Made by a program: the position numbers and the translations under genes
IMG/VR virus record: IMGVR_UViG_3300018022_000004
DNA from: a virus
Length of the DNA stretch: 64,000 bases
Reading direction: 5' to 3' (one strand)
Notes under the pieces: generated by a model
Database searches by the model: none
The model's input: only the letters and a program-made list of their open reading frames with translations
What the model was told of the DNA's origin: nothing
Shown here: piece after piece, positions 1-64,000 of the stretch
Layout: each line of letters opens with the position of its first letter
Numbering within the stretch: the first letter of the stretch is position 1

Positions 1-53
1 TACTTTCAGGCCGTAGTGCTGGAAGTAGACGAGAACCTGGGGGAGCCAACACC

Positions 54-590
54 ATGAAGCGGTTGCAGGACAAGGACTACGAGAACTACGACTACGACTC
101 CAGGCTCGAAGGCAGGGGGCCGGAGAGGCTCAGGCCGAAGGATATAGACTGCCTTGCCCCCTACGAGTACATGTGTGACGGCTTCCTGACCTGGGAGTGC
201 GGCAGGTGCGGCAAGGAGCACTCCACCCGCATGTTCAAGACGGCAGGGGTGGTGATACGGTGCGGGCGGGAAGCATTCACCTACGATGCCCGCCTGGAGA
301 AGACCGGCGTGCGCTACGAGGACGGCTGCGGGGCCAGGAACCTGCTGGTCCGCACCAACTGCCTGGAGATAAACGAGATGCTCCAGGGCAAGTGGAGGCA
401 GGACGAGGCGATAAGGGAGAACGAGCGCCTCAGGGGGATAGTGAGGTACAACGAGGAGGTCCTCGCCAGGATTACGAGATTCCTCCAGACGGACCTGGAG
501 AAGGCCCTGAAGGACTCCCTCTACCGCCTCAAGACCTCTATCGAGACGGAGATGAAGAAGGCCGCCGGTCCGGACGGGGAGAAGGCATAA
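54..590 (+). CDS. hypothetical protein with CxxC pairs and coiled-coil C-terminus
   Basis: 178-aa ORF; CGRC motif; genome-typical codon usage. Confidence 0.7.
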   Translation: MKRLQDKDYENYDYDSRLEGRGPERLRPKDIDCLAPYEYMCDGFLTWECGRCGKEHSTRMFKTAGVVIRCGREAFTYDARLEKTGVRYEDGCGARNLLVRTNCLEINEMLQGKWRQDEAIRENERLRGIVRYNEEVLARITRFLQTDLEKALKDSLYRLKTSIETEMKKAAGPDGEKA

Positions 591-760
591 TGGCCAGGAA
601 GGGCAGGTACGAGGCAGCGATGAAGGCCATCAGGGCGGTGTTCAGCGACACCGGCCAGAGCCTCAGCGCCACCCGCACGGACCTGAAGGCCCTCAGGGAC
701 GAGATTGACGTGCTGCTCGACGCCATAAAGAACGACATCAGGCAGGAGGAGGGGGAATGA
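590..760 (+). CDS. small hypothetical protein (56 aa)
   Basis: ATG overlaps the upstream TAA; its TGA overlaps the next ATG. Confidence 0.65.
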   Translation: MARKGRYEAAMKAIRAVFSDTGQSLSATRTDLKALRDEIDVLLDAIKNDIRQEEGE

Positions 761-2016
761 GGATAGAGAGCCTCCTGGACACAGGCAGGCTGGCCCGCCT
801 TGTAGAGGAGGGGTACATCGTCCAGAACCCCCACCCCACCCTGCCCCTGCGCATCCTCAACTACAGCCACAAGTGCATGTTCGAGAACAAGTGGCCCTAC
901 GAGGCGTGCGTCTGCCGGGGGCTTATCGTGGACACGGAGGGCAACGTCGTGTCCCGGCCGTTCCCCAAGTTCTTCAACATCGGCCAGAAGGGGCCGTACA
1001 TCTACCGGGACGGCGACCAGAGGCTAGTCAGGGACGAGGTCTACGACGCCGCCTTCCTGCTCAGGAAGTCCGAGGCATGGAAGTCCCCTATCACCATAAC
1101 CCGCAAGCTGGACGGCTGGCTGGGCATCTTGTGGCACTACGGCGGCCAGTGGGGCATCGCCAGCCGTGGGTCCTTCGAGTCCCCCGGCGCAGCCTACGCC
1201 ACGCAGAGGTTCCAGAAGTTCGTCAAGTACACGGCAGTGGACGACATACCGCCCGGCATCACCCTGCTCTTCGAGATAATCTCCAGGGAGACCAAGGTAG
1301 TGGTCCCCTATGCCTTCGAGGGGCTGGTAATGCTCGCCGCCGTGGACAACGGCACGGGGGAGGAGTACCCCTACGACGACCTCCAGGCCCTCTACCGCAG
1401 GCTGAACCAGTACGCCGTAGACCACCCCTGGTGCAGGCTGGTGGAGAGGTTCGACAAGACGGTCGAGGAGTGCATGGTGGACGACGACATGGAGCAGGAG
1501 GGCTATGTCGCCGCCGTCTACCGCAAGGGGCTGCCGCCGGTGAGGGCCAAGGTCAAGCTGGCGGAGTACTGCCGCCTGCACCGGATACTCACGCACGTGA
1601 CGCCGCAGAAGATATGGGCGGAGCTTGCCTACCCCATGGCCCCGTGGACGCACCACAACAGCCGGAGGGACTGGGAGAAGGACGAGATAAAGCACGACAT
1701 GCTCCTACCCAAGGACTTCACGGCATGGGTCAGGCGGTGGCACGGCGAGCTTGCCCGGCAGTTCCACGGCAGGCTCCTCCTGGCGCTGGACGCCCTCACG
1801 GCGGTAGGGGCGCTCGTAGGCGATACCGGGAGCAAGGAGAAGGAGGAGGCCGCCTGGAAGGCGGTACGGGGGTCGGGGAGGTACGACGCCGACACCCTGC
1901 GGGCGGCAGGACGCCTTGCCCACAGCAAGACGGCCGAGGCATACGAGGGGCTGTGGGACCTCGTCCGGCCGCACGGCAGGCAGGACTCGTTCTATGCGGA
2001 CGGGAAGGGGGAGTAG
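757..2016 (+). CDS. T4 Rnl1-like ATP-dependent RNA ligase
   Basis: Adenylation motif RKLDG; ILNYS, CRGLIVD, RPFPKFFN, LLFEII, EGYV, KVK motifs. Confidence 0.85.
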   Translation: MRIESLLDTGRLARLVEEGYIVQNPHPTLPLRILNYSHKCMFENKWPYEACVCRGLIVDTEGNVVSRPFPKFFNIGQKGPYIYRDGDQRLVRDEVYDAAFLLRKSEAWKSPITITRKLDGWLGILWHYGGQWGIASRGSFESPGAAYATQRFQKFVKYTAVDDIPPGITLLFEIISRETKVVVPYAFEGLVMLAAVDNGTGEEYPYDDLQALYRRLNQYAVDHPWCRLVERFDKTVEECMVDDDMEQEGYVAAVYRKGLPPVRAKVKLAEYCRLHRILTHVTPQKIWAELAYPMAPWTHHNSRRDWEKDEIKHDMLLPKDFTAWVRRWHGELARQFHGRLLLALDALTAVGALVGDTGSKEKEEAAWKAVRGSGRYDADTLRAAGRLAHSKTAEAYEGLWDLVRPHGRQDSFYADGKGE

Positions 2017-2634
2017 ATGAACACCGGACTGGTAGTCTTTCTCTTCGTGCTCAACTTTGCAATCTCGTGGTTCAACGCCTGGGCAGTCGGCAGGTCATGG
2101 CTGGAGTCGAAGGCCGCCGGGGGGTTCGTCCACCTCGTCACATGGTGCGGGGCGGTGATGTCCGCCTCCGGCTTCACATGGTGCTACAGCATCCTCCTGG
2201 CCCTCGGGGCCGCCAACCTGCCGTACAAGGGGCATATGCTCCTGCCGCCCAGGTACGCCATGGCGGTGCTGGAGCTGGGGTACCTCGTCGTCATCCTGCC
2301 CGTCATCGGCTCGGGCATCGGGATACTCATATCTAGCTGGCAGAACTTCATGCGGAGCCGCAGCCTGTTCCACGGGGGGGTGGCGGGGTACAACACCTTC
2401 GCCAACGTCTACAACATCTACAACGCCAGCCGGGCGGTCCCGATGGTGCTCAAGGACATCGTCGGGCTGCTCGGCAAGGGGGACAAGGACAAGAACTGGC
2501 TGGTCATCCTCCTGGTCGCCCTGGCTGTCCTGGGCGGGGCGGTGACCACCTTCGCCATCGTCCGGGCGTCGGCCCGTGCGAAGGCCTACAAGGTCAGCTA
2601 CGAGCTGAACCGTGGCAATGCAAGAGCATACTGA
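2017..2634 (+). CDS. multi-pass membrane protein
   Basis: Several hydrophobic segments in a 205-aa ORF. Confidence 0.75.
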   Translation: MNTGLVVFLFVLNFAISWFNAWAVGRSWLESKAAGGFVHLVTWCGAVMSASGFTWCYSILLALGAANLPYKGHMLLPPRYAMAVLELGYLVVILPVIGSGIGILISSWQNFMRSRSLFHGGVAGYNTFANVYNIYNASRAVPMVLKDIVGLLGKGDKDKNWLVILLVALAVLGGAVTTFAIVRASARAKAYKVSYELNRGNARAY

Positions 2635-2645
2635 TGGAGGGATAA

Positions 2646-3830
2646 ATGTCGCATTTCTCTGTTCTGGTCATAGGCAGCAGCGTCGAGGAGCAGCTTGCCC
2701 CGTACCATGAGTTCGAGTGTACCGGGAAGGACAACGAGTTCGTACAGGAGGTCGATGTCACGGAAGAGGCGAGGGCCGAGTACGCCGCCCACGAGTCCAC
2801 CTACTACCAGGACCCGGAGGGGGTCCTGCACCCCCGGTTCACCCCCGAGGGCGAGTGGGACCAGCGGTTCTGGCGTGACCCTACCCCTGAGGAAGTAGAG
2901 AAGTACAAGCTAGGGAAGGCAGGCATCCTTGACCAGAGGAGCGGCGGGGAGGGCGGGGTCGAGTGGTACACGACCGACTGGAAGGACGGCAGGGGGTACC
3001 GGGCGAAGGTCAAGTGCCTGCCGGAGGGCTGGAAGGAGGTCGAGGCCAAGGATAGCCTCGTGGAGGGCTTCGCCGAGTTCGCCAAGGACTGGTACGGGAG
3101 CCAGGTCGTGCCGTTCGGGGAGGAGCCGGACCTCTCGGAGAAGCACAAGTACGGCTACATCCTGGTGGACGTGGCCGGGAACGTCGTCAGGGTCATCGAC
3201 CGTACCAACCCCAACAAGCACTGGGACTGGTGGCAGGTAGGCGGCAGGTGGAACGGCTTCTTCAAGCTCAGGCCGGGGGCCAAGGGAACGACGGGGGAGC
3301 CGGGGATACAACGCCTCGACCCCGGCTATAGGCCCCCGCCCTGCGGCCGGGCCGACCAGTGCCTCAAGGGGGACATAGACATCGAGGGGATGAAGGACGA
3401 GGCAGGCCTGAGGGCCGCCAAGGAGTACGACAAGTACTCCGCCCTGACTGCCGGGTGCCCGAAGCCCATCACATGGGAAGAGGTGCAGAGGAAGCACACC
3501 AAGGACGGCGAGACCGACTGGGAGAAGGCCCGCAACGAGTACGGCGAGCAGCCGGCCGTAAAGGCCCTCCGCAGCGACCACGACGCCTTCTGGTGGGACC
3601 TCGATGACTTCCAGTGCAGCCGTGGCGAGTATATCGACCGTGCCCGTGCCAACGCCATCAGGACGTTTGCGGTCGTGAAGGACAGCCAGTGGTTCGAGCG
3701 GGGGAGCATGGGCTGGTGGGGATGCGTGTCCGACGAGAAGGACGAGGGCGAGTGGAGCAAGCAGTTCTCCGGGCTTGTTGACTCGCTGCCGGACGACACC
3801 CTGCTCACCGTGGTGGACTGCCATATCTGA
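2646..3830 (+). CDS. phage hypothetical protein (MSHFxVLV...WDWWQVGGRW...VDCH type)
   Basis: 394-aa ORF with GGAGG SD; motif pattern recalled from large-phage hypotheticals. Confidence 0.75.
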   Translation: MSHFSVLVIGSSVEEQLAPYHEFECTGKDNEFVQEVDVTEEARAEYAAHESTYYQDPEGVLHPRFTPEGEWDQRFWRDPTPEEVEKYKLGKAGILDQRSGGEGGVEWYTTDWKDGRGYRAKVKCLPEGWKEVEAKDSLVEGFAEFAKDWYGSQVVPFGEEPDLSEKHKYGYILVDVAGNVVRVIDRTNPNKHWDWWQVGGRWNGFFKLRPGAKGTTGEPGIQRLDPGYRPPPCGRADQCLKGDIDIEGMKDEAGLRAAKEYDKYSALTAGCPKPITWEEVQRKHTKDGETDWEKARNEYGEQPAVKALRSDHDAFWWDLDDFQCSRGEYIDRARANAIRTFAVVKDSQWFERGSMGWWGCVSDEKDEGEWSKQFSGLVDSLPDDTLLTVVDCHI

Positions 3831-3964
3831 GGAGTGCCATGTGCCAGCTCTGACCCCAGGCAGCGGCGACGGTCGTTGCCACTATCGGGACAGCATCGGT
3901 GTGGTGGCGGTACTACGGACACCGAGTGGCTCGGGCGCTGCCGTTCAGGAGAGGTGTGCATAGC

Positions 3965-4351
3965 ATGAGCAAGGAACCGTGCAAGTCCTGCCTTGGGGAA
4001 CACGAGCCTGCCCCGCCCGGCATATACTTCGACTTCAAGGGCTGGAGGTTCACGCCGCCCTTCCACTGCATGTGCTGCGGGGCGGAAACCTGCTACAAGC
4101 AGTGGGCCTACGGGCGTAGCTGCGGAACCTGCGACACAGGGGCATGCCAGGCCCGCCGTCTGCACAGCCGCCTGCACGAAGGGAAGGTCTACTACGGCAA
4201 TGCCGTACTAATCAACGAGGAAGAGGCCAGCAGGTTCGGCCTTACGCCGGACCGCATGGCGAGGGTAGGGGAGGTAGCGCCAGAAGAGTGGGTACATGAT
4301 ACATGGCCGTTCCTCCAGGAGAAAGCAGCCGAGGAGAGAGATGAGTCGTAG
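3965..4351 (+). CDS. Cys-rich hypothetical protein
   Basis: Several CxxC motifs. Confidence 0.6.
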   Translation: MSKEPCKSCLGEHEPAPPGIYFDFKGWRFTPPFHCMCCGAETCYKQWAYGRSCGTCDTGACQARRLHSRLHEGKVYYGNAVLINEEEASRFGLTPDRMARVGEVAPEEWVHDTWPFLQEKAAEERDES

Positions 4352-4886
4352 CCGGTTTTGGCTCCACTACGTGTTCCACGATGTACATGACGCCGGGCAG
4401 GTCTTCTGCGGGAAGCTCATGGGAATCCTCAAGGAGAGGTTCCCGGAGGAGGCCCTCCTGGAGGTCCCGATACCCTACAGGAAGGGGGAGGATGCCCCCC
4501 CTGACGCCCTGCTGGAGACAGAGGCGTCCCTGGCCCCCCGTACTCTGCTCATAGGCATCGGAACGGGGGGGATGGTCGCCTACAATACCCAGCGCAGGGA
4601 GAGCTTCCACGGCTCGTCCCTCATAGCCTTCTGCCCCCCTCCCGGCATAGCCTGCGACTCCTCGGACGGCCCCAGGGCCATATTCTACGGCTCCAAGAAC
4701 GGGGTATACGGCACCTCCCTGCTCCAGAGGTCCGTCAAGGGGTGCCGTCCCCCCGCCCAGATGTACGGCCTGCCGTCGCTCATGCACGGCCCCAGGCTGG
4801 CCCTCTACGCCATCGCCTACCTGGTCGGGGAGTACATGGGGGCAGAGGACCTCTCCAGGGCTGCGACAGGGGTGAGCGGGAGGTAG
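4341..4886 (+). CDS. hypothetical protein, possibly degenerate alpha/beta hydrolase fold
   Basis: LLIGIGTGGMVA resembles GxSxG without the Ser. Confidence 0.45.
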   Translation: MSRSRFWLHYVFHDVHDAGQVFCGKLMGILKERFPEEALLEVPIPYRKGEDAPPDALLETEASLAPRTLLIGIGTGGMVAYNTQRRESFHGSSLIAFCPPPGIACDSSDGPRAIFYGSKNGVYGTSLLQRSVKGCRPPAQMYGLPSLMHGPRLALYAIAYLVGEYMGAEDLSRAATGVSGR

Positions 4887-4944
4887 CCCGCTGGCCTATC
4901 CCCAAATCCACATTATTAGTATCTTTAGTAGGACGGAGGCCCCT

Positions 4945-5238
4945 ATGGCAAGGGTGTTCCTGAGGGTCAATGGCATCGGCATATCCAGGGCATGGGTAAG
5001 GAACCGCCTGGAGGACGGCTCCCCGTTCGGCAGGCCGGAGGTGGTGATAGAGGTGCCCTCTACCGAGAACCTGCCGGGCCTGGGGGAGATTACCCTCGTG
5101 GACCGGCGAAGTTCTGGACTACCTGACTTCAAGGTAGAGATAAGGCGCAGCGGGGAGAAGGAGTGGAAGGACATCACCCCTGGGGAGCTTGCCTCCCTCC
5201 TCGCCGGGAGCCCCCATGGCCAAGAGACGGGACCCTGA
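4945..5238 (+). CDS. hypothetical protein
   Basis: 97-aa ORF with SD. Confidence 0.6.
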   Translation: MARVFLRVNGIGISRAWVRNRLEDGSPFGRPEVVIEVPSTENLPGLGEITLVDRRSSGLPDFKVEIRRSGEKEWKDITPGELASLLAGSPHGQETGP

Positions 5239-5467
5239 CAGCATCGACGAGCTTCTGTTCCACGACGGCTTCCCCGAGGAGGAGGAAGAGGGGGGGGACT
5301 ACCTCCTGGACGAGCCTAAGGAGGCCTCGGAGGAAGAGGACGAGGACGACCTCCTGCCCGAGCTGGAGATAGGGGAGGACGGCCATATAGTCCCCCGGCA
5401 CCGCAAGAGGGGGAGCAGGGAGGAGGACGAGGAGGAAAGCCCTATCGTCCTGGACTGGGACGAATAA
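5216..5467 (+). CDS. small highly acidic protein
   Basis: E/D-rich 83-aa ORF. Confidence 0.6.
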   Translation: MAKRRDPDSIDELLFHDGFPEEEEEGGDYLLDEPKEASEEEDEDDLLPELEIGEDGHIVPRHRKRGSREEDEEESPIVLDWDE

Positions 5468-5477
5468 GGAGACGGAC

Positions 5478-5702
5478 ATGGAAGACATACGCCTGGAGAG
5501 GGACAGCCCGCCGGTGAAGATTGTCCTGAGGGAGGGGACGCTGGTGGTACACCCCACGAGCAGCGTCCAGAGGAACACCAACCGGGCGGTGGTCTACTTC
5601 ATCCCCAACCCCGGCTACAGCCTTGAGCCTGAGGACACGGGGCACGGCCTGCACGTCTACTTCAGGCCCCCCAGGGAAGAGGCACGCCTCATCCAGTGGT
5701 AA
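5478..5702 (+). CDS. hypothetical protein
   Basis: 74-aa ORF with GGAG SD. Confidence 0.6.
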   Translation: MEDIRLERDSPPVKIVLREGTLVVHPTSSVQRNTNRAVVYFIPNPGYSLEPEDTGHGLHVYFRPPREEARLIQW

Positions 5703-5728
5703 CGGCCTACCGCCGGTATTAGCCTGTA

Positions 5729-7735
5729 ATGAGCAACGAGCAGGCATGCCCGCTGGTCACGGACTACACCCGCCTGGTAGGCATACCCGACGACCTCCTG
5801 GAGCGCCTGTACCTCGTCAGGAGGTGGGACCTCCAGCTAGACGACGAGGGCAACTCCCGCAACCCCATCCCCTTCAAGTGGCCCTCCCTCTTCCGCACCC
5901 GCATACTCAACCTTAACACAGGGCAGGAGGACGAGGACAACCCCCTTGTCCTCAAGCAGTACCAGGTACAGATAGTCCACCACCTGGTCAGGATGCACAG
6001 GTTCATGGTCGGGGACGCCGTGGGCCTCAAGAAGACCTGCGACGTCATAGCCGCCGTCTGCTGGCTCAAGGAGCGCATCCCGGACGTCAAGGCGCTGGTC
6101 GTCACCACCAAGTCCACGACCTGGCAGTGGCACGACGAGGTACGCCGCTTCAGCAGGCTGCGCCCCTTCGTCATGGTGGACTCCTACAAGGGGGAGACCT
6201 CCTACGCTGCCCGGCACCAGCAGCTCAGGGACTTCCTGGCGGGGGGCAAGAAGGACATCCTTATCGGCAAGTACAGCAGCATGATAGGGGCCAGGAGGAG
6301 GGTAGGGGGGCAGTTCGACGAGGACGGCAGGCCAGCCCCGGACAAGCTGGAGGCGGTATCCTCCGAGATAAGGGAGTTCGCAAGGATACTCAGGCAGTAC
6401 GGGAGCCGGGTGGTCCTGGTCTTCGACGAGGCGCACAGGTTCAAGACCCCCGGCTCCCAGACCAGGGCGCTGGTCACCAACCTCCAGAGGCCCTGCAAGT
6501 GGGTATGGGCGCTTACCGGGACGGCGTTCAAGAACTCCGCCGACGAGTTCTACTCCTCCATGAGCGCCCTGGGCGTAAAGCCCTTCGGGAGCATGTGGGA
6601 CTTCGGGGAGGAGTTCTGCATCTACCACAAGCAGTACGTCGGCAGGGGCATCCACAAGCGGGTCCTGGACGGCTACAAGAACATGGAGGGGTTCAAGAGG
6701 GGGATGCGCCCCTTCTACCTAGGGAGGTCGCAGGCCCAGGTCAAGGAGCCTCTGCCCAAGCTCCAGACCACCTACCACCCCGTTGACCTGGACGAGAGGC
6801 AGACCAAGCTGCTGCTGGAGGACATCCCGAGCGGCACCTTCGTGCTCCCCCCCACCCTGGTGAACGTGGCGGGGGAGATATTCGAGAAGGAGCGTGACCC
6901 CAGCAACGCCATGACCATGCTGAGCGTCCAGCAGCTCGTGGCCAACCACTGGGGCCTCCTGGACAGGGAGGACGAGAGGTCCTTCTACTCCCCCGTGCTC
7001 TCGCCCAAGGAGGAGGCGCTCCTGGACCTGCTGGACGGCGACCTGAAGGGCGAGAAGGTCATCGTATTCACCAAGTTCCTCAGGCACATAGACCGCCTGG
7101 ACCGCCTGACCAGGACGGGGAAGTTCACCTCCCGGCGCTTCCTGCGCATTACCGGCAACGAGGACGAGAGGCAGAGGAACGCCGCCAAGCGGCTGTTCCA
7201 GGAGTCGCCGGACCACGACCTGATATTCATCAACGCCGCTGGCATCGAGGGGCTGAACCTCCAGCAGGCGGCCCACATGGTATGCCTGGACCTGCCCTGG
7301 TCCTGGGGCGACCTCATCCAGCTCGTCGGCAGGATGGTCAGGTCCGCCTCCCCCCACTCCCTCTGCACCCTGCACGTCGTCATAGCCAGGGGGACGGTGG
7401 ACGAGTACACCATAGACGTCCTGCTCGGCAAGAAGGGGGTGTTCGAGGTCATCCTCGGGGAGGGCTACTCCGCTGGCCTGCTCGGGGGCAAGGAGGAGCT
7501 GAACCTGGAGTCCGGCATGGACTGCGGGACCGACGAGGAGTTCAAGCTGGAGCTGCTCAGGCACGCCCACCGCAGGGGTTCCTCCCTTAGGAAGTTCCTC
7601 CTGGGGGACAATATAGAGGCAGCCAGGGGGGACGAGGACTACACCATGATTTTCGAGAAGAAACAAGGGAAAACAGGCACGGCGAGTAATAGCAGATGGG
7701 GCTTGGCCATGCAGGAGGAGGAGCCGCTCGGGTAG
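5729..7735 (+). CDS. SNF2-like superfamily 2 helicase/ATPase
   Basis: GDAVGLKKT (motif I variant), DEAH, TGT, GIEGLNLQQA, QLVGRMVR. Confidence 0.85.
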   Translation: MSNEQACPLVTDYTRLVGIPDDLLERLYLVRRWDLQLDDEGNSRNPIPFKWPSLFRTRILNLNTGQEDEDNPLVLKQYQVQIVHHLVRMHRFMVGDAVGLKKTCDVIAAVCWLKERIPDVKALVVTTKSTTWQWHDEVRRFSRLRPFVMVDSYKGETSYAARHQQLRDFLAGGKKDILIGKYSSMIGARRRVGGQFDEDGRPAPDKLEAVSSEIREFARILRQYGSRVVLVFDEAHRFKTPGSQTRALVTNLQRPCKWVWALTGTAFKNSADEFYSSMSALGVKPFGSMWDFGEEFCIYHKQYVGRGIHKRVLDGYKNMEGFKRGMRPFYLGRSQAQVKEPLPKLQTTYHPVDLDERQTKLLLEDIPSGTFVLPPTLVNVAGEIFEKERDPSNAMTMLSVQQLVANHWGLLDREDERSFYSPVLSPKEEALLDLLDGDLKGEKVIVFTKFLRHIDRLDRLTRTGKFTSRRFLRITGNEDERQRNAAKRLFQESPDHDLIFINAAGIEGLNLQQAAHMVCLDLPWSWGDLIQLVGRMVRSASPHSLCTLHVVIARGTVDEYTIDVLLGKKGVFEVILGEGYSAGLLGGKEELNLESGMDCGTDEEFKLELLRHAHRRGSSLRKFLLGDNIEAARGDEDYTMIFEKKQGKTGTASNSRWGLAMQEEEPLG

Positions 7736-7752
7736 CCTAACCCGGCAGAGAC

Positions 7753-8085
7753 ATGGGCGACCTTTCCATAACATCGGTGACGGTAAGCGTAGAGGCGGCC
7801 GACAAGGAGTATGGCAAGGGAGAGGCCCGGTTCATGAACCTGAAGGGCACCTACAGGGACGAGGGAGTGCCCCTGGCGGACATGGACACCGTGGTAGAGG
7901 ACAGCCTCGACCTGTTCCTGGCGGCATGGAGGTCCCTGCTCTTCGCCAAGTACGCCCAGGGCAGCATGAAGGGGACGGACCTGAAGGCCGCCCTGGACAG
8001 GGCGGCCGAGAAGACGGAGAAGGTCAGGGCATACCTGAGGAAGGAGGCGGATGGGCAGCAGCATCCTGGAGACGCTCAGGGCTGA
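7753..8085 (+). CDS. hypothetical protein
   Basis: 110-aa ORF. Confidence 0.6.
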   Translation: MGDLSITSVTVSVEAADKEYGKGEARFMNLKGTYRDEGVPLADMDTVVEDSLDLFLAAWRSLLFAKYAQGSMKGTDLKAALDRAAEKTEKVRAYLRKEADGQQHPGDAQG

Positions 8086-8815
8086 GGGCCTCCTGGGGGA
8101 CTCGTATATCCTTGAGTGCATCGGGGAGCTTGCCAACAGGCTGTCCTATGCCTCCGAGGGCGAGGCGGTGTCCTACGAGGACATGTATGCAAGGCTGGCC
8201 CGGGAGGTGGACGAGCTTCCCAAGCTCTCCCTGGACCTGGACATCTCGCCGGGCACCGAGTCCAGGTACAGCATCCAGCTAACCCAGGCCATGGAGCAGG
8301 TAGTGGACAGGTGCGACCAGGTGGTCAGAAAGACCATACTGTTCGAGTCCAGGGTCAAGGATGCAGCCAGCAGGCTCAGGAAGGTGCATGGCGAGTTCGG
8401 AGCCTGGTACTGCCTGGCGGCGGCGGAGCGCCTGGCCCAGGCGGAGGCGCACCTTCCCGCTTTGCAGGTCAAGCAGCTAGCCGACTCGGAGTTCTCCCGC
8501 CTCTCCAGGGGGCTGGACGTATCCATGGACAGCCTGCTGAGCGCCGTCAAGGCCCTCAAGGCGGAGATTACGGAGCACAAGAAGGCGCAGATGGCCAAGT
8601 ACAACATGGGCAAGGACCAGGTCAACGCCTCCTGGACCAGCCATATGCCCGTCTTTAACAACAGCGGCGACATAACCACGGACAGCCCCGGAAGGCTGCT
8701 GGAGGAGGAAGAGGAGGAGCTGCCCCCCGGCTCCCCCCCCGACGACGGCATAAAGGGGACGTTCAAGAAGTTCGGCACCCCCCGCCCGGCACGGGTCGTG
8801 GAGGAGCAGTCATGA
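8051..8815 (+). CDS. coiled-coil hypothetical protein
   Basis: 254-aa helical ORF with SD. Confidence 0.7.
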   Translation: MGSSILETLRAEGLLGDSYILECIGELANRLSYASEGEAVSYEDMYARLAREVDELPKLSLDLDISPGTESRYSIQLTQAMEQVVDRCDQVVRKTILFESRVKDAASRLRKVHGEFGAWYCLAAAERLAQAEAHLPALQVKQLADSEFSRLSRGLDVSMDSLLSAVKALKAEITEHKKAQMAKYNMGKDQVNASWTSHMPVFNNSGDITTDSPGRLLEEEEEELPPGSPPDDGIKGTFKKFGTPRPARVVEEQS

Positions 8816-9012
8816 GAGTCCGGCCCTGTCCTAGCAACCACCTGTCGGTGCTCGGCATACAGGACTATATCGTCGTGGCCAAGGACGGATGGCCGCTGGA
8901 GCTGGTCAAGGGCCGCCCGCTCCTGAACTGGCTGCGCAGGGTGAGGCTGGGGGACCATGCCGAGTGCCGTGCGTGCTTTGAGCAGCGTACGGGCATCAAG
9001 GTGGGCACATAA
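8812..9012 (+). CDS. small hypothetical protein
   Basis: ATGA overlap; CxxC. Confidence 0.55.
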   Translation: MRVRPCPSNHLSVLGIQDYIVVAKDGWPLELVKGRPLLNWLRRVRLGDHAECRACFEQRTGIKVGT

Positions 9013-9470
9013 TGGAAGTAAGGGTCGAGGTAGACCCTACCTTCTGCGGCCCTACACTGGCAGAGCTTGGGGGCACAGTGCAGGACATCCCCGACGACCC
9101 CCTGCCGGTAAGGTGGGAGGGCACCAGGGAGGAGGCAAGGCTGGTAGGGAACCTCCGTGGGTCCCGTAATGTAGTGGTATACGTCCCCTGCCTTGCGGAC
9201 ATGGCTACGGCGGCCTGCGCCCTGGGCGCTCCCCTCCAGGTGGAGGGCAAGAAGGCCATGGAGGCAAGGGACGCCCTGGCAAGCCGCAAGCTATATGACT
9301 GGAAGAGGTACTCGGGCGAGGCAGGGCCGGCAGCGTCGAAGGCCCTGGTGGTCAGGCTGGCGGCCGACGCCGTCCGGCAGGGCATGAGGCCAAAGCTGGC
9401 TCGGATAGCCACGGACGTCCTCCAGGGGAGGGCAAACCCCATGGACGCCGACGTGCTTATGCGCATCTAG
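9012..9470 (+). CDS. hypothetical protein
   Basis: TAATG coupling; 152 aa. Confidence 0.6.
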   Translation: MEVRVEVDPTFCGPTLAELGGTVQDIPDDPLPVRWEGTREEARLVGNLRGSRNVVVYVPCLADMATAACALGAPLQVEGKKAMEARDALASRKLYDWKRYSGEAGPAASKALVVRLAADAVRQGMRPKLARIATDVLQGRANPMDADVLMRI

Positions 9471-9478
9471 GAGGAACC

Positions 9479-9667
9479 ATGTATACCATACTCTCGCTCC
9501 TGTGCCTTGCCGCCCTGTTCGGGCTGATGAGCGGCAGGCTGCACCTTATCACCAGCGGGATAGGGGGGATGGGATGGGAGGACACCGTGCTGGCGGCGAA
9601 GCTCCTCCTCGGATGGCTGAGCATGGCCCTCCTGGCCGAGCATGCCAGGACCAAGAGGCCCTGGTGA
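9479..9667 (+). CDS. small two-TM membrane protein
   Basis: Hydrophobic; GGAGG SD. Confidence 0.6.
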   Translation: MYTILSLLCLAALFGLMSGRLHLITSGIGGMGWEDTVLAAKLLLGWLSMALLAEHARTKRPW

Positions 9668-9706
9668 CCTGAAAGCAGGGCATATGCCCTGGAAGGAGAG
9701 CAGGCT

Positions 9707-10068
9707 ATGGCAAGCTACTGCGACCCGGGAGAGATAAAGGCTGCGGTGGAGATGTGCGCCCCAGGGGCTAAGGCGACCGCTGCCGGGGTGGCCAGCGAGT
9801 GCCAGGCGGCATACACCCCTCCCCCGAAGGCCAACGCCGACCAGGAGTCAAGGCCCGCATCAAGACGGCGGTAAGGGCGGCCCTGTTCCTGAGCTGGGCG
9901 CAGGAGGTCAGGGCAGACCAGGACATAGTCATGTGCGGCATCGACGGCATCGCCAACGGGGCGGCGGTGGAGATAATCCGCACCCTCGGCATGGACCCCT
10001 CCTACGTCAACCTGAGGAAGCCGCCTGTCAGCGACAACATCGGGCACGGCATGCTTATCAACCCGTGA
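9707..10068 (+). pseudogene. hypothetical gene possibly split by a frameshift near 9840
   Basis: SD-led ORF 9707-9874 overlaps a coding-like frame ending at 10068 that has no good start of its own. Confidence 0.35.
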
Positions 10069-10076
10069 GGGGGACA

Positions 10077-10478
10077 ATGGCAGGGGGATGCGACGAGAGG
10101 GTGTTCGACCACGAGAACTACCAGGAGAACCTCGCCATCTGGAACATGTACGGCTCCGAGCTGGCGGGGGACTTCGGTACCAAGCGCTGCGGCAGGCCCG
10201 TGGCCTGGGGCGGCAAGTGCGAGGAGCACAAGGTAGAGCGGAGGAAGGGCGGCCGGGGGCGGAGGAGGGGCGACCGAGAACCCCAGGGACCGCTGGTCAG
10301 CCCCACATGGACCAAGGGGAGACACGTCTGCCGGGGCCTGCACGGCGACCAGCCGCCGAAGGTCAGGGACTACTGCTCCATGTACTGCTCAATCTGCGGG
10401 GGCAACTTTGCCGTAGAGCTTCCATGGGACAGCCCTGGGGAGGGCAAGGATGGAGAGCAAGCAGACACACGAGCATAG
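10077..10478 (+). CDS. Cys-rich hypothetical protein
   Basis: 133 aa; SD upstream. Confidence 0.55.
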   Translation: MAGGCDERVFDHENYQENLAIWNMYGSELAGDFGTKRCGRPVAWGGKCEEHKVERRKGGRGRRRGDREPQGPLVSPTWTKGRHVCRGLHGDQPPKVRDYCSMYCSICGGNFAVELPWDSPGEGKDGEQADTRA

Positions 10479-10598
10479 CTTCGTGCCGACCAGGTACGAC
10501 ACGAGCCTGCTGCGCATCCTCACACTGAGGGACAGCAGGATAGCGGAAGAGACATGCAAGTACTGCGGGGAGAAGCGGGAGCCACAGGAGAACACGGA

Positions 10599-11159
10599 AT
10601 GAGGAAGCCTACCCTGCTGGACAGGGCCGCCTCGTTTGCGGAGAACGCCCTGCACTGGGCCGGAAAGAAGGCCAGGTTCCGGGTACGGCGCTGGAACACG
10701 GCCATGAAGGGCTGGAAGGGGGAGGACGTCCGGGTCATCGTGGACTGCTCCGACGACGTATGGTACTGGGCGCTCCTCGACTGGCTGTGGGAGTGGCAGG
10801 GATGGCTGTGCCATGGCCTCGGTTACGTCCCGCTCCCCAGGCTCGTCACCCGCATCAAGGGGCACTGGGACAAGGACGACCCCAAGTACTATGCCCCCAT
10901 AAGCGACTGGTTCGGGGACGACGTAGGGGCGTTCTGGCATATCTGGGTATGCGACCCCGTGTTCCATTGGATATGGCCGCACCTCGACAGGCACCAGCTA
11001 CAGCTTGAGCTTACGGTGGAGGAGGCCGGCAAGAGGCTCTACCACGACAGGTACGAGTGGGTAGAGGAGGAGATAAGGCAGCACGAGAGGTACGATGCCG
11101 AGCACCCCGACAGGGATGCATGGGAGAAGGATGGCCAACAGGACACTGACAACGATTAA
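10599..11159 (+). CDS. Trp-rich hypothetical protein
   Basis: 186-aa ORF; ATGA overlap with a 50-aa ORF at 10450-10602. Confidence 0.65.
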   Translation: MRKPTLLDRAASFAENALHWAGKKARFRVRRWNTAMKGWKGEDVRVIVDCSDDVWYWALLDWLWEWQGWLCHGLGYVPLPRLVTRIKGHWDKDDPKYYAPISDWFGDDVGAFWHIWVCDPVFHWIWPHLDRHQLQLELTVEEAGKRLYHDRYEWVEEEIRQHERYDAEHPDRDAWEKDGQQDTDND

Positions 11160-11613
11160 CGACCAGAGCAACCTGGACTTCCACGAGGGGATGGTGGCCC
11201 GCATGGAGGCAGCGTACCACTCCTACGGGGACTACCGCAGCAACTTCAGGGGAAGGTACAGGAAGGCCTTCCTGAAGGACGTGGGCGAGCACCTCGGGGC
11301 GATAGTGGACAGGTGGAAGACCAGCGTGCCGGATACCACCAACGCCAACTGCAACGCCGTGCTGTCGGCCATAGAGAGGCTGAAGCTGTACGTCGCAGGG
11401 GGCACCACGAGGGGAGGGGAGGTAGGGCCGGGCAACACCGAGTACCTGATGGACTCCTCCAACTTCGAGATGATTGAGTACTCCTTCCCGCAGGTCCCCA
11501 AGGCAAGGTTCGAGGCCACGGACTACCTCGGCTCCCCGGGGTCATGCGGCGAGGGGGAGGGCGAGATAGCGATAGCGGCTGCCTGTACCTACGGCGACAG
11601 GAGGGGAGACTAG
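11131..11613 (+). CDS. phage hypothetical protein (RM..xYG...NTEYLxDxxNF type)
   Basis: Motif recalled from small all-alpha phage proteins; function unknown. Confidence 0.6.
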   Translation: MANRTLTTINDQSNLDFHEGMVARMEAAYHSYGDYRSNFRGRYRKAFLKDVGEHLGAIVDRWKTSVPDTTNANCNAVLSAIERLKLYVAGGTTRGGEVGPGNTEYLMDSSNFEMIEYSFPQVPKARFEATDYLGSPGSCGEGEGEIAIAAACTYGDRRGD

Positions 11614-11617
11614 CGCA

Positions 11618-12052
11618 ATGGCAGCTACAGTACCGGTATTCATCAACCGTGCCCCGTGGAACGAGCTTGTCCTGCGGGGCAGGAGGCACGTCAAGACGCT
11701 CTCCTTCCCGTGGAAGTACCGTGGCCCTATCCTCCTGTATACCTCCAAGGACAGGGAGGATGCCGAGGGATGGGACATCTACGGCCTCCCGCAGGAGGCC
11801 AGGGTCCTCAAGGGCGCAATCGTGGGGACGGCGGTCGTCACCAACGTGGTGCCCACCGAGAAGGCCCCGGACGAGTGGTACATCGAGGACCCGCACCTCC
11901 TCGGCACGGACGGGCAGGCCTACCTGGCCCGGGTAGAGAACGTGAGGAGGCTCAGGAAGCCCATCTCGTGGAGGCTGAAGAGGGGGGTTATCAGGATAGG
12001 GAAGGCACCGGCAGGGCTGTTCAGAAGGACCAAATGCTCAGCGTCCCGGTAG
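11618..12052 (+). CDS. ASCH (PUA-like) domain protein
   Basis: INRAPWNELVLRGRR...WKYRGPILL...GAIVG follows the ASCH pattern; GxKxxExR is degenerate. Confidence 0.7.
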   Translation: MAATVPVFINRAPWNELVLRGRRHVKTLSFPWKYRGPILLYTSKDREDAEGWDIYGLPQEARVLKGAIVGTAVVTNVVPTEKAPDEWYIEDPHLLGTDGQAYLARVENVRRLRKPISWRLKRGVIRIGKAPAGLFRRTKCSASR

Positions 12053-13044
12053 GCATAGAGCGTATCAACCTGGTCTGGAGCACGGACTGGCACCTCAGCG
12101 CCGTGCCTCCAGGCCGGCGTGCCGACGACTACCTGGCAGCCATCCTGGCGAAGCTGGAGTTCGTCCGGCAGGTGACCGAGAAAGTGCAGGGCGTGGCGCT
12201 CTGCGGGGGCGACGTGTTCCATATCAAGAGCGCACGGCACCCCGCCAACTCGCTGTCCATGCTGGCCCTCGTGACCAGGGCCCTCAGGCTGTTCCAGACG
12301 GGCAGGGTCTACGGGGCGGTCGGTAACCACGACCTGGCATGGGGGGAGAGGATGGACTCCCTCCCCGGCCAGCCCCTCGGGGTGCTGCTGGCGGCAGGGG
12401 CATACTATCCTCTCTGGGAGGACCCGGTTCTGGTCCGCAACGGGCCGTCGGGGCTGGGGCTGGCGGCACAGGTCGAGTCCTTCCCCTACGGGCATGCGGA
12501 GGAGACGCTGGGGAGGATAATGGCCTCCCGCAGGCACCCGGACGCCCGATGGCACGTGGGCATAGTCCATGCCTACGGCGGGCCGGAGGGGGGGTCGTAC
12601 TGGGGGGAGAGGGTCATCGGCTACGACCAGGTGGCCGGGTCGGACTTCGACTTCCTGCTCTGGGGGCACGACCACGGGCGCAAGGGGATAGAGAAGGTAG
12701 GCAGCACGGTCCACGTCCAGCTAGGGAGCCTCGCCAGGGCCGCCCTGGACACGGACCAGGAGGAGCGCCCCGTGGCGATAGCGGTAGTCTCCCTGGCAAA
12801 GGAAGAGAAGGACAACAAGGTCAGGGAGATAGCCGTGCCCGTAAAGCCCCTGGAGGAGGTGTTCACGGTGGCCGACCGGGGGGTCAGGAAGGTGGAGAAG
12901 AGCGACGAGATGAAGCGGTTCTTCGCCGGGCTGGAGGAGAAGGTCGGGGGCATAGAGGCCGCCGACCCTACGGAGGCCCTGAAGGAGCTGTGCAGGGACG
13001 ACCCCAGGCTCCTGGCCCTGGTGCGGGAGCTTTGCGGGCTATAG
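12034..13044 (+). CDS. Mre11/SbcD-like metallophosphoesterase nuclease
   Basis: TDWH, GGDVF, GNHD, H, GHDH motifs; GSLAR. Confidence 0.8.
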   Translation: MLSVPVGIERINLVWSTDWHLSAVPPGRRADDYLAAILAKLEFVRQVTEKVQGVALCGGDVFHIKSARHPANSLSMLALVTRALRLFQTGRVYGAVGNHDLAWGERMDSLPGQPLGVLLAAGAYYPLWEDPVLVRNGPSGLGLAAQVESFPYGHAEETLGRIMASRRHPDARWHVGIVHAYGGPEGGSYWGERVIGYDQVAGSDFDFLLWGHDHGRKGIEKVGSTVHVQLGSLARAALDTDQEERPVAIAVVSLAKEEKDNKVREIAVPVKPLEEVFTVADRGVRKVEKSDEMKRFFAGLEEKVGGIEAADPTEALKELCRDDPRLLALVRELCGL

Positions 13045-13058
13045 GAGTATCTACCCAT

Positions 13059-13292
13059 ATGGCAGAAGCGGACGACGAGAGGAAGCAGAGGCGCACGAAC
13101 AGGGGGCTTGCGACGGCCCTGCTGGTGATGGTGTTCACGGCGGGGTCTGCACTCAGCGCAGCCACGGCCGCCTATTTCGTGAACCAGCCCATATACCCCA
13201 ACTTCCCGATAGGGTGCGGTTTTGCGGCAGTGGTCCTCGGGCTAGCCGCCGTCATCACGGCAGGGGTATCGGCCTCCATGGAGGAGCGGTGA
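13059..13292 (+). CDS. small two-TM membrane protein
   Basis: Two hydrophobic helices. Confidence 0.55.
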   Translation: MAEADDERKQRRTNRGLATALLVMVFTAGSALSAATAAYFVNQPIYPNFPIGCGFAAVVLGLAAVITAGVSASMEER

Positions 13293-13738
13293 GCGACGCA
13301 TTCTCGGACATAGCCAAGGACGGGCACAGGGCGGCGGCGGTCAGCAACTACTACGACGCCCTGCTGGAGTGGCTCGGGGACCGGACGCCGGAGAAGGAAG
13401 AGAGGGTCAGGAAGCTGGCCGCCTATGCCGACGCCATGGGGGGATACGGGTACTGGTCCTCCCCTACCGCCCTCAAGAAGAGGCTGGACGACAGGCTCAG
13501 GGGGCTGGCCTCCGGCGACGAGCAGGAGTGGGTGGCGGTCATCGCCGGGCTGGAGTCATGGAGCGCCGGGGACTTCCTGGAGGCATCCCCCTTCAAGGGC
13601 ATGACCCTCGTCATGCACAAGGGCGTCTGGAACCCCACCGTGGTAGGCATGGGAAGAGAGTGCAGGCACTTCAGGTGGGTGTGGAACGACGAAAAATACC
13701 GGATAGGGGACAACGGCAGGTGGGAGGCCTGCAAGTAG
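13289..13738 (+). CDS. hypothetical protein
   Basis: GTGA overlap; 149 aa. Confidence 0.6.
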   Translation: MSDAFSDIAKDGHRAAAVSNYYDALLEWLGDRTPEKEERVRKLAAYADAMGGYGYWSSPTALKKRLDDRLRGLASGDEQEWVAVIAGLESWSAGDFLEASPFKGMTLVMHKGVWNPTVVGMGRECRHFRWVWNDEKYRIGDNGRWEACK

Positions 13739-13760
13739 TTATGCCGCAGAAGGGGGCTGA

Positions 13761-14180
13761 ATGGTCACTATATACCTGTCGGGGGGCATAAAGGACCTCA
13801 CCGACGAGCAGGCCTATGGGTGGAGGAAGGGGGTCGTAGAACACTACAAGGGCTACGACGTGAGGATACTCGTCCCCACGAGGCTACAGTACAGGCCGGA
13901 CATGGACATCCATGCCGCCTGCCTATGGCTTACCAAGCGTGACAAGGTGGCCATCCTCGACTCGGACATCGTGCTTGCCTACTGCCCCAGGCCTAGCTGG
14001 GGCACCGCCATGGAGATAATCTACGCCCAGGAGCACGGCAAGTGGGTCATCACGGTATGCGACGACCCGGAGCCTAGCCCCTGGCTCGTGGCCCACTCCG
14101 ACGCCATAGTCGGCACCTTCAAGGAGGCATACTCGGAGGTCAAGAAGGTCATCAAGGACATGGAGGTCCTGCTGGGGTAA
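13761..14180 (+). CDS. nucleoside 2-deoxyribosyltransferase-like protein
   Basis: IYLSGGI...WR...D...SDIVLA...SWGTAMEI. Confidence 0.8.
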   Translation: MVTIYLSGGIKDLTDEQAYGWRKGVVEHYKGYDVRILVPTRLQYRPDMDIHAACLWLTKRDKVAILDSDIVLAYCPRPSWGTAMEIIYAQEHGKWVITVCDDPEPSPWLVAHSDAIVGTFKEAYSEVKKVIKDMEVLLG

Positions 14181-14262
14181 GCCCGGAGGCTCTCCCAGGC
14201 GAGGTATACTACCTGAAGGGCGTGGGCGGAAGGCCCCACGAGAAGGAACCCCTGTCCGGAAA

Positions 14263-14886
14263 ATGCCTACAGCAAAGGGACAACCGAACCTGTTCTTCAC
14301 CGCCGACTGGCACTTCAACCATGACTTCATAGCCAGGAAGAGGGGCTTCGCCAGCACGCAGGAGATGAACGAGGCCATCATGGCCGCCTACAACGCCGTA
14401 GTCAGGCCGGGGGACCTCGTGTACGTGCTCGGGGACCTCTTCGTCAAGGGCACGGCCGAGCAGGCGATGGAAATCCGCAAGCGCCTGAACGGCAACATCT
14501 ACGCCATAGAGGGCAACCACGACAGCATAGCCAGGAGGCTGGCGAGGCAGGGGGCCTTCGTGTGGCTGCGGCACTACGAGGAGCTGAGGATAGGCCCCCC
14601 GTGGTTCGAGGGGGAGAAGCAGCTCATCGTCCTCTCCCACTATGCCTTCAGGACATGGAGGAACGCCGGGCACGGCTCCTGGATGCTCTACGGCCACTCC
14701 CACACCAACCTGCCGGAGATTCCCCACTACCTGTCCTTCGACGTAGGGGTGGACGGCCAGGGGATGGCCCCCGTGTCCTTGGAGGAGGTCATCGGCAAGA
14801 TGCGCCTTAGGCGTCCCGCCTTCGACTCCTGGAGGGCCAGCCTCGGCCCCGGCGACCCGCTGGAGTTCACGGACGAGGGGGATTGA
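14263..14886 (+). CDS. calcineurin-like metallophosphoesterase (phage type)
   Basis: TADWHFNH, LGD, GNHD, LSHY, YGHSH, DVGVD. Confidence 0.85.
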   Translation: MPTAKGQPNLFFTADWHFNHDFIARKRGFASTQEMNEAIMAAYNAVVRPGDLVYVLGDLFVKGTAEQAMEIRKRLNGNIYAIEGNHDSIARRLARQGAFVWLRHYEELRIGPPWFEGEKQLIVLSHYAFRTWRNAGHGSWMLYGHSHTNLPEIPHYLSFDVGVDGQGMAPVSLEEVIGKMRLRRPAFDSWRASLGPGDPLEFTDEGD

Positions 14887-14902
14887 GGTAGTATTAGGCT
14901 GC

Positions 14903-15253
14903 ATGGAGCCTGAGGTCACGCTTGTGCAGCCCCGGCCGACAGGGGAGGAGACGGAGGAGACGGACGTAGGGAGGAGGGCCATCGAGTTCCTCACCTACAT
15001 AGGCCACCCGGAGATAGCCAGGGACCACGAGAGGCGCATCGACTGGGGGGAGAAGAAGTACGGGCAGCGCCTCAGGACGTTCAACGGCAGGGACAGCGTC
15101 CTGGACTGCTACCAGGAGTGCCTGGACGGGATATCCTACTCTACCCAGGCATGGATGGAGGGCAGGGACCCCTACGGGGTGGCCATGTCCCTGTTCGGCG
15201 CAGCGGCGGTCGTGCTGCGGGAGATAATGGACAGGCAGAAAGACCAGAGATGA
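14903..15253 (+). CDS. phage all-alpha protein, possible NTP pyrophosphohydrolase-like
   Basis: KKYG..L.TFNGRD..LD.YQE.LD pattern. Confidence 0.5.
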   Translation: MEPEVTLVQPRPTGEETEETDVGRRAIEFLTYIGHPEIARDHERRIDWGEKKYGQRLRTFNGRDSVLDCYQECLDGISYSTQAWMEGRDPYGVAMSLFGAAAVVLREIMDRQKDQR

Positions 15254-15810
15254 TAGGCAGGCAAAGGGGGTACAACAGCATGGAGGTCAGGGGAGCATCG
15301 GCACTATTCTTCGTCTTGGCCCTGGCGGCCACCGTATGGTTCTTCGGGCTGATAGCCGACGCAGTGTTCGCAGACTACAACTACTCCAACAGCATCGGGT
15401 CGTACTGGGAGCTGGGGGTGAAGGCCAGCACCCTGGAGAAGAAGGCAGACTACCTGGACAGGTTCGTGGGGGCCCTGGAGAAGGGGAACCTGGCGGACAG
15501 CTCCGCCCTATGGCTCAAGACGCCGGACAACTCCACGGAGCAGAACTTCGTGGCCCTCAGGAGCCTCCAGAAGCGCATGCACGAGATACAGGCCATGGAC
15601 GTCAAGAGCTTCGAGTACCAGCAGGCCATGGCGCAGATTACCGGACAGGAGCAGGACGAGGCCAAGAACATGCTCGGCGTCTTCAAGGAGGCGTGGTACA
15701 TGAACCACCACTTCTTCCTCTGGGACTGGATGGCGCTCATCAGCTTCATAGGGATACTCATCCTGGCCGTGGTGTTCTGGGCCCTGTTCGGGGCCTCGGT
15801 ATCCGACTGA
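15250..15810 (+). CDS. membrane protein with N- and C-terminal TM helices
   Basis: Hydrophobic ends; 186 aa. Confidence 0.65.
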   Translation: MIGRQRGYNSMEVRGASALFFVLALAATVWFFGLIADAVFADYNYSNSIGSYWELGVKASTLEKKADYLDRFVGALEKGNLADSSALWLKTPDNSTEQNFVALRSLQKRMHEIQAMDVKSFEYQQAMAQITGQEQDEAKNMLGVFKEAWYMNHHFFLWDWMALISFIGILILAVVFWALFGASVSD

Positions 15811-16028
15811 TGCGCAGCGGGGCCAAGGACGAGGTAAGGGCGGACCCCAGGAGGTTCGCCGACCATGGCAAGCCGTGCCCGGAGTGCGGCGGGCCGGGGA
15901 TACAGGTGTGCGCAGGGTGCAGGCAGCCCTCCAGGAGCACCACGGACTGCGGGTGCCCCTGCGGCACCTACTACCTATGCATGGCAGCCTTCCTAGGGGA
16001 GGGATGCCCTGCGGAGAGGAGGCACTAA
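15810..16028 (+). CDS. small Cys-rich protein
   Basis: CPEC, CAGC, CGCPCG. Confidence 0.55.
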   Translation: MRSGAKDEVRADPRRFADHGKPCPECGGPGIQVCAGCRQPSRSTTDCGCPCGTYYLCMAAFLGEGCPAERRH

Positions 16029-16231
16029 TGGGCATGAACTGCCTAAGATGTGCAACAGAGGTGAAGGAGTTCTACACGGTCAAGCTGACCAGGGTACGGA
16101 GGCTGGGGGGGTTCACCGAGAAGATGTACGCCCTGGCCGAGTGCCCCGGATGCGGGCACTGCGAGCTTCTGGCCAACGGAAGCCCGCTGCTCGACGGCAT
16201 GAAGCCCTCCACAAAAGTCCAGGAGGAGTAG
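16028..16231 (+). CDS. small zinc-ribbon protein
   Basis: CLRC...CPGC; TAATG coupling. Confidence 0.55.
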   Translation: MGMNCLRCATEVKEFYTVKLTRVRRLGGFTEKMYALAECPGCGHCELLANGSPLLDGMKPSTKVQEE

Positions 16232-16432
16232 GCGTCCGATGGTTGACCTTTCTAGGCTCTGCCGGGCAGTCCAGCCTGTCCCCCTCGTTGCACTTCCCGG
16301 CCATGCCGGGGTGGTTACTACCCACCGGAGGGAGGGGGCACCGCATGTATGCACCCTGGAGAAAGGCCACAAGGGGAAGCACCGTTGCGGGATGCTGACG
16401 AACGAGGCGTGGGAGCAGTACTGCCATAGGGA

Positions 16433-16681
16433 GTGGTGATGACAGACAAGAAGCTGGTGTTCCTGTTGGCGGTCTTGGCGGGGGCCGCTGTCCGGGCGGT
16501 ACAGGAGGGCAGGCCCGGTGCGGTCGCTGCCCAGACGGTCGCCTACGCAGGCACCGTGCCCGACAGGAACCTAGAGAGGCTCGACATAAGCGAGGCCGCC
16601 GAGGAGTACCTGGACTACTGCCTCCAGCTTAGGCTCAGTACGCCGGACAGCATCCCCGAGCCTGCCTGGTGTAGGGGGTAA
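16433..16681 (+). CDS. small hypothetical protein
   Basis: 82 aa; hydrophobic N-terminus. Confidence 0.5.
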   Translation: MVMTDKKLVFLLAVLAGAAVRAVQEGRPGAVAAQTVAYAGTVPDRNLERLDISEAAEEYLDYCLQLRLSTPDSIPEPAWCRG

Positions 16682-16705
16682 GAAGGACAAGGAAGGCATA
16701 TAGCT

Positions 16706-17683
16706 ATGGACGAGATTTACCAGAGAGTAGCAGAGTGCCTGGGGCAGGAGGTGGACGCCCTGTTCGCCTCCGAGGAGTCCCTCAGGGCGAGGTTCGAGGC
16801 CCTGTTCCCCAAGCTGCCCTTCGACCGCACGAGCCACTGGGCGGGCATCATGTGGAAGGCCTTCCGGGACGCATGGCTGGAGGCAGGGCCCGAGGTCAAG
16901 GGGGAGCCTACCGGCTACGACCGCAACTGCGTGCTCAAGAGGCTTGCCCCACTGCTGGACTACAGCCTGTTCACCCAGGTCATGCTCAACCTCCAGAGCT
17001 ATGCCGGGATGGCATACCAGGCAAGGGACGCCGAGGCGGATATCAGGAGGCTCCAGGACGAGTGGCCAAAGAACTCTAAGCTGAGGCCTTTCGAGCCGAA
17101 GGCCAAGATGGCCAAGGATGCTTCCACCGAGGAGGAGAAGAGGTACAACCTCGTCCTCAGCACCCTCCGCTCCCTCAGGACAATCTCCGGCTTCACGCCG
17201 CAGATATCCTTTCGGGTCAGCCCCAAGGGCAGCACCCCGGCCCTGGTGGACAGCAACAACATCAGCAGCCTCGGCATAGGGGCGGACAGGTACCTGAGGG
17301 TCCTGCCGGGGCTGAGGGCGTTCTATATCTCCTGGGCACCCGGCATGGGTCCGGCGATGGCGACCCCCTACCAGTTCGGGGCAGAGGTGAGGTTCCAGGC
17401 AGAGGGCATCCCCTACATGTTCCAGTCCAAGTCGGGGGGGGAGGTCCTCCAGCAGGTGCTCTTCGCCAGGAAGGTCGCCTACGAGGTGTTCCTGGCCCAC
17501 GACGTGGTCACGGAGGCGTGCATCATCCTGCCCAGGATGAGTTCCGTCCTGACCGTGTCGGAGGAGAACGGGACAAGCGTCAGGAGGGCGTTCGAGGGGC
17601 TGAAGGCAAGGTATGCCTGCCTGGAGTTCTCGGAGGGGGTCAGGGACAAGGCAGGGGAGAGGGCCACAGGCCCCCTCCTATAG
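16706..17683 (+). CDS. hypothetical protein (325 aa)
   Basis: Long ORF with SD. Confidence 0.75.
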   Translation: MDEIYQRVAECLGQEVDALFASEESLRARFEALFPKLPFDRTSHWAGIMWKAFRDAWLEAGPEVKGEPTGYDRNCVLKRLAPLLDYSLFTQVMLNLQSYAGMAYQARDAEADIRRLQDEWPKNSKLRPFEPKAKMAKDASTEEEKRYNLVLSTLRSLRTISGFTPQISFRVSPKGSTPALVDSNNISSLGIGADRYLRVLPGLRAFYISWAPGMGPAMATPYQFGAEVRFQAEGIPYMFQSKSGGEVLQQVLFARKVAYEVFLAHDVVTEACIILPRMSSVLTVSEENGTSVRRAFEGLKARYACLEFSEGVRDKAGERATGPLL

Positions 17684-17724
17684 CATTTTGGCCCCTGCGG
17701 GGCAGGAAGGGCATACAGACCAAT

Positions 17725-18573
17725 CTAGGACCAGACAGGCCCCAGGTGGCACATGTGGCTGTCGCTGACGTAAGGCCCGTTGCCGCTGGGGTCCACGCCG
17801 CCCAGGTACCCATAGGGCATGAAGAAGTTCCCGTTGTTCCCCCACGAGAATCCCCAGCTATTCCTGGCGCACAGAGCGCCGGCCGGCAGGCCCGGGAAGG
17901 TGAACGTGTCGTTGTACCCCCAGACGCATACGGCATGCCCGCCGAGGAGCTGCTCCTTGGCCTTCGGCATGGTCATGATGCCTGTGGCTGTGGTGGCGCT
18001 GGACTCGAATGACTCGTATACCAGGAACCCCAGCTCGAACACCCAGCCCGCCGCAAGGGCGTTCTTCATGTCCGCCAGGGTATTGAGGGCATAGGTCCTG
18101 CCGACCTTCCAGTGGGCGGCGTCGGCGAAGTCCTTCTTGGACGGCTTCTGGGAGAAGGGCGTGGCGTAAGGCTCGTCGGCGTCCGGGCAGATGCCGAACG
18201 TCCGCATGGATGCCATGGCAGTCGAGACGCTGGACCCGGCATCGTCCGGCACGTCCCCGTTCAGGAGCCTCTCGCAGTAGTACTGGAACTGGGCGCTCAG
18301 GGCCCTGTACCTGCCAGGGTACCTGGTGCTCAGCCACTCTCTGACCTCCTTCGCCCCGAAGGCGGTGCAGGAGCCTTCCTGCCCCTGGTCGTACACGGGC
18401 GGCATCCACTGGAGCTGGCTGACCACGGCAGGCAGCCTCTCGTGGGGAAGGACTACGTGGTCCAGGGAGTAGGCCCGGTGTACCACCCTTGCCTTGGACG
18501 GGACATGGCCATAGGCCCTCCCGGTCCTGTCAGATACGGGGACTAGCACCCTCATTGTCCTGGCCCTCCTCAC
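17725..18573 (-). CDS. papain-like C1A cysteine peptidase
   Basis: DQGQEGSCTAF (oxyanion Q, catalytic C), GGHAV (H), RNSWG (N). Confidence 0.9.
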   Translation of the reverse strand: MRRARTMRVLVPVSDRTGRAYGHVPSKARVVHRAYSLDHVVLPHERLPAVVSQLQWMPPVYDQGQEGSCTAFGAKEVREWLSTRYPGRYRALSAQFQYYCERLLNGDVPDDAGSSVSTAMASMRTFGICPDADEPYATPFSQKPSKKDFADAAHWKVGRTYALNTLADMKNALAAGWVFELGFLVYESFESSATTATGIMTMPKAKEQLLGGHAVCVWGYNDTFTFPGLPAGALCARNSWGFSWGNNGNFFMPYGYLGGVDPSGNGPYVSDSHMCHLGPVWS

Positions 18574-18593
18574 TTAGGAGGCCCGTAGCGGCC

Positions 18594-18640
18594 AAAAAAA
18601 GCCGAGGGCGGGGAGCACGACTACGGTATTCTATAGATGT
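18594..18640 (+). promoter_or_regulatory. putative phage promoter (A-tract, GACTAC, GGTATTCTATAG)
   Basis: Variant of the motif upstream of both tRNA operons. Confidence 0.55.
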
Positions 18641-18867
18641 AGGCAGTTAGGACGTTTCCGGGGGCCACGGACGCAAAACCCCGGTGGTGGACGTGACACG
18701 GTACCTACCGTGGCGCACCCCTGCAAGTCGGGGCCTGACAACCCCGAGCAAGGCCCGCTCCCGGCTGCGGGCGAAGGAGCCGGGTGGTGGACCGGACGGG
18801 ACGGCGTACCGCCGTTACCCGCTGGGCCCGGGGAGGGGGCACTGTCGCAGGTGCCCCGTCCTCTTTT
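18640..18867 (+). ncRNA. putative structured ncRNA (~230 nt), unassigned
   Basis: Lies between a promoter motif and a hairpin+T4; several stems; no convincing ORF. Confidence 0.45.
18831..18867 (+). terminator. putative intrinsic terminator
   Basis: GGGGCAC...GTGCCCC stem, extendable by GAG/CTC, followed by TTTT. Confidence 0.5.
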
Positions 18868-18984
18868 CCTGTCAGGGACAGGAGGTGGGACATGTAGAGC
18901 ATAGCCCTTACTTAACCTGACTTTTCACAAGCGCCTAGATAAGCAGTGAGCAGCAGGGGGAGGCCGTCCCTCCCCCTGCGCTAG

Positions 18985-19030
18985 AAAAAAAGTTCCCGAG
19001 AATCTCGACTACCGGTGGTATTATATAGGT
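18985..19030 (+). promoter_or_regulatory. promoter of tRNA operon 1
   Basis: A7 tract, then CGACTACCGGTGGTATTATATAG; near-identical motif at 41809-41834. Confidence 0.7.
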
Positions 19031-19043
19031 GGAGAAAGCGGCC

Positions 19044-19136
19044 ATGAACAGCCTATCGTACAACTCGTCGTCCTTGAGCTATAGCAGCTCCCTGCTTAGC
19101 AGCTCCCTCGTGTTGTCCGATGGCTGGAACGGGTAA
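19044..19136 (+). CDS. attenuator leader peptide 1, MNSLSYNSSSLSYSSSLLSSSLVLSDGWNG
   Basis: GGAG SD at 19031-19034; 13 Ser, 6 Leu, 2 Tyr in 30 codons; precedes a Tyr/Leu/Ser-only tRNA operon. Confidence 0.85.
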   Translation: MNSLSYNSSSLSYSSSLLSSSLVLSDGWNG

Positions 19137-19168
19137 AGGCCAGCAAAATCGGGCAAGACGAGGCGGCT
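19098..19168 (+). promoter_or_regulatory. antiterminator helix of attenuator 1
   Basis: 19106-19121 pairs with 19148-19163 (15/16 incl. one G-U); inner GCTGG/CCAGC hairpin; overlaps the terminator 5' arm. Confidence 0.75.
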
Positions 19169-19190
19169 GAGAAGCCGCCGTTTTTGTTTT
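19162..19190 (+). terminator. attenuator terminator 1
   Basis: GGCGGCT-GAGA-AGCCGCC then GTTTTTGTTTT. Confidence 0.9.
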
Positions 19191-19201
19191 ATGGGGTTTT
19201 T

Positions 19202-19290
19202 GCCAGTGTGGGCGAGAGGCTAATGCCAGCAGACTGTAAATCTGCCGCCCCTTGCGGGCTTCGCAGGTTCAAATCCTGCCGCTGGCACCA
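19202..19290 (+). tRNA. tRNA-Tyr(GTA)
   Basis: Loop CTGTAAA; long V arm; CCA. Confidence 0.95.
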
Positions 19291-19329
19291 AGTTTCAGGG
19301 CACGGGAGATGCGTGCCCGGATAGGATTA

Positions 19330-19417
19330 GCCGGGCTGGCGGAACGGGAGACGCAGGGCACTTAAAACGCCTGGGCCTTCAAAAGCCATGGGGGTTCGAT
19401 TCCCTCGCCCGGTACCA
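19330..19417 (+). tRNA. tRNA-Leu(TAA)
   Basis: Loop CTTAAAA; long V arm; CCA. Confidence 0.92.
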
Positions 19418-19423
19418 AGGTCT

Positions 19424-19510
19424 GCGGTCGTGTCGGAATAGGCAGACGAGCAAGGTTGAGAGCCTTGTGCCTGCAAGGGCGTGGGGGTTCGATTCCCCCC
19501 GACCGCACCA
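19424..19510 (+). tRNA. tRNA-Leu(GAG)
   Basis: Loop TTGAGAG; CCA. Confidence 0.93.
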
Positions 19511-19515
19511 AGACT

Positions 19516-19602
19516 GCGAGGGTGTCGTAACTGGCAGCCGAGCGGGTCTGAGAGGCCCGTGGGGGAGACCCCGTGAGGGTTCGAGTCCCTCCCTTCGCAC
19601 CA
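19516..19602 (+). tRNA. tRNA-Leu(GAG), second
   Basis: Loop CTGAGAG; CCA. Confidence 0.92.
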
Positions 19603-19609
19603 GGTCTAT

Positions 19610-19698
19610 GCCGGGATGGCGGAACAGGCAGACGCACTGGGCTTAGAACCCAGCACCCCGCAAGGGGCATGGGGGTCCGAGTCCCCCTCCCGGTACCA
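19610..19698 (+). tRNA. tRNA-Leu(TAG)
   Basis: Loop CTTAGAA; T loop TCCGAGT; CCA. Confidence 0.93.
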
Positions 19699-19708
19699 AG
19701 TTCGTCCT

Positions 19709-19795
19709 GCGGATGTGTCGGAACTGGCAGACGAGCAGCGCTCAGAACGCTGTGTGGGCAACCATGTGGAGGTTCGAGTCCTCTCATCCGCACCA
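19709..19795 (+). tRNA. tRNA-Leu(CAG)
   Basis: Loop CTCAGAA; CCA. Confidence 0.94.
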
Positions 19796-19801
19796 GGCTT
19801 T

Positions 19802-19888
19802 GCGGTCGTGCTGGAAATGGCAGACGGGCGGGCCTCAGAAGCCCGTGTGGGAGACCACGTGGAGGTTCGATGCCTCTCGGCCGCACCA
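19802..19888 (+). tRNA. tRNA-Leu(CAG), second
   Basis: Loop CTCAGAA; CCA. Confidence 0.93.
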
Positions 19889-19894
19889 AGACTT

Positions 19895-19981
19895 GCCGCA
19901 GTGGCGGAACAGGCAGACGCACACGGCCCAAACCCGTATGCCGTCAAAGGCGTGGGGGTTCGACTCCCCCCTGCGGCACCA
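19895..19981 (+). tRNA. tRNA-Leu(CAA) with C33
   Basis: Loop CCCAAAC; Leu-type D and V arms; CCA. Confidence 0.85.
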
Positions 19982-20032
19982 GGCTCGCAACCGACTGTCC
20001 GATTTTCGGACATGCCGGTCGCACAGGTTCAA

Positions 20033-20126
20033 GGAGAGGTGGCCGAGCGGCCTAAGGCGCTGGTTTGCTAAACCAGAGTACGGGCTAAACCCCGTACCGT
20101 GGGTCCGAATCCCACCCTCTCCGCCA
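20033..20126 (+). tRNA. tRNA-Ser(GCT)
   Basis: Loop TTGCTAA; G73; CCA. Confidence 0.95.
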
Positions 20127-20132
20127 TTTCAG

Positions 20133-20220
20133 GGAAGGACCCGCTGCGTGGGCGGCAACTGGCTTTGAACCCCAGGGCACGGGTGACACCGTGGGCGTTC
20201 GACTCGTCGTCCTTCCGCCA
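20133..20220 (+). tRNA. tRNA-Ser(TGA), 8/4 fold
   Basis: GGAAGGAC/GTCCTTCC acceptor; 4-bp T stem; loop TTTGAAC; G73 CCA. Confidence 0.82.
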
Positions 20221-20267
20221 ACCTTTACAGGCAGGGGCATATTTACACCTGCTGTAAAGAATGCTTT

Positions 20268-20358
20268 GGAGAGGTGCCCGAGCGGCCTAAGGGGCACGCC
20301 TGGAAAGCGTGTAGTCCTCAAAAAGGACTCGTGGGTCCGAATCCCACCCTCTCCGCCA
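20268..20358 (+). tRNA. tRNA-Ser(GGA)
   Basis: Loop CTGGAAA; G73 CCA. Confidence 0.95.
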
Positions 20359-20365
20359 TTCCCCC

Positions 20366-20451
20366 GGAGGGTACTGCCGAACGGCCGGCAACTGGCCTCG
20401 AAAGCCAGGGCAGGGCAAAACCTGGGGGTTCGATTCCTCTGCCCTCCGCCA
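20366..20451 (+). tRNA. tRNA-Ser(CGA), 8/4 fold
   Basis: GGAGGGTA/TGCCCTCC acceptor; 4-bp T stem; loop CTCGAAA. Confidence 0.85.
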
Positions 20452-20463
20452 AGCTAACCTAAC

Positions 20464-20496
20464 GGGCCCTCCTGCGGGAGGGCCTTTCTATTTTTA
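20464..20496 (+). terminator. terminator closing tRNA operon 1
   Basis: GGCCCTCC-TGCG-GGAGGGCC then TTTCTATTTTT. Confidence 0.85.
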
Positions 20497-20518
20497 AGAG
20501 TATACCATCCCCTTAAGC

Positions 20519-20770
20519 ATGAGGATAGCTCTTGGCATAGCGGCCTCGTGCATCAACCTGCTTGCCATGTTTATCCTGGGCCGGAGGGGCAAGAGGAGAC
20601 GCCTGGAGGGATGGTGTATCTATATCCTTAGCCAGGCCTGCTGGATAGCGTACGCCCTGGTCGGGCACCTCTACGAGATACTGCTGCTGAACCTGGGGGC
20701 GACCGCTATAGCCGTGGACAACCTGTGGTCCCTGAGGCACAGGATGAACGGGCATGACAACGGCCGGTGA
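20519..20770 (+). CDS. small membrane protein, PnuC-like fragment
   Basis: Three hydrophobic segments; GW...W..Y pattern. Confidence 0.5.
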   Translation: MRIALGIAASCINLLAMFILGRRGKRRRLEGWCIYILSQACWIAYALVGHLYEILLLNLGATAIAVDNLWSLRHRMNGHDNGR

Positions 20771-20979
20771 GGTATTATAGGGATATGGTACCCACACAGG
20801 AAGACGTGAACTCCTACCTGGAAACCCTGGCCCACCTGGGCAGGGACGTGCTCTCCGAGGATTCCGAGGTCCTGGCCATGGAGTTCCTGCTGGGCACCAC
20901 GGACGGGGGGTACCTCCCCTGGACGTTCGTCCCCTACATAGACGAGTGGAAGTCCCACGCCCAGGCCCCCTGCTGCTAG
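20767..20979 (+). CDS. small hypothetical protein
   Basis: 70-aa ORF. Confidence 0.45.
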   Translation: MRYYRDMVPTQEDVNSYLETLAHLGRDVLSEDSEVLAMEFLLGTTDGGYLPWTFVPYIDEWKSHAQAPCC

Positions 20980-21026
20980 CCCGCCCGCCACTATAACGCA
21001 TATACATACCCTAATCAGGAGAGCAT

Positions 21027-21503
21027 ATGGCTACCGAGGTCAAGGCACCGGGGGAGTACAACAAGCTCCTGGCCCCCAAGATATTCCTGGGCGGGGCGAT
21101 AGACCAGGGGGAGGCCGAGGACTGGCAGTCGAAGGTCGTCAGGGGCCTAGAGGGCATAGACTGCCTCGTCCTCAACCCCCGCAGGGCGGACTGGGACCCC
21201 GACTGGGAGCAGTCCATCGACAGCCCGGAGTTCAGGGAGCAGGTCGAGTGGGAGCTTAAGGCGCAGGAGGAGGCGGACCTCAACGTCTACGTCCTCCTGG
21301 AGGACAGCAAGGGCCCCGTGACCATGCTGGAGATAGGGCTGTTCGCCGGGAAGGAGAGCGTCCTCTGCATCGAGGAGGGCTTCTACCGCAGGGGCAACCT
21401 CGAAATCGTGGCCCAGCGCTACAACATCCCCATCTACAGGAAGCTGGACGACATGCTGGCCGACCTCCGCACGGCGCTGGGGAAGCGGGCCAGGGAGGGC
21501 TAG
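21027..21503 (+). CDS. nucleoside 2-deoxyribosyltransferase-like domain protein
   Basis: IFLGGAI...DWQ...LNPRR.DWD...QVEWEL...TMLEIGL. Confidence 0.85.
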   Translation: MATEVKAPGEYNKLLAPKIFLGGAIDQGEAEDWQSKVVRGLEGIDCLVLNPRRADWDPDWEQSIDSPEFREQVEWELKAQEEADLNVYVLLEDSKGPVTMLEIGLFAGKESVLCIEEGFYRRGNLEIVAQRYNIPIYRKLDDMLADLRTALGKRAREG

Positions 21504-22547
21504 GTGCTCTTCCGCCTCACCTCGGGGTTCCTCGTCACGGCCAGGCTGCCCAGGCGGCCCGGCCTGGTCGGCCCCCTCTACCACGGCACCACATACACCT
21601 TCGACGAGTTCAAGCTGCCGGAGGACACCGGGATGGGGCATACGGGGCTGGGGATACACTTCGGCACCGCCCAGCAGGCGGGTGCGAGGGCCATGGGGTA
21701 CTTCGGCAGGGAGGAGGAGGGGGCCAGCATCCACCCTGTCTACCTAAGCGTAGGGAAGCCCCTCCGCATGCGGGACCTCTACAACTGGGGCCCTGTCGCC
21801 GTCTCCAACGAGCTTTACCTCGAACACATAATCAGCCACGACCAGCACAGGCATATCCTGGCCCTCGGATACGGGCCAGAGGGGTATGCCAGGGCCTACT
21901 CCCTCCTCCGCCAGTGGCTCGACGAGGCAGGGTACGACGCCATAGTCTACCGCAACAGGACAGAGGGGCCGGGGGACAGCTATATCGTATGGCATACGAA
22001 GCAGATAGTCCCTGCCCTCTCGAAGGCCGCCGCCCTGCGCAAGCGCCCGGGCCTCATCGGCCCCGTGTACCACGGCACCAGGAGCATGTTCGACAGGTTC
22101 TCCCTGCCCGAGGAACTCAGTGACGAAGGGGACCTGGGGATACACTTCGGAAACCCGAGGCAGGCCGGGCACAGGGCGCTGTACGACTGGGACCCGTCGA
22201 AGGGGGATGTCCTGACCGCCGAGCCAGGAGCGAACATTCGCCCTGTCTACCTGGACGTCAAAAAGCCCCTGCGCATGTACGACGCCGTCGTCTGGACCCC
22301 CAGGAGGGTGGCGCTCGGCCTCTTCGAGCGGAGGCTGATGACCCGTGACGAGATGCAGAAGTTTACCAGGTCGAGGGCGGTCCCCACGAAGGAGTGGTAC
22401 CACAGCAGCCACAGGCTCCTCCGCAAGTGGATAGAGGACAGGGGTTACGACTCCGTCGTCTACCGCAACGAGTACGAGGGGGGAGGCGACAGCTATATCG
22501 TCTGGCACCCGGAGCAGATAGTCCCTGCCCTGGAGGCACGGCAATGA
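21504..22547 (+). CDS. tandem ADP-ribosyltransferase-like (ART-PolyVal type) domains
   Basis: Two copies of YHGT...GIHFG...PVYL..KPL...GYD.IVYRN..EG.GDSYIVWH..QI. Confidence 0.7.
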   Translation: MLFRLTSGFLVTARLPRRPGLVGPLYHGTTYTFDEFKLPEDTGMGHTGLGIHFGTAQQAGARAMGYFGREEEGASIHPVYLSVGKPLRMRDLYNWGPVAVSNELYLEHIISHDQHRHILALGYGPEGYARAYSLLRQWLDEAGYDAIVYRNRTEGPGDSYIVWHTKQIVPALSKAAALRKRPGLIGPVYHGTRSMFDRFSLPEELSDEGDLGIHFGNPRQAGHRALYDWDPSKGDVLTAEPGANIRPVYLDVKKPLRMYDAVVWTPRRVALGLFERRLMTRDEMQKFTRSRAVPTKEWYHSSHRLLRKWIEDRGYDSVVYRNEYEGGGDSYIVWHPEQIVPALEARQ

Positions 22548-22954
22548 GCCTCTACATGCTGTCCTGGGAGGAGCTGGGGGAGGAGTACCTCTACCACGGC
22601 ACCACCCGCAGGGCGCTGGAGGCCGCCCTTGCCTCGGGGGGCACCCTGAAGGGCCCTAGCTGGTGGGGGACGGAGAGGGTGGCGGACTACTATGCGGAGG
22701 TGGCGGCAGAGGAGGAGGGGCCGGAGGGGGAGGAGGCCATCGTCAGGGTCCCCCTGTCTAGGTTCAACCGAAGGCTCCTGAAGCCGGACCATAACTCCAT
22801 AGCCGAACCCCTGACCTACACGCTGGGTGCCGACGAGAAGGACCTGTGGAGGCAGTGGCAGAAGGCCAGGGGGACCTGGCGGGACTGCCTGGGGATATAC
22901 GAGTCGGTAAGGTACGAGGCCCCCCTGCGGATAGCCGAGGAAGACGCCCTGTAA
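22544..22954 (+). CDS. small ART-fold-like protein
   Basis: LYHGT N-terminal motif; ATGA overlap. Confidence 0.45.
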   Translation: MSLYMLSWEELGEEYLYHGTTRRALEAALASGGTLKGPSWWGTERVADYYAEVAAEEEGPEGEEAIVRVPLSRFNRRLLKPDHNSIAEPLTYTLGADEKDLWRQWQKARGTWRDCLGIYESVRYEAPLRIAEEDAL

Positions 22955-22987
22955 AGAGGAATCTTCCGACTTCCAGTATTATTAGCG
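22955..22987 (+). promoter_or_regulatory. putative promoter
   Basis: TTCCGACTTCCAGTATTATTAG resembles the tRNA-operon promoter motif. Confidence 0.45.
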
Positions 22988-23081
22988 GGGAAGAGCGTAT
23001 TCCCCAGCGTGGCCCCCAGCCAGGCCATCCAACCGGCTTTAAGCTAAGGCAAGCCCTTAGCCGGTGGGCTTGGAGGTAACA

Positions 23082-24065
23082 ATGGTGTATTCCCACCAGT
23101 TCGTCGCAGCAGTCAAGGTAAACGGCAGCATCCTGAGGGAGGCAGCGGGCAAGGTGGCCGTACCGTTCGGCTCCGAGTACGCAGTCTACCTGAAGAACCT
23201 GGCCTCCGTGCGGGCCATGGCAAGGGTCGAGATAGACGGCACGGACGCAACCGAGGGGACGTGGCTCGTGCTCGCCCCCAACAGCAGCATAGACCTGGAG
23301 AGGTTCATCCGCAACGGGAACCTCCAGGGCGGCAACCGCTTCAAGTTCATCAAGAGGACCCCGAAGATTGAGGAGGCGAGGGGGATAAAGGGGGAGGACG
23401 GGCTTGTGCGCATCGAGTACAAGTTCGAGAAGCTCCCTGACCCCGAGGTCCACACCCACCACTACCACCACCACCACGACTACCCCTACTACTACCCCTA
23501 CTACTACTACCCTTACTGGCCCTGGTGGAGCTACCCGAACTACCCCTACACGACCTGGACCGCCAACAGCAGCAGCCTGAGCAACAACGTCAGCTTCAGC
23601 GCCAACAACAGCGGCCTGAACGGTGCCTCGGGCGGCAGCGGTCATGGGCACGGCGTGCTGCGGAGCAAGGGCCTCTCCGGCTCGGCGATGATGGCCTCGT
23701 TCACGAAGTCCGCCGACTCCACCCCCACCGTCAACGTCAACACCACGGAGAGCCTCCAGGCCAAGGGGCTGGAGCCGTCCGTACACTGCTTCGCCATGCA
23801 GGAGGTACGGGAGGCGTCGGCGGAGGAGCCGGGCATCACCGTGCCGGGAAGCCAGAGCAACCAGTCGTTCTACTCGGCCGGCTGGTTCCAGACCGAGGAG
23901 CAGACGCACGTCCTCGTGCTCAGGCTGGTCGGGGCCGTAGGCGGGAAGGCGGTCACCAGGGCCGTCACCGTCAAGACCAAGGCGAAGTGCCAGACGTGCG
24001 GCACCAGCAACAAGTCCGGGGTGAAGTTCTGCAAGGAGTGCGGCACCTCCCTGGAGATAATCTAG
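23082..24065 (+). CDS. phage protein with His/Tyr/Pro tract and C-terminal zinc ribbon
   Basis: GGAGG SD; VPFGSEY.VYLKN...VEIDG; C-terminal CxxC...CxxC. Confidence 0.8.
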   Translation: MVYSHQFVAAVKVNGSILREAAGKVAVPFGSEYAVYLKNLASVRAMARVEIDGTDATEGTWLVLAPNSSIDLERFIRNGNLQGGNRFKFIKRTPKIEEARGIKGEDGLVRIEYKFEKLPDPEVHTHHYHHHHDYPYYYPYYYYPYWPWWSYPNYPYTTWTANSSSLSNNVSFSANNSGLNGASGGSGHGHGVLRSKGLSGSAMMASFTKSADSTPTVNVNTTESLQAKGLEPSVHCFAMQEVREASAEEPGITVPGSQSNQSFYSAGWFQTEEQTHVLVLRLVGAVGGKAVTRAVTVKTKAKCQTCGTSNKSGVKFCKECGTSLEII

Positions 24066-24185
24066 GCAAGACAGGCTTGGCGGGCCTGCGCTAGCGGCAG
24101 ATGGTAAGCTGCCAGGCTAGAGTACCGGTAACGCTCGACTCTGCTGGAAACAGGCCCGCCAGGACCACCTTCCGAGGAGGAAGCC

Positions 24186-24518
24186 ATGACAATGTTCCTA
24201 TGGCCCCCGCCAGGGGTACCGTACCCGTGGCCGGAGCCGCCATACCCGTACCCGCCTTGCCCCAGGCCTCCCAGGCCAATCCCTATAGTCCCGAAGCCCA
24301 TCCTTCCGCCCCGCAGGCCCCGTCCCCCCAGGCCCGTGCGCCCGTGCCCATGGTGCCCGCCCAGGCACCCCCGGCACCCCTGGCCGGACGACGACCCCTA
24401 CGGGCAGTGTACCCTCGGCAAGCCGCTCTGGATGGTCATCCCGCCCGAGGGGGCGCACATATCCTGCCCCGTCCACCCCGAGGGCCACCATGTCTTCGGC
24501 CCCAGCGCAAGATGGTAG
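24186..24518 (+). CDS. Pro-rich small protein
   Basis: GAGGA SD; 110 aa. Confidence 0.5.
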   Translation: MTMFLWPPPGVPYPWPEPPYPYPPCPRPPRPIPIVPKPILPPRRPRPPRPVRPCPWCPPRHPRHPWPDDDPYGQCTLGKPLWMVIPPEGAHISCPVHPEGHHVFGPSARW

Positions 24519-24529
24519 TATTAGGATGC

Positions 24530-25006
24530 ATGAGAGACGCCTGGACGTACGACAGCGTGCCCTGGGACGCATGCCCCGAGGGCAAGGAGCGCTACTGCGT
24601 CGGCTTCATGTTCAGCCCCTACATGGAGGTAGTGGCCCTCATCCGCAAGAAGCGCCCCGAGTGGCAGGCAGGCCTGCTCAACGGCGTGGGCGGCAGGCTC
24701 CGGGAGGGGGAGACCCCCCTGGAGGGCATGCGGCGTGAGTTCAGGGAGGAGGCGGGGGTGGCATGGGACGAGTGGATGCCCCTGGCCCGCCTGGACTTCC
24801 CCGAGGCCACGGTATGGTTCTTCTGGGCCAGGGGGGGCTGCGTGTGGGAGTGCCGCACCCAGACGGACGAGGCGGTATCCATACACAGGACCAGGGACGT
24901 GCAGGACCTCGACCTGGTGCCCAACGCCCGCTGGCTCATACCCATGGCCACATCCTTCACCAGGGGGGAGGGGGCGAGGTGCTTCACGGTGCAGGAGGTT
25001 TACTGA
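24530..25006 (+). CDS. NUDIX hydrolase
   Basis: GGRLREGETPLEGMRREFREEAGV Nudix box. Confidence 0.9.
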   Translation: MRDAWTYDSVPWDACPEGKERYCVGFMFSPYMEVVALIRKKRPEWQAGLLNGVGGRLREGETPLEGMRREFREEAGVAWDEWMPLARLDFPEATVWFFWARGGCVWECRTQTDEAVSIHRTRDVQDLDLVPNARWLIPMATSFTRGEGARCFTVQEVY

Positions 25007-25785
25007 TGGAGCAGCAGGGGCTAGACCCGGCCAGCAAGACATGGCCGGGCAGGTACGGCAGGCCGGTGTGCATCCCGGCAGAGATAGTATTCCACAGGCT
25101 CAAGCGCCTCGACATGTCAACACAGGAGGCAGACCCCCTCTACGGGCGGGCAGCCAGGGAGCTTGCCATGGTCCCCGGCCTCAGGAACAGCCTGGAGCTG
25201 TACCGTGACTACAGCTACGTCCTGGGGAAGATGGTGCTGAGGCTTACAGGGTGGGTGCTGAGGGACGAGCACCAGCACGAGGTAGTGACCAAGACCATGG
25301 CCATAAGGGTCCCCGCCTCCTGGTGGCAGATGCTCAAGCGGGACTGCCTCCCCGCCTGGCTCGTAAGGAGGTTCCCCGTAAGGACCAGGGGCATCACGGA
25401 TACCTTTGCCTTCGAGCAGGAGGTAAGGGTCTGCCCGCACGCCGACGTGGCCTTCAGCGACCCGGCGCACATAGAGTTTATGACCTTCAGGCCGGGGCCG
25501 TGCGGCTCACCGGAGGACGGGGTGCTGTACGCCATCGAGGGGGAGTCGGACTCCTACCAGAGGCATATGCTACGGAACTTCTGCGGAGCGATAGACCGCA
25601 GGCGGCCGGACTATATCGAGGCACGGGTGCCCTTCGGCCAGACGGCTGGATTCCTAGACTGGCTGTCCTACCAGAAGGGCCTTGTATTCAGGAGGATAGA
25701 TGAGCGAGACAATGACGCTGGACACGGTGAGGGACACGCTGCTGGGGTGGCTCAAGGAGATAGCGACCCGCCACGGCAGCCTTGA
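25006..25785 (+). CDS. hypothetical protein
   Basis: TGATG coupling. Confidence 0.55.
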   Translation: MEQQGLDPASKTWPGRYGRPVCIPAEIVFHRLKRLDMSTQEADPLYGRAARELAMVPGLRNSLELYRDYSYVLGKMVLRLTGWVLRDEHQHEVVTKTMAIRVPASWWQMLKRDCLPAWLVRRFPVRTRGITDTFAFEQEVRVCPHADVAFSDPAHIEFMTFRPGPCGSPEDGVLYAIEGESDSYQRHMLRNFCGAIDRRRPDYIEARVPFGQTAGFLDWLSYQKGLVFRRIDERDNDAGHGEGHAAGVAQGDSDPPRQP

Positions 25786-26245
25786 GGAGCATGTCAGGGA
25801 GGACGGCAGGCCGGGGACGGGGCACCTGCGCTACATCTTCTGCACCGGCGACAACACCTACTACATCCATGCCACCCCGACCTACCTGGGGTGCGGGGCG
25901 AACAGCAGGAGGACGAGGGCCGGCGAGGACTGGCACCGGGGCAGCGACCTGCCGGACGGCCCGTTCAGCCGTAAGACATGGGAGGCCATCAAGGACGCCG
26001 TCATCGCCTACGAGCTGGTGAGGCTGGAGCCTGCCTACAAGCCGGGGAGAGAGCCATGCGGAGTGCCGTCCGGGAGGCTCCTGGCCACATGCCCGACCTG
26101 CGGCCTGGGCATCGACGACGACGGGGACGGCAACTGCGCCGTGTGCGGCCCGCAGCCCACAGCCACCGTGGCGACGCCAGCCCGGCCCGAGGGGCCGTTC
26201 GACGAGGGAGTGGCCGCCGAGGAAGTGGCCGGAGCGCCTGTCTAA
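25700..26245 (+). CDS. hypothetical protein with C-terminal CxxC
   Basis: 181-aa ORF. Confidence 0.6.
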   Translation: MSETMTLDTVRDTLLGWLKEIATRHGSLEEHVREDGRPGTGHLRYIFCTGDNTYYIHATPTYLGCGANSRRTRAGEDWHRGSDLPDGPFSRKTWEAIKDAVIAYELVRLEPAYKPGREPCGVPSGRLLATCPTCGLGIDDDGDGNCAVCGPQPTATVATPARPEGPFDEGVAAEEVAGAPV

Positions 26246-26253
26246 GGAGGACC

Positions 26254-26895
26254 ATGATTCTCCGCAAGGCAGAGGCCCATATCGAGAACGACTACGACGG
26301 CGGCCTCATCCTGCGCCAGATAGAGAGGTACGCCCGCAACTGCTACAAGTCCGAGGGAAAGACGGGGGACATGGAGGCCACCAAGGCCTTCGTGCGCAGG
26401 CTCCTGCATACCCTCAAGCACGAGGGCATCGCCGACCACCACACCATCACAGCCAGGATGGTATGCGACCGGGGCGTGAGCCACGAGATAGTCCGGCACC
26501 GCATCGCCGCCTACCTCCAGGAGTCCACCCGCTACTGCGACTACACCAGGGCAGGCAGCATAGAGGTCATCGACATCCGGGAGCACATGACGCCGGAGCA
26601 GTTCGACGAGTGGCTCCTGGCCATGGCGGACGCCGAGCGGCACTACAACACCCTGCGTGCCAGGGGGGCCAGGCCGGAGATTGCCCGCTCCGTCCTCCCC
26701 AACAGCCTGAAGACCGAGATTATCATGAGCTTGAACCTGACGAGCTGGAGGAACTTCTTCAGGAAGAGGGCGTGCAACCCCGGGGCGCACCCCCAGATGA
26801 AGGAGGTGGCGGTGCCGCTGCTGCTGGAGTTCCAGAGGGCCATACCGGTAATCTTCGACGACCTGGAGCCGGTGGCCCTGCCGGGGAAGGAGTAG
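26254..26895 (+). CDS. thyX: flavin-dependent thymidylate synthase
   Basis: RGVSHEIVRHRIAAYLQESTRY; ARSVLPNSLKTEI; AHPQM. Confidence 0.92.
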   Translation: MILRKAEAHIENDYDGGLILRQIERYARNCYKSEGKTGDMEATKAFVRRLLHTLKHEGIADHHTITARMVCDRGVSHEIVRHRIAAYLQESTRYCDYTRAGSIEVIDIREHMTPEQFDEWLLAMADAERHYNTLRARGARPEIARSVLPNSLKTEIIMSLNLTSWRNFFRKRACNPGAHPQMKEVAVPLLLEFQRAIPVIFDDLEPVALPGKE

Positions 26896-26896
26896 G

Positions 26897-27358
26897 ATGT
26901 TCAGCGAGAAGTGGGACAGGAGGTTCCTGGAGCTGGCGGCCTTCGTGGCGCAGTGGTCCAAGGACCCCAGCACCAAGACGGGGGCGGCAATAGTACGCCC
27001 GGACAAGACCGTCGCCAGCATAGGGTACAACGGCTTTGCCAAGGGGGCGAGCGACGACCCGGCAATATACGCCGACCGCAAGGTGAAGTACGACCTCATC
27101 ATCCACTGCGAGATGAACGCCCTCATCCACTCCAGGGAGCCGGTGGAGGGCTACGCCCTCTATACCTGGCCCTTCGCCTGCTGCATCCGGTGCGCCGTGG
27201 CGATGCTCCAGGCAGGGATAAGGGACTTCGTGGCCCCCAACCCTACGGAGGACGCCCTGACCAGGTGGGGGGACTCGTTCACGATGACCAGGAAGCATAT
27301 CCTGGACTGCGGCGGGAAGGTGACGGAGATAGGGAAGCCGGAGGACTACCAGAAATGA
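26897..27358 (+). CDS. dCMP deaminase (cytidine/deoxycytidylate deaminase family)
   Basis: SKDPSTKTGA, GYNG, HCEMNA, ACCIRC. Confidence 0.9.
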   Translation: MFSEKWDRRFLELAAFVAQWSKDPSTKTGAAIVRPDKTVASIGYNGFAKGASDDPAIYADRKVKYDLIIHCEMNALIHSREPVEGYALYTWPFACCIRCAVAMLQAGIRDFVAPNPTEDALTRWGDSFTMTRKHILDCGGKVTEIGKPEDYQK

Positions 27359-27558
27359 CCAAGGCCAGGGTACAGCTAAGCGAGGCGACCATCCAGAGGC
27401 TACTCCGGGGGCATACCGTCCATATAAGGATTGCAGGCGTGGCGGAGGTGGAGGTTTCCAAGGAGCGGCTACGGACCTCCTGGCAGGACATCTTCAATAT
27501 CTTCGGGGAGAGGAAGGGATTCCTGTCCCTATTCAAGAGGCTGTGCTCCCTAGAATAG
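27355..27558 (+). CDS. small hypothetical protein
   Basis: ATGA overlap. Confidence 0.5.
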   Translation: MTKARVQLSEATIQRLLRGHTVHIRIAGVAEVEVSKERLRTSWQDIFNIFGERKGFLSLFKRLCSLE

Positions 27559-27588
27559 GCAATTCTCCCCCCCTTATTAGAGGGGCCA

Positions 27589-28245
27589 ATGGAGTACTTC
27601 CGGGCAAACGAGCAGGAACTCCGCTCCCTGATGGGGGGGCTGGAGATAATCGAGAGGCTCAGCGCCGAGAAGGCGGGGGAGCTTGGCATATTCCTGTACG
27701 GCCTGACCTCCTCCCCAGGGATGCTTGCCGCCGCCAAGGAGGCCATCATAGACCTGGCGGAGGACTACTGGGACGAGGAGGGAAACCCTACCCTTACCGA
27801 GGAGGACGTGTCCCTCTCCGAGATAGCAATGGCCATACCCCTGTCCTCAGACGCCCTCTATGCCCTGCTGGGCTCGGGCATCCACATTGAGGGCCTGGGG
27901 TTCGCCTATGCCTCGGGGGAGGGGGAGGGGATACGGGAGGCCAGCTTCCCCAACACCCGCTGGATGAGGGGCAGGGCCTCGCTGAAGGACCTCTCCAGCC
28001 CGGCCCTGGCCAAGGACGACCTGAGCCTCAGGGACTATATGGCCAGGACGGGCAAGGGGCAGCCGGTGTCCATAAGCAAGAGCGTCAGGAGGACCTCCCC
28101 TGCCCAGCCGCCGGCCCCCAGGCCCCCTGCGTCAGGGGAGCTTCCCCCCCCTACGCCGGGGGACGAGGAGTTCTACCGCCAGATGGGCATAAAGAGCAGC
28201 CTGGAGGAAGTGCTGGATGGGTTCCTCGACAGAAGCAGCAGGTAG
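27589..28245 (+). CDS. hypothetical protein
   Basis: 218 aa; TATTAG motif and SD upstream. Confidence 0.65.
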   Translation: MEYFRANEQELRSLMGGLEIIERLSAEKAGELGIFLYGLTSSPGMLAAAKEAIIDLAEDYWDEEGNPTLTEEDVSLSEIAMAIPLSSDALYALLGSGIHIEGLGFAYASGEGEGIREASFPNTRWMRGRASLKDLSSPALAKDDLSLRDYMARTGKGQPVSISKSVRRTSPAQPPAPRPPASGELPPPTPGDEEFYRQMGIKSSLEEVLDGFLDRSSR

Positions 28246-28597
28246 CAGGGAGAAGGTGCCCAGCAGGGAGAAGATGCCCCTGGCCGCATCCCTGCCGGGC
28301 AGGGTGAAGGTGCGCCTGCGCTACCTTACCTCCCAGCCCCGGCACCTCAGGAGCATGCTCCTGGCGCAGTACGGTGCCCAGCCCCCCTTCATAGAGGAGG
28401 CGTGCGTCCTCCTCCCCCACATGGCGGTGTTCCCCGTCCTGGAGTGCTTCCTGCCGACCTTCGAGGCCCTCAGGGAGGACAGCGCCGTTCCCCCGGACGC
28501 CCGCCTACAGGCGTTCGACATCCTCGACCGTGACGTCCTCACCCTCTCCTACGTCCCCTGAGGTATACTACATACTGACCGAAGGAAGGAGGGACTA

Positions 28598-28795
28598 ATG
28601 TCCATAGAGGCCCACCCAAACATCAATGCGGCAGGGTTCGCTACCGCCATCACCATAGGCCTGGGGGAATACCTGCGGGGTCCCGCAGGGTCCAACAAGG
28701 ACCATGGGGCGGCAGCGCTAGACCTCGTCAAGGACGACATCGTGGACTTTGTAGCCCTGGTATCGTCGAAGCTGGACGGGAGGTTCGGGACATGA
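28598..28795 (+). CDS. small hypothetical protein
   Basis: GGAGG SD; GGTATACT upstream. Confidence 0.55.
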   Translation: MSIEAHPNINAAGFATAITIGLGEYLRGPAGSNKDHGAAALDLVKDDIVDFVALVSSKLDGRFGT

Positions 28796-29091
28796 GCAGG
28801 CCGAGGCCGGGACCGCTCACAACCGACCAGCTCTGGAGCCTTGCCACGCTGCTCAAGCAGTGGCGGGAGCATATAGACCATAGCCTCAGGACGGTAGAGG
28901 GCAGGAGGTGGAGGAGGAAGAGCCTGCTTAACATCTACAAGAACTACAGGGGCATGGTCCGGGACTTCAGCCTTATCAACGCCCTGCGGGTGTCCGTCCT
29001 GGAGGCCCTTGAGATGGCCTACCTTATCAAGAGCATGGAGGAGAAGGATGGAAAAAGAGAAGGGACAGGCGGCCAAGGCAAGGGGCGCTGA
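28792..29091 (+). CDS. hypothetical protein
   Basis: ATGA overlap. Confidence 0.55.
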   Translation: MSRPRPGPLTTDQLWSLATLLKQWREHIDHSLRTVEGRRWRRKSLLNIYKNYRGMVRDFSLINALRVSVLEALEMAYLIKSMEEKDGKREGTGGQGKGR

Positions 29092-29356
29092 CACAGGCAT
29101 GACGCTGGACGAGGTAGGAAGGCTTATAGCCGAGGGGCCGGGCAGCCATGAGGTGCTCAGGAGGGTCACCGAGGAGTTCGGGGAGGATTCTGTGCCCTGG
29201 AACGTCCTGAACGCCGGGAGGGCATACGGGTGGAGCGCCGAGCGCACCCTCGGGGCGCTAGCCCTGTTCCTGTGCTGGCACCAGAGGGAGACCGGGCGGC
29301 TGCTGGACGAAGCCCGCTCCCTGTCGATGCTGCCTGTCATCCCTCCAGGGCAGTAG
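29048..29356 (+). CDS. hypothetical protein
   Basis: 102 aa. Confidence 0.5.
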   Translation: MEKEKGQAAKARGADTGMTLDEVGRLIAEGPGSHEVLRRVTEEFGEDSVPWNVLNAGRAYGWSAERTLGALALFLCWHQRETGRLLDEARSLSMLPVIPPGQ

Positions 29357-29359
29357 GCC

Positions 29360-30715
29360 CTAGTTGTACAGCGGCACCCAGTACGGGAGGCCGAGCACGC
29401 TGGTCTGGCCATACCCGACCAGCGTCATCCCCCCCGTATAGCCAGTGAAGTCCGTAAAGTCCGGCCCGGTGTCCCCCGTATAGCCTGTGTAGCCTGTGTA
29501 GCCTGTGTAGCCGGTATAGCCCGTAAAGTTCCCCGGCCCCGTATATCCGGTGTACCCTGTATAGCCGGTGTAGCCAGAATACCCGGTGTAGCCTGTGTCG
29601 CCCTGCGGACCGTCGCTAGGCCCGGTATACCCAGTAGGCCCCAGGGGGCTGAAGATTACAGCGAGCTGGTCACCGTTGGACGGCAGTGCGCCCGACTGGT
29701 AGGACACGGACACGTGGGCAACGCCAGGCACAGGATAGGTTGCGCCCGTGGTCGTGAAGACCATGAAGGCCGGGTCCGTGTTGGAATTGCCCTCTATCCT
29801 TACTGTCCCAGGGCCCCAACTTAGGATATCGTTGAGGTGGTCAACGCCGTAGACATCGTACTCATCCATGTAGATGTTCGCTGCGGAGGCAGGGTCCGTG
29901 TTGTCCAGGCGCAGCATGCCCGCCGACATCCCTGTATCGACGGTGCCCGTGTCGAAGTAGTACCTCAACCCGCCCTTGTCGCCCTGCGGTCCCGTGTAGC
30001 CCGTGTATCCCGAATAGCCAGTATCCCCGCTATACCCGGTATATCCCGTGTAGCCAGAGTAGCCGGTGAAGTTCCCAGGCCCGGTGTATCCCGTATACCC
30101 TGAGTAGCCTGTGTAGCCGCTATAACCGGAATATCCTGTATCTCCGGCATCCCCCTTCTCTCCAGTATATCCCGTATACCCTGTGTACCCGCTATAGCCG
30201 GTAAAGCTGCCAGGGCCGGTATACCCGGTGTAGCCTGAGTACCCAGAGTACCCGGTGTAGCCGGTGTAGCCTGTGTCCTCGGTATCCCCCTTCTCTCCCG
30301 TATAGCCGGTATATCCAGTGTACCCGCTATAGCCCGTGAAGCTGCCTGGGCCGGTGTACCCTGTGTAGCCGCTGTAGCCCGTGAAGTTCCCAGGGCCAGT
30401 GTACCCGGTGTAGCCCGAGTAACCTGAATAGCCGGTCTCTCCCGTATAGCCGGAATACCCAGTGTAGCCGCTGTAGCCGGTGAAGTTCCCAGGCCCAGTG
30501 TAGCCGGTGTAGCCGGAATAGCCCGAGTAGCCCGAGTAGCCTGTGTAGCCCGTCGAGCCGGTGGAGGAGGCACCCCCGTGGGGACCGGTATACCCCGTAT
30601 ACCCGGTCGGGCCGGGGGTCGAGTCCAATATCTCCTAGTTGGTGTTGTACTCCAGGTGCTCCTGGTCCTCATAGCGGGACAGGACGAGTCCGAGGTTAGG
30701 CGTGGTGTCAGGCAT
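29360..30715 (-). CDS. Gly-Tyr-Thr/Ser collagen-like repeat protein (fibre-like) with in-frame TAG at codon 27
   Basis: ATG 30715: [40 protein letters not shown](YTG)n, all in one frame. Confidence 0.7.
29475..30620 (-). repeat. (GYT/GYS)n triplet repeats with GPGNF/GPGSF/GEKGD spacers
   Basis: Visible 9-nt periodicity; two repeat blocks flank a non-repeat domain. Confidence 0.9.
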
Positions 30716-30773
30716 AGAATCTCTCCCTATGTAAAGGGTGGAAAGTCGTTCTTTCCGGATGGTATTAGGCAGC

Positions 30774-31259
30774 ATGGGCGACGAGAGGACTACCGACACG
30801 GGCTTCAAGAAGATAGAGGCAAAGGACACCGTCTACAAGACGGGGGCCACCAGGGACTCCAGGCGGGGGAAGGGCAGGCTCGTATGGATGCCGTGGGACG
30901 CCCTGTTCTGCATAAGCCGGATATACGAGGAGGGCAACCTCGGGCGGGGGTGGAGGAACTGGGAGGCCGGGATGCCCGTCGAGGACCTGCTCGACAGCAG
31001 CATCCGGCACCTTACCCAGCACGTCTCCGGGCACCGCAGCGAGCCGCACCTCTCCCAGGGGTGCTGGAACGCCATCAACGCCCTCCAGATGTCCATATGG
31101 ATATGGGAGGGGCTGAGGGACCCGGAGCTGGGCAGGCTCCCCGACCACCGGCACCTGTGGAAGCCCGGCGACCCCTATCCCTCCCCGCTGTCGGAGCCTG
31201 AGGAGAAGTGGCTGAGGGCCGTGGGGGTAAGGCCCGTGGGAGAGGCAGGCCAGGCATGA
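30774..31259 (+). CDS. dATP/dGTP diphosphohydrolase-like protein (DUF5664 type)
   Basis: TGATRD...KGR...YEEG...RNWEAG...RH...HL...WN. Confidence 0.8.
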   Translation: MGDERTTDTGFKKIEAKDTVYKTGATRDSRRGKGRLVWMPWDALFCISRIYEEGNLGRGWRNWEAGMPVEDLLDSSIRHLTQHVSGHRSEPHLSQGCWNAINALQMSIWIWEGLRDPELGRLPDHRHLWKPGDPYPSPLSEPEEKWLRAVGVRPVGEAGQA

Positions 31260-31564
31260 TAGAGCTTATCTACCTTGAGGAGGCTGAGCCGCAGGAGCCA
31301 GTCAGGGAGGCCATACTCCAGGAGTTCCCCGGGGCCACCTTCGAGGATGCCTCGGACTTCGTCCATACCAACAGGCTCCAGGTCGAGATTCCAGGAGAGG
31401 GGGGCGAGGAGACAGAGCGTGCGTTCTTCCGGCTGGCAGCACAGGAGGGGTTCGCCCTGTGCTGCCTGGGCATACAGCTCTCCCTCAGGGAGGGCAAGGC
31501 CTGGGTAAAGGAGGAACTCGACTGCCTGAGGGCAGCAAGGCAGCAGGCTCCTGAGGAGAAGTGA
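31256..31564 (+). CDS. hypothetical protein
   Basis: ATGA overlap. Confidence 0.55.
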   Translation: MIELIYLEEAEPQEPVREAILQEFPGATFEDASDFVHTNRLQVEIPGEGGEETERAFFRLAAQEGFALCCLGIQLSLREGKAWVKEELDCLRAARQQAPEEK

Positions 31565-31906
31565 AATGACGGAAGGGCAGGCCGGAAGGGCGGTAGATAG
31601 AATCATAAGCACCCTCCCTGCCTGGGAAGAGGCAGAGACGGACCTGTACAGGGACAGCGTGCAGGCCGGAATCCGGGAGTACTGGAAGAGGGCCATCCTG
31701 GAGGAGGCCGGGAAGGGGGAAGGGTGTCCTGCCGAAACGGGGACAAGAGCAGGTTCGGCCGGCAGCGCAAGCAGCGCCTCGCCCGGCTGCTGAAGGACAG
31801 GAAGGCCAGGAAGAATGCGCTAGCGGCCCCTATTAGTAGAGGTCAGCAATGACGGTCAAGCCAATCGACGGAGGCGTGGGACGATGACATAGGGAGGTAA
31901 AGCCCA

Positions 31907-32260
31907 ATGTCTCGTTCGTACCGCAGGCCCTACTGCGCCGTGTGCGGGGTAGGGACGTCCGCCAAGGAAGACAAGGTACTGGCCCACCGTGGGGTCCGCA
32001 GGGTGCATAACCACCTTGTGCGCCTGATGCTGAAGGACCCGTGCCTCAATATCCCCCTCCCCCACTTCCGTAGCTGCCCCTGGAACAACGTCTATAGCTG
32101 GAGCCGTGACGGCCACCAGCGCCTATGCGTCCCCACCGCCCGTGACTGGGACCGCCACATGAAGGCCGTCCTGGGCATCGGCTACGAGGCGTCCAAGTGG
32201 GGGAGAAGGTTCTACCTCCCCTGGCCCCCGCCCTGGTACGCAGAGTACTGCCGCAAGTAG
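31907..32260 (+). CDS. basic hypothetical protein (MSRSYRRP type)
   Basis: GGAGG SD; Arg/Lys-rich. Confidence 0.6.
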   Translation: MSRSYRRPYCAVCGVGTSAKEDKVLAHRGVRRVHNHLVRLMLKDPCLNIPLPHFRSCPWNNVYSWSRDGHQRLCVPTARDWDRHMKAVLGIGYEASKWGRRFYLPWPPPWYAEYCRK

Positions 32261-32307
32261 GGTATAATGACGACAAGAGGGTATAATAGCAGCAGGAGGG
32301 CATCCAT

Positions 32308-32577
32308 ATGGAGGAGCCTATCGTAGTCCCTGTAGCCAGGGAGCTGTACCTGCCCATCGTCAGGGCCAGGGCATTGCTGGAGGAGGCCAGGAGGACGGTC
32401 ACCGAGGCCGAGAAGAACCTCGGCCTGCAAGAGGCCGCCCTGTTCGGCACGCTTGCCCCCGGCAAGGTCAAGGACTACAACGAGAAGCACCAGTATGGGA
32501 CCTCGTCGAGCCGCTATGTCGGCGAGCTGACCGAGGACGGCAGGTTCATGGTGTTCAGGATTACCTATGACCACTAG
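32308..32577 (+). CDS. hypothetical protein
   Basis: Two GGGTATAAT boxes upstream; SD. Confidence 0.6.
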   Translation: MEEPIVVPVARELYLPIVRARALLEEARRTVTEAEKNLGLQEAALFGTLAPGKVKDYNEKHQYGTSSSRYVGELTEDGRFMVFRITYDH

Positions 32578-32971
32578 GATAGACGAGGAGACGGCCGCCA
32601 GGCAGTGGAGGCTCTGCCCCTGGTGCGGGGGGGACGGCTGCGGCGGCGCTGGCCGCCTGCTCCTCAGGGTGCTCCCCCTCGGGGTATCGTGCCCCGCCTT
32701 CAGGGAGGGGAAGGCCCCCCCGATGGTCCCCAGGGAGCGGCTGGAGCACGGGGCGTACTACCACGGCATATGCCGGAACGCCACCGTAGCTAGGTGGGAC
32801 GCCGAGAGGCAGGAGTTCGTCCACTGGCGGACCAAGTTCCACGACGTGTTCCTGGAGACGATAGGCTACTGGGTGGACGCCCAGCCGGGCGAGCAGCGCT
32901 TCGACGAGTTCCGGCCCTTCGGCAAGGTAGAGGACCCCCCCTTCGAGATTCCCCTGGCCACGAAGGGATAG
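32567..32971 (+). CDS. hypothetical protein
   Basis: 134 aa. Confidence 0.55.
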   Translation: MTTRIDEETAARQWRLCPWCGGDGCGGAGRLLLRVLPLGVSCPAFREGKAPPMVPRERLEHGAYYHGICRNATVARWDAERQEFVHWRTKFHDVFLETIGYWVDAQPGEQRFDEFRPFGKVEDPPFEIPLATKG

Positions 32972-32986
32972 GCCCGAGGAGGAGCA

Positions 32987-33379
32987 ATGGCAGCACATAT
33001 CGACACCCTGACGGTCCTTGCCGTAGCGGGGTGCCTGTTCGTCCTGGTGAGGATGGCCCAGAAGGCGAGGAAGGTGTTCCTCCACGACCCCAGGAAGCCT
33101 GCCAAGTACAGGCTCGTGCCCCGCAGCGTCATCGCCTACCGCTGGCTCGGGCAGGAGACCCCGGACATATGCCACAGCACGGACTGCTTCGGCCTTGCCG
33201 ACCCCCACATACACCAGCCCGACAGCACCTTCAAGGTGGTAGAGGGCGGGCAGTGGGTGTGCCGGGACTGCATCGAGGGCGACGAGGCGGGCAGGCTGAT
33301 GGCAGGGGAGAGCGTCTCCAGGAAGGCGTGGGTGGCGGACGACATATGGTTCGCCGAGAACTACCAGCCAGGCGAATAA
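32987..33379 (+). CDS. hypothetical protein with N-terminal TM helix
   Basis: GGAGG SD. Confidence 0.6.
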   Translation: MAAHIDTLTVLAVAGCLFVLVRMAQKARKVFLHDPRKPAKYRLVPRSVIAYRWLGQETPDICHSTDCFGLADPHIHQPDSTFKVVEGGQWVCRDCIEGDEAGRLMAGESVSRKAWVADDIWFAENYQPGE

Positions 33380-33454
33380 ACCCCCGCAGGGCAGGGGAAT
33401 CCGGTGTATACTCCAGGTGGAGTAGAATAGGTCTGTCCCTGGGAGGATGATACG

Positions 33455-34108
33455 ATGTACAGAATAACATGGTTCGCACTTGGGTTCATTGCCTACGGGC
33501 TGCTGGAGCTTGCCGCAGTGGCCATCATATCCCGCTACTTCCCCGATGCCATCCGGAGGCTGCAACGGATAGGCGACTCCCTCTACCAGGCCTTCCGCCA
33601 GAAGGACGGCCCCGACACCGAGACCGACGACACGGAAGGCAACGGGGAGGGCGAGTACGAGTACGAGGAGGAGGGGCCTGAGGGATGCACCTGCCCCCTC
33701 TGTACCGACGACGCCGACTATGCCCCCGGCACCACGGTAGCATACCAGGACCCCGACCCCGACGCCTACGGGGCGCTGAAAGGCACTGTCCTTGACCCGC
33801 CCCTGGGAGACGTCTACAGCATAGACGACGGCAGCAAGCACACCCGGTCCGTCCTGGCCGACAATATCGCCCCCTGCCCTGACGGCGGAATCATACCCGA
33901 GGGCACCCCTGTGACCTTCTACCCCCCCACCATGGGCCCTGCCGTACAGGAGGGCATCACCTACCGGGCACGGGTGTTCCAGAAGACCCTGTGGTACCTT
34001 GTCGAGTACGGCGTGGACGGCGACGTGAAGCAGGAGTGCGTGGCCGCAAAGGATGTAAAGCCCCTCGTCGGGATTACCGGCACGTCTGCGAAGGCTGACA
34101 AGGCATGA
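33455..34108 (+). CDS. membrane-anchored acidic protein
   Basis: N-terminal TM helix; acidic linker. Confidence 0.65.
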   Translation: MYRITWFALGFIAYGLLELAAVAIISRYFPDAIRRLQRIGDSLYQAFRQKDGPDTETDDTEGNGEGEYEYEEEGPEGCTCPLCTDDADYAPGTTVAYQDPDPDAYGALKGTVLDPPLGDVYSIDDGSKHTRSVLADNIAPCPDGGIIPEGTPVTFYPPTMGPAVQEGITYRARVFQKTLWYLVEYGVDGDVKQECVAAKDVKPLVGITGTSAKADKA

Positions 34109-34248
34109 AGTGCAACTGCGGAATGTGCAAGCCGAGGCTCCCCGTCCTCGGGAAGGAAGGGAAGAGGGCCTACCCAGGCCCCGTAGAGCGGAGCCTGTCC
34201 GTGCAGGGATGGCTCCCCCTTACGTTCAGGAAGTCGAGAGGATGACGC

Positions 34249-35319
34249 ATGCGCTACTACCCGGACATGGAGGACAAGTACGACCGTGAGGAGGTCGAGG
34301 AGATGGGGGCGAAGCGGTGGATGCTGAACGCCCTCAGGTTCAACCCCTCCTACATGGGGTGGGGGCCCTTCGAGGACTACATGGCGCAGCGCCCCGGCGA
34401 GGACCACGGGTGGGCGACCAACACGTTCATAGGGGACTGGCCCTCCTTCAAGTGGCAGCCCAACGACCTCAACGTCATCGCCAACTTCTACTTCCACATA
34501 GACCGAGACAGCAGGCCTTGCGAGGCCTGCGGCGGCAAGGGCATCGGCCCCGACGCACAGTGGGTGTACAATAGCTGGTACAGGCACACCAGCCCCTTCT
34601 ACCAGCGGGGCTACGAGGACCTGAGGGTCAAGGCGTTCATGGAGCGCATCTGCGGCGGCCCCTCCCCGGACGGCATAGTGAAGGCAGGGCAGGCCCTTGC
34701 GCCCCATACCACCCCCGGCCTCTCCAGCAGCAACTACAACGACCCAAAGCTGAAAGCGATGGTTGACAGGTACGGCAAGCCGTTCGAGGACCACGTGTTC
34801 TATACCGTCCAGAACGGCGGCGAGTGGTGTACCGCCCTGACCCAGGACGAGGTCGATGCCCTGTGGGAGGGCAAGCGCCTGGGCCTCCAGTTCACGGAGA
34901 AGCCGACCGCCGAGCAGGTCAACCTCATGGCCAAGAAAGGCCCGATGCTCCACGACGGCATCAACATGTCCATCTGCTGCGAGCAGCGCTGCAAGCGGCT
35001 GGGCATCCCCGTCCCCTGCACGGAGTGCAAGGGCAACGGGTACATCTACACCGTGCCCGAGCCACGCCTGGAGCTTGTCCTGTGGGTGCTCCATCCACGG
35101 AAGGGCTGCGGGCGGGCGGTGGTGGTCAAGAGTATCAAGGAGGAGGAGGTCCGGCTGGCGATGGCCTTCCTCAAGAAGTGCTATGCCAGCTTCACCAAGG
35201 ACATCTGGAAGCGTGTGCTGACATGGCCCAGGCTGCCGAAGCCGAAGGCCGGAAAGAGGACAAAGGATGGGAAGGGGAGGAAGGGCAAGGGGAAGAGGGG
35301 CAGGCCCCCCAAGGCCTGA
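34249..35319 (+). CDS. hypothetical protein with DnaJ-like CxxCxGxG zinc-finger repeats and basic tail
   Basis: CEACGGKG and CTECKGNG. Confidence 0.7.
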   Translation: MRYYPDMEDKYDREEVEEMGAKRWMLNALRFNPSYMGWGPFEDYMAQRPGEDHGWATNTFIGDWPSFKWQPNDLNVIANFYFHIDRDSRPCEACGGKGIGPDAQWVYNSWYRHTSPFYQRGYEDLRVKAFMERICGGPSPDGIVKAGQALAPHTTPGLSSSNYNDPKLKAMVDRYGKPFEDHVFYTVQNGGEWCTALTQDEVDALWEGKRLGLQFTEKPTAEQVNLMAKKGPMLHDGINMSICCEQRCKRLGIPVPCTECKGNGYIYTVPEPRLELVLWVLHPRKGCGRAVVVKSIKEEEVRLAMAFLKKCYASFTKDIWKRVLTWPRLPKPKAGKRTKDGKGRKGKGKRGRPPKA

Positions 35320-35347
35320 GGAGGGCGAGAAGACTATAACCTGCCCT

Positions 35348-35485
35348 ATGTGCGGCTCCACGTACCCGGAAAGGGAGCCGGAGGCACCGTACACGTGCAT
35401 GGAGTGCGGCGGGGAAGGGCTGGACTGCTGCGTGCCGGGCAACAATGCCATATGCGTGAACTGTGAGGAGCGGGGGGATGGATAG
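35348..35485 (+). CDS. small Cys-rich protein, paralog of the N-terminus at 35657
   Basis: TCMECGGEGLDCCVPG...CVNC. Confidence 0.45.
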   Translation: MCGSTYPEREPEAPYTCMECGGEGLDCCVPGNNAICVNCEERGDG

Positions 35486-35656
35486 TAGCCTGCTGGCAGG
35501 ACTTTCGGAGGGGGCCGAGGTCACCGCCGTGACCCCGAACGGGAGTGGGGACTGGGCCTACGTGGAGTACGTGGACAGGGACGGCACCAAGCACTGCCGT
35601 GGGGTATGCACGTGCGGGGGGGCCTGCCCGTGCCACGGGAGGAAGGACTACTACTG

Positions 35657-35947
35657 ATGGAGCGCAAGTCGCCGTGGTGCCCCGCCTGCCTCGACTACAA
35701 AGGCGAGGAGAACGAGCTTCATACCTGCATAGAGTGCGGCATAAGGGGGTTCGCCTGCTGCGTCCCCGGCCCTGGGCAGCTCTGCGTGAACTGCTACGAG
35801 GGGAAGAAAGGGGCAAGGGGGACAGGCATCAGGGTATCGGAGCTTGTCAGGAGGGTAACATTCTTCAGGAGGCAGCGGGCCATGCTCCTGGGGATGGCGG
35901 ACGACCACTCGTCCCCAACACAGGGGAGTTCCTGTCCAAGGCCCTGA
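35657..35947 (+). CDS. Cys-rich small protein
   Basis: TCIECGIRGFACCVPG...CVNC; TGATG coupling. Confidence 0.5.
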   Translation: MERKSPWCPACLDYKGEENELHTCIECGIRGFACCVPGPGQLCVNCYEGKKGARGTGIRVSELVRRVTFFRRQRAMLLGMADDHSSPTQGSSCPRP

Positions 35948-36339
35948 AGGACTCCTTCCTGGGCATGGGGGACAGCCAGTTCCACCGCATGCTGGGGGAG
36001 GGCACCGGCCGGCACGGCATCAGGAGGGCGCAGAGGGAAGAGTTCGGGTACGACGCCAAGGCCGGGATGCACATGATAAGGAGCATGCACGAGTGCCTGG
36101 AGCTTCTCAGGACCGGGCGCATGACCTTCCCACGCCCGGAGAGGCAGCTCCTCATCGACAACATCAGGACAGGGACGGTAGGGCTGAAGGACGTCCTGGA
36201 CCTCTACGGGCAGCTCAGGGCAGAGGTGGCGGGGGCCGCCGAGGCCTCCCCCCTCCCCCCGAGGTGCGACCGTGAGGCGGTAAGCCGCATCGTGGCGGAC
36301 GCCATGCTCAAGCACTGGAAGCAGAAGGGGTGGGTATAA
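35930..36339 (+). pseudogene. C-terminal remnant of a phage Pol-beta-like nucleotidyltransferase
   Basis: GYDAKAGMHMIR...ELLRTG.MTFPRPE tail present; catalytic GS..YG/DxD N-domain absent. Confidence 0.55.
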
Positions 36340-36569
36340 TGCCAGAGACGGAGAAGGGCAAGAAGGCAGCGCTGGCCGCCCTGGGGCAGCGTAGGAAGCA
36401 TAGGCCGGAGCGGGTTGACAACTCCAGCCTGTACGCAGGTTCGCCGATGTACTTCTACTGCATATCCTGCGGCGGGCTTGCGGACGTGCTGCCGGAGAGC
36501 TATATCGGCAGACCGAGTAGGCTCTGCAAGGAGTGCCAGACCCTCAAGGACCTGGGATGGCTGGAGTAG
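36330..36569 (+). CDS. small zinc-binding protein
   Basis: CISC...CKEC. Confidence 0.55.
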   Translation: MGIMPETEKGKKAALAALGQRRKHRPERVDNSSLYAGSPMYFYCISCGGLADVLPESYIGRPSRLCKECQTLKDLGWLE

Positions 36570-36582
36570 GGAGGGAAGCAGA

Positions 36583-38105
36583 ATGAGAGTCCACAACGTA
36601 AGGGTAACAACTCCTCCTCGACGCACTCCATAGTCCTGATGCCTCCAGGAAAGCTGCCCGAGATACAGACGGACGAGTACTGGGACTTCGGCTGGCAGCA
36701 CTTCACTGCGGCCGACCGTACCTCCAAGGAGAACTACCTGGGGTACCTCATCCACGGCACCCTCGTAGACCTCATCGGGGAGTCCAATGCCAACATCGTG
36801 ACCGACGCCCTGTTCGCCTCCTCCAGGGGCACTGGGGGAAGGTTCTCCGAGGCCCTGAGGCTCAACGGCTACGGCATAGACCACCAGAGCCGCCTCATAC
36901 TGCCGGCCAACTGGGACGGCAGGGGGGCGAACCTGGAGTTCTTCGAGGACTTCAGGAGGTACTTCCTGGAGAACCCTGTCGTCGTCCTGGGGGGCAACGA
37001 CAACGACGGCGACGAGCACCCCCTGGCAGGGGAGGGGAGGGGCATAGACTTTGGCCTCCCCGAGGACGGCTTCGCCACGCCAGACCTGGTGGCCAGGAAG
37101 GACACGGTGGACGGTACGGCCCACTGGGTCCTGTTCAACCGCAGGACAGGGGCCAAGGTCAGGCTGACCTTCGACAGCTACCCTGCCGAGAAGGTATCCC
37201 GCAACCCTGCCAACAAGGCGGCCGTGCAGGCGAGCAGGTTCATGCAGGGGCCACAGAAGCCCGTCCCCAAGGCAGAGGTGCCGGAGCTGGTGGACGTCAA
37301 GATAACCGGCTTCTGTCCGGCAGGGTGCAAGTTCTGCTACCAGGGGAGCGGTCCCAACGGGGTGCATGCCAAGACCCAGGACCTCTACTCCCTGGTATAC
37401 CGCCTGGCAGAGATGAGGGTATTTGAGGCGGCCCTGGGCGGCGGCGAGCCTACCCTCCACCCGGACTTCTCCGACATCCTCAAGAGCCTCAGGGGCCATG
37501 GCATCGTGCCCAACTTCTCTACCCGCAGCCTCGTGTGGCTGAGGCACAAGAACGCCGGGCAGATAGCAGAGACATGCGGCTCCTTCGCCTACTCCGTCAG
37601 CACGGGGAAGGACGTCAAGGCGCTGGAGAGGGCGCTGCACAGGGCCGGGCTGGACAGCCTCCTGGACGACCACGACAAGGTGGCGGTCCAGTATGTCCTG
37701 AACACGGGGGGGGACCTCTACGGCGTCCTGGAGGAGGCCAGGAAGAGCCTCAACTACACCAGGGTGACCATCCTGGGGTTCAAGCGTGCCGGCCTGGGAA
37801 AGGACTTCCAGGAAGTCCCCGAGGACTGGGTATCTACGGTAAGGAAGGTGCGCAAGGAGCATAGCTGCGTGCCCATCGGCGTGGACACGCTGGTGGTACA
37901 GCAGCACGGGGAGGAACTGAGGGGCAAGCTGGGCGTACAGGAGGCCCTGATGACCAGGGAGGAAGGCAAGTTCTCCATGTACATCGACGCCGTCAGCGGC
38001 ACGATGGGGCCGTCCTCCTACTGCGACCCATCCCTCATGGTCCCCCTGGTGGAGAAGGGCACCACGGAGGCCGACAGGATAAGGAGGGAGTTCCAGAAGT
38101 GGTGA
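36583..38105 (+). CDS. radical SAM protein with apparent 5' frameshift near 36604
   Basis: CPAGCKFC, GGGEPTLHP; MRVHNVR and NNSSSTHS lie in different frames. Confidence 0.8.
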
Positions 38106-39115
38106 AGAGGATACTCATAACCGGGGGGGCAGGGTTCATCGCCCACCACCTTATCGACCACCTCATCCGCAACACAGGGTGGGAGGTGGTGGTCCTCGAC
38201 AAGCTGACCTATGCCGCCAACGGCCTGGACAGGCTGCGGGAGATAGAGGCCTACGGGCACCCGAGGGTCACCGTCCACCCCGTGGACCTGTGCTACCGCA
38301 TCGGGGAGGGGCTGGAGAGGGAGCTGGGGCGCATAGACTACTTCGTCCACATGGCGGCGGAGACGCACGTGGACAACTCCATCGCCAGCCCACGCACCTT
38401 CGTGGAGTCCAACGTCGTAGGCACCTTCGAGATGCTGGAGCTTGCCCGCAGGATGCCCGGCCTCCAGAGGTTCGTGTACTTCTCGACCGACGAGGTGTTC
38501 GGGCCAGCGCCGGAGGGCACTGCCTTCAAGGAGTGGGACAGGTACAACTCCACCAACCCCTACTCCGCCACCAAGGCGGGAGGGGAGGAGCTTGCCCTTG
38601 CCTGGGCCAACACCTACAGGGTGCCGGTCCTTGTCACCCATACCATGAACGCCTTCGGCGAGAGGCAGCACTCGGAGAAGTTCATCCCCAAGTGCGTGGC
38701 CTCGCTGATGCGGGGCGACACCATACCCATCCATGCCTCACCGGACAGGAAGAGGTCCGGCAGCCGCTTCTATATCCACTGCCGCAACATAGCCGACGCC
38801 GTGCTCTTCCTTCTGGAGAAGGGGGAGTTCCGTGAGAAGTACAACGTGGTAGGCGAGCAGGAGGTATCCAACCTCGTGCTGGCCACGGACATCGCCCGCA
38901 TCATGGGCAGGCCCCTCCGCTACGAGATGGTGGACTTCCACTCCTCCAGGCCAGGGCACGACCTCAGGTACGGGCTGGACGGCTCCAGGATGGCGGGGAT
39001 GGGGTGGAAGGTGCCCATGAGCTTCGAGGAGAGCCTGAGGAAGACCATCGTATGGATGACCCGGCCGGAGCACTACAACTGGCTGAGGCTGGGGACGCAT
39101 GGACCTGTGGGTTGA
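38099..39115 (+). CDS. rmlB: dTDP-glucose 4,6-dehydratase (extended SDR)
   Basis: ITGGAGFI, DKLTYA, AAETHVDNSI, STDEVFG, YSATKA, RPGHDLRY. Confidence 0.88.
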   Translation: MVKRILITGGAGFIAHHLIDHLIRNTGWEVVVLDKLTYAANGLDRLREIEAYGHPRVTVHPVDLCYRIGEGLERELGRIDYFVHMAAETHVDNSIASPRTFVESNVVGTFEMLELARRMPGLQRFVYFSTDEVFGPAPEGTAFKEWDRYNSTNPYSATKAGGEELALAWANTYRVPVLVTHTMNAFGERQHSEKFIPKCVASLMRGDTIPIHASPDRKRSGSRFYIHCRNIADAVLFLLEKGEFREKYNVVGEQEVSNLVLATDIARIMGRPLRYEMVDFHSSRPGHDLRYGLDGSRMAGMGWKVPMSFEESLRKTIVWMTRPEHYNWLRLGTHGPVG

Positions 39116-39392
39116 CGACAAGAGGCCCCCGGAGGCATACGGCTTCGAGGGGTTCACATGGGCCAGGACGTCGGAGGAGGCCATAGCCCTGCTGAGGACA
39201 GGGGAGGTAAGGTTCGCATCCCTGGACCACGACCTGGGGCTGGAGAGCGGGACCGGCTACGACATCGTATGCTGGATGGAGGAGCACAACACCTGGCCGC
39301 CTGACGGCGTGAGGGTCCACTCCATGAACCCCGTGGGCAGGAAGCGCATGGAGACGGTAATAGAAAGGCAGTACGGGAGGACGGTACCATGA
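39099..39392 (+). CDS. cyclic-phosphate processing receiver domain protein
   Basis: LWVDDKR, SLDHDLG, TGYD...W, VHSMNPVGR..M. Confidence 0.8.
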   Translation: MDLWVDDKRPPEAYGFEGFTWARTSEEAIALLRTGEVRFASLDHDLGLESGTGYDIVCWMEEHNTWPPDGVRVHSMNPVGRKRMETVIERQYGRTVP

Positions 39393-39847
39393 GGACGACA
39401 AGGCGGGGCTTCCTGGGGGCACTGCTGGCGGCCCCGCTGGCCGCTGCGGCGGCAAAACTGAAGGCGGGAAAGCCGGGTATAGGCGACGACTACGTGGGGT
39501 ACTTCCCCGAGTATGTCCTTGTTTCGACGATGCCCCTCTACTCATGCCCTGTCATTCCCCTGGACGCCTTCAAGGATAGGAAGGCCCTGGCGGCCAAGTG
39601 GTACCATATCGAGGACGATGGCCGCCTGACCGAACTTGACAAGGAATGGCAGCATACCGTTGCCCAGATAGGCAGCGGGCTGGCCGTGCCCCCCGAGGCG
39701 TTCCACGGGGGGGACCTGGCCGGAGGGTACAGGCCGTACAAGACCGACATGGTCGCCCGGATGGCACGGGACTTCGGACGCCCCCTTGCCAGGCAGAGGT
39801 TCCCAAGGGACATCCTGGACAAGATTGTGAAGGTGGAGCCACTATGA
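39389..39847 (+). CDS. hypothetical protein with Tat-like signal
   Basis: TRRGFLGALLAAPLAAAA. Confidence 0.6.
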   Translation: MRTTRRGFLGALLAAPLAAAAAKLKAGKPGIGDDYVGYFPEYVLVSTMPLYSCPVIPLDAFKDRKALAAKWYHIEDDGRLTELDKEWQHTVAQIGSGLAVPPEAFHGGDLAGGYRPYKTDMVARMARDFGRPLARQRFPRDILDKIVKVEPL

Positions 39848-40494
39848 ACAGGCGTGAGCTTCTCTCAGGCATGCTGGCCTTCCCCCTGCTGGGGACGGTG
39901 GCCAGGGGGATAGCAGGCCCCCTATCCTGCTCCTACCGTTTCCAGGACAGCCTGGAGAAGGGATTATTCGACGCCCTGAAGAAGGGCATAGGCCTCAAGG
40001 ACCTCCCCCCGTGGAGGCTGCTGCGGGGCGTGGAGAGCAGGAGGTCGATGGCGGAGGCAATGTCACCTCTGGTGGACCGCCATATGCGAGAATGGAGGAG
40101 GGAGAAGGGGGTAGAGCTGTACCTAGGCCCCCTCCAGGAGGTCCATGAGCGGGCATCCATCACCCTGGAAGAGGTATACAGCCTCAGCCCTGCCGAGCAG
40201 GACGCCCCCCTGCTCATAGTGGCCAGGAAGGTATGGGGGAGGATAAGGGTCATCCAGGCCAGGGAGACGGTGATGCACAGCATCACGGAGGCCAACAGGC
40301 ACTACCTAGGCCGCCCGAGCATACTGCTGCCGAGGAGGCACGAGCCGGTGCCCCTGCGGACCGTCGTGTTCCCGGAGGACCGCCCGGACATGCGGATAAT
40401 AGGGTTCGGCGTGATGACCGTGTCGAGGGACGGGTACAGGGGGCTGGGGGGCAGTGCGTTCCGCTTCTGCCACTTCGACGACCTATGGGCATAA
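39844..40494 (+). CDS. hypothetical protein with Tat-like signal
   Basis: MNRRELLSGMLAFPLLG; ATGA overlap. Confidence 0.6.
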   Translation: MNRRELLSGMLAFPLLGTVARGIAGPLSCSYRFQDSLEKGLFDALKKGIGLKDLPPWRLLRGVESRRSMAEAMSPLVDRHMREWRREKGVELYLGPLQEVHERASITLEEVYSLSPAEQDAPLLIVARKVWGRIRVIQARETVMHSITEANRHYLGRPSILLPRRHEPVPLRTVVFPEDRPDMRIIGFGVMTVSRDGYRGLGGSAFRFCHFDDLWA

Positions 40495-40742
40495 AGGACA
40501 AGCTGCCGAAGACAGGGGACGTCTACTACAGCCGTAGCTGCGTGCTGGGGGAACTCCAGGCCGAGGTGGCCGTGGTCCTGGGCGCAGACAAGAGGAAGAC
40601 CAGGTTCATACGTGTCATCACGACAGGGGAGGACCTGGACTACCTCCAGGCGATGAAGCCCTGGGACACGAAGAGGTTCCTGGAGGAGTACTGGCACGCA
40701 GCATCCTACGAGACGCCGGACAGGGAAAGGGTAAGGTGGTAG
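40485..40742 (+). CDS. hypothetical protein
   Basis: 3' part of track ORF 40233-40742. Confidence 0.45.
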   Translation: MGIKDKLPKTGDVYYSRSCVLGELQAEVAVVLGADKRKTRFIRVITTGEDLDYLQAMKPWDTKRFLEEYWHAASYETPDRERVRW

Positions 40743-40939
40743 GGGAATGCGAAAAACCGTAATAGCCGTCCAGCTAAGGATAGCGGAGGTAGAGACGGGC
40801 TGGGGCAAGCGGCTGGCCCAACTGTGCAAGAGCGTGTGCGAGGGAGCAATCCTGGGGAAGGAGCTGGACATCTACGAGTCCTCGGCCTCGGCCTACGTAG
40901 ACGACAGTGCCCAGAGCCAAGCAAAGGAGGAAGGAAGCC

Positions 40940-41476
40940 ATGGGTCTTAGCAGGGAGCAAGCGTTCGAGGTAATCAAGAGGGAGAGGGAGTACCAGGACA
41001 GGGTGTGGCCGAGGGACGGCCACCCGCTGGTCAAGCAGTACGACTACACTGCCCCGCACCTCCTCATGCTGGAGGACTACTACGACGAGGCCAGAAGGAA
41101 GTGGAGGAAGTCCGTGGACGAGGTGGACGTCCTCAGGACCATCGGCAAGATGGCGACCATAGCCTACCGGGCACTGACGGAGGTTGTGCAGGCAAACGGG
41201 AGCAGGGGCCTTGCCGTGCCCGTGGCCCTGGTCAACGAGGCCAGGGACCGCCAGGACAGGGAGCACCCCAGGACCAAGGACAACGCCGGGCAGTACAAGT
41301 TCGCCGCCCCGCATGTCTACCTCCTGGGCCAGTACTTGGGGCACCTCGGAAACCGCTGGTACAGGGGCGACCGTGACGGGGTGGTAAACGGCCTCGTGGA
41401 AGTCACTGCCATATGCGTCCGGGCGCTAGAGGAGATAGAGGGCCCGGACCTGCTCTTCGTCGGGCTGCGGGACTAG
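40940..41476 (+). CDS. internally duplicated MazG-like all-alpha protein
   Basis: Two repeats of ER.YQD/ARDRQD...APH...KMATIAYRAL/EVTAICVRAL. Confidence 0.55.
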   Translation: MGLSREQAFEVIKREREYQDRVWPRDGHPLVKQYDYTAPHLLMLEDYYDEARRKWRKSVDEVDVLRTIGKMATIAYRALTEVVQANGSRGLAVPVALVNEARDRQDREHPRTKDNAGQYKFAAPHVYLLGQYLGHLGNRWYRGDRDGVVNGLVEVTAICVRALEEIEGPDLLFVGLRD

Positions 41477-41501
41477 AAAAGGCCCCCAGGAGGGGAAAGC
41501 G

Positions 41502-41789
41502 ATGCCGAAGCTGATATGGCCCATGCCCGTGACGGGGAACCCCATGGGGATATGGGGGATAGCCAAGGAGTTCGCCACGGTGGCGGAGGCCCAGGCATGG
41601 GTGAGGGAGTACCGCCTGGACGCTGAGAGAGAGGGAATGCTCCTGGTGTCCGGGGGCATGGTCTACAGGCCTACCGAGGAGGGCTTCGCCTCGGCAAGGC
41701 AGTTCGAGGGGGCAGGGGGGCCGACAGGCCCCACAGGCCCATCCAGACCGGAGCCGCCGAGGAAGCCGCACCTGGACGGTACCTGGTAA
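41502..41789 (+). CDS. hypothetical protein
   Basis: GGAGG SD. Confidence 0.6.
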   Translation: MPKLIWPMPVTGNPMGIWGIAKEFATVAEAQAWVREYRLDAEREGMLLVSGGMVYRPTEEGFASARQFEGAGGPTGPTGPSRPEPPRKPHLDGTW

Positions 41790-41794
41790 GGCAA

Positions 41795-41836
41795 GATTTC
41801 CCCGGGTTTTCCGACTACCGGAGGTATTATATAGAT
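41795..41836 (+). promoter_or_regulatory. promoter of tRNA operon 2
   Basis: TTTTCCGACTACCGGAGGTATTATATAG, near-identical to 19003-19028. Confidence 0.72.
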
Positions 41837-41919
41837 GAAAGGCTGGTCACTCAGGGCCGGCAGGGACGGCTGGGAGCCGGACGCAAGTGTTACCCGGTCA
41901 GCCGCCCGAAGATTGGTGG

Positions 41920-42012
41920 ATGATGCGATTCAGGAACCCCAACCCGCAGATGCATTGGCAGCCTAAGCGGAATACCCGCTCGGGCACCGTTGGGCCTCCT
42001 ATCGCAGGCTAG
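41920..42012 (+). CDS. attenuator leader peptide 2, MMRFRNPNPQMHWQPKRNTRSGTVGPPIAG
   Basis: First 18 codons use only M,R,F,N,P,Q,H,W,K, the operon-2 tRNA set; SD is weak (GGTGG close to ATG). Confidence 0.82.
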   Translation: MMRFRNPNPQMHWQPKRNTRSGTVGPPIAG

Positions 42013-42051
42013 CTGAGATTCCAAGGCGATTGAAGTGAAGAGGCCCACCGG
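41987..42051 (+). promoter_or_regulatory. antiterminator helix of attenuator 2
   Basis: CCGTTGGGCCTC (41987-41998) pairs with GAGGCCCACCGG (42040-42051), 11/12; inner ATCGC/GCGAT; covers most of the terminator 5' arm. Confidence 0.8.
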
Positions 42052-42080
42052 GTGATGAACCTGATGGGCTTTTTGGTTTT
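42041..42080 (+). terminator. attenuator terminator 2
   Basis: GCCCACCGGGT-GATGA-ACCTGATGGGC then TTTTTGGTTTT. Confidence 0.85.
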
Positions 42081-42124
42081 ATGGGGATTAAGTCGTGGCG
42101 TGGGTACCTTCCGCCATGCAGAGT

Positions 42125-42201
42125 GTGGCCGAGGCCGAAGTCGTCGAGGCGCTAGGCTGTGAACCTAGTCTAAGAGGGTCCGAGTCCCTCCGGTCACCCC
42201 A
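42125..42201 (+). tRNA. tRNA-His(GTG), no encoded G-1
   Basis: Loop CTGTGAA; C73; T at -1; atypical D loop. Confidence 0.85.
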
Positions 42202-42281
42202 ATCAAGCTGGCAGACCCGTATGACCGTTCCGGGTACTAAGAGCCAAAGGTCGTTAATCATGGCCGCCAGCAAGGTCTTTT

Positions 42282-42358
42282 GGTCCCGTCGCCCAGCGGA
42301 CTAGGGCGCTGCGCTCCGAACGCAGAGGTCGTGGGTCCGAATCCCACCGGGACTTCCA
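42282..42358 (+). tRNA. tRNA-Arg(CCG)
   Basis: Loop CTCCGAA; CCA. Confidence 0.93.
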
Positions 42359-42439
42359 GATTGCGTGGGTGAATCCCCTTGCAGGGGGAGGGATAGGCGG
42401 CCCCAGGCCCAGGGCACGGCGACCCACGCAGAGAGTTTT

Positions 42440-42518
42440 GGCCCCGTAGCTCAGCCTGGACTAGAGCAGCGGTCTACGAAACCGAAGGTCGAGGGTTCAA
42501 ATCCCTCCGGGGCTTCCA
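42440..42518 (+). tRNA. tRNA-Arg(ACG)
   Basis: Loop CTACGAA; CCA. Confidence 0.95.
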
Positions 42519-42613
42519 TCTTGCGCAGGTAGGGTGGCCACAGGGTGAGCAGCGGGAGGCATCCCGAGGACATCTGCAAGACCCCTTATACCATGCCTGC
42601 ACCAGATTATCAG

Positions 42614-42690
42614 GCCCCCGTGGCCCAGACGGATAGGGTACCGGTCCTCGAAACCGGACGCCGAGGGTTCGACTCCCTCCGGGGGTTCCA
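42614..42690 (+). tRNA. tRNA-Arg(TCG) with C33
   Basis: CCGGT-CCTCGAA-ACCGG. Confidence 0.88.
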
Positions 42691-42774
42691 GGTTTGTGGT
42701 GGGTGGTCACGCCGTTGACAACGCCGATGGGCGGACGAGGCGACTGGCCGGGGCGTCCCGCCCGAACAGATTGC

Positions 42775-42861
42775 TGGGGTGTAGGCGACGTTGGTAAAGC
42801 CACTTGACTGTTAATCAAGCGCCTTGCGGCACCGGGGGTTCGATTCCTCCCGCCCCAGCCA
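42775..42861 (+). tRNA. tRNA-Asn(GTT) with long variable arm
   Basis: Loop CTGTTAA; V arm GCC-TTGC-GGC; G73 CCA. Confidence 0.85.
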
Positions 42862-42962
42862 AAGATTGCCGTCCCGACCGTACAGCGGGAAGACGTGTTG
42901 CCACTACCGAAGCAGGACGTCATTGACTAGGTCATAATGTGGCCGGACGGCAACGGGTTAGG

Positions 42963-43039
42963 CCCGTTTAAGCCGATGCGGTGCATGGCGCTCCCCTGAA
43001 AAGGGAGAGAACCCCGTTCGACTCGGGGAGGCGGGACCA
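42963..43039 (+). tRNA. tRNA-Phe(GAA), atypical
   Basis: Loop CTGAAAA; A8; CCCCG/CGGGG T stem; CCA. Confidence 0.8.
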
Positions 43040-43046
43040 AGTTTAT

Positions 43047-43123
43047 CAGGGTGTAGCTCAGCCTGGCAGAGCGCATGCTTGGGGTGCATGAGGCCGTGGG
43101 TTCAAATCCCTCCATCCTGACCA
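43047..43123 (+). tRNA. tRNA-Pro(GGG)
   Basis: Loop TTGGGGT; CCA. Confidence 0.93.
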
Positions 43124-43131
43124 AGTTCCTG

Positions 43132-43210
43132 GCGTGCCAGAGGGTTCGACTCCCGAGGCCAACGGCGCTGTTAGCAAAGGGTTCGACTCCCGAGGCCACC
43201 GGAGGCACGC
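43132..43210 (+). repeat. double T-arm element: 21-nt direct repeat inside a closing stem
   Basis: AGGGTTCGACTCCCGAGGCCA at 43141 and 43178; GCGTGCC/GGCACGC closing stem. Confidence 0.75.
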
Positions 43211-43213
43211 AGA

Positions 43214-43289
43214 CGGTGTGTAGCTCAGCGGCTAGAGCACTCGGTTTGGGGCCGAGGGGTCGTGGGTCCGAATCCCACCACGCCGACCA
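43214..43289 (+). tRNA. tRNA-Pro(TGG)
   Basis: Loop TTTGGGG; CCA. Confidence 0.93.
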
Positions 43290-43296
43290 AGTTTAT

Positions 43297-43373
43297 CAGG
43301 GTGTAGCTCAGCCTGGCAGAGCGCTGGTTTCGGGAACCAGAGGCCGAGAGTTCAAATCTCTCCATCCTGACCA
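43297..43373 (+). tRNA. tRNA-Pro(CGG)
   Basis: Loop TTCGGGA; near-duplicate of Pro(GGG). Confidence 0.94.
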
Positions 43374-43380
43374 AGGTTGT

Positions 43381-43455
43381 TCCGAGGTCGTCTAACCGGT
43401 AGGACGCATGGCTCTGAACCATGAAATGCGGGTTCGACCCCAGCTCTCGGAACCA
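43381..43455 (+). tRNA. tRNA-Gln(CTG)
   Basis: Loop CTCTGAA; T-stem mismatch; CCA. Confidence 0.85.
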
Positions 43456-43557
43456 AGGCTCGGGGAGGGCGAGTTAGCGTGGCCTATGGGCCACTTTATA
43501 GACAGGATGCCTCCCCACTATGCTAGGAAGCAGCTCGGAAGTGGGATGCTTCAGAGT

Positions 43558-43632
43558 TCAGGAGTAGCTCAACGGTAGAGCGTCCGGCTGTTAACCGGAA
43601 TGTTGGGGGTCCGATTCCCTCCTCCTGAGCCA
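43558..43632 (+). tRNA. tRNA-Asn(GTT)
   Basis: Loop CTGTTAA; short V; G73 CCA. Confidence 0.94.
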
Positions 43633-43639
43633 AGCTCAA

Positions 43640-43717
43640 GGGAGCGTAACTCAAAGGGGCAAGAGAGCCAGCCTTTTAAGCTGGTGCGTGCGGGCACCCA
43701 ATCCGCCGCTCCCACCA
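43640..43717 (+). tRNA. tRNA-Lys(TTT) with aberrant T loop
   Basis: CCAGC-CTTTTAA-GCTGG; T loop CACCCAA instead of TTCRANT. Confidence 0.75.
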
Positions 43718-43724
43718 AGGACTA

Positions 43725-43802
43725 GCCGCCGTGGCGCAACTGGACCAGCGCACCCGGCTCTTACCCGGAGGGTTGGAGGTTCGAGTCCTCTCGGCGGCAC
43801 CA
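43725..43802 (+). tRNA. tRNA-Lys(CTT)
   Basis: Loop CTCTTAC; CCA. Confidence 0.9.
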
Positions 43803-43808
43803 AGATTC

Positions 43809-43885
43809 GGGTCGGTAGCTCAACTAGGCAGAGCAAGGGCCTCTTAAGCCCGAGGTTGAGGGTTCGATTCCCTCCCGGCCTACCA
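43809..43885 (+). tRNA. tRNA-Lys(CTT), second
   Basis: Loop CTCTTAA; CCA. Confidence 0.92.
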
Positions 43886-43891
43886 AGAAAG

Positions 43892-43952
43892 CCCGGCGAT
43901 GTGGGGTTCAAGTCCCCACCTTGAGTGTCGTTCAACTGGCTAGGATACCGGG
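43892..43952 (+). ncRNA. circularly permuted tRNA-like module (T arm, mini-hairpin, D arm)
   Basis: CCCGG...GGGGTTCAAGTCCCC...GTTCAACTGGCTAGGAT-A-CCGGG. Confidence 0.55.
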
Positions 43953-43959
43953 GGCATCG

Positions 43960-44034
43960 GCCGATGGAGCTAGGATGGTATAGCGCCTGCCTGAAGAGCA
44001 GGAGTGACCGGTTCGATTCCGGGCATCGGCACCA
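43960..44034 (+). tRNA. tRNA-Phe(GAA), second
   Basis: Loop CTGAAGA; CCA. Confidence 0.9.
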
Positions 44035-44044
44035 AGTTTGTTGT

Positions 44045-44118
44045 TCCGAGGTCGGCTAACGGTAGGCCGCTGCGCTCTGGACGCAGCTATCGGGGTCCGA
44101 ATCCCTGCCTCGGAACCA
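44045..44118 (+). tRNA. tRNA-Gln(CTG), second
   Basis: Loop CTCTGGA; CCA. Confidence 0.9.
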
Positions 44119-44125
44119 GGACTAC

Positions 44126-44202
44126 AGCGGGGTGGAGCAGCCTGGTAGCTCGTGAGGCTCATAACCTCAAGGTCGCCGGTTCAAATCCGGCCCCCGCAAC
44201 CA
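44126..44202 (+). tRNA. tRNA-Met(CAT), initiator-like
   Basis: xGCGGGGTGGAGCAGCCTGGTAGCTC fMet-type body; 1:72 mismatch. Confidence 0.9.
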
Positions 44203-44294
44203 TTCGGGTCGGGATGCCAGCCGGGAGACCGTGACTGGATGCCAAGGGTATACGGCAAAGCCCGTAGAGAGCAGGAACCGGCCCGCAGCATTGA

Positions 44295-44371
44295 TGCGGG
44301 GTAGAACTCTGGTGAGTTTAGGGGTCTCATAAGCCTCTTACAGGTGGGTCCGATTCCCATTCCCGCTACCA
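44295..44371 (+). tRNA. tRNA-CAT (Met/fMet-like; Ile2 not excluded)
   Basis: Loop CTCATAA; T1.T72 mismatch; CCA. Confidence 0.8.
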
Positions 44372-44376
44372 TCTCA

Positions 44377-44452
44377 GGGGCGCAGGGTAGCTCAGTCTGG
44401 TAGAGCAGCCCGGAAAGGCTGGTCGGAGGTTCAAATCCTCCCCCGAGGCCCC
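44377..44452 (+). ncRNA. tRNA mimic with truncated anticodon arm and extended acceptor, no CCA
   Basis: Canonical D and T arms; only 13 nt between them (AGCC-CGGAAA-GGCT hairpin). Confidence 0.6.
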
Positions 44453-44458
44453 GTAGCA

Positions 44459-44554
44459 GGCACGCCGATTCGGAGAGGACCGCAGGCGGCTAACCCAGGA
44501 GCAGCGTACGCAACCTCCCGGACCCCGCAGGCAAGTCGCTGGACAAGGCGTGCC
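44459..44554 (+). ncRNA. putative ~96-nt structured RNA
   Basis: Perfect GGCACGCC/GGCGTGCC closing stem. Confidence 0.4.
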
Positions 44555-44565
44555 GAGGATTACGT

Positions 44566-44643
44566 GGCGGCGTAGCTCAGTCGGCAGAGCCGGGGTCCCA
44601 TAAGCCCTGTGAGTCGGAGGTTCGAGTCCTCTCGCCGCTACCA
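44566..44643 (+). tRNA. tRNA-Met(CAT), elongator-like, C33
   Basis: GGCGGCGTAGCTCAG body; loop CCCATAA. Confidence 0.85.
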
Positions 44644-44644
44644 G

Positions 44645-44835
44645 GATGCGGAGGGCCGCCGTCCACAGACGGGCGGCTGTGGCTCAGTACCGTAGCCGGG
44701 CCTGCTAGCGGGCGAGGCTACGGGCCACGTCCGGTTAGCTCCGGACCTCTACGAGAGTCGAGGGCCGCAGACAGTTGCACAGCGGCAGCCCGGTACCCAT
44801 CCGGGTGTAGCGAGTCGGCATGCTACGGCCTTCGA
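44645..44835 (+). ncRNA. putative multi-hairpin RNA (~190 nt)
   Basis: Run of hairpins: CCGCCGTC/GACGGGCGG, CGTAGCC/GGCTACG, TCCGG/CCGGA, GCCGC/GCGGC, CCCGG/CCGGG. Confidence 0.4.
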
Positions 44836-44840
44836 GCTTT

Positions 44841-45045
44841 GCCCGTGTATGCGAACAGGCACAGCGGCGTACAACGAAGAGAACGCCTCGGTAGGAGCGA
44901 GTTGCGGAGGAACCGAAAGGGGCGGGACGCCCGGAGGCCAGGGACAATCTGGCCACCCTACGGGGTGTAGGGAATCACGTTATCGCCTACCGAAGCAGTC
45001 CCCGCAAGGGACTGTATGCGGGTTCGATTCCCGCCACGGGCACCA
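44841..45045 (+). ncRNA. 205-nt tRNA-Leu-like RNA with a 106-nt inserted domain
   Basis: GCCCGTG/CACGGGC acceptor, A73, CCA; Leu-type D arm; long V arm; canonical T arm; non-canonical anticodon arm. Confidence 0.7.
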
Positions 45046-45048
45046 AGC

Positions 45049-45121
45049 TGGACGCCAGAGATGCGGGTCCGAATCCCGCAGGCACACCGTGCTGCGTAGC
45101 CTTGATGGTAGCAGTGGCCAG
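45049..45121 (+). ncRNA. second permuted tRNA-like module
   Basis: T arm GCGGG-TCCGAAT-CCCGC, closed hairpin, D-like loop with GG, flanks CTGG..CCA/TGGCCAG. Confidence 0.4.
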
Positions 45122-45179
45122 GCTCCTAGGCACCTGGCCGTGCCTTCGTTCAACAGGAAGGACGCTGGCCCTGTTTCCA

Positions 45180-45254
45180 GGCCTGGTAAGCTAACTGGCA
45201 AACTGCCGGTCTCCAAAACCGGACTTAGGGGTTCAAATCCTCTCCAGGTCGCCA
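45180..45254 (+). tRNA. tRNA-Trp(CCA)
   Basis: Loop CTCCAAA; G73 CCA. Confidence 0.92.
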
Positions 45255-45259
45255 AGTCT

Positions 45260-45463
45260 ATGGAAGAAGGGATGCTAGCAGAAGCGTTCGGGAGAATCCT
45301 GAGGTTCCCCCTCAGCCCGGAGGTCGTGATAGTGGGCAGGGAGGTATGGGACAGGCTGCCCGAGGCCGAGGCCCGGATTGTGGAGTTCGACGGGTTCAGG
45401 CACCTGGCGGCTGAGCATAACGGCACCCTCTTCCTCCACCCCCTCTCGGAGGCGGGCGACTGA
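45260..45463 (+). CDS. small hypothetical protein within the tRNA array
   Basis: 67-aa ORF between the two Trp tRNAs. Confidence 0.45.
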   Translation: MEEGMLAEAFGRILRFPLSPEVVIVGREVWDRLPEAEARIVEFDGFRHLAAEHNGTLFLHPLSEAGD

Positions 45464-45470
45464 CTATTGC

Positions 45471-45557
45471 AGGGGCGTGGCCCAGCGGCAACGGCAGCGG
45501 TCTCCAAAACCGCCACGCTACGGCGTTTCGGGGGTTCGAGTCCCTCCGCCCCTGCCA
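45471..45557 (+). tRNA. tRNA-Trp(CCA) with long variable arm
   Basis: Loop CTCCAAA; V arm ACGC-TACG-GCGT; G73 CCA. Confidence 0.85.
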
Positions 45558-45559
45558 AC

Positions 45560-45582
45560 TTTCTGAGGTATTATATAGGTGA
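45560..45582 (+). promoter_or_regulatory. internal promoter
   Basis: GAGGTATTATATAG, identical to the 41821-41834 core. Confidence 0.6.
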
Positions 45583-45618
45583 GCGGTTTTCTGTGCCCCT
45601 TAGTAGGGGGGACGACCT

Positions 45619-46170
45619 ATGAGCCACGACTGCCTGATACTCGACATGAACTGGACGCCGGTCGGCTTCTGCTCCTGGCAGGAGGCGGTCAGGCTGTGGG
45701 TAAAGGACCGTGCCCGGATAGTCAAGGAGGACGAGGCGGGCAGGGTGCTGCACAGCCCCTCCTTCGAGATGGGCATGCCCAGGGTCATCCGGGTGCGGAA
45801 CGCCTGGGTACGGCGCAGGCGGCAGTCCGTCCCCTGCACGAGGCGCAACCTGTTAGTCCGTGACAACGCCGCCTGCCAGTACTGCGGCAGGACCATCAGG
45901 ACGCACGAGTACACCACGGACCACGTCGTGCCCATCTGCCAGGGCGGAAGGACGACCTGGGAGAACACGGTCACGGCATGTATGAAGTGCAACAAGCACA
46001 AGGGCGGCAGGACGCCGGAGCAGGCGGGCATGGAGCTTCTCAGCACGCCCAAGGCCCCCAAGGCAGCGGACCCCCGCTTCAACTTCAAGCTGCACATCAA
46101 GACCATGCGGCCGGAGTGGAAGGACTGGGAGTCCTGGCTGTACTGGAACGCCGTCTTAGACAAGGAGTAA
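45619..46170 (+). CDS. HNH endonuclease
   Basis: CQYCG...TDHVVP...GG.TTWEN.VTAC.KCN..KG. Confidence 0.9.
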   Translation: MSHDCLILDMNWTPVGFCSWQEAVRLWVKDRARIVKEDEAGRVLHSPSFEMGMPRVIRVRNAWVRRRRQSVPCTRRNLLVRDNAACQYCGRTIRTHEYTTDHVVPICQGGRTTWENTVTACMKCNKHKGGRTPEQAGMELLSTPKAPKAADPRFNFKLHIKTMRPEWKDWESWLYWNAVLDKE

Positions 46171-46221
46171 GGCTCGTGGCCCCGTGGGCCAGCCATATAC
46201 GGGGCACAAGATTAGAGTTCC

Positions 46222-46298
46222 ACCCCTGTAGCTCAGCGGACTAGAGTGCCGGTCCTCTAAACCGGGTGACGTGGGTCCGAATCCCACCAGGGGTACCA
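46222..46298 (+). tRNA. tRNA-Arg(TCT) with C33
   Basis: CCGGT-CCTCTAA-ACCGG; CCA. Confidence 0.88.
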
Positions 46299-46332
46299 AG
46301 ATGCCCTAAAGCCAGGGCGAAGGAGCAAGCCT

Positions 46333-46608
46333 ATGCACATACGGTCCCAAGCGCTGGCAGTAGTGGTAGTCCTTTTCGTGCTGGCAGTCGTGCTCCTGTG
46401 GCCGGTAAAGCGCCCGGCGAGCCACTGCCCAAAGCCAGCAGGCGGATGCAGGACGTCCGTGCAGTCGAAGGGGGGAGACGACGATGTCCCCCTGGCATAC
46501 TGGATAGTGATTACCTCGTCCGCCGAGGAAGAAGCAGTGCAGGAAGAGGAGACGCCATCGGATACCGACGTTGATGCTGGCGACGCCGGGGATGGCGGCG
46601 GAGACTAA
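46333..46608 (+). CDS. small membrane/secreted protein with acidic tail
   Basis: GGAG SD; N-terminal hydrophobic helix. Confidence 0.5.
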   Translation: MHIRSQALAVVVVLFVLAVVLLWPVKRPASHCPKPAGGCRTSVQSKGGDDDVPLAYWIVITSSAEEEAVQEEETPSDTDVDAGDAGDGGGD

Positions 46609-46614
46609 GGTTTT

Positions 46615-46690
46615 GGCCCCGTAGCTCAGCGTATAGAGCGGCCGCCTCCTAAGCGGCAGGTCGTGGGTTAGACTCCCACCGGGGCTTCCA
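46615..46690 (+). tRNA. tRNA-Arg(CCT), T loop TTAGACT
   Basis: Loop CTCCTAA; A56; CCA. Confidence 0.88.
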
Positions 46691-46707
46691 TTTTACCAGG
46701 AGGACAG

Positions 46708-46929
46708 ATGGCGGGGACGGGGACGACTAGCACGGCATGGTTCGGCTTCTGGCTCGGGGCTGGCCTGACAGGAGCGTTCATCCTGCTTATGGCCCTGCTC
46801 CGCTACGGCTGGAAGGGGCTGGAGTGGCTCCTCCGTTCGTCCTCGTACAGGCCCGTCGCCTGCCTGCTCCTGGGGATGCTTTTCCTGGGGGCCTACAGGC
46901 TCCTCAGGAGGAGGCTAGGCCAGCAGTAG
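46708..46929 (+). CDS. small two-TM membrane protein
   Basis: AGGAGG SD; hydrophobic. Confidence 0.6.
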   Translation: MAGTGTTSTAWFGFWLGAGLTGAFILLMALLRYGWKGLEWLLRSSSYRPVACLLLGMLFLGAYRLLRRRLGQQ

Positions 46930-46935
46930 ATGCGT

Positions 46936-47014
46936 GTCCCCGTAGCTCAGCCCGGACTAGAGCAGCGGTTTCCTAAACCGAAGGCCGCAGGTTCAAATCC
47001 TGCCGGGGATACCA
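46936..47014 (+). tRNA. tRNA-Arg(CCT), second
   Basis: Loop TTCCTAA; CCA. Confidence 0.93.
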
Positions 47015-47191
47015 AGACCCAGGGAGGAGACATGCAGCCGCCGGACCCCGAGAGGCTTGCCCGCACCAGGGGCGTCTTCCCTATCGACCCCCGCACGCCA
47101 GTATACCCAGTAGAGTTCGAGTTCGTCTGCCCCAAGGAGGATTCCATGGCATTCATACCCCATGCCGGGTGAAGAGACCGGCATCGGAAGG

Positions 47192-47452
47192 ATGACAGCC
47201 ATGAAGCACCCCCGTTCGAGGGCCGAGCGCAGGCACGTGCGCCTCGGCTGGATGTCCCGCCGCCGCTACATCATAGAGCATGTCTGGAGGAGCCACGGGT
47301 GGAAGCCCCAGTGGGGGAGGTTTGCCAAGTGGAACCTCAACTGCGGCTGCCGGAGCTGCCACTACAGCAAGTACGGGGAGAGGCGAAAGCGCCGTCGCTC
47401 CCTGGACCTGGCAGTGGCCCAGGGCCTCGTGGACTACCTACCGCCTCTGTAG
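47192..47452 (+). CDS. Arg-rich basic small protein with CGCRSC
   Basis: Coding-like; GGAAGG SD. Confidence 0.5.
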   Translation: MTAMKHPRSRAERRHVRLGWMSRRRYIIEHVWRSHGWKPQWGRFAKWNLNCGCRSCHYSKYGERRKRRRSLDLAVAQGLVDYLPPL

Positions 47453-47651
47453 GGCTATCCAGGCCCTCAGCAGGGCTATCTGCACGTGCCTGAGGGCAAT
47501 CCTGGCCTCTGCCCAGTCCACCTGGAGCTTCAGCCATACCATCCTGAGGAACAGCCTTGCATTCTCCATAGCCCATCCTGACATTGCCGTTATCACATCA
47601 GCCTGACAACGGGGCACTCAGCTTCCTGTACCTTGACAGCGCAGCACTCAG

Positions 47652-47951
47652 CTAGAAGGGCCAGTCCCCGGCCTGCCCCAGGGCAGGCATGGGCAGGGCA
47701 GGGGGACGCTTGAGGCGGGCCAGAAGCTCGGCAGCCTGCCTCTCCTGCTCCGCCCTGGCGCTGCACCCGCAAGGCTCGCATATGGCAGGGCGCTCCTTCC
47801 CGTCTTTGCATATCCATACCCAGGTGCGCCCGCCCTTGAACACCGAGGCGTGCTCGCACATGTAGCATCCGCCGCAGCGTGAGCACCTGCGCAGGGGCCA
47901 CCCGCACCCCCAGCACTTCTCGTCGTGCTGGGGGCAGTCAGCCCTTGGCAT
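47652..47951 (-). CDS. Cys-rich small protein
   Basis: Several CxxC motifs. Confidence 0.55.
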   Translation of the reverse strand: MPRADCPQHDEKCWGCGWPLRRCSRCGGCYMCEHASVFKGGRTWVWICKDGKERPAICEPCGCSARAEQERQAAELLARLKRPPALPMPALGQAGDWPF

Positions 47952-48201
47952 GCCTTCCCCCCGCCTTCCTCCACCTCCTGAGCGCCCCCATCACCTGCCG
48001 CCTCTCCATGGCCAGGGCGTCCAGGCACTCCGACCTCTCGGGGGTCCCGGGCACGGTCGAGCCGAGCACGGACTTCCTGCCTGCGCAGTACCCGGCCTCG
48101 AACAGCTTCCCAAGGTCCTTGGCCAGCAGCCGGACGTGCGCCGAGTTGGGCGCACGGCAGTGGCTCAGCACGTCCATGCACGTGCCCAGGAACCAGCTCA
48201 T
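47938..48201 (-). CDS. hypothetical protein
   Basis: MSWFLGTC... 87 aa; overlap coupling. Confidence 0.5.
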   Translation of the reverse strand: MSWFLGTCMDVLSHCRAPNSAHVRLLAKDLGKLFEAGYCAGRKSVLGSTVPGTPERSECLDALAMERRQVMGALRRWRKAGGRHAKG

Positions 48202-48644
48202 GCGCCCTCCCCCTGGCCGCTGCCGCCGCCGAGGGCCCAGGGCCAGTACATCCTCGCTGTCCGGCAGGAGTTCCACCACACGTGCCGGGCGAAGGAGACA
48301 AGCCTCCCCCAGGCCCATGCCCGCAGGGAGAACGGGTAGGGCTGGCGAGGCTCCAGGTAGGTGTCCACGAGCCTGCCGTACTCTGCCGCCCAGTTGCCGC
48401 CGTGGTAGTGGTTGTGCATAGGCCCCTCGGGCTGCTGGTAGAGGGCATGGGCGACCTCGTGCAGGAAGATGGCAGGCCTGCTGCCCGTCCAGACCTTGAC
48501 GGTCTCTATGGGGGTCCAGCAGTAAGGCTCGCCGTCCCGGACCTTCCACTCCTCCAGGCCCTCCTTCTCCAGTATCCCCAGCCTCCACTCCCGGAGGCCG
48601 TCGGTTATCTCTTGACAAGAACTACGACTTCTTGATGCATCCAT
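48198..48644 (-). CDS. HExxH (SprT-like) metallopeptidase; start uncertain
   Basis: FLHEVAHAL...H...W. Confidence 0.55.
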   Translation of the reverse strand: MDASRSRSSCQEITDGLREWRLGILEKEGLEEWKVRDGEPYCWTPIETVKVWTGSRPAIFLHEVAHALYQQPEGPMHNHYHGGNWAAEYGRLVDTYLEPRQPYPFSLRAWAWGRLVSFARHVWWNSCRTARMYWPWALGGGSGQGEGA

Positions 48645-49427
48645 ATGGGAAAGCCAATATACCTGTACAGGTATGCTCACCCTCTATTACCAGGGCAGTG
48701 GGTATATGTAGGGCAAACTAGGTTTCCAAGGAAGCGTGACCTGGACCATCGCACAGGGAGGTCCCACTTCGGAAGAAAGTTCAAGAGGCTATACCCAGGC
48801 CTTATGCTGCCGTGCATGGACACGGGGTGGTGCGAGCCGACCGACAACAAGCAGGAGGCGGATGAGGCGGAGACAGTGGCCATGTTCCAGTTCCATACAT
48901 GGTATGCCTACCCCGGAGGCATGAACAAGACCCTGCCAGGGTTCCAGGATTATGAGAACCCCGGTCGCATAGGCGGTCTAATCGGAGGCCATATAACCAA
49001 GGCCCTGGGGACGGGAATCTTTGGAGTTCCCCCTGGAAGGAGGTTTGAGATAGCGAGCAAGGTAGGTAAGGCAATGAAGGAAAAGAAGATGGGAATCTTC
49101 GGGATACCCTCAGAGGAACACAGCCGGAACAGTCATGTCGGGGGAAGCAGAGCCGCAAAGACCAATAAAAAGAACAAGACTGGAATTTTTGGCATGACTA
49201 TAGCCCAGAGGTCAGAAGCAGGAAAGAAGGGTGGGGCGATAGCTATCCGTAAGATGCCCCAAGAGGCAAGGGTACGAGGAGGAAAGGCTGTAGGTACAAA
49301 GACTGGTCCTATACAAGGCAAGAAGAACGCAGAAAGCGGACTGATGGATGTTGCCAGGTGCATGCGGTGGAATGTGAACCGTGGGAGACCCTGCATATGC
49401 GGCAGACACAGTAATAGAAGCCTATGA
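48645..49427 (+). mobile_element. free-standing GIY-YIG-like homing endonuclease gene
   Basis: IYLY...YVGQT...R...H N-domain; GGK/GG repeats; visibly lower GC than flanks. Confidence 0.7.
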
Positions 49428-49753
49428 GGCTATCCCAGGTCACGGTAAGGAGAAACGATAACAATACCGACGTGCAGATGCACCTCCGCCACGACAGGCT
49501 GGAGGCCTTCTGCGGCATTGTACCCCCGGAGAGGCCTCCGTCCACGGACAGGATGCCGGGGTTCTCGGGCATGGCCGGGCTGGGGCTTAGCACCATCTTC
49601 GCCGACATCCCCTGCAAGTTCCCCATCATCGACCTGGCGAGGTTCCTGGCCAGCCAGGCGGGCACCGGGAGCATAGCGGAGGTAGAGGCCAGGTTGGAGG
49701 CCATGGGGAGGACGGTGCCTGCGATAGACTGCGAGGGCAACGACATCCTATAA
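49424..49753 (+). CDS. hypothetical protein
   Basis: ATGA overlap. Confidence 0.6.
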   Translation: MRLSQVTVRRNDNNTDVQMHLRHDRLEAFCGIVPPERPPSTDRMPGFSGMAGLGLSTIFADIPCKFPIIDLARFLASQAGTGSIAEVEARLEAMGRTVPAIDCEGNDIL

Positions 49754-49791
49754 GGCATGTGTCTAAGGTTGCAGGACACATAGGAGGTTAG

Positions 49792-51411
49792 GTGGACAAG
49801 TCAATAGAGAGACTGCTAGGGATTGCAGGAGATGAAAAGCGCATCTATAGGTTCTTGGGCAGCGAGGTAGAAGAAGAAGAATATCAGTACTGCCAGCTTT
49901 TAGACCAGCTTGTGTTTGGTGAGAAAGGCTATGTGGAGACCCTGGGCCAGACCTGGGACATGATACACGACCCCCGCTTCATGCGCATCGAGAGCGCCTT
50001 CATCGTCAACCGCAAGGCCTACTTCGGGGGGGACGCCCGCCAGGGCAAGCAGTACATGTCCAGCGACGGCGTCTTCGTGAGCACCATCGCCGACCTGGAG
50101 CAGTACTCGGAGGTCCTCGGGGAGGGGCGGCACTTCTGGTGCTGCATCGTCCATCCCGAGGAGGGCTGCCCGGTACGGAAGTGGCACGAGCGCATCTACT
50201 CGGCCGGCAGCGGCGGCCGGCAGCCAAGGCCCGGCGGCCTGTCCTGCACGTGCAAGCCGGGGGGCCTCATCCTGTACCCCAACGACACCGTGCCCGAGCA
50301 GGTGACAGACCCGCACGGGCTCAAGGACGCCTCGGAGGGCCTCCTGTGGGCGCTCGTCAGGAGGGAGTGCCCCAACTACTTCACCCAGAAGGATGCCCCC
50401 AACGCCATGGCGAAGAGGCTGTTCGACCTCTTCCGGGCGGACCTGGTGGGGCTTATCGCCGACTATACCCCCACCCCCCTCGTGGACGCCTACATCGAGC
50501 TGGATTCCGGGGACGTGGTGAAGGGGGCGGAGAGGAAGCAGGATGCCGAGGAGGAGGGGATGGCCCCGGAGCCTCCCCCGCAGGTCTTCCTGGAGGTTGA
50601 CCTGCTGGAGAAGGCCCTGACCTACCGGGCGACCATGCGGGCCACGGCGGCCAGGATACTGGACTCCCTGCACTTCGACAAGATTCTCAAGGGCATGGCG
50701 GGCAGCGACCCGAGGCTGACGGACCTGGAGCGTGACACCCTGCTGCGCATGGTCTACCAGTCGGAGTGGCCCGAGGGCAGGGCTAAGCTGATGACGGACC
50801 TCCTGTCCTACGTCGCCTACGTGACGAGGGAGCCCTACGAGGAGCGCCTGGAGGATCAGCTAGAGGAGGCGTCGGAGGACGCCCTGGACGCCTGCCGTGC
50901 CCTCCAGCAGGGCGAGCTGGAGCCTATCAACTCCTACACGGAGCCGACCGTGGAGGTGCAGCTCGACCAGCACGCCGCCGTGATGGAGGCCATCCTGCGC
51001 AACCCGCTCAAGCAGGAGCTATTCCTGGTGTGGGTGGAGGCGGAGAGGCGGGGCGACATCGGCAACAGGGACGAGACGGACAGGCTCAACATGAGCAGGC
51101 TGTACTCCATCCTTACCCCCGTCTTCACCGACCCGGACTTCGACCTGGACGGGGAGGGGTTCTGGGGGTACATGGACCAGGCAAAGAGGCTGGGGTACTA
51201 CAGCACGCTGGGCGTCAGGGCCCCCGTGGAAGGGAGCTTCGTTACCAGCGAGGAGGACTTCCGGCGCAGCCGGGCGCAGCGGGAGGCCAGGGGGGAGAAG
51301 AGGGTGCCCCTGCCCTCGGAGGAGGAAAAAAGAGATGACACCAGAACAGAGAAAGGCCCTGACCCTGACGGAGGTACGGCAGGAGTTCCTGGAGTGGGTG
51401 AGAAAACGTAA
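49792..51411 (+). CDS. large hypothetical protein (539 aa)
   Basis: GGAGG SD and GTG; Cys cluster; acidic. Confidence 0.75.
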   Translation: MDKSIERLLGIAGDEKRIYRFLGSEVEEEEYQYCQLLDQLVFGEKGYVETLGQTWDMIHDPRFMRIESAFIVNRKAYFGGDARQGKQYMSSDGVFVSTIADLEQYSEVLGEGRHFWCCIVHPEEGCPVRKWHERIYSAGSGGRQPRPGGLSCTCKPGGLILYPNDTVPEQVTDPHGLKDASEGLLWALVRRECPNYFTQKDAPNAMAKRLFDLFRADLVGLIADYTPTPLVDAYIELDSGDVVKGAERKQDAEEEGMAPEPPPQVFLEVDLLEKALTYRATMRATAARILDSLHFDKILKGMAGSDPRLTDLERDTLLRMVYQSEWPEGRAKLMTDLLSYVAYVTREPYEERLEDQLEEASEDALDACRALQQGELEPINSYTEPTVEVQLDQHAAVMEAILRNPLKQELFLVWVEAERRGDIGNRDETDRLNMSRLYSILTPVFTDPDFDLDGEGFWGYMDQAKRLGYYSTLGVRAPVEGSFVTSEEDFRRSRAQREARGEKRVPLPSEEEKRDDTRTEKGPDPDGGTAGVPGVGEKT

Positions 51412-51544
51412 TGAGATGACAGACCTCGTTCCTGTGCTGCAATATGTGGAGTGGCTGGAAAGGCTAGCCGGGTGCCCGCACCTGGATGAACTCAAGGCAG
51501 CGGCCGGAAGGCAGGGGGAGCATTTCTAAGGCCAGGAGGGCAGC

Positions 51545-51739
51545 ATGGCGCTATGCACAGAGCTGGGGTTCGGCTCCTACACGCCCCGGCAGGCGAAGGC
51601 ATACGAGGACAGACTGGACGAGCTGGCCAGGAAGCACGGCAGCAGGCCGGGATGGCTCAGGAGGCTGGTAGGAAAGAGGGTAATCACCGAGGGAGAGTAT
51701 GACCGGCTGGTGGCCTTCATAGACTGGGACAACGCATAG
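51545..51739 (+). CDS. small hypothetical protein
   Basis: AGGAGG SD. Confidence 0.55.
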   Translation: MALCTELGFGSYTPRQAKAYEDRLDELARKHGSRPGWLRRLVGKRVITEGEYDRLVAFIDWDNA

Positions 51740-51749
51740 GGAGGCAGGA

Positions 51750-52055
51750 ATGGCAATCGTGACGTACGAGCACCATGGGGCGACAGTATTCGTGGATGAG
51801 AGGCTGAAGGGGAGGCACCGGGAGCACTGCCTTTGTTTCAGGTGCGAGAGCTTCAGGCCGGGGACGCCGGGCAACTGCCCCAAGGCGCAGAGGCTATACC
51901 AGCTCTGCGTGGAGGAGAACATGACCACGCCGGTGTTCGAGTGCCCGGTGTACATAGGGATGCGGTTCCCGACGATACTCAAGGAGCCGCCCAAGGCACC
52001 ACCGGCAGGGGGGCCGCTGGCGGGCGACATCCACGCCGACTACAACTACGAGTAG
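51750..52055 (+). CDS. Cys-containing hypothetical protein
   Basis: HCLCFRC...CPK...CV...ECP. Confidence 0.6.
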   Translation: MAIVTYEHHGATVFVDERLKGRHREHCLCFRCESFRPGTPGNCPKAQRLYQLCVEENMTTPVFECPVYIGMRFPTILKEPPKAPPAGGPLAGDIHADYNYE

Positions 52056-52061
52056 GGGACC

Positions 52062-52370
52062 ATGGGATACGAGATACCCGAAGGGACGGTAGAGCTGGAC
52101 GGCAGGGTGTACAGGCGGAAGCCCTGGCAGGGGAACAGGAGGTGCTCCGCCCTGATACAGGTAGGCACCCTGGAGAGCGTAGCAGGCCCGGACGGGAAGC
52201 CCACGGGGGAGAGGAAGTTCGTCCCGAGGAGGGACGCCATGACCTCCGACCCCCTGAAGGCATCCAAGGCGAGGGCCAGGGTGAAGAAGCCCAAGGCCGA
52301 GGCCCCCAGACCGGAGGCGAAGAAGAGGCCGGAGAGCAGCAAGCCCTCCCCGACCCCCGGAAGGAGGTAG
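52062..52370 (+). CDS. basic hypothetical protein
   Basis: 102 aa. Confidence 0.55.
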   Translation: MGYEIPEGTVELDGRVYRRKPWQGNRRCSALIQVGTLESVAGPDGKPTGERKFVPRRDAMTSDPLKASKARARVKKPKAEAPRPEAKKRPESSKPSPTPGRR

Positions 52371-52374
52371 GCAG

Positions 52375-52584
52375 ATGGATGCCAGGTACTACGTGGTAGG
52401 GACAGGCGCAGGGGTACCCCTGGTGCTGGAGGAGAGGCTGATAGCCCATACGCTGGAGTGCTACCAGTGCGACGGGCTGGTCGCCTACGCCCGCATGGAG
52501 GAGCACTTCCAGTCCCACCTGTTCGAGAGAAGCTCGGCACGCAATACCGGCATGGCCGTCCGGCTGGGGGAGTTTGTGGCGTAA
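52375..52584 (+). CDS. small hypothetical protein
   Basis: GGAGG SD. Confidence 0.5.
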   Translation: MDARYYVVGTGAGVPLVLEERLIAHTLECYQCDGLVAYARMEEHFQSHLFERSSARNTGMAVRLGEFVA

Positions 52585-52783
52585 AGAGCCGACATGCAGG
52601 TTGGACGACTAGCCTGCGGTGTATCACCTCATAAAAGTCGTCTAGGCACAGCGCCGGAGCCTCCCTGCTGTGGGAGGGGGCGGCGAAGCGGGCAGGGGGG
52701 TGCCGGCCAGTGACCGGAGCAGCGATAACCCCCAGGCCTGCGGGGGTCTGCGGCTCAACCCCGCCACCAGACTGGAGCATACA

Positions 52784-53527
52784 GTGAAGAACCCCAAGCT
52801 CGAAGGGACATGCCTTATAGACTGCATACCCCAGACCGGGGAGTGCCCGGTAGGGTGCGCCGAGTGCTTCTACAACGGGGGCAGGTTCTACCGTACCCTG
52901 GAGGAGCCTCTCCTCCCGAGCCTGGAGGAGGCCATGGGCAAGGTGGTCCGGGTCAACTCCGGGCACGACTCCAACCTCCAGCGTGACAGGGTACTGGAGG
53001 CCACCCTCCGCTACCCCAACAAGTTCTACAACACCTCTATAGCCAGGTTCGACCTCCCAGGCCCCGTGGTGTACACCTGCAACGGGCGCAGGCTAATCCT
53101 GGCGGAGCCGCCGGCCGCAGGCAACCTCATGTTCGTGAGGGTGCGCACCTCCACCTGGAACCTGGACGAGGTGGACAGGGCCGTCGAGTTCTACCAGAGG
53201 CAGAGGGGCATCCCTGTGGTCCTCACCTTCATGCGCTACTACAGCAGGGAGGCGGTACAGAGGCCCGAGGACTACGAGTGGAGGAAGAGCGTCCTCAACG
53301 ACTACTGGTGCATCAGGCCCGAGGCCATGGCAAGGGTCATGGCAAGGTACAAGGGGACGGGGGCAAGGTCCTGCGGCACGCCCTCCAGCTCCCTCTGCAT
53401 CGACTGCCGCAACTGCGAGTTCCTGTACTGGGACTGCCTGGGGAAGATGAAGAAGGCCTCGAAGGAGGCGTACTGGAACAGGCAGCTAAACCTGCACAAG
53501 AAGGAGAGGAGAAATGCCGAAATCTAA
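52784..53527 (+). CDS. radical SAM-like Fe-S protein
   Basis: CPVGCAEC; C-terminal CIDCRNC. Confidence 0.6.
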   Translation: MKNPKLEGTCLIDCIPQTGECPVGCAECFYNGGRFYRTLEEPLLPSLEEAMGKVVRVNSGHDSNLQRDRVLEATLRYPNKFYNTSIARFDLPGPVVYTCNGRRLILAEPPAAGNLMFVRVRTSTWNLDEVDRAVEFYQRQRGIPVVLTFMRYYSREAVQRPEDYEWRKSVLNDYWCIRPEAMARVMARYKGTGARSCGTPSSSLCIDCRNCEFLYWDCLGKMKKASKEAYWNRQLNLHKKERRNAEI

Positions 53528-53735
53528 GATACCGCCTTCCCTCCTGCCGCACTCCCCGGACTACCGGGCAGGAAGCTGGCGGGACTACAGTATATGCGAG
53601 CTGGGGTGGTTCGTCCACCTGCTAGCCAAGAGGGCACAGCACAGGGAGAACCCCGAGAAGAAGAGGAAGGACCTGTATGATGCCCAGAACTACCTCAACA
53701 TAATCCAGGCCAAGCTGGACGCCCTGAAGGAATAG
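53514..53735 (+). CDS. small hypothetical protein
   Basis: GAGGAG SD. Confidence 0.55.
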   Translation: MPKSKIPPSLLPHSPDYRAGSWRDYSICELGWFVHLLAKRAQHRENPEKKRKDLYDAQNYLNIIQAKLDALKE

Positions 53736-53782
53736 GCAAGGGCAGAGAAGCCTCCGAGGTATACTACAACCTAGGAGGACCC

Positions 53783-54103
53783 ATGGTATACGCAACGACC
53801 CCGGACCTGGAAAACATAGACCCGAGGTACGCCAAGTTCCCCCACACCACCCTGCAAGAGTACTTCGAGATGTCCCCCGCCCCAAGCAAGGCCCCAGACC
53901 CGGACAACCCCAACCCGGCAGCCAAGCAGGTAGACAGCGGCAGGGAGCCCTACCTGCTCAACCTGGAGGCCCAGGCCTTGGGCATATGGCCCTGGACGGC
54001 GGTGTACGACCTGTCCCTCGACACGGACGGCGGGCTGATAGGGGTGGAGCTTCCGAACTCCTCCCGCTGGCTGCCGCCCGACACCCTGGTGTTCTGGAGG
54101 TAA
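53783..54103 (+). CDS. hypothetical protein
   Basis: GGTATACT and AGGAGG upstream. Confidence 0.6.
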   Translation: MVYATTPDLENIDPRYAKFPHTTLQEYFEMSPAPSKAPDPDNPNPAAKQVDSGREPYLLNLEAQALGIWPWTAVYDLSLDTDGGLIGVELPNSSRWLPPDTLVFWR

Positions 54104-54156
54104 GGCAGCATGGCGGCCGCCTGTATCCGGACAGACTTCCCCGAGGAGAGCCCTGC

Positions 54157-54927
54157 ATGAGGATAGTGGTCAAGGTGGGGGGAAGGGAGTCGGCCAGCTC
54201 CAGGGCACGGCACGACATAGCCAGGGACGTGGCCGACCTGTCCAAGGACCACTCCGTGGTCCTGGTTCATGGCGGCGGGGAGCCCATCAATGCCATGCTG
54301 GACAGGCTGTGCATCCGCTCGACCTTCCACCAGGGCAGGAGGGTCACATCCCCCGAGGCAAGGGACGTGGCTATGATGGTCCTAGGGCACCTCGGCAAGC
54401 TGTGGGTGAGGGACCTGTGCTTCGTAGGTCAGCATGCTATGGGGATAAGCGGGGCAGACGGGGGCCTCCTGGCTGCCGAGCGGTACAAGGAGCTGGACAT
54501 GGCAGGAAGCCCCAGTGCCGCCAGGACGTGGATACTGGAGGACATCATGCGCTCCGGCATGGTGCCCGTGGTAGCGAGCCTTGCCATCGACCCCGAGGGC
54601 AACGAGATACTGAACGTGAACGCCGACGAGGCGGCGGCCGTCATAGCCATAGCAGGAAGGGCAGACCTCCTGGTTTTCGTGACCGAGGCAGGGGGGATAC
54701 TAGGCCCGTCCATGAAGGTGCTGCCCGTGGTCAGGACGGGGGAGATAGGGAGCCTCGTATCTGGGGGAACCGTAAGGGACGGCATGGCCCTCAAGCTGTG
54801 GTCCTGTGCCAAGGCCCTGGAGCAGGGGATAAGGCAGATAGCCATAGTCCCTCCCCATCCGGGCATACTCCGCATGGTCGCCGAGGGGAAGGATACGCTC
54901 GGCACCCGCATAGTCAGGAGGCAGTGA
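54157..54927 (+). CDS. argB: acetylglutamate kinase-like (amino acid kinase family)
   Basis: VVKVGG, VHGGGEPI, GRRVTS, GISGADG, NVNADEAA, GMALKL. Confidence 0.8.
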   Translation: MRIVVKVGGRESASSRARHDIARDVADLSKDHSVVLVHGGGEPINAMLDRLCIRSTFHQGRRVTSPEARDVAMMVLGHLGKLWVRDLCFVGQHAMGISGADGGLLAAERYKELDMAGSPSAARTWILEDIMRSGMVPVVASLAIDPEGNEILNVNADEAAAVIAIAGRADLLVFVTEAGGILGPSMKVLPVVRTGEIGSLVSGGTVRDGMALKLWSCAKALEQGIRQIAIVPPHPGILRMVAEGKDTLGTRIVRRQ

Positions 54928-55022
54928 CCCAATACCTGAAAAACTGGCCAGCAAAGCGGCCACAGAATCCTGGATAAATCCCTGTACCCTGGTGTATAGT
55001 ATGCCTGGAGGGAAAACCCAGG

Positions 55023-57428
55023 ATGAAATACGGAACCCAGGCCAGCAAGACCACCACCAGCGGCGGGCTTAACGCCCCGCAGCAGTTCTCCATCCAGAAC
55101 TCGCAGATTGCCTTCGAGACGCTCTCCAGCAGGCTCTACACCGACCCCATCCGTGCGGTCATCCGTGAGCTTAGCTGCAACGCCTACGACGCCCATGTGG
55201 CGGCAGGCAAGAAGGACCAGCCCTTCGAGGTGGCCCTTCCCACCAACTTCGACCCCAGCTTCCGCATCCGTGACTACGGCCCCGGCATGAGCCACGAGCA
55301 GGTGCTCTCGCTCTACTGCACCTACTTCGCCAGCGACAAGACCAACGACAACAGCGTCATCGGTGCCTTCGGGCTGGGCAGCAAGTCCCCCTTCGCCTAC
55401 TTCCTGCGCAACGGGAAGGCGGGGGGGTTCGCCGTCATTAGCTGCTACGGCGGGAAGGCCCGCACCTATGCCGCCTTCATCGACAACGGCTTCCCCAAGG
55501 TCGAGCTACAGGACGAGAGGGACACGGTGCCCGGCAACACCGGGCTTGAGGTCATCTTCCCGGTCGAGCAGCGGGACGTGTGGGAGTTCGAGAACAAGGC
55601 CCGCATCGTGTTCGAGTTCTTCGACCCCCCCCCCAAGTTCAACAAGCGCATGGAGGTGTCCCGCCCCGAGTACACCATCGAGACGGAGCGGTGGGGCCTG
55701 CGCAAGAGCGCCGACACCGAGCAGGGGACGGGCGTGCGTGCCGTCATGGGCGGGGTCGCCTACACGGTCGGCAACATCGACGTGAGCCGCCTCACCGAGG
55801 CGCAGCAGCAGGTGCTAGGCATGCCCCTGGACATCTTCTACAGCATCGGCGAGGTCAACCCCGCCGTCAGCCGTGAGAACCTCCAGCTAGACGCCAGCAC
55901 CATCGACGCCATCAAGAAGTCCCTGGACGAGGTATACGGGGAGATACTGGAGCAGGTGAAGAAGAAGGTCGATGCCGCCCCCAACATGTGGGAAGGCAAA
56001 ATGATTATCTGGAACATGCTCCAGCACGACGCCATCGCCGGGATAGTCAACGCCGCCTACAACAAGGGGCAGCTATCCGGGCAGTATGCCAACTTCACCC
56101 TGACCGGCACGGGCAAGGACCTTGCCGTAAACGAGCTTGACTTCACGTCCATACAGGTCTACCGCTACGAGCGCTCCTGGAGGCGCAGGGGGAGCCAGAG
56201 GGAGGAGATGTTCACCCTCAAGCCCGAGGAGCGCAGCGCTGCCCTAAAGAGCACCGAGTCGGGGGTAGTGGAGCGGAAGGACTACGACTGCGACTTCAAG
56301 GTGGACCCCGAGGTCGCCTTCGTCCTGGACGACATGAAGCCGGGGCGTGCCAACAAGTTCGTGTACGCCTACGTCCAGAACCGGGCATCGGACAACTCCG
56401 AGAAGCGGGTGGTCTACCTGATATCGCCCCTCAAGGACGCCGACCAGAAGGCCGCCCTGGCAGAGGCGGACGGGCTGCTGGCAGCGCTCGGCAACCCTCC
56501 CATAACCGCAGCCAGCGCCTTGCAGGCCAAGTACGACTACCTGTTCCCCAAGCGTGAGTACGTGCCCAGGGAGCGTGGGGTGCTGAGGTTCGAGAAACCC
56601 TACGGCAGCCGCTCCTGGCGAAACGCCTGGAAGGCTGCGACGGCAGAGCAGGTGAACGGCGGCGGGACCAAGCTCTACGTGGTCATCGAGGGGAGGAACC
56701 GGGAGCCGCAGGACGCCCTGGCCGCCAGCTCCCCCCGCAGCTTCGCCTCCCTGGTAGAGCACATGAAGGAGTCGGGGCTGTTCGGGATGGACACCGGCAC
56801 CCCCGTGTTCGGGCTGCGCAAGAACGCCAAGCTGCGCAGGGAGCACGGCTGGACCGAGTTCAGGGGGTACGTGGAGAAGGCGATAAGCCAGGAGATGACC
56901 CCCGTGCGTGAGGCATCCCTCAGCCTCAAGGTCCACCCCTTCCAGACGGACTGGGAGTTCGCCCTGGACTATATCGCCAAGCACCACCCGCTGGACGGGG
57001 GCAGCCCCTTGCAGCAGTTCGCCGACGACCTTGCCGCCGCCAAGAGGGCGCTCGGCAAGTCGGGGGAGCACTTCGCCGCAGTCCTGAACCTGATGGGCAG
57101 GAAGGCGACCGCCGTGGACCTGAACGAGGCCTGGGCAAAGGTGAAGGCGCAGTACCCCGTCATCGACATGTTCGGGCGGCGTGGCTACGGCAGCGGGAAC
57201 GTCAGGGAGACGGACGCCTTCGTGGGCTATGCCCGGATGATAGAGCAGGCGGCCCAGAAGCCCCAGGGGCCTACCAAGGACGAGCTTCGTCGGGCACGCA
57301 AGGCACGCAACCAGAAGGCCTACTACGAGCGCAAGAGGCAGGCGGGGCTGGCAGCCCTGGCCAGCCACCAGGGGAACGATAAGTTCCTTATGGTGAACGG
57401 CGTGCCCGTCCTGGACGGCGCAGTGTAA
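55023..57428 (+). CDS. rIIA: rIIA-like protein (N-terminal GHKL ATPase)
   Basis: LSSRLYTDPIRAVIRELSCNAYDAH, IRDYGPGM, GAFGLGSKSPFAY; rIIB adjacent. Confidence 0.88.
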   Translation: MKYGTQASKTTTSGGLNAPQQFSIQNSQIAFETLSSRLYTDPIRAVIRELSCNAYDAHVAAGKKDQPFEVALPTNFDPSFRIRDYGPGMSHEQVLSLYCTYFASDKTNDNSVIGAFGLGSKSPFAYFLRNGKAGGFAVISCYGGKARTYAAFIDNGFPKVELQDERDTVPGNTGLEVIFPVEQRDVWEFENKARIVFEFFDPPPKFNKRMEVSRPEYTIETERWGLRKSADTEQGTGVRAVMGGVAYTVGNIDVSRLTEAQQQVLGMPLDIFYSIGEVNPAVSRENLQLDASTIDAIKKSLDEVYGEILEQVKKKVDAAPNMWEGKMIIWNMLQHDAIAGIVNAAYNKGQLSGQYANFTLTGTGKDLAVNELDFTSIQVYRYERSWRRRGSQREEMFTLKPEERSAALKSTESGVVERKDYDCDFKVDPEVAFVLDDMKPGRANKFVYAYVQNRASDNSEKRVVYLISPLKDADQKAALAEADGLLAALGNPPITAASALQAKYDYLFPKREYVPRERGVLRFEKPYGSRSWRNAWKAATAEQVNGGGTKLYVVIEGRNREPQDALAASSPRSFASLVEHMKESGLFGMDTGTPVFGLRKNAKLRREHGWTEFRGYVEKAISQEMTPVREASLSLKVHPFQTDWEFALDYIAKHHPLDGGSPLQQFADDLAAAKRALGKSGEHFAAVLNLMGRKATAVDLNEAWAKVKAQYPVIDMFGRRGYGSGNVRETDAFVGYARMIEQAAQKPQGPTKDELRRARKARNQKAYYERKRQAGLAALASHQGNDKFLMVNGVPVLDGAV

Positions 57429-57484
57429 AATCCTCCGGGGATTACCCCCCGGCAAGGTATAATAGAGTAGAAGGAGACAACCGT

Positions 57485-58732
57485 ATGGCAAAGGCAGCAG
57501 CAATCCCCTATGTAATGCAGGACAACTTCGTGTCGGTACTGGTAGGCGGAAGGCCGTTCCAGCTACTCGCCAGCCACCCGACGTTCAGACGCATGGTGCG
57601 TGCCCTGAAGGGAAGGAAGTGGGACAGGGTCCCCGACCTGGTGAACCTTGCGCAGTCCATCTCCAACCGCAGCCACGGCAACGTGGAGGTGCGTGAGGGC
57701 AAGGTGTTCTACAAGGGTTCCGAGGTGGACTCCTCCCTGACCCGCATGATGGTGTCCCTCGTCGAGCACGAGCAGCCTGTCACCCACATGCTGCGGTTCA
57801 TGGACAACCTGTACGAGAACCCCAACCCCCGTGCCATCCAGGGCCTCTACGACTTCCTACAGCGCTACAGCATGCCGATAACGGACGACGGGTGCTTCGT
57901 CGCCTACAAACGGGTGGACGGGGGTTACAAGGACTGCCACTCGCACACCATCGACAACAGTGTCGGCACGGTGAACGTCATGCCCCGCAAGGACGTTGAC
58001 AAGGACTCCGCCAACGTCTGCTCCAGGGGCTACCACTTCTGCTCCAGGGCCTACCTCACCAGCTTCTCCGGCGAGCACCTGATGGCAATCAAGGTCAATC
58101 CCGCCGACGTGGACGAGATTCCCGAGGTGGACTGCGGGAAGGGGCGCACGTGGCGCTACGAGGTCATCGACGAGGTCCCCAACCAGAACTACGAGAAGGA
58201 GGACGCCGAGTACTTCCAGCGCCCGCTCATCGCCGTGGGCAGGGACCGCAAGGCGCTCATCAAGAGGCTCCTGGCGCTGTCCTCGGTGGCACGCCTCGTG
58301 GCACGGACAGAGCGTGACCGTGCGAGGTACCGCCGCACCCGCAAGAGGCTCGGCGACAACCACCCGCAGGTCCAGGTCGCAGGGCTGACCAGGCAGGCCC
58401 TCGGCAAGGCGTCCCTGGGACGCCTCCGGCAGTGGTACGAGCGGTTCGCCGCAGACAACCCGCCTGCCCCGGCAGGCAGGCCCGCCGTGTTCGCCAACCC
58501 CACCCGCCCGGCACGCATCGCAGCGGGCCTGAACATTGTGGCGGTGGCGAACGAGATGAAGGTACGCCCCTCCGACGTGTACAAGCAGGAGAAGGCCGAG
58601 AGGCCCACGCAGCGGTTCATCGACAACTACATCGCCGCCGTGCAGAGGCTCTCGGACGCCGGGTACGGGGTAGGCTTCGAGTCGGCAAAGGCACAGGAGA
58701 AGCGGGGACGGCCGTCCGTCCTCGCCTCCTAG
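57485..58732 (+). CDS. rIIB: rIIB-like protein with C-terminal HTH-like extension
   Basis: ITDDGCFVAYKRV, MPRKDVD, CSRGYHFCS, KVNPADV..IP. Confidence 0.85.
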   Translation: MAKAAAIPYVMQDNFVSVLVGGRPFQLLASHPTFRRMVRALKGRKWDRVPDLVNLAQSISNRSHGNVEVREGKVFYKGSEVDSSLTRMMVSLVEHEQPVTHMLRFMDNLYENPNPRAIQGLYDFLQRYSMPITDDGCFVAYKRVDGGYKDCHSHTIDNSVGTVNVMPRKDVDKDSANVCSRGYHFCSRAYLTSFSGEHLMAIKVNPADVDEIPEVDCGKGRTWRYEVIDEVPNQNYEKEDAEYFQRPLIAVGRDRKALIKRLLALSSVARLVARTERDRARYRRTRKRLGDNHPQVQVAGLTRQALGKASLGRLRQWYERFAADNPPAPAGRPAVFANPTRPARIAAGLNIVAVANEMKVRPSDVYKQEKAERPTQRFIDNYIAAVQRLSDAGYGVGFESAKAQEKRGRPSVLAS

Positions 58733-58743
58733 ACCGAGGGGCC

Positions 58744-58926
58744 ATGTCTCAGACCAGCAAGGAAAAGTGGCTGTTCGTCGGGCTGCTCGCCTTCTTCCTG
58801 GCCATCGCCCTGGGCCTCACCCTGGTGGTAGGAGGAGCATCCCCCTACCTCTACCTCCTGATTTCGATGGCATGGACGTTCACCGCCCTGTGCGCCTGGA
58901 AGCTTGGCAGACTTATGGGGGAATGA
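58744..58926 (+). CDS. small two-TM membrane protein
   Basis: Hydrophobic; SD. Confidence 0.55.
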   Translation: MSQTSKEKWLFVGLLAFFLAIALGLTLVVGGASPYLYLLISMAWTFTALCAWKLGRLMGE

Positions 58927-59282
58927 CCGTGGGAGACAGCAAGGAACCAGGCACTATCGAGGAGCTATCCGACCTCCTGAGGCAGACGGTGGAGGAGGGG
59001 AGGGGAATCCTCGGCGAGGTGGCCGACGCCAACCGGCAGCTCGGCCAGTCCGCAAGGGAGCTATGCGACAGCCTCAACCGGCTCGTGTCTCCCCCGCCGA
59101 TGCTCCCGCCGAGACGGAGGGGACGATGGCTGTAATAGCAGGCGTCAGGGGGGCAATCGAGAGATGGAGGGAGAGACGACGCCTCCGCAGGGAGGCCCGC
59201 CGCCTCATAAGGTTCTACAGGGGCTACCTGAGGCTACTGAGGCAGGTCCAGCGGGAGGCAGAGGAGCTGGGCCTGGCCAGCC

Positions 59283-59843
59283 ATGATTAGGCTATTCAAC
59301 CACACCCGGCACCCGGACGCCCCTATCAGGAAGGTCCTGGCGTTCGCTGCCAGAGCGATAGGGGTAGGGGGGGACGTGTACGTCAAGGTCACCCCCTCGC
59401 TGCGGCTCCGGCCCAGCGCCTACGCAAAGCGTGGGTTCCCCTACCTAGGGTTCATGCGGTGCGCCTCCGACCGGAAGGGCAGGAACGGGAAGCTGCTGGG
59501 GGACAAGCCAGGGTTCGCCGTCCTGTCCCTGACCGGCAGGAGGGGGAAGGTGGACTGGCTGGAGGCATGCTGGTGGTTCATGCATACCGCCCTGCACGAG
59601 ATGGCGCATATCCGGCAGTTCCGTGAGAACAGGTACGGTATACTGAGGCTCAGGGAGGCCGAGATGTCCAGGGGGGCCAAGAGGAGGCTGAGGCACAATG
59701 CCCGCCCGTGCGAGGTAGATGCCTGGGACCAGGTCGAGGACGTGAAGAAGGACAAGAGGAGGTACCTGCGGCAGCAGGACCTCACCATCGACCTTGCCGT
59801 GGCCATCGAGGAGGCAGAGAGTGGGGGTATTCGGCCCAGGTAA
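59283..59843 (+). CDS. HExxH putative metallopeptidase
   Basis: TALHEMAHIRQ...E.DA. Confidence 0.65.
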   Translation: MIRLFNHTRHPDAPIRKVLAFAARAIGVGGDVYVKVTPSLRLRPSAYAKRGFPYLGFMRCASDRKGRNGKLLGDKPGFAVLSLTGRRGKVDWLEACWWFMHTALHEMAHIRQFRENRYGILRLREAEMSRGAKRRLRHNARPCEVDAWDQVEDVKKDKRRYLRQQDLTIDLAVAIEEAESGGIRPR

Positions 59844-60107
59844 GCCGAGGCACGAGCACGCATTCAGGGTGAAGAGCGTGGCGCTGGTAAGGCCGGACGG
59901 AGAGGCGCTGAGGAGGCTGGCCGACCCTGCCGTGTTCTCCCAGGCCATAGGCATATACCTGGACGAGGACGACTATACCAGCATAGCAGAGGCGCTGCTG
60001 GAGCGCTCCGTCCCCAGGACCTCGGTGCTGAGGGAGTGCTCCTGCGGGGCGCTGGAGGAGAGGATGTACAGCGGCGACCACACGCAGGCGTTCAAGTAGG
60101 GGGGGCC

Positions 60108-60446
60108 ATGAAGAGGCTGGAAACGATACCGAGCGAAAGGCTCAGGAAGTGCTTCGACGCAGGGAGCGTAGCGGCCCTGTTCCCGCTCCTCAAGGGGTGG
60201 ACGGGGGAGGAGCTTACGGCGCTCCTGGGCGACGTCGATACCTTCTACGGGGTAAGCCTGGAGAAGATAGGGGCAAGGGCCCGGGAGATGAGGAAGGGGA
60301 TCAAGAGGGGGAAGGCCGGCACGGCGGTGCGGGCGGTCCTCGCCAGGGCCCAGGGCAAGGTAGAGATGCACCTCGTGGCCATATGCTCCGAGATATCCTC
60401 CGTGGCGCAGTACTACCTGCACGGGGAGGACGGGGGAGCAGCATGA
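60108..60446 (+). CDS. hypothetical protein
   Basis: MKRLETIP...; ATGA overlap with the next gene. Confidence 0.5.
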   Translation: MKRLETIPSERLRKCFDAGSVAALFPLLKGWTGEELTALLGDVDTFYGVSLEKIGARAREMRKGIKRGKAGTAVRAVLARAQGKVEMHLVAICSEISSVAQYYLHGEDGGAA

Positions 60447-61021
60447 AGAGGAAAAAGGCAGAGATATGCCTGGCGGTAGGGGACCTGATGCGCCTGGCAG
60501 AGGCAGCGACGGACACCAGCCTGGACCAGCGCATCTACGTGGTGGTTGCCGAGACGGTGCAGACCCCGATGGGCCTGGACCTGGAGGGCGGGGGGGAGAG
60601 GCTGTTCAGGCCCCCCGAGTCCGTGACCGTGCGCCAGCCGCACGGCAGGGTTGCCGCCCAGGTAGCGCACGTGGTCAGCCTCGTCCGGCTGGGGATGGCA
60701 CAGCATACCATGATGGGCAGCGGCCTGACCAAGCTGCCCTCCAGCACGGACCTCTACGAGTACCTGACCAGGGTGTGGCTGAGGCTCTCGGTGCCGATAA
60801 CCACCGTGGTCCTGTCGGCAAGGGACAGCTACGAGCTGCACCACGTGTACAGGCTCCTGGAGCAGGTGCCACGTGCCCGTGTGCAGGCGTTCTACGACGA
60901 GAACGCAGAGGCGTACGGGCCAGGGAAGATAATGACCGCCATCGCCACGGAGCCTGTCGTACCGTCGGCCACGGCAGGCATCCTCGACTACCTGCCCCTG
61001 TGGACGCCGAGGGAGAAATAG
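60443..61021 (+). CDS. peptidyl-tRNA hydrolase 2 (Pth2)-like protein
   Basis: GRVAAQVAH, TTVVL...EL, FYDEN, MTAIATEP follow the Pth2 motif order. Confidence 0.65.
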   Translation: MKRKKAEICLAVGDLMRLAEAATDTSLDQRIYVVVAETVQTPMGLDLEGGGERLFRPPESVTVRQPHGRVAAQVAHVVSLVRLGMAQHTMMGSGLTKLPSSTDLYEYLTRVWLRLSVPITTVVLSARDSYELHHVYRLLEQVPRARVQAFYDENAEAYGPGKIMTAIATEPVVPSATAGILDYLPLWTPREK

Positions 61022-61203
61022 GGGGGCACGCACATGGCAAGGCTGACGCTGACGCTTACGGAGGGCGACCTGGTGAGCCTCCTGCGGGGGGAGCCTGTCC
61101 AGATATTCCACGAGGCCCCGGTCAGGGAGGTCGTCCTGGAGAAGGGGGCCAACCTCCACCATATCCTGGAGACGGCCGAGGAAGAGCTGAGGAAGAGGGC
61201 ATA

Positions 61204-61638
61204 ATGGACACCGTGACGATGACCAGGATAGGGCTTAAGGACTGCCACGGCACGCTGTACGAGTGCCCGTGCGGAGGCGAGTTCGCCGTCCTGGAGGAGG
61301 CGTGGGAGCCGAAGGCGTGCCCCCGCTGCGGCGGGAGGGTAGAAAAGGTAGTCCTGCCGGAGGATGACTCGGCGTCCTGGGAGCAGATAGGGGCCTACGG
61401 GGAGCAGCGCAGGGCGGACGACAGGGACGGGACCAGGGAGCGGCTTAAGGCCCCCAGGGGGATGTTCCGGGTCGTCGGCGTGGACACCTTCGAGGGGCCG
61501 AGGGAGGACTACCTCGTAGGGGACTACGGCAGCAAGGCCAAGGCCCTCAAGGTGGCCAAGAGGCACGGGGGGCAGATGAACCCCGTGCATGTCTACGACG
61601 ACCAGGGGAACAGCCTGGCGATGTACGGGAGCGTATGA
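61204..61638 (+). CDS. zinc-ribbon hypothetical protein
   Basis: CPCG...CPRC. Confidence 0.55.
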   Translation: MDTVTMTRIGLKDCHGTLYECPCGGEFAVLEEAWEPKACPRCGGRVEKVVLPEDDSASWEQIGAYGEQRRADDRDGTRERLKAPRGMFRVVGVDTFEGPREDYLVGDYGSKAKALKVAKRHGGQMNPVHVYDDQGNSLAMYGSV

Positions 61639-61804
61639 TGGGCGACGTCGGCGAAGGGGCTTACCGCACAGGGGACGGCATAAAGCACTACCCCCCAGGC
61701 ACCTGGGAGCTTGACAGGCCCCTGCCGACCATCGGCGACTGGTACGTGGACGGCCAGTTCCTTATCAGGCAGAACGGGGACGGCTCCCTCGACGAGGTGC
61801 TAAC

Positions 61805-62092
61805 ATGAGGGCAGGAAGGCTCCTCTCCGCCCTCCTCGGAGGGGCCATGGCAGCGATGGCCTCCCAGGGGGTAAGCGACAAGGTCAAGTACGAGCGGCTG
61901 ATGGACAGGGCAGGGTACGTGCTGGGGCATGCCGAGGGAGACCCTGGGAAGTGCGAGGAGGCGGCCCTGCTGTACCACGAGGCCCTGGAGACCAGGCCGA
62001 GGTCGGCCGAGGCGAAGGCAGGGGAGAAGAGGGCAGAGGGATGCGCCAGAAGGAAAAGCTCGCAAGGGGCAAGGCCTACGCCGCCACGGTGA
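61805..62092 (+). CDS. TPR-like small protein with hydrophobic N-terminus
   Basis: YHEALETRPRSAEA. Confidence 0.45.
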   Translation: MRAGRLLSALLGGAMAAMASQGVSDKVKYERLMDRAGYVLGHAEGDPGKCEEAALLYHEALETRPRSAEAKAGEKRAEGCARRKSSQGARPTPPR

Positions 62093-62435
62093 GGAGCATC
62101 GACAGGGAGTACGGCGAGGATGCCCTCCTGGACTATCCTGCCGACTTCCAGGAGGGGCTTTTCAACGCCGGGTGGAGGGAGGGGAAGAGGTATGCCAGAA
62201 AGCAGGGGAGAGACCGTGGTGCTGCTCATCGACAACGGGCCGAAAAAGGCAGATAGGCCATCCTGGAACAGCTTCGAGGGAACCCCCCTCTCCGAGGGCA
62301 GCGACCCCAGGGTGGAGAGGGCAGTGTCGGAGATAGCCTCTATCGCCGTAGCGGGCAGCCGGCCGGGCAACGGGTACATCTTCAACGCCTACGCTGTCAG
62401 GAGGGTCCTGCTGGGCCTGCTCAAGGAGGAGTCCG

Positions 62436-62759
62436 ATGCCGGATAGCCCGGAGAGCCTGGACGACGGCTGCTACATCCACTGCCCCAAGCACGGCCCCCG
62501 CAGGAGGGCCTACATCGTGTGCAGGCACCTGCTGGAGGAGGCCCCCGGCGGCCCTATAGCCATGGCCCTGGCCATAGGCTTCCACGAGCCTTGGAGAAAG
62601 AGGCTCCCCGGCGAGGGGGAGACCGGAGGGATGGGGCAGCTCTGCTGCAAGAGGCCCCCCGAAGGGCACACGGTAGACGAGCTTGTGCTGGCGTGCGTGG
62701 ACTCGCTCGTCGAGGCGGGCCTGCTGTGCCGGGCCTTCGGCGAGGTAGTCCAGGGCTGA
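62436..62759 (+). CDS. Cys-rich hypothetical protein
   Basis: CPKHG...VCRHL. Confidence 0.55.
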   Translation: MPDSPESLDDGCYIHCPKHGPRRRAYIVCRHLLEEAPGGPIAMALAIGFHEPWRKRLPGEGETGGMGQLCCKRPPEGHTVDELVLACVDSLVEAGLLCRAFGEVVQG

Positions 62760-62771
62760 CTAGGGGGCGGA

Positions 62772-63170
62772 TTGGCAGAGGACAGGGTAAGGGTAGAGGG
62801 GCTGACCAGGGAGCTGCCCCCCGAGGACGAGGGCAGGAGGGAGGGGCGGAGGGGCCTGTACGGGGCCGTCCGCATAGGCACCCCCGTAGTCCCAGGGTGG
62901 ACCGAGAGGTACATCCTCTCCCGCATGGCCAGGGTGCTGCCGGAGGAGCTGGCCAGGCTGGACGCCGAGATTGAGAGGCTGGAGGATGCTGGTCTGGACA
63001 TCACCCTCTCCGCCTTCCTGGAGATGCTTGAGCCTCCTGTGCCCAAGCCAGCGCCCGAGCCAGAAGCGGTGCCCGAGCTGCCGGTAGTGGCTACAGCGCC
63101 GCCAGCCAGGCCTACCCTGTGGGGAAGGCTGAGAGGATGGCTCTCAAGGATATGGGACCTAGCCTCCTAA
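62772..63170 (+). CDS. hypothetical protein
   Basis: 132 aa. Confidence 0.55.
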   Translation: MAEDRVRVEGLTRELPPEDEGRREGRRGLYGAVRIGTPVVPGWTERYILSRMARVLPEELARLDAEIERLEDAGLDITLSAFLEMLEPPVPKPAPEPEAVPELPVVATAPPARPTLWGRLRGWLSRIWDLAS

Positions 63171-64000
63171 CCCGTGAGGAGTTCCGTGCAGGCGTGTTCG
63201 CCCGTGACGGCGGCCTGTGTGTGCTCTGCGGGGAGCCGGGCGTCGATGCCCACCATATCATGGACCGGAAGCTCTTCCCGGACGGGGGCTACTACCTCGA
63301 CAACGGGGCGACCCTCTGCGGGGAGTGCCACTTGCAGGCGGAGACCGCCCCCGAGCCGGAGTTCCTGCCGTCCTCCATCCGGGAGAGGGCGGGAATCGCC
63401 AGCGCCGTCCTCCCGCCGCAGCTAGGGCAGGGGCAGGAGTACGACAAGTGGGGAAGGGTGGTGGACTACGGCCTTGTGAAGTACCCCCACACGCCCCACC
63501 TGCCGTGGAGTCCTGGGTACGACGCCGAGGAGGACATGATTCTGGAGCCGGAGGCCCTCGAAGGCTGGTACGGCCGCCACGTGGTCATCACGGAGAAGAT
63601 GGACGGGGAGGGCACGACCCTCTACAACAACGCCTACCACGCCCGCTCCACGACGTACACGGGGCACCCCTCACGGACACGGGGGAGGGCGATATGGGGA
63701 GGCATAAGGCACGACATCCCCAAGGGATGGAGGGTATGCGCCGAGAACGTGTCGGCGGTCCACTCCATCCGCTACGGCAGCCTGCCGGGCTACCTGATGG
63801 TGTTCTCCGTGTGGGAGGGCATGAAGGCCTTCTCATGGGAGGAGACGGAGGAGTGGGCCGGGCTGCTCGGCCTGCCGACCGTGCCTGTCCTGTGGCGGGG
63901 GCAGTGGCTAGGGCCCGAGAGGTGCCATGAGGTAATCGCCGGGCTGGACCTGGAGCGCCAGGAGGGCATCGTGGTGCGCCCGGCGGGGGCGTTCAGGTTC
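63152..64000 (+). CDS. HNH-RNA ligase (Rnl2-like family) fusion, runs off the window end
   Basis: Absent from the track. ARDGGLCVLCG..DAHHI..NGATLCGECH, then KYPHTPHLPWS, TEKMDGE, CAEN, EGIVVR. Confidence 0.85.
   Translation, partial: MGPSLLTREEFRAGVFARDGGLCVLCGEPGVDAHHIMDRKLFPDGGYYLDNGATLCGECHLQAETAPEPEFLPSSIRERAGIASAVLPPQLGQGQEYDKWGRVVDYGLVKYPHTPHLPWSPGYDAEEDMILEPEALEGWYGRHVVITEKMDGEGTTLYNNAYHARSTTYTGHPSRTRGRAIWGGIRHDIPKGWRVCAENVSAVHSIRYGSLPGYLMVFSVWEGMKAFSWEETEEWAGLLGLPTVPVLWRGQWLGPERCHEVIAGLDLERQEGIVVRPAGAFRF

What the first reader, a model, noticed from the sequence alone, without database searches (positions are those of the whole stretch)
44841..45045. 205-nt tRNA-Leu-like RNA carrying an extra 106-nt domain
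Seen: a perfect 7-bp acceptor with A73 and CCA, a Leu-style D arm (A15 with T48), a 7-bp variable arm and a canonical T arm. The anticodon arm is non-canonical. An extra helix, TCGGTAGG/CCTACCGA (44888-44993), encloses GAAA- and TACG-capped hairpins. Established: bacterial LeuRS largely ignores the anticodon. Inference: the RNA could be leucylated but non-decoding, serving as a decoy, a tmRNA-like scaffold or an aminoacyl donor. Removing the insert does not restore a normal anticodon arm, so it is not a simple intron.
Basis: partly seen in the sequence, partly recalled or inferred. Interest (0 to 1): 0.72.

Follow-up and report, generated by a model that had tools for sequence, protein, structure and literature searches.

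The report
Leucine-tRNA-like phage RNA with extra domain
A giant peat-soil phage carries, inside one of its tRNA gene arrays, a conserved 205-base RNA built on a leucine-tRNA body whose anticodon function has been replaced by a new 106-base folded domain, so it is almost certainly a working tRNA look-alike that does not read codons and whose job is still unknown.

Summary
Window 44841-45045 folds as a class II cloverleaf: 7-bp acceptor, A73, encoded CCA, Leu-type D arm, long variable arm and canonical T arm. It also has a degenerate anticodon-like hairpin (H1) and a 106-nt four-way-junction domain (H2, 44888-44993).

ARAGORN, Rfam and the Rfam tRNA model do not call it. I found it in six sequence variants from related jumbo phages of peat and wetland metagenomes, one copy per genome, always in the same tRNA array. 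Nine base pairs in H2 and the variable arm show compensatory double changes. Acceptor, D and T arms are invariant, more so than in any of the 21 real tRNAs beside it. The H1 loop changes length and sequence and lacks U33.

No excision gives a conserved anticodon, and one metatranscriptome contig runs across the 5' border of H2. So it is not an intron-bearing tRNA, a tmRNA or a pseudogene.

Best reading: a non-decoding RNA derived from tRNA-Leu. The tRNA body supplies processing, stability and perhaps leucylation, and H2 is the working module with an unknown partner.

It is a new RNA family and a new variant of known tRNA-like RNAs. The scan had not noted it elsewhere.

The parts
44841..45045 (+). 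Whole 205-nt tRNA-Leu-like RNA gene (T at -1, encoded CCA at the 3' end)
   Evidence: Fold. Full-length covariance-model matches of 238-256 bits in related phages. Likeness in divergent contigs begins at 44839 and ends at 45047-45051.
44841..44847 (+). Acceptor stem, 5' strand (GCCCGTG)
   Evidence: Pairs with 45035-45041. Invariant in all six variants.
44850..44866 (+). D arm: 3-bp stem TGC/GCG and loop GAACAGGCACA with A14, A15, G18, G19
   Evidence: Loop nearly identical to that of the window's Leu tRNAs. Invariant.
44868..44885 (+). H1: degenerate anticodon-arm-like hairpin (CGT.C / G.ACG) with a 6-8 nt loop that lacks U33
   Evidence: Fastest-changing part: about 10 of 20 columns vary and three of six variants carry indels.
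44888..44993 (+). H2: 106-nt extra domain. It has a long stem with two internal loops (one purine-rich, GGAA/GAA) leading to a four-way junction with three hairpins.
   Evidence: Compensatory changes at pairs 48-153, 51-150, 53-148, 55-146, 96-114, 99-111 and 100-110. Only 4 of its unpaired columns vary. No Rfam family. No second copy anywhere.
44920..44932 (+). Hairpin Ha (GGGCG-GGA-CGCCC) inside H2
   Evidence: One G-C to G-U change and one mismatch among the variants.
44936..44954 (+). Hairpin Hb (GGCCAGG-GACAA-TCTGGCC) inside H2
   Evidence: Three covarying pairs: 96-114, 99-111, 100-110.
44955..44966 (+). Hairpin Hc (ACCC-TACG-GGGT), a C(UACG)G tetraloop hairpin inside H2
   Evidence: Invariant except one C-G to U-G change.
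44995..45015 (+). Long variable arm (G-CAGTCCC-CGCAA-GGGACTG-T), class II type
   Evidence: Compensatory changes at 158-172 and 159-171.
45018..45034 (+). T arm GCGGG-TTCGATT-CCCGC
   Evidence: Canonical. Invariant except T-loop U55 to C in one variant, a change also seen in real tRNAs of this phage.
45035..45045 (+). Acceptor 3' strand CACGGGC, discriminator A73, CCA
   Evidence: Invariant.

Best explanation
This is a functional, non-decoding tRNA-like RNA that arose from a phage tRNA-Leu gene.

It is transcribed as part of the long tRNA operon (inferred). It is cut out by the ordinary tRNA end-processing enzymes: RNase P at G1 after U-1, and 3' trimming to the encoded CCA (inferred from the anatomy). 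It keeps its 106-nt domain in the mature RNA.

The intact acceptor, D, variable and T arms act as a handle for processing and nuclease resistance, and as a docking surface for tRNA-binding proteins. This may include leucyl-tRNA synthetase, since A73 and A15-U48 are kept.

The former anticodon arm (H1) has decayed into a spacer hairpin. The inserted four-way-junction domain H2 is the working module and binds a still unknown host or phage factor.

In effect it is a natural 'tRNA scaffold' that displays a structured RNA. It sits in a phage that invests heavily in the conflict over tRNAs: more than 35 tRNAs, an Rnl1-type ligase, a cREC phosphoesterase, and in relatives RlaP and a CCA-adding-type enzyme.

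Shown here: the structure, its conservation, its Leu-like ancestry, that it does not decode, and that it is not a simple intron. Inferred: the processing route, the charging, and that H2 binds a partner.
For: STRUCTURE
- MFE cloverleaf with z = -4.76.
- 63-pair consensus fold.
- 7 pairs changed on both sides against 2.1 +/- 1.1 in shuffles (0 of 500) and 0-2 in slid controls.
- 9 compensatory pairs over six variants, with only 3 non-standard cells outside H1.

SELECTION
- RNA identity is 97% and 90% in phages whose flanking protein is only 73% and 52% identical.
- Variable columns: body 1 of 57, H2 26 of 106 (only 4 unpaired), variable arm 7 of 21, H1 about 10 of 20.
- All 21 real tRNAs of the array differ from their variant-C orthologs by 4-21 nt in the acceptor, D and T parts. 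This RNA differs by 0.

LEU ANCESTRY
-.

NOT AN INTRON
- H1 has no stable 7-nt loop and no U33.
- The only intron model, from ARAGORN -i (Asp-atc, intron 33+107), has a poor stem, and its 'anticodon' and position 37 change in one variant.
- No contig in four runs joins across H2 (table 5).
- A 152-nt contig from an RNA library runs from 44852 to 45004, with 36 nt before the 5' border of H2 (record 11).

DISCRETE GENE
- Likeness in divergent contigs is confined to 44839-45051.
- One copy per 317-kb genome.
- No promoter-like or + strand terminator-like site within the array.

SCAFFOLD LOGIC
- RNAs put in place of a tRNA's anticodon arm are processed and accumulate stably in E. coli (PMC3753655).
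- YrlA shows a natural tRNA-like module proposed to protect an RNA (PMC4201824).

TRNA-CONFLICT CONTEXT
-; PMC7824862.
Against: - No partner for H2 is known, and no motif in it could be named.
- A mere scaffold would be free to covary in the acceptor and T stems. These are instead invariant at the sequence level, which points to a sequence-specific use of the tRNA body, such as charging or a specific protein. The scaffold idea alone does not explain that.
- The RNA is missing from related phages with the same array layout (L005, L009-L012), so it is dispensable for this phage group.
- Expression rests on one low-depth contig (3.7) in one RNA library, and carried-over DNA cannot be excluded.
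- All six variants are within about 12% of each other, so the covariation comes from few events.
Confidence: 0.45

Rival explanations
1. The 3' end chemistry is the function. The RNA is charged with leucine by the host LeuRS but cannot enter the ribosome. It would then serve as a non-ribosomal leucine donor for a transferase, or as a decoy that ties up LeuRS, EF-Tu or a defence enzyme that attacks tRNA acceptor ends. H2 would exclude it from translation or recruit the user enzyme.
For: - A73, A15/T48, G18G19, the Leu-type D arm and an encoded CCA are all kept.
- The whole acceptor stem, D arm and T arm are invariant, more so than in any real tRNA beside it. This fits recognition by sequence-specific tRNA enzymes.
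- Established knowledge: E. coli LeuRS does not read the anticodon.
- Seven ordinary Leu tRNAs already cover all six Leu codons, so this eighth Leu-like gene is not needed for decoding.
Against: - Charging is untested.
- The host, and so its LeuRS rules, are unknown.
- This reading does not explain why 106 nt of conserved structure is needed.
Confidence: 0.25
2. It is an interrupted tRNA gene. H2, or a larger segment, is an intron removed by self-splicing or by phage nuclease plus ligase, giving a decoding class II tRNA.
For:
- The phage encodes an Rnl1-type RNA ligase and end-healing enzymes.
- An HNH endonuclease gene lies 570 nt downstream.
- Established knowledge: bacterial tRNA-Leu genes are classic homes of group I introns (see PMC3984707).
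Against: - 106 nt is about half the size of the smallest known group I introns, and Rfam finds no intron or ribozyme model.
- Removing H2 leaves H1, whose loop is 6-8 nt, lacks U33 and varies.
- ARAGORN's model has a badly paired stem, and its anticodon and position 37 change in variant V5.
- No insert-free allele or joined form appears in four runs or in IMG/VR.
- An RNA-library contig crosses the 5' border of H2.
- H2's unpaired bases are under strong constraint.
- The HNH gene is also present in the relatives that lack the RNA.
Confidence: 0.05
3. It is a miniature tmRNA-like ribosome-rescue RNA. H2 would carry a short reading frame (UUG at 44902 to UAG at 44968-70, 22 codons, AGGAG just upstream).
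For: - A tRNA-like body with a long helix where the anticodon arm should be.
- The T arm is identical to the Rfam tmRNA consensus T arm.
- An open 22-codon frame exists in all variants (read).
Against: - No G3-U70; there is C3-G70 instead.
- A full D stem and a long variable arm are present.
- ARAGORN's tmRNA search is negative.
- Substitutions in the frame follow base pairs, not codons: 5 of 14 are at third positions, and Trp, Pro and Thr codons change.
- The frame lies inside stable hairpins.
- The tail of the frame is unlike known degradation tags.
Confidence: 0.03
4. It is a decaying tRNA-Leu pseudogene that picked up a selfish palindromic insertion and has no function of its own.
For: - It is absent from some related phages.
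- H1 is decaying.
- H2 has 8-bp terminal inverted repeats.
Against: - It is far more conserved than the flanking DNA and proteins.
- Compensatory changes keep nine pairs.
- The body is invariant.
- H2 occurs only here, so it does not behave as a repeat.
Confidence: 0.03

Closest known systems
Engineered 'tRNA scaffold' chimeras (Ponchon and Dardel; PMC3753655)
   Same: Acceptor, D and T arms are kept and a foreign structured RNA is closed by a helix in the anticodon-arm region. The chimeras are processed by tRNA enzymes and accumulate as stable RNAs.
   Different: Those are man-made and replace the anticodon arm cleanly. This one is natural, keeps a vestigial anticodon-like hairpin as well as the insert, and has a class II long variable arm and Leu identity marks.
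tmRNA (SsrA)
   Same: A tRNA-like acceptor and T arm with CCA, a long helix leaving the tRNA core, and a non-canonical role. Phage-encoded tmRNAs are known.
   Different: tmRNA has G3-U70, no D stem, pseudoknots and a tag frame, and needs SmpB. None of these is met here.
Bacterial and phage Y RNA-like YrlA (RF02553; PMC4201824)
   Same: A non-decoding RNA with a true tRNA-like elbow, sometimes cut by RNase P and given CCA. The tRNA fold is proposed to protect it. YrlA-like modules seem to lie in this same array (weak hit; first-stage notes).
   Different: YrlA is circularly permuted (T arm, closed acceptor, D arm) and its ends form the Ro-binding stem. Here the order is that of a normal tRNA with open acceptor ends. 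There is no Rfam YrlA match on this RNA.
Phage T4 stable RNAs 'species 1' and 'species 2' (rnaC, rnaD) in the T4 tRNA cluster (from my own knowledge, not checked here)
   Same: Small stable RNAs of unknown function encoded among phage tRNA genes, made from the same precursors and ending in CCA.
   Different: No sequence or structural likeness was tested. They are not described as complete cloverleaves carrying an extra domain.
Bacterial tRNA-Leu genes with a group I intron (PMC3984707)
   Same: A tRNA-Leu gene interrupted by a structured RNA, and a nearby homing-type endonuclease gene in a phage setting.
   Different: That intron sits in the anticodon loop, is 200 nt or more with a catalytic core, and leaves a normal anticodon arm. 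Here the insert is 106 nt, lies beside a degenerate anticodon arm, and has no intron model match.
Tyrosine-accepting tRNA-like structures of plant RNA viruses (PMC10870377)
   Same: Viral, chargeable tRNA mimics that carry extra helical domains beyond the tRNA shape.
   Different: Those are 3' ends of eukaryotic RNA virus genomes built with pseudoknotted acceptors. This is a free-standing gene in a DNA phage with a true cloverleaf.

Membership tests
Canonical decoding tRNA (Rfam RF00005; tRNA-Leu) | 7-bp acceptor, D arm, T arm with a TTCGA-type loop, discriminator base and CCA | tested here: met
Canonical decoding tRNA (Rfam RF00005; tRNA-Leu) | 5-bp anticodon stem with a 7-nt loop, U33, purine 37 and a conserved anticodon | tested here: not met
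   H1 has an internal mismatch, a 6-8 nt loop and A at the U33 place, and its sequence and length vary.
Canonical decoding tRNA (Rfam RF00005; tRNA-Leu) | Recognised by tRNA detectors | tested here: not met
   ARAGORN default and Rfam tRNA at the gathering score or at E up to 10 do not call it.
Canonical decoding tRNA (Rfam RF00005; tRNA-Leu) | Leu identity marks: A73, A15-U48, G18G19, 3-bp D stem, long variable arm | tested here: met
   Actual charging could not be tested.
Intron-containing bacterial tRNA (group I intron) | Intron in the anticodon loop with a group I core (P3-P9, G-binding site), 200 nt or more | tested here: not met
   The insert is 106 nt and has no Rfam intron hit.
Intron-containing bacterial tRNA (group I intron) | Excision restores a canonical, conserved anticodon arm | tested here: not met
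Intron-containing bacterial tRNA (group I intron) | Spliced RNA form exists | tested here: inconclusive
   No joined form in the contigs of four runs. One RNA-library contig crosses the 5' border unspliced. Contigs drop rare forms.
tmRNA | G3-U70 alanine identity pair | tested here: not met
   C3-G70.
tmRNA | D region without a stem, a tag reading frame with a conserved C-terminal tail, and pseudoknots | tested here: not met
   A D stem is present. The only open frame is not conserved at the codon level. ARAGORN -m is negative. Rfam matches only the T arm.
YrlA / bacterial Y RNA | Permuted order (T arm, closed acceptor, D arm) inside a Ro-binding stem formed by the RNA's ends | tested here: not met
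   Normal tRNA order with open acceptor ends. No YrlA hit on 44836-45050.
YrlA / bacterial Y RNA | Encoded next to a Ro60 (TROVE) gene | tested here: not met
   No TROVE match in the 99%-complete related phage genome. A host copy cannot be excluded.
tRNA-scaffolded / tRNA-like non-decoding stable RNA (functional class, not a curated family) | Intact tRNA body with tRNA-type ends, plus a retained non-tRNA domain under selection | tested here: met
   Retention in RNA has weak support only.
tRNA-scaffolded / tRNA-like non-decoding stable RNA (functional class, not a curated family) | Accumulates as a discrete processed RNA | not testable with these tools
   Only assembled contigs were available, so no ends or levels can be read.

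The most novel reading that the evidence does not exclude
The RNA is a chargeable (leucine) tRNA mimic whose 106-nt domain is a new kind of RNA module, a protein- or ligand-binding platform. It would redirect an aminoacylated tRNA body away from the ribosome to a new use. Examples are feeding leucine to a non-ribosomal acceptor, or trapping or sensing a host enzyme that attacks or monitors tRNA acceptor ends during infection. That would make it a third natural class of non-decoding aminoacyl-tRNA-like RNA, beside tmRNA and the cell-wall tRNAs.
Probability: 0.2. Interest if true: 0.85.

Novelty: new variant of a known kind. Interest (0 to 1): 0.62.

Why it matters
Phage tRNA arrays are usually read as codon-supply or anti-defence spare parts. 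This RNA shows that such arrays also evolve tRNA-derived RNAs that have left decoding yet are under stronger sequence constraint than the real tRNAs beside them.

It defines a new structured RNA family: a 106-nt four-way-junction domain with no Rfam match, on a natural tRNA scaffold. Its features can be tested directly: size, ends, charging and partner.

If it is charged, it would widen the short list of aminoacyl-tRNA-like molecules that act outside translation. If it is not, it is a natural precedent for the tRNA-scaffold trick used in the laboratory.

It also warns annotators that tRNA detectors miss such genes.

Tried and rejected
SEARCHES THAT FOUND NOTHING USEFUL
- Two exact 21-23-mers from the window variant in IMG/VR: no hit.
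- Protein-based locus search in IMG/VR with the two flanking proteins: no relative.
- Scan of 185,579 prokaryote genomes with a conserved H2 pattern: one hit in Paenibacillus, which on reading is chance.
- Scans of IMG/VR with the invariant 5' and 3' body sequences, looking for an insert-free or differently loaded version: only the same two phage contigs.
- H2-only covariance model over the window, ten loci and two whole phage records: no second copy.
- Rfam with permissive settings on the gene alone: only T-arm-level noise, including tmRNA T arm, Tymo tRNA-like at 13 bits and RsmY at 12.6 bits.
- The scan's own notes have no look-alike elsewhere.

IDEAS TESTED AND DROPPED
- GGA motifs (7 in H2), as in CsrA/RsmA sponges: not enriched (p about 0.1 against dinucleotide shuffles; 6% of window stretches have as many).
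- A site complementary to the last 18 nt, as for a retroviral-type primer: none in the window.
- Resemblance of H1 in variant B to the sarcin-ricin loop (ACGAGAGAAC): not kept in the other variants.
- Brute-force deletions scored with ARAGORN: many permissive calls with conflicting anticodons, so uninformative.

ABSENCES THAT ARE NOT EVIDENCE
- The related 99%-complete phage genome has no match to LeuRS-type synthetase, L/F-transferase, SmpB, TROVE, CsrA, FemAB, cyclodipeptide synthase or EF-Tu. Host genes could serve.
- First run listing: no RNA holder listed.
- In RNA run X23 the spacers and the HNH gene had no cover. A part without cover is no evidence, and I do not use it as such.

NOT USED
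- Complex prediction and structure prediction, because no protein partner is in view.

Full report
WHERE IT LIES

The window is 64% G+C phage DNA. Earlier notes of this scan call it a giant peat-soil phage. I confirm relatives of 237 and 317 kb in IMG/VR, and near-identical DNA in at least 19 peat, wetland and soil studies.

ARAGORN finds 35 tRNA genes in two arrays:
- Array 1 (19202-20451) holds all class II tRNAs: Tyr, seven Leu covering all six codons, and four Ser.
- Array 2 (42131-47014) holds His, Arg, Asn, Phe, Pro, Gln, Lys, three Met-anticodon tRNAs and Trp.

The finding lies in array 2, between the third CAT-anticodon tRNA and tRNA-Trp. No promoter-like or + strand terminator-like site lies within the array, so it is probably made from the operon transcript and cut out. 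This last step is inference.

THE OBSERVATION

The tRNA body:
- Acceptor GCCCGUG/CACGGGC, A73 and encoded CCA, with U at -1.
- A 3-bp D stem with loop GAACAGGCACA.
- A long variable arm.
- T arm GCGGG-UUCGAUU-CCCGC.

Between the D arm and the variable arm there are two helices instead of one:
- H1 (44868-44885), an anticodon-arm-like hairpin.
- H2 (44888-44993), closed by UCGGUAGG/CCUACCGA. It runs through two internal loops to a four-way junction with three hairpins (GGA triloop, GACAA loop, UACG tetraloop).

ARAGORN, the Rfam tRNA model and every other Rfam family fail to call the gene.

RELATIVES

The protein encoded upstream (40907-41476) has relatives at 73%, 68%, 52% and 49% identity. 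I fetched their contigs. All show the same layout: that protein, a long tRNA array, an HNH gene.

Where the RNA is present and absent:
- Present at 97% identity in the 73% phage (L001-L004).
- Present at 90% identity in the 52% phage (L007, L008).
- Absent from the 68% and 49% phages (L005, L009-L012).

A pattern scan of metagenome contigs added a fourth variant (L020, L022, L023). IMG/VR gave two jumbo-phage records of variant C. Laying contigs of four public runs on the region showed two further variants with 18 and 24 differences. Their likeness to the window begins at 44839 and ends at 45047-45051, which are exactly the gene's ends.

One 99%-complete 317-kb genome holds a single copy. The H2 domain occurs nowhere else in the DNA I held.

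COVARIATION AND CONSTRAINT

On the stored alignment, 99.7% of cells pair. Seven pairs changed on both sides, against 2.1 +/- 1.1 in shuffles (0 of 500) and 0-2 when partners are slid.

Adding the two variants read gives nine compensatory pairs:
- In H2: 48-153, 51-150, 53-148, 55-146, 96-114, 99-111, 100-110.
- In the variable arm: 158-172, 159-171.

The pattern of change is telling:

| Part | Variable columns |
|---|---|
| tRNA body (acceptor, D arm, T arm, linkers) | 1 of 57 |
| H2 | 26 of 106, of which only 4 are unpaired |
| Variable arm | 7 of 21 |
| H1 | about 10 of 20, plus indels |

As a yardstick, each of the 21 ordinary tRNAs of the array differs from its best counterpart in the variant-C phage by 4-21 bases in the acceptor, D and T parts. 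This RNA differs by none.

So the body and the unpaired core of H2 are under strong sequence constraint. The H2 and variable-arm helices are under pairing constraint. H1 is nearly free. All variants are close relatives, so these are few events. The direction of the evidence is nonetheless uniform.

WHAT IT DERIVES FROM

After the true homologs, the best hits of the full-length model are the window's tRNA-Leu(TAG) and tRNA-Leu(GAG). A direct alignment of the body ranks the same two first.

A73 is shared by Leu and Tyr tRNAs here. A15 with U48 is found only in the Leu tRNAs; Ser and Tyr have G15/C48. The RNA is therefore a descendant of a tRNA-Leu gene that moved, or was copied, into the other array.

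NOT A DECODER, NOT AN INTRON

The H1 loop has 8 nt in two variants, 7 in two and about 6 in two. It has A where U33 should be and changes sequence.

If H2 were cut out, H1 would be the anticodon arm, and it is not usable as one.

ARAGORN with introns allowed offers 'tRNA-Asp(atc), intron of 107 at position 33'. That model's stem is poorly paired, and its anticodon and position 37 change in one variant.

At 106 nt, H2 is half the size of the smallest group I introns (established knowledge), and no intron or ribozyme model matches. No insert-free allele turned up.

One 152-nt contig from a wetland metatranscriptome (variant B letters, depth 3.7) runs from 44852 to 45004, with 36 nt before the 5' border of H2. 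This is weak evidence that the domain stays in the RNA. DNA carry-over cannot be excluded, and only 11 nt lie beyond the 3' border.

NOT A TMRNA OR Y RNA

There is no G3-U70, a full D stem is present, and there is no tmRNA call. Only the T arm matches the Rfam tmRNA model.

A 22-codon frame (UUG at 44902 to UAG at 44968) is open in all variants, but its substitutions follow base pairs, not codons.

The order of arms is that of a normal tRNA, not the permuted order of YrlA (PMC4201824), and no TROVE gene is in the related genome.

HOW IT MOST LIKELY WORKS

I commit to this reading:
- The tRNA body is kept because it gives precise ends, nuclease resistance and access to tRNA-binding proteins.
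- H2 is a functional module displayed on it.
- H1 is the vestige of the anticodon arm.

The laboratory 'tRNA scaffold' shows that this architecture is processed and stable in bacteria (PMC3753655). YrlA shows a natural use of a tRNA-like module for protection (PMC4201824).

The phage group is heavily engaged with tRNA biology, a kit that Iyer and colleagues link to conflicts over tRNA cleavage (PMC7824862). It carries:
- an Rnl1-type RNA ligase;
- a cyclic-phosphate-processing cREC domain;
- RlaP in relatives;
- a CCA-adding-type enzyme.

A plain scaffold does not explain the sequence-level invariance of the acceptor, D and T helices. That is the main reason I give the 'charged with leucine, and the 3' end is the point' rival 0.25, and rate the scaffold-plus-effector reading at only 0.45. 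The two are not exclusive.

I could name no partner. No L/F-transferase, Fem-type transferase, cyclodipeptide synthase, synthetase, SmpB, CsrA or EF-Tu gene is in the related phage. This says little, since host genes could serve.

NOVELTY AND SCORE

tRNA-like non-decoding RNAs are a known kind: tmRNA, YrlA, and the T4 stable RNAs of the tRNA cluster. This one differs by combining a complete class II cloverleaf, with Leu marks and encoded CCA, with a new conserved 106-nt domain.

I rate it a new variant of a known kind, and a new RNA family. Interest is 0.62. It is real, selected, missed by annotation tools and directly testable, but its function is open and its spread is so far limited to one clade of peat jumbo phages. 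The scan had not recorded it on other DNA.

Noticed in passing
window:44760-44833 (+); L001:13787-13850; L007:13531-13594: An imperfect hairpin of about 70 nt (MFE -37.3, z = -3.1). It is conserved at about 92% wherever the 205-nt RNA is present: just upstream of it in the window and L001, but about 120 nt downstream of it in L007. BLAST found no match to it in the relatives that lack the RNA (L005, L009). An RNA-library contig also covers 44765-44828. It may be a companion RNA or a processing signal.
   Followed up: partly
window:45046-45179 (+): The 134-nt spacer between this RNA and tRNA-Trp is itself 92% conserved, also in L005, where it follows tRNA-Met instead. It holds a T-arm-like hairpin (GCGGG-TCCGAAT-CCCGC), then a short closed hairpin, then a D-arm-like GTAGCC-TTGATGGTA-GC. 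That is the permuted T, acceptor, D order of YrlA-type Y RNAs. Rfam's YrlA model did not reach E 10 here.
   Followed up: partly
window:45619-46170 (+): A 183-aa HNH endonuclease gene (Pfam HNH_5, E 5e-16) sits inside the tRNA array, and at the same place in every relative fetched. This includes those without the 205-nt RNA, at 70-96% nucleotide identity. It recalls the T4 SegB homing endonuclease in the T4 tRNA cluster (PMC2330249).
   Followed up: partly
window:19610-19698, 20033-20126, 20268-20358, 43558-43632, 46222-46298: Several apparently good phage tRNAs have a T loop TCCGA.., that is C at position 55 where nearly all tRNAs have U (pseudouridine). The same U-to-C change is the only body difference among variants of the 205-nt RNA (variant D).
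   Followed up: no
window:757-2016, 39099-39392, 36639-38105; L001:5078-6013; L029: An RNA-repair gene set surrounds the arrays: an Rnl1-type RNA ligase, a cREC cyclic-phosphate-processing domain and a radical SAM protein in the window, RlaP nucleotidyltransferase in relatives, and a 457-aa CCA-adding-type enzyme in the variant-C phage.
   Followed up: partly
L005:15140-15215: The related phage that lacks the 205-nt RNA carries a CTA-anticodon (amber-reading) tRNA just after its HNH gene, where the window has tRNA-Arg(TCT). This could be a suppressor tRNA and a hint of stop-codon reassignment in that relative.
   Followed up: no
window:44344-44452: Rfam gives a weak YrlA hit (25.8 bits, E 0.015) at 44344-44406 and a truncated tRNA hit (33.7 bits, model positions 5-66) at 44385-44444. 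In one divergent phage contig this element follows the 205-nt RNA directly (joint 45047 to 44388).
   Followed up: no
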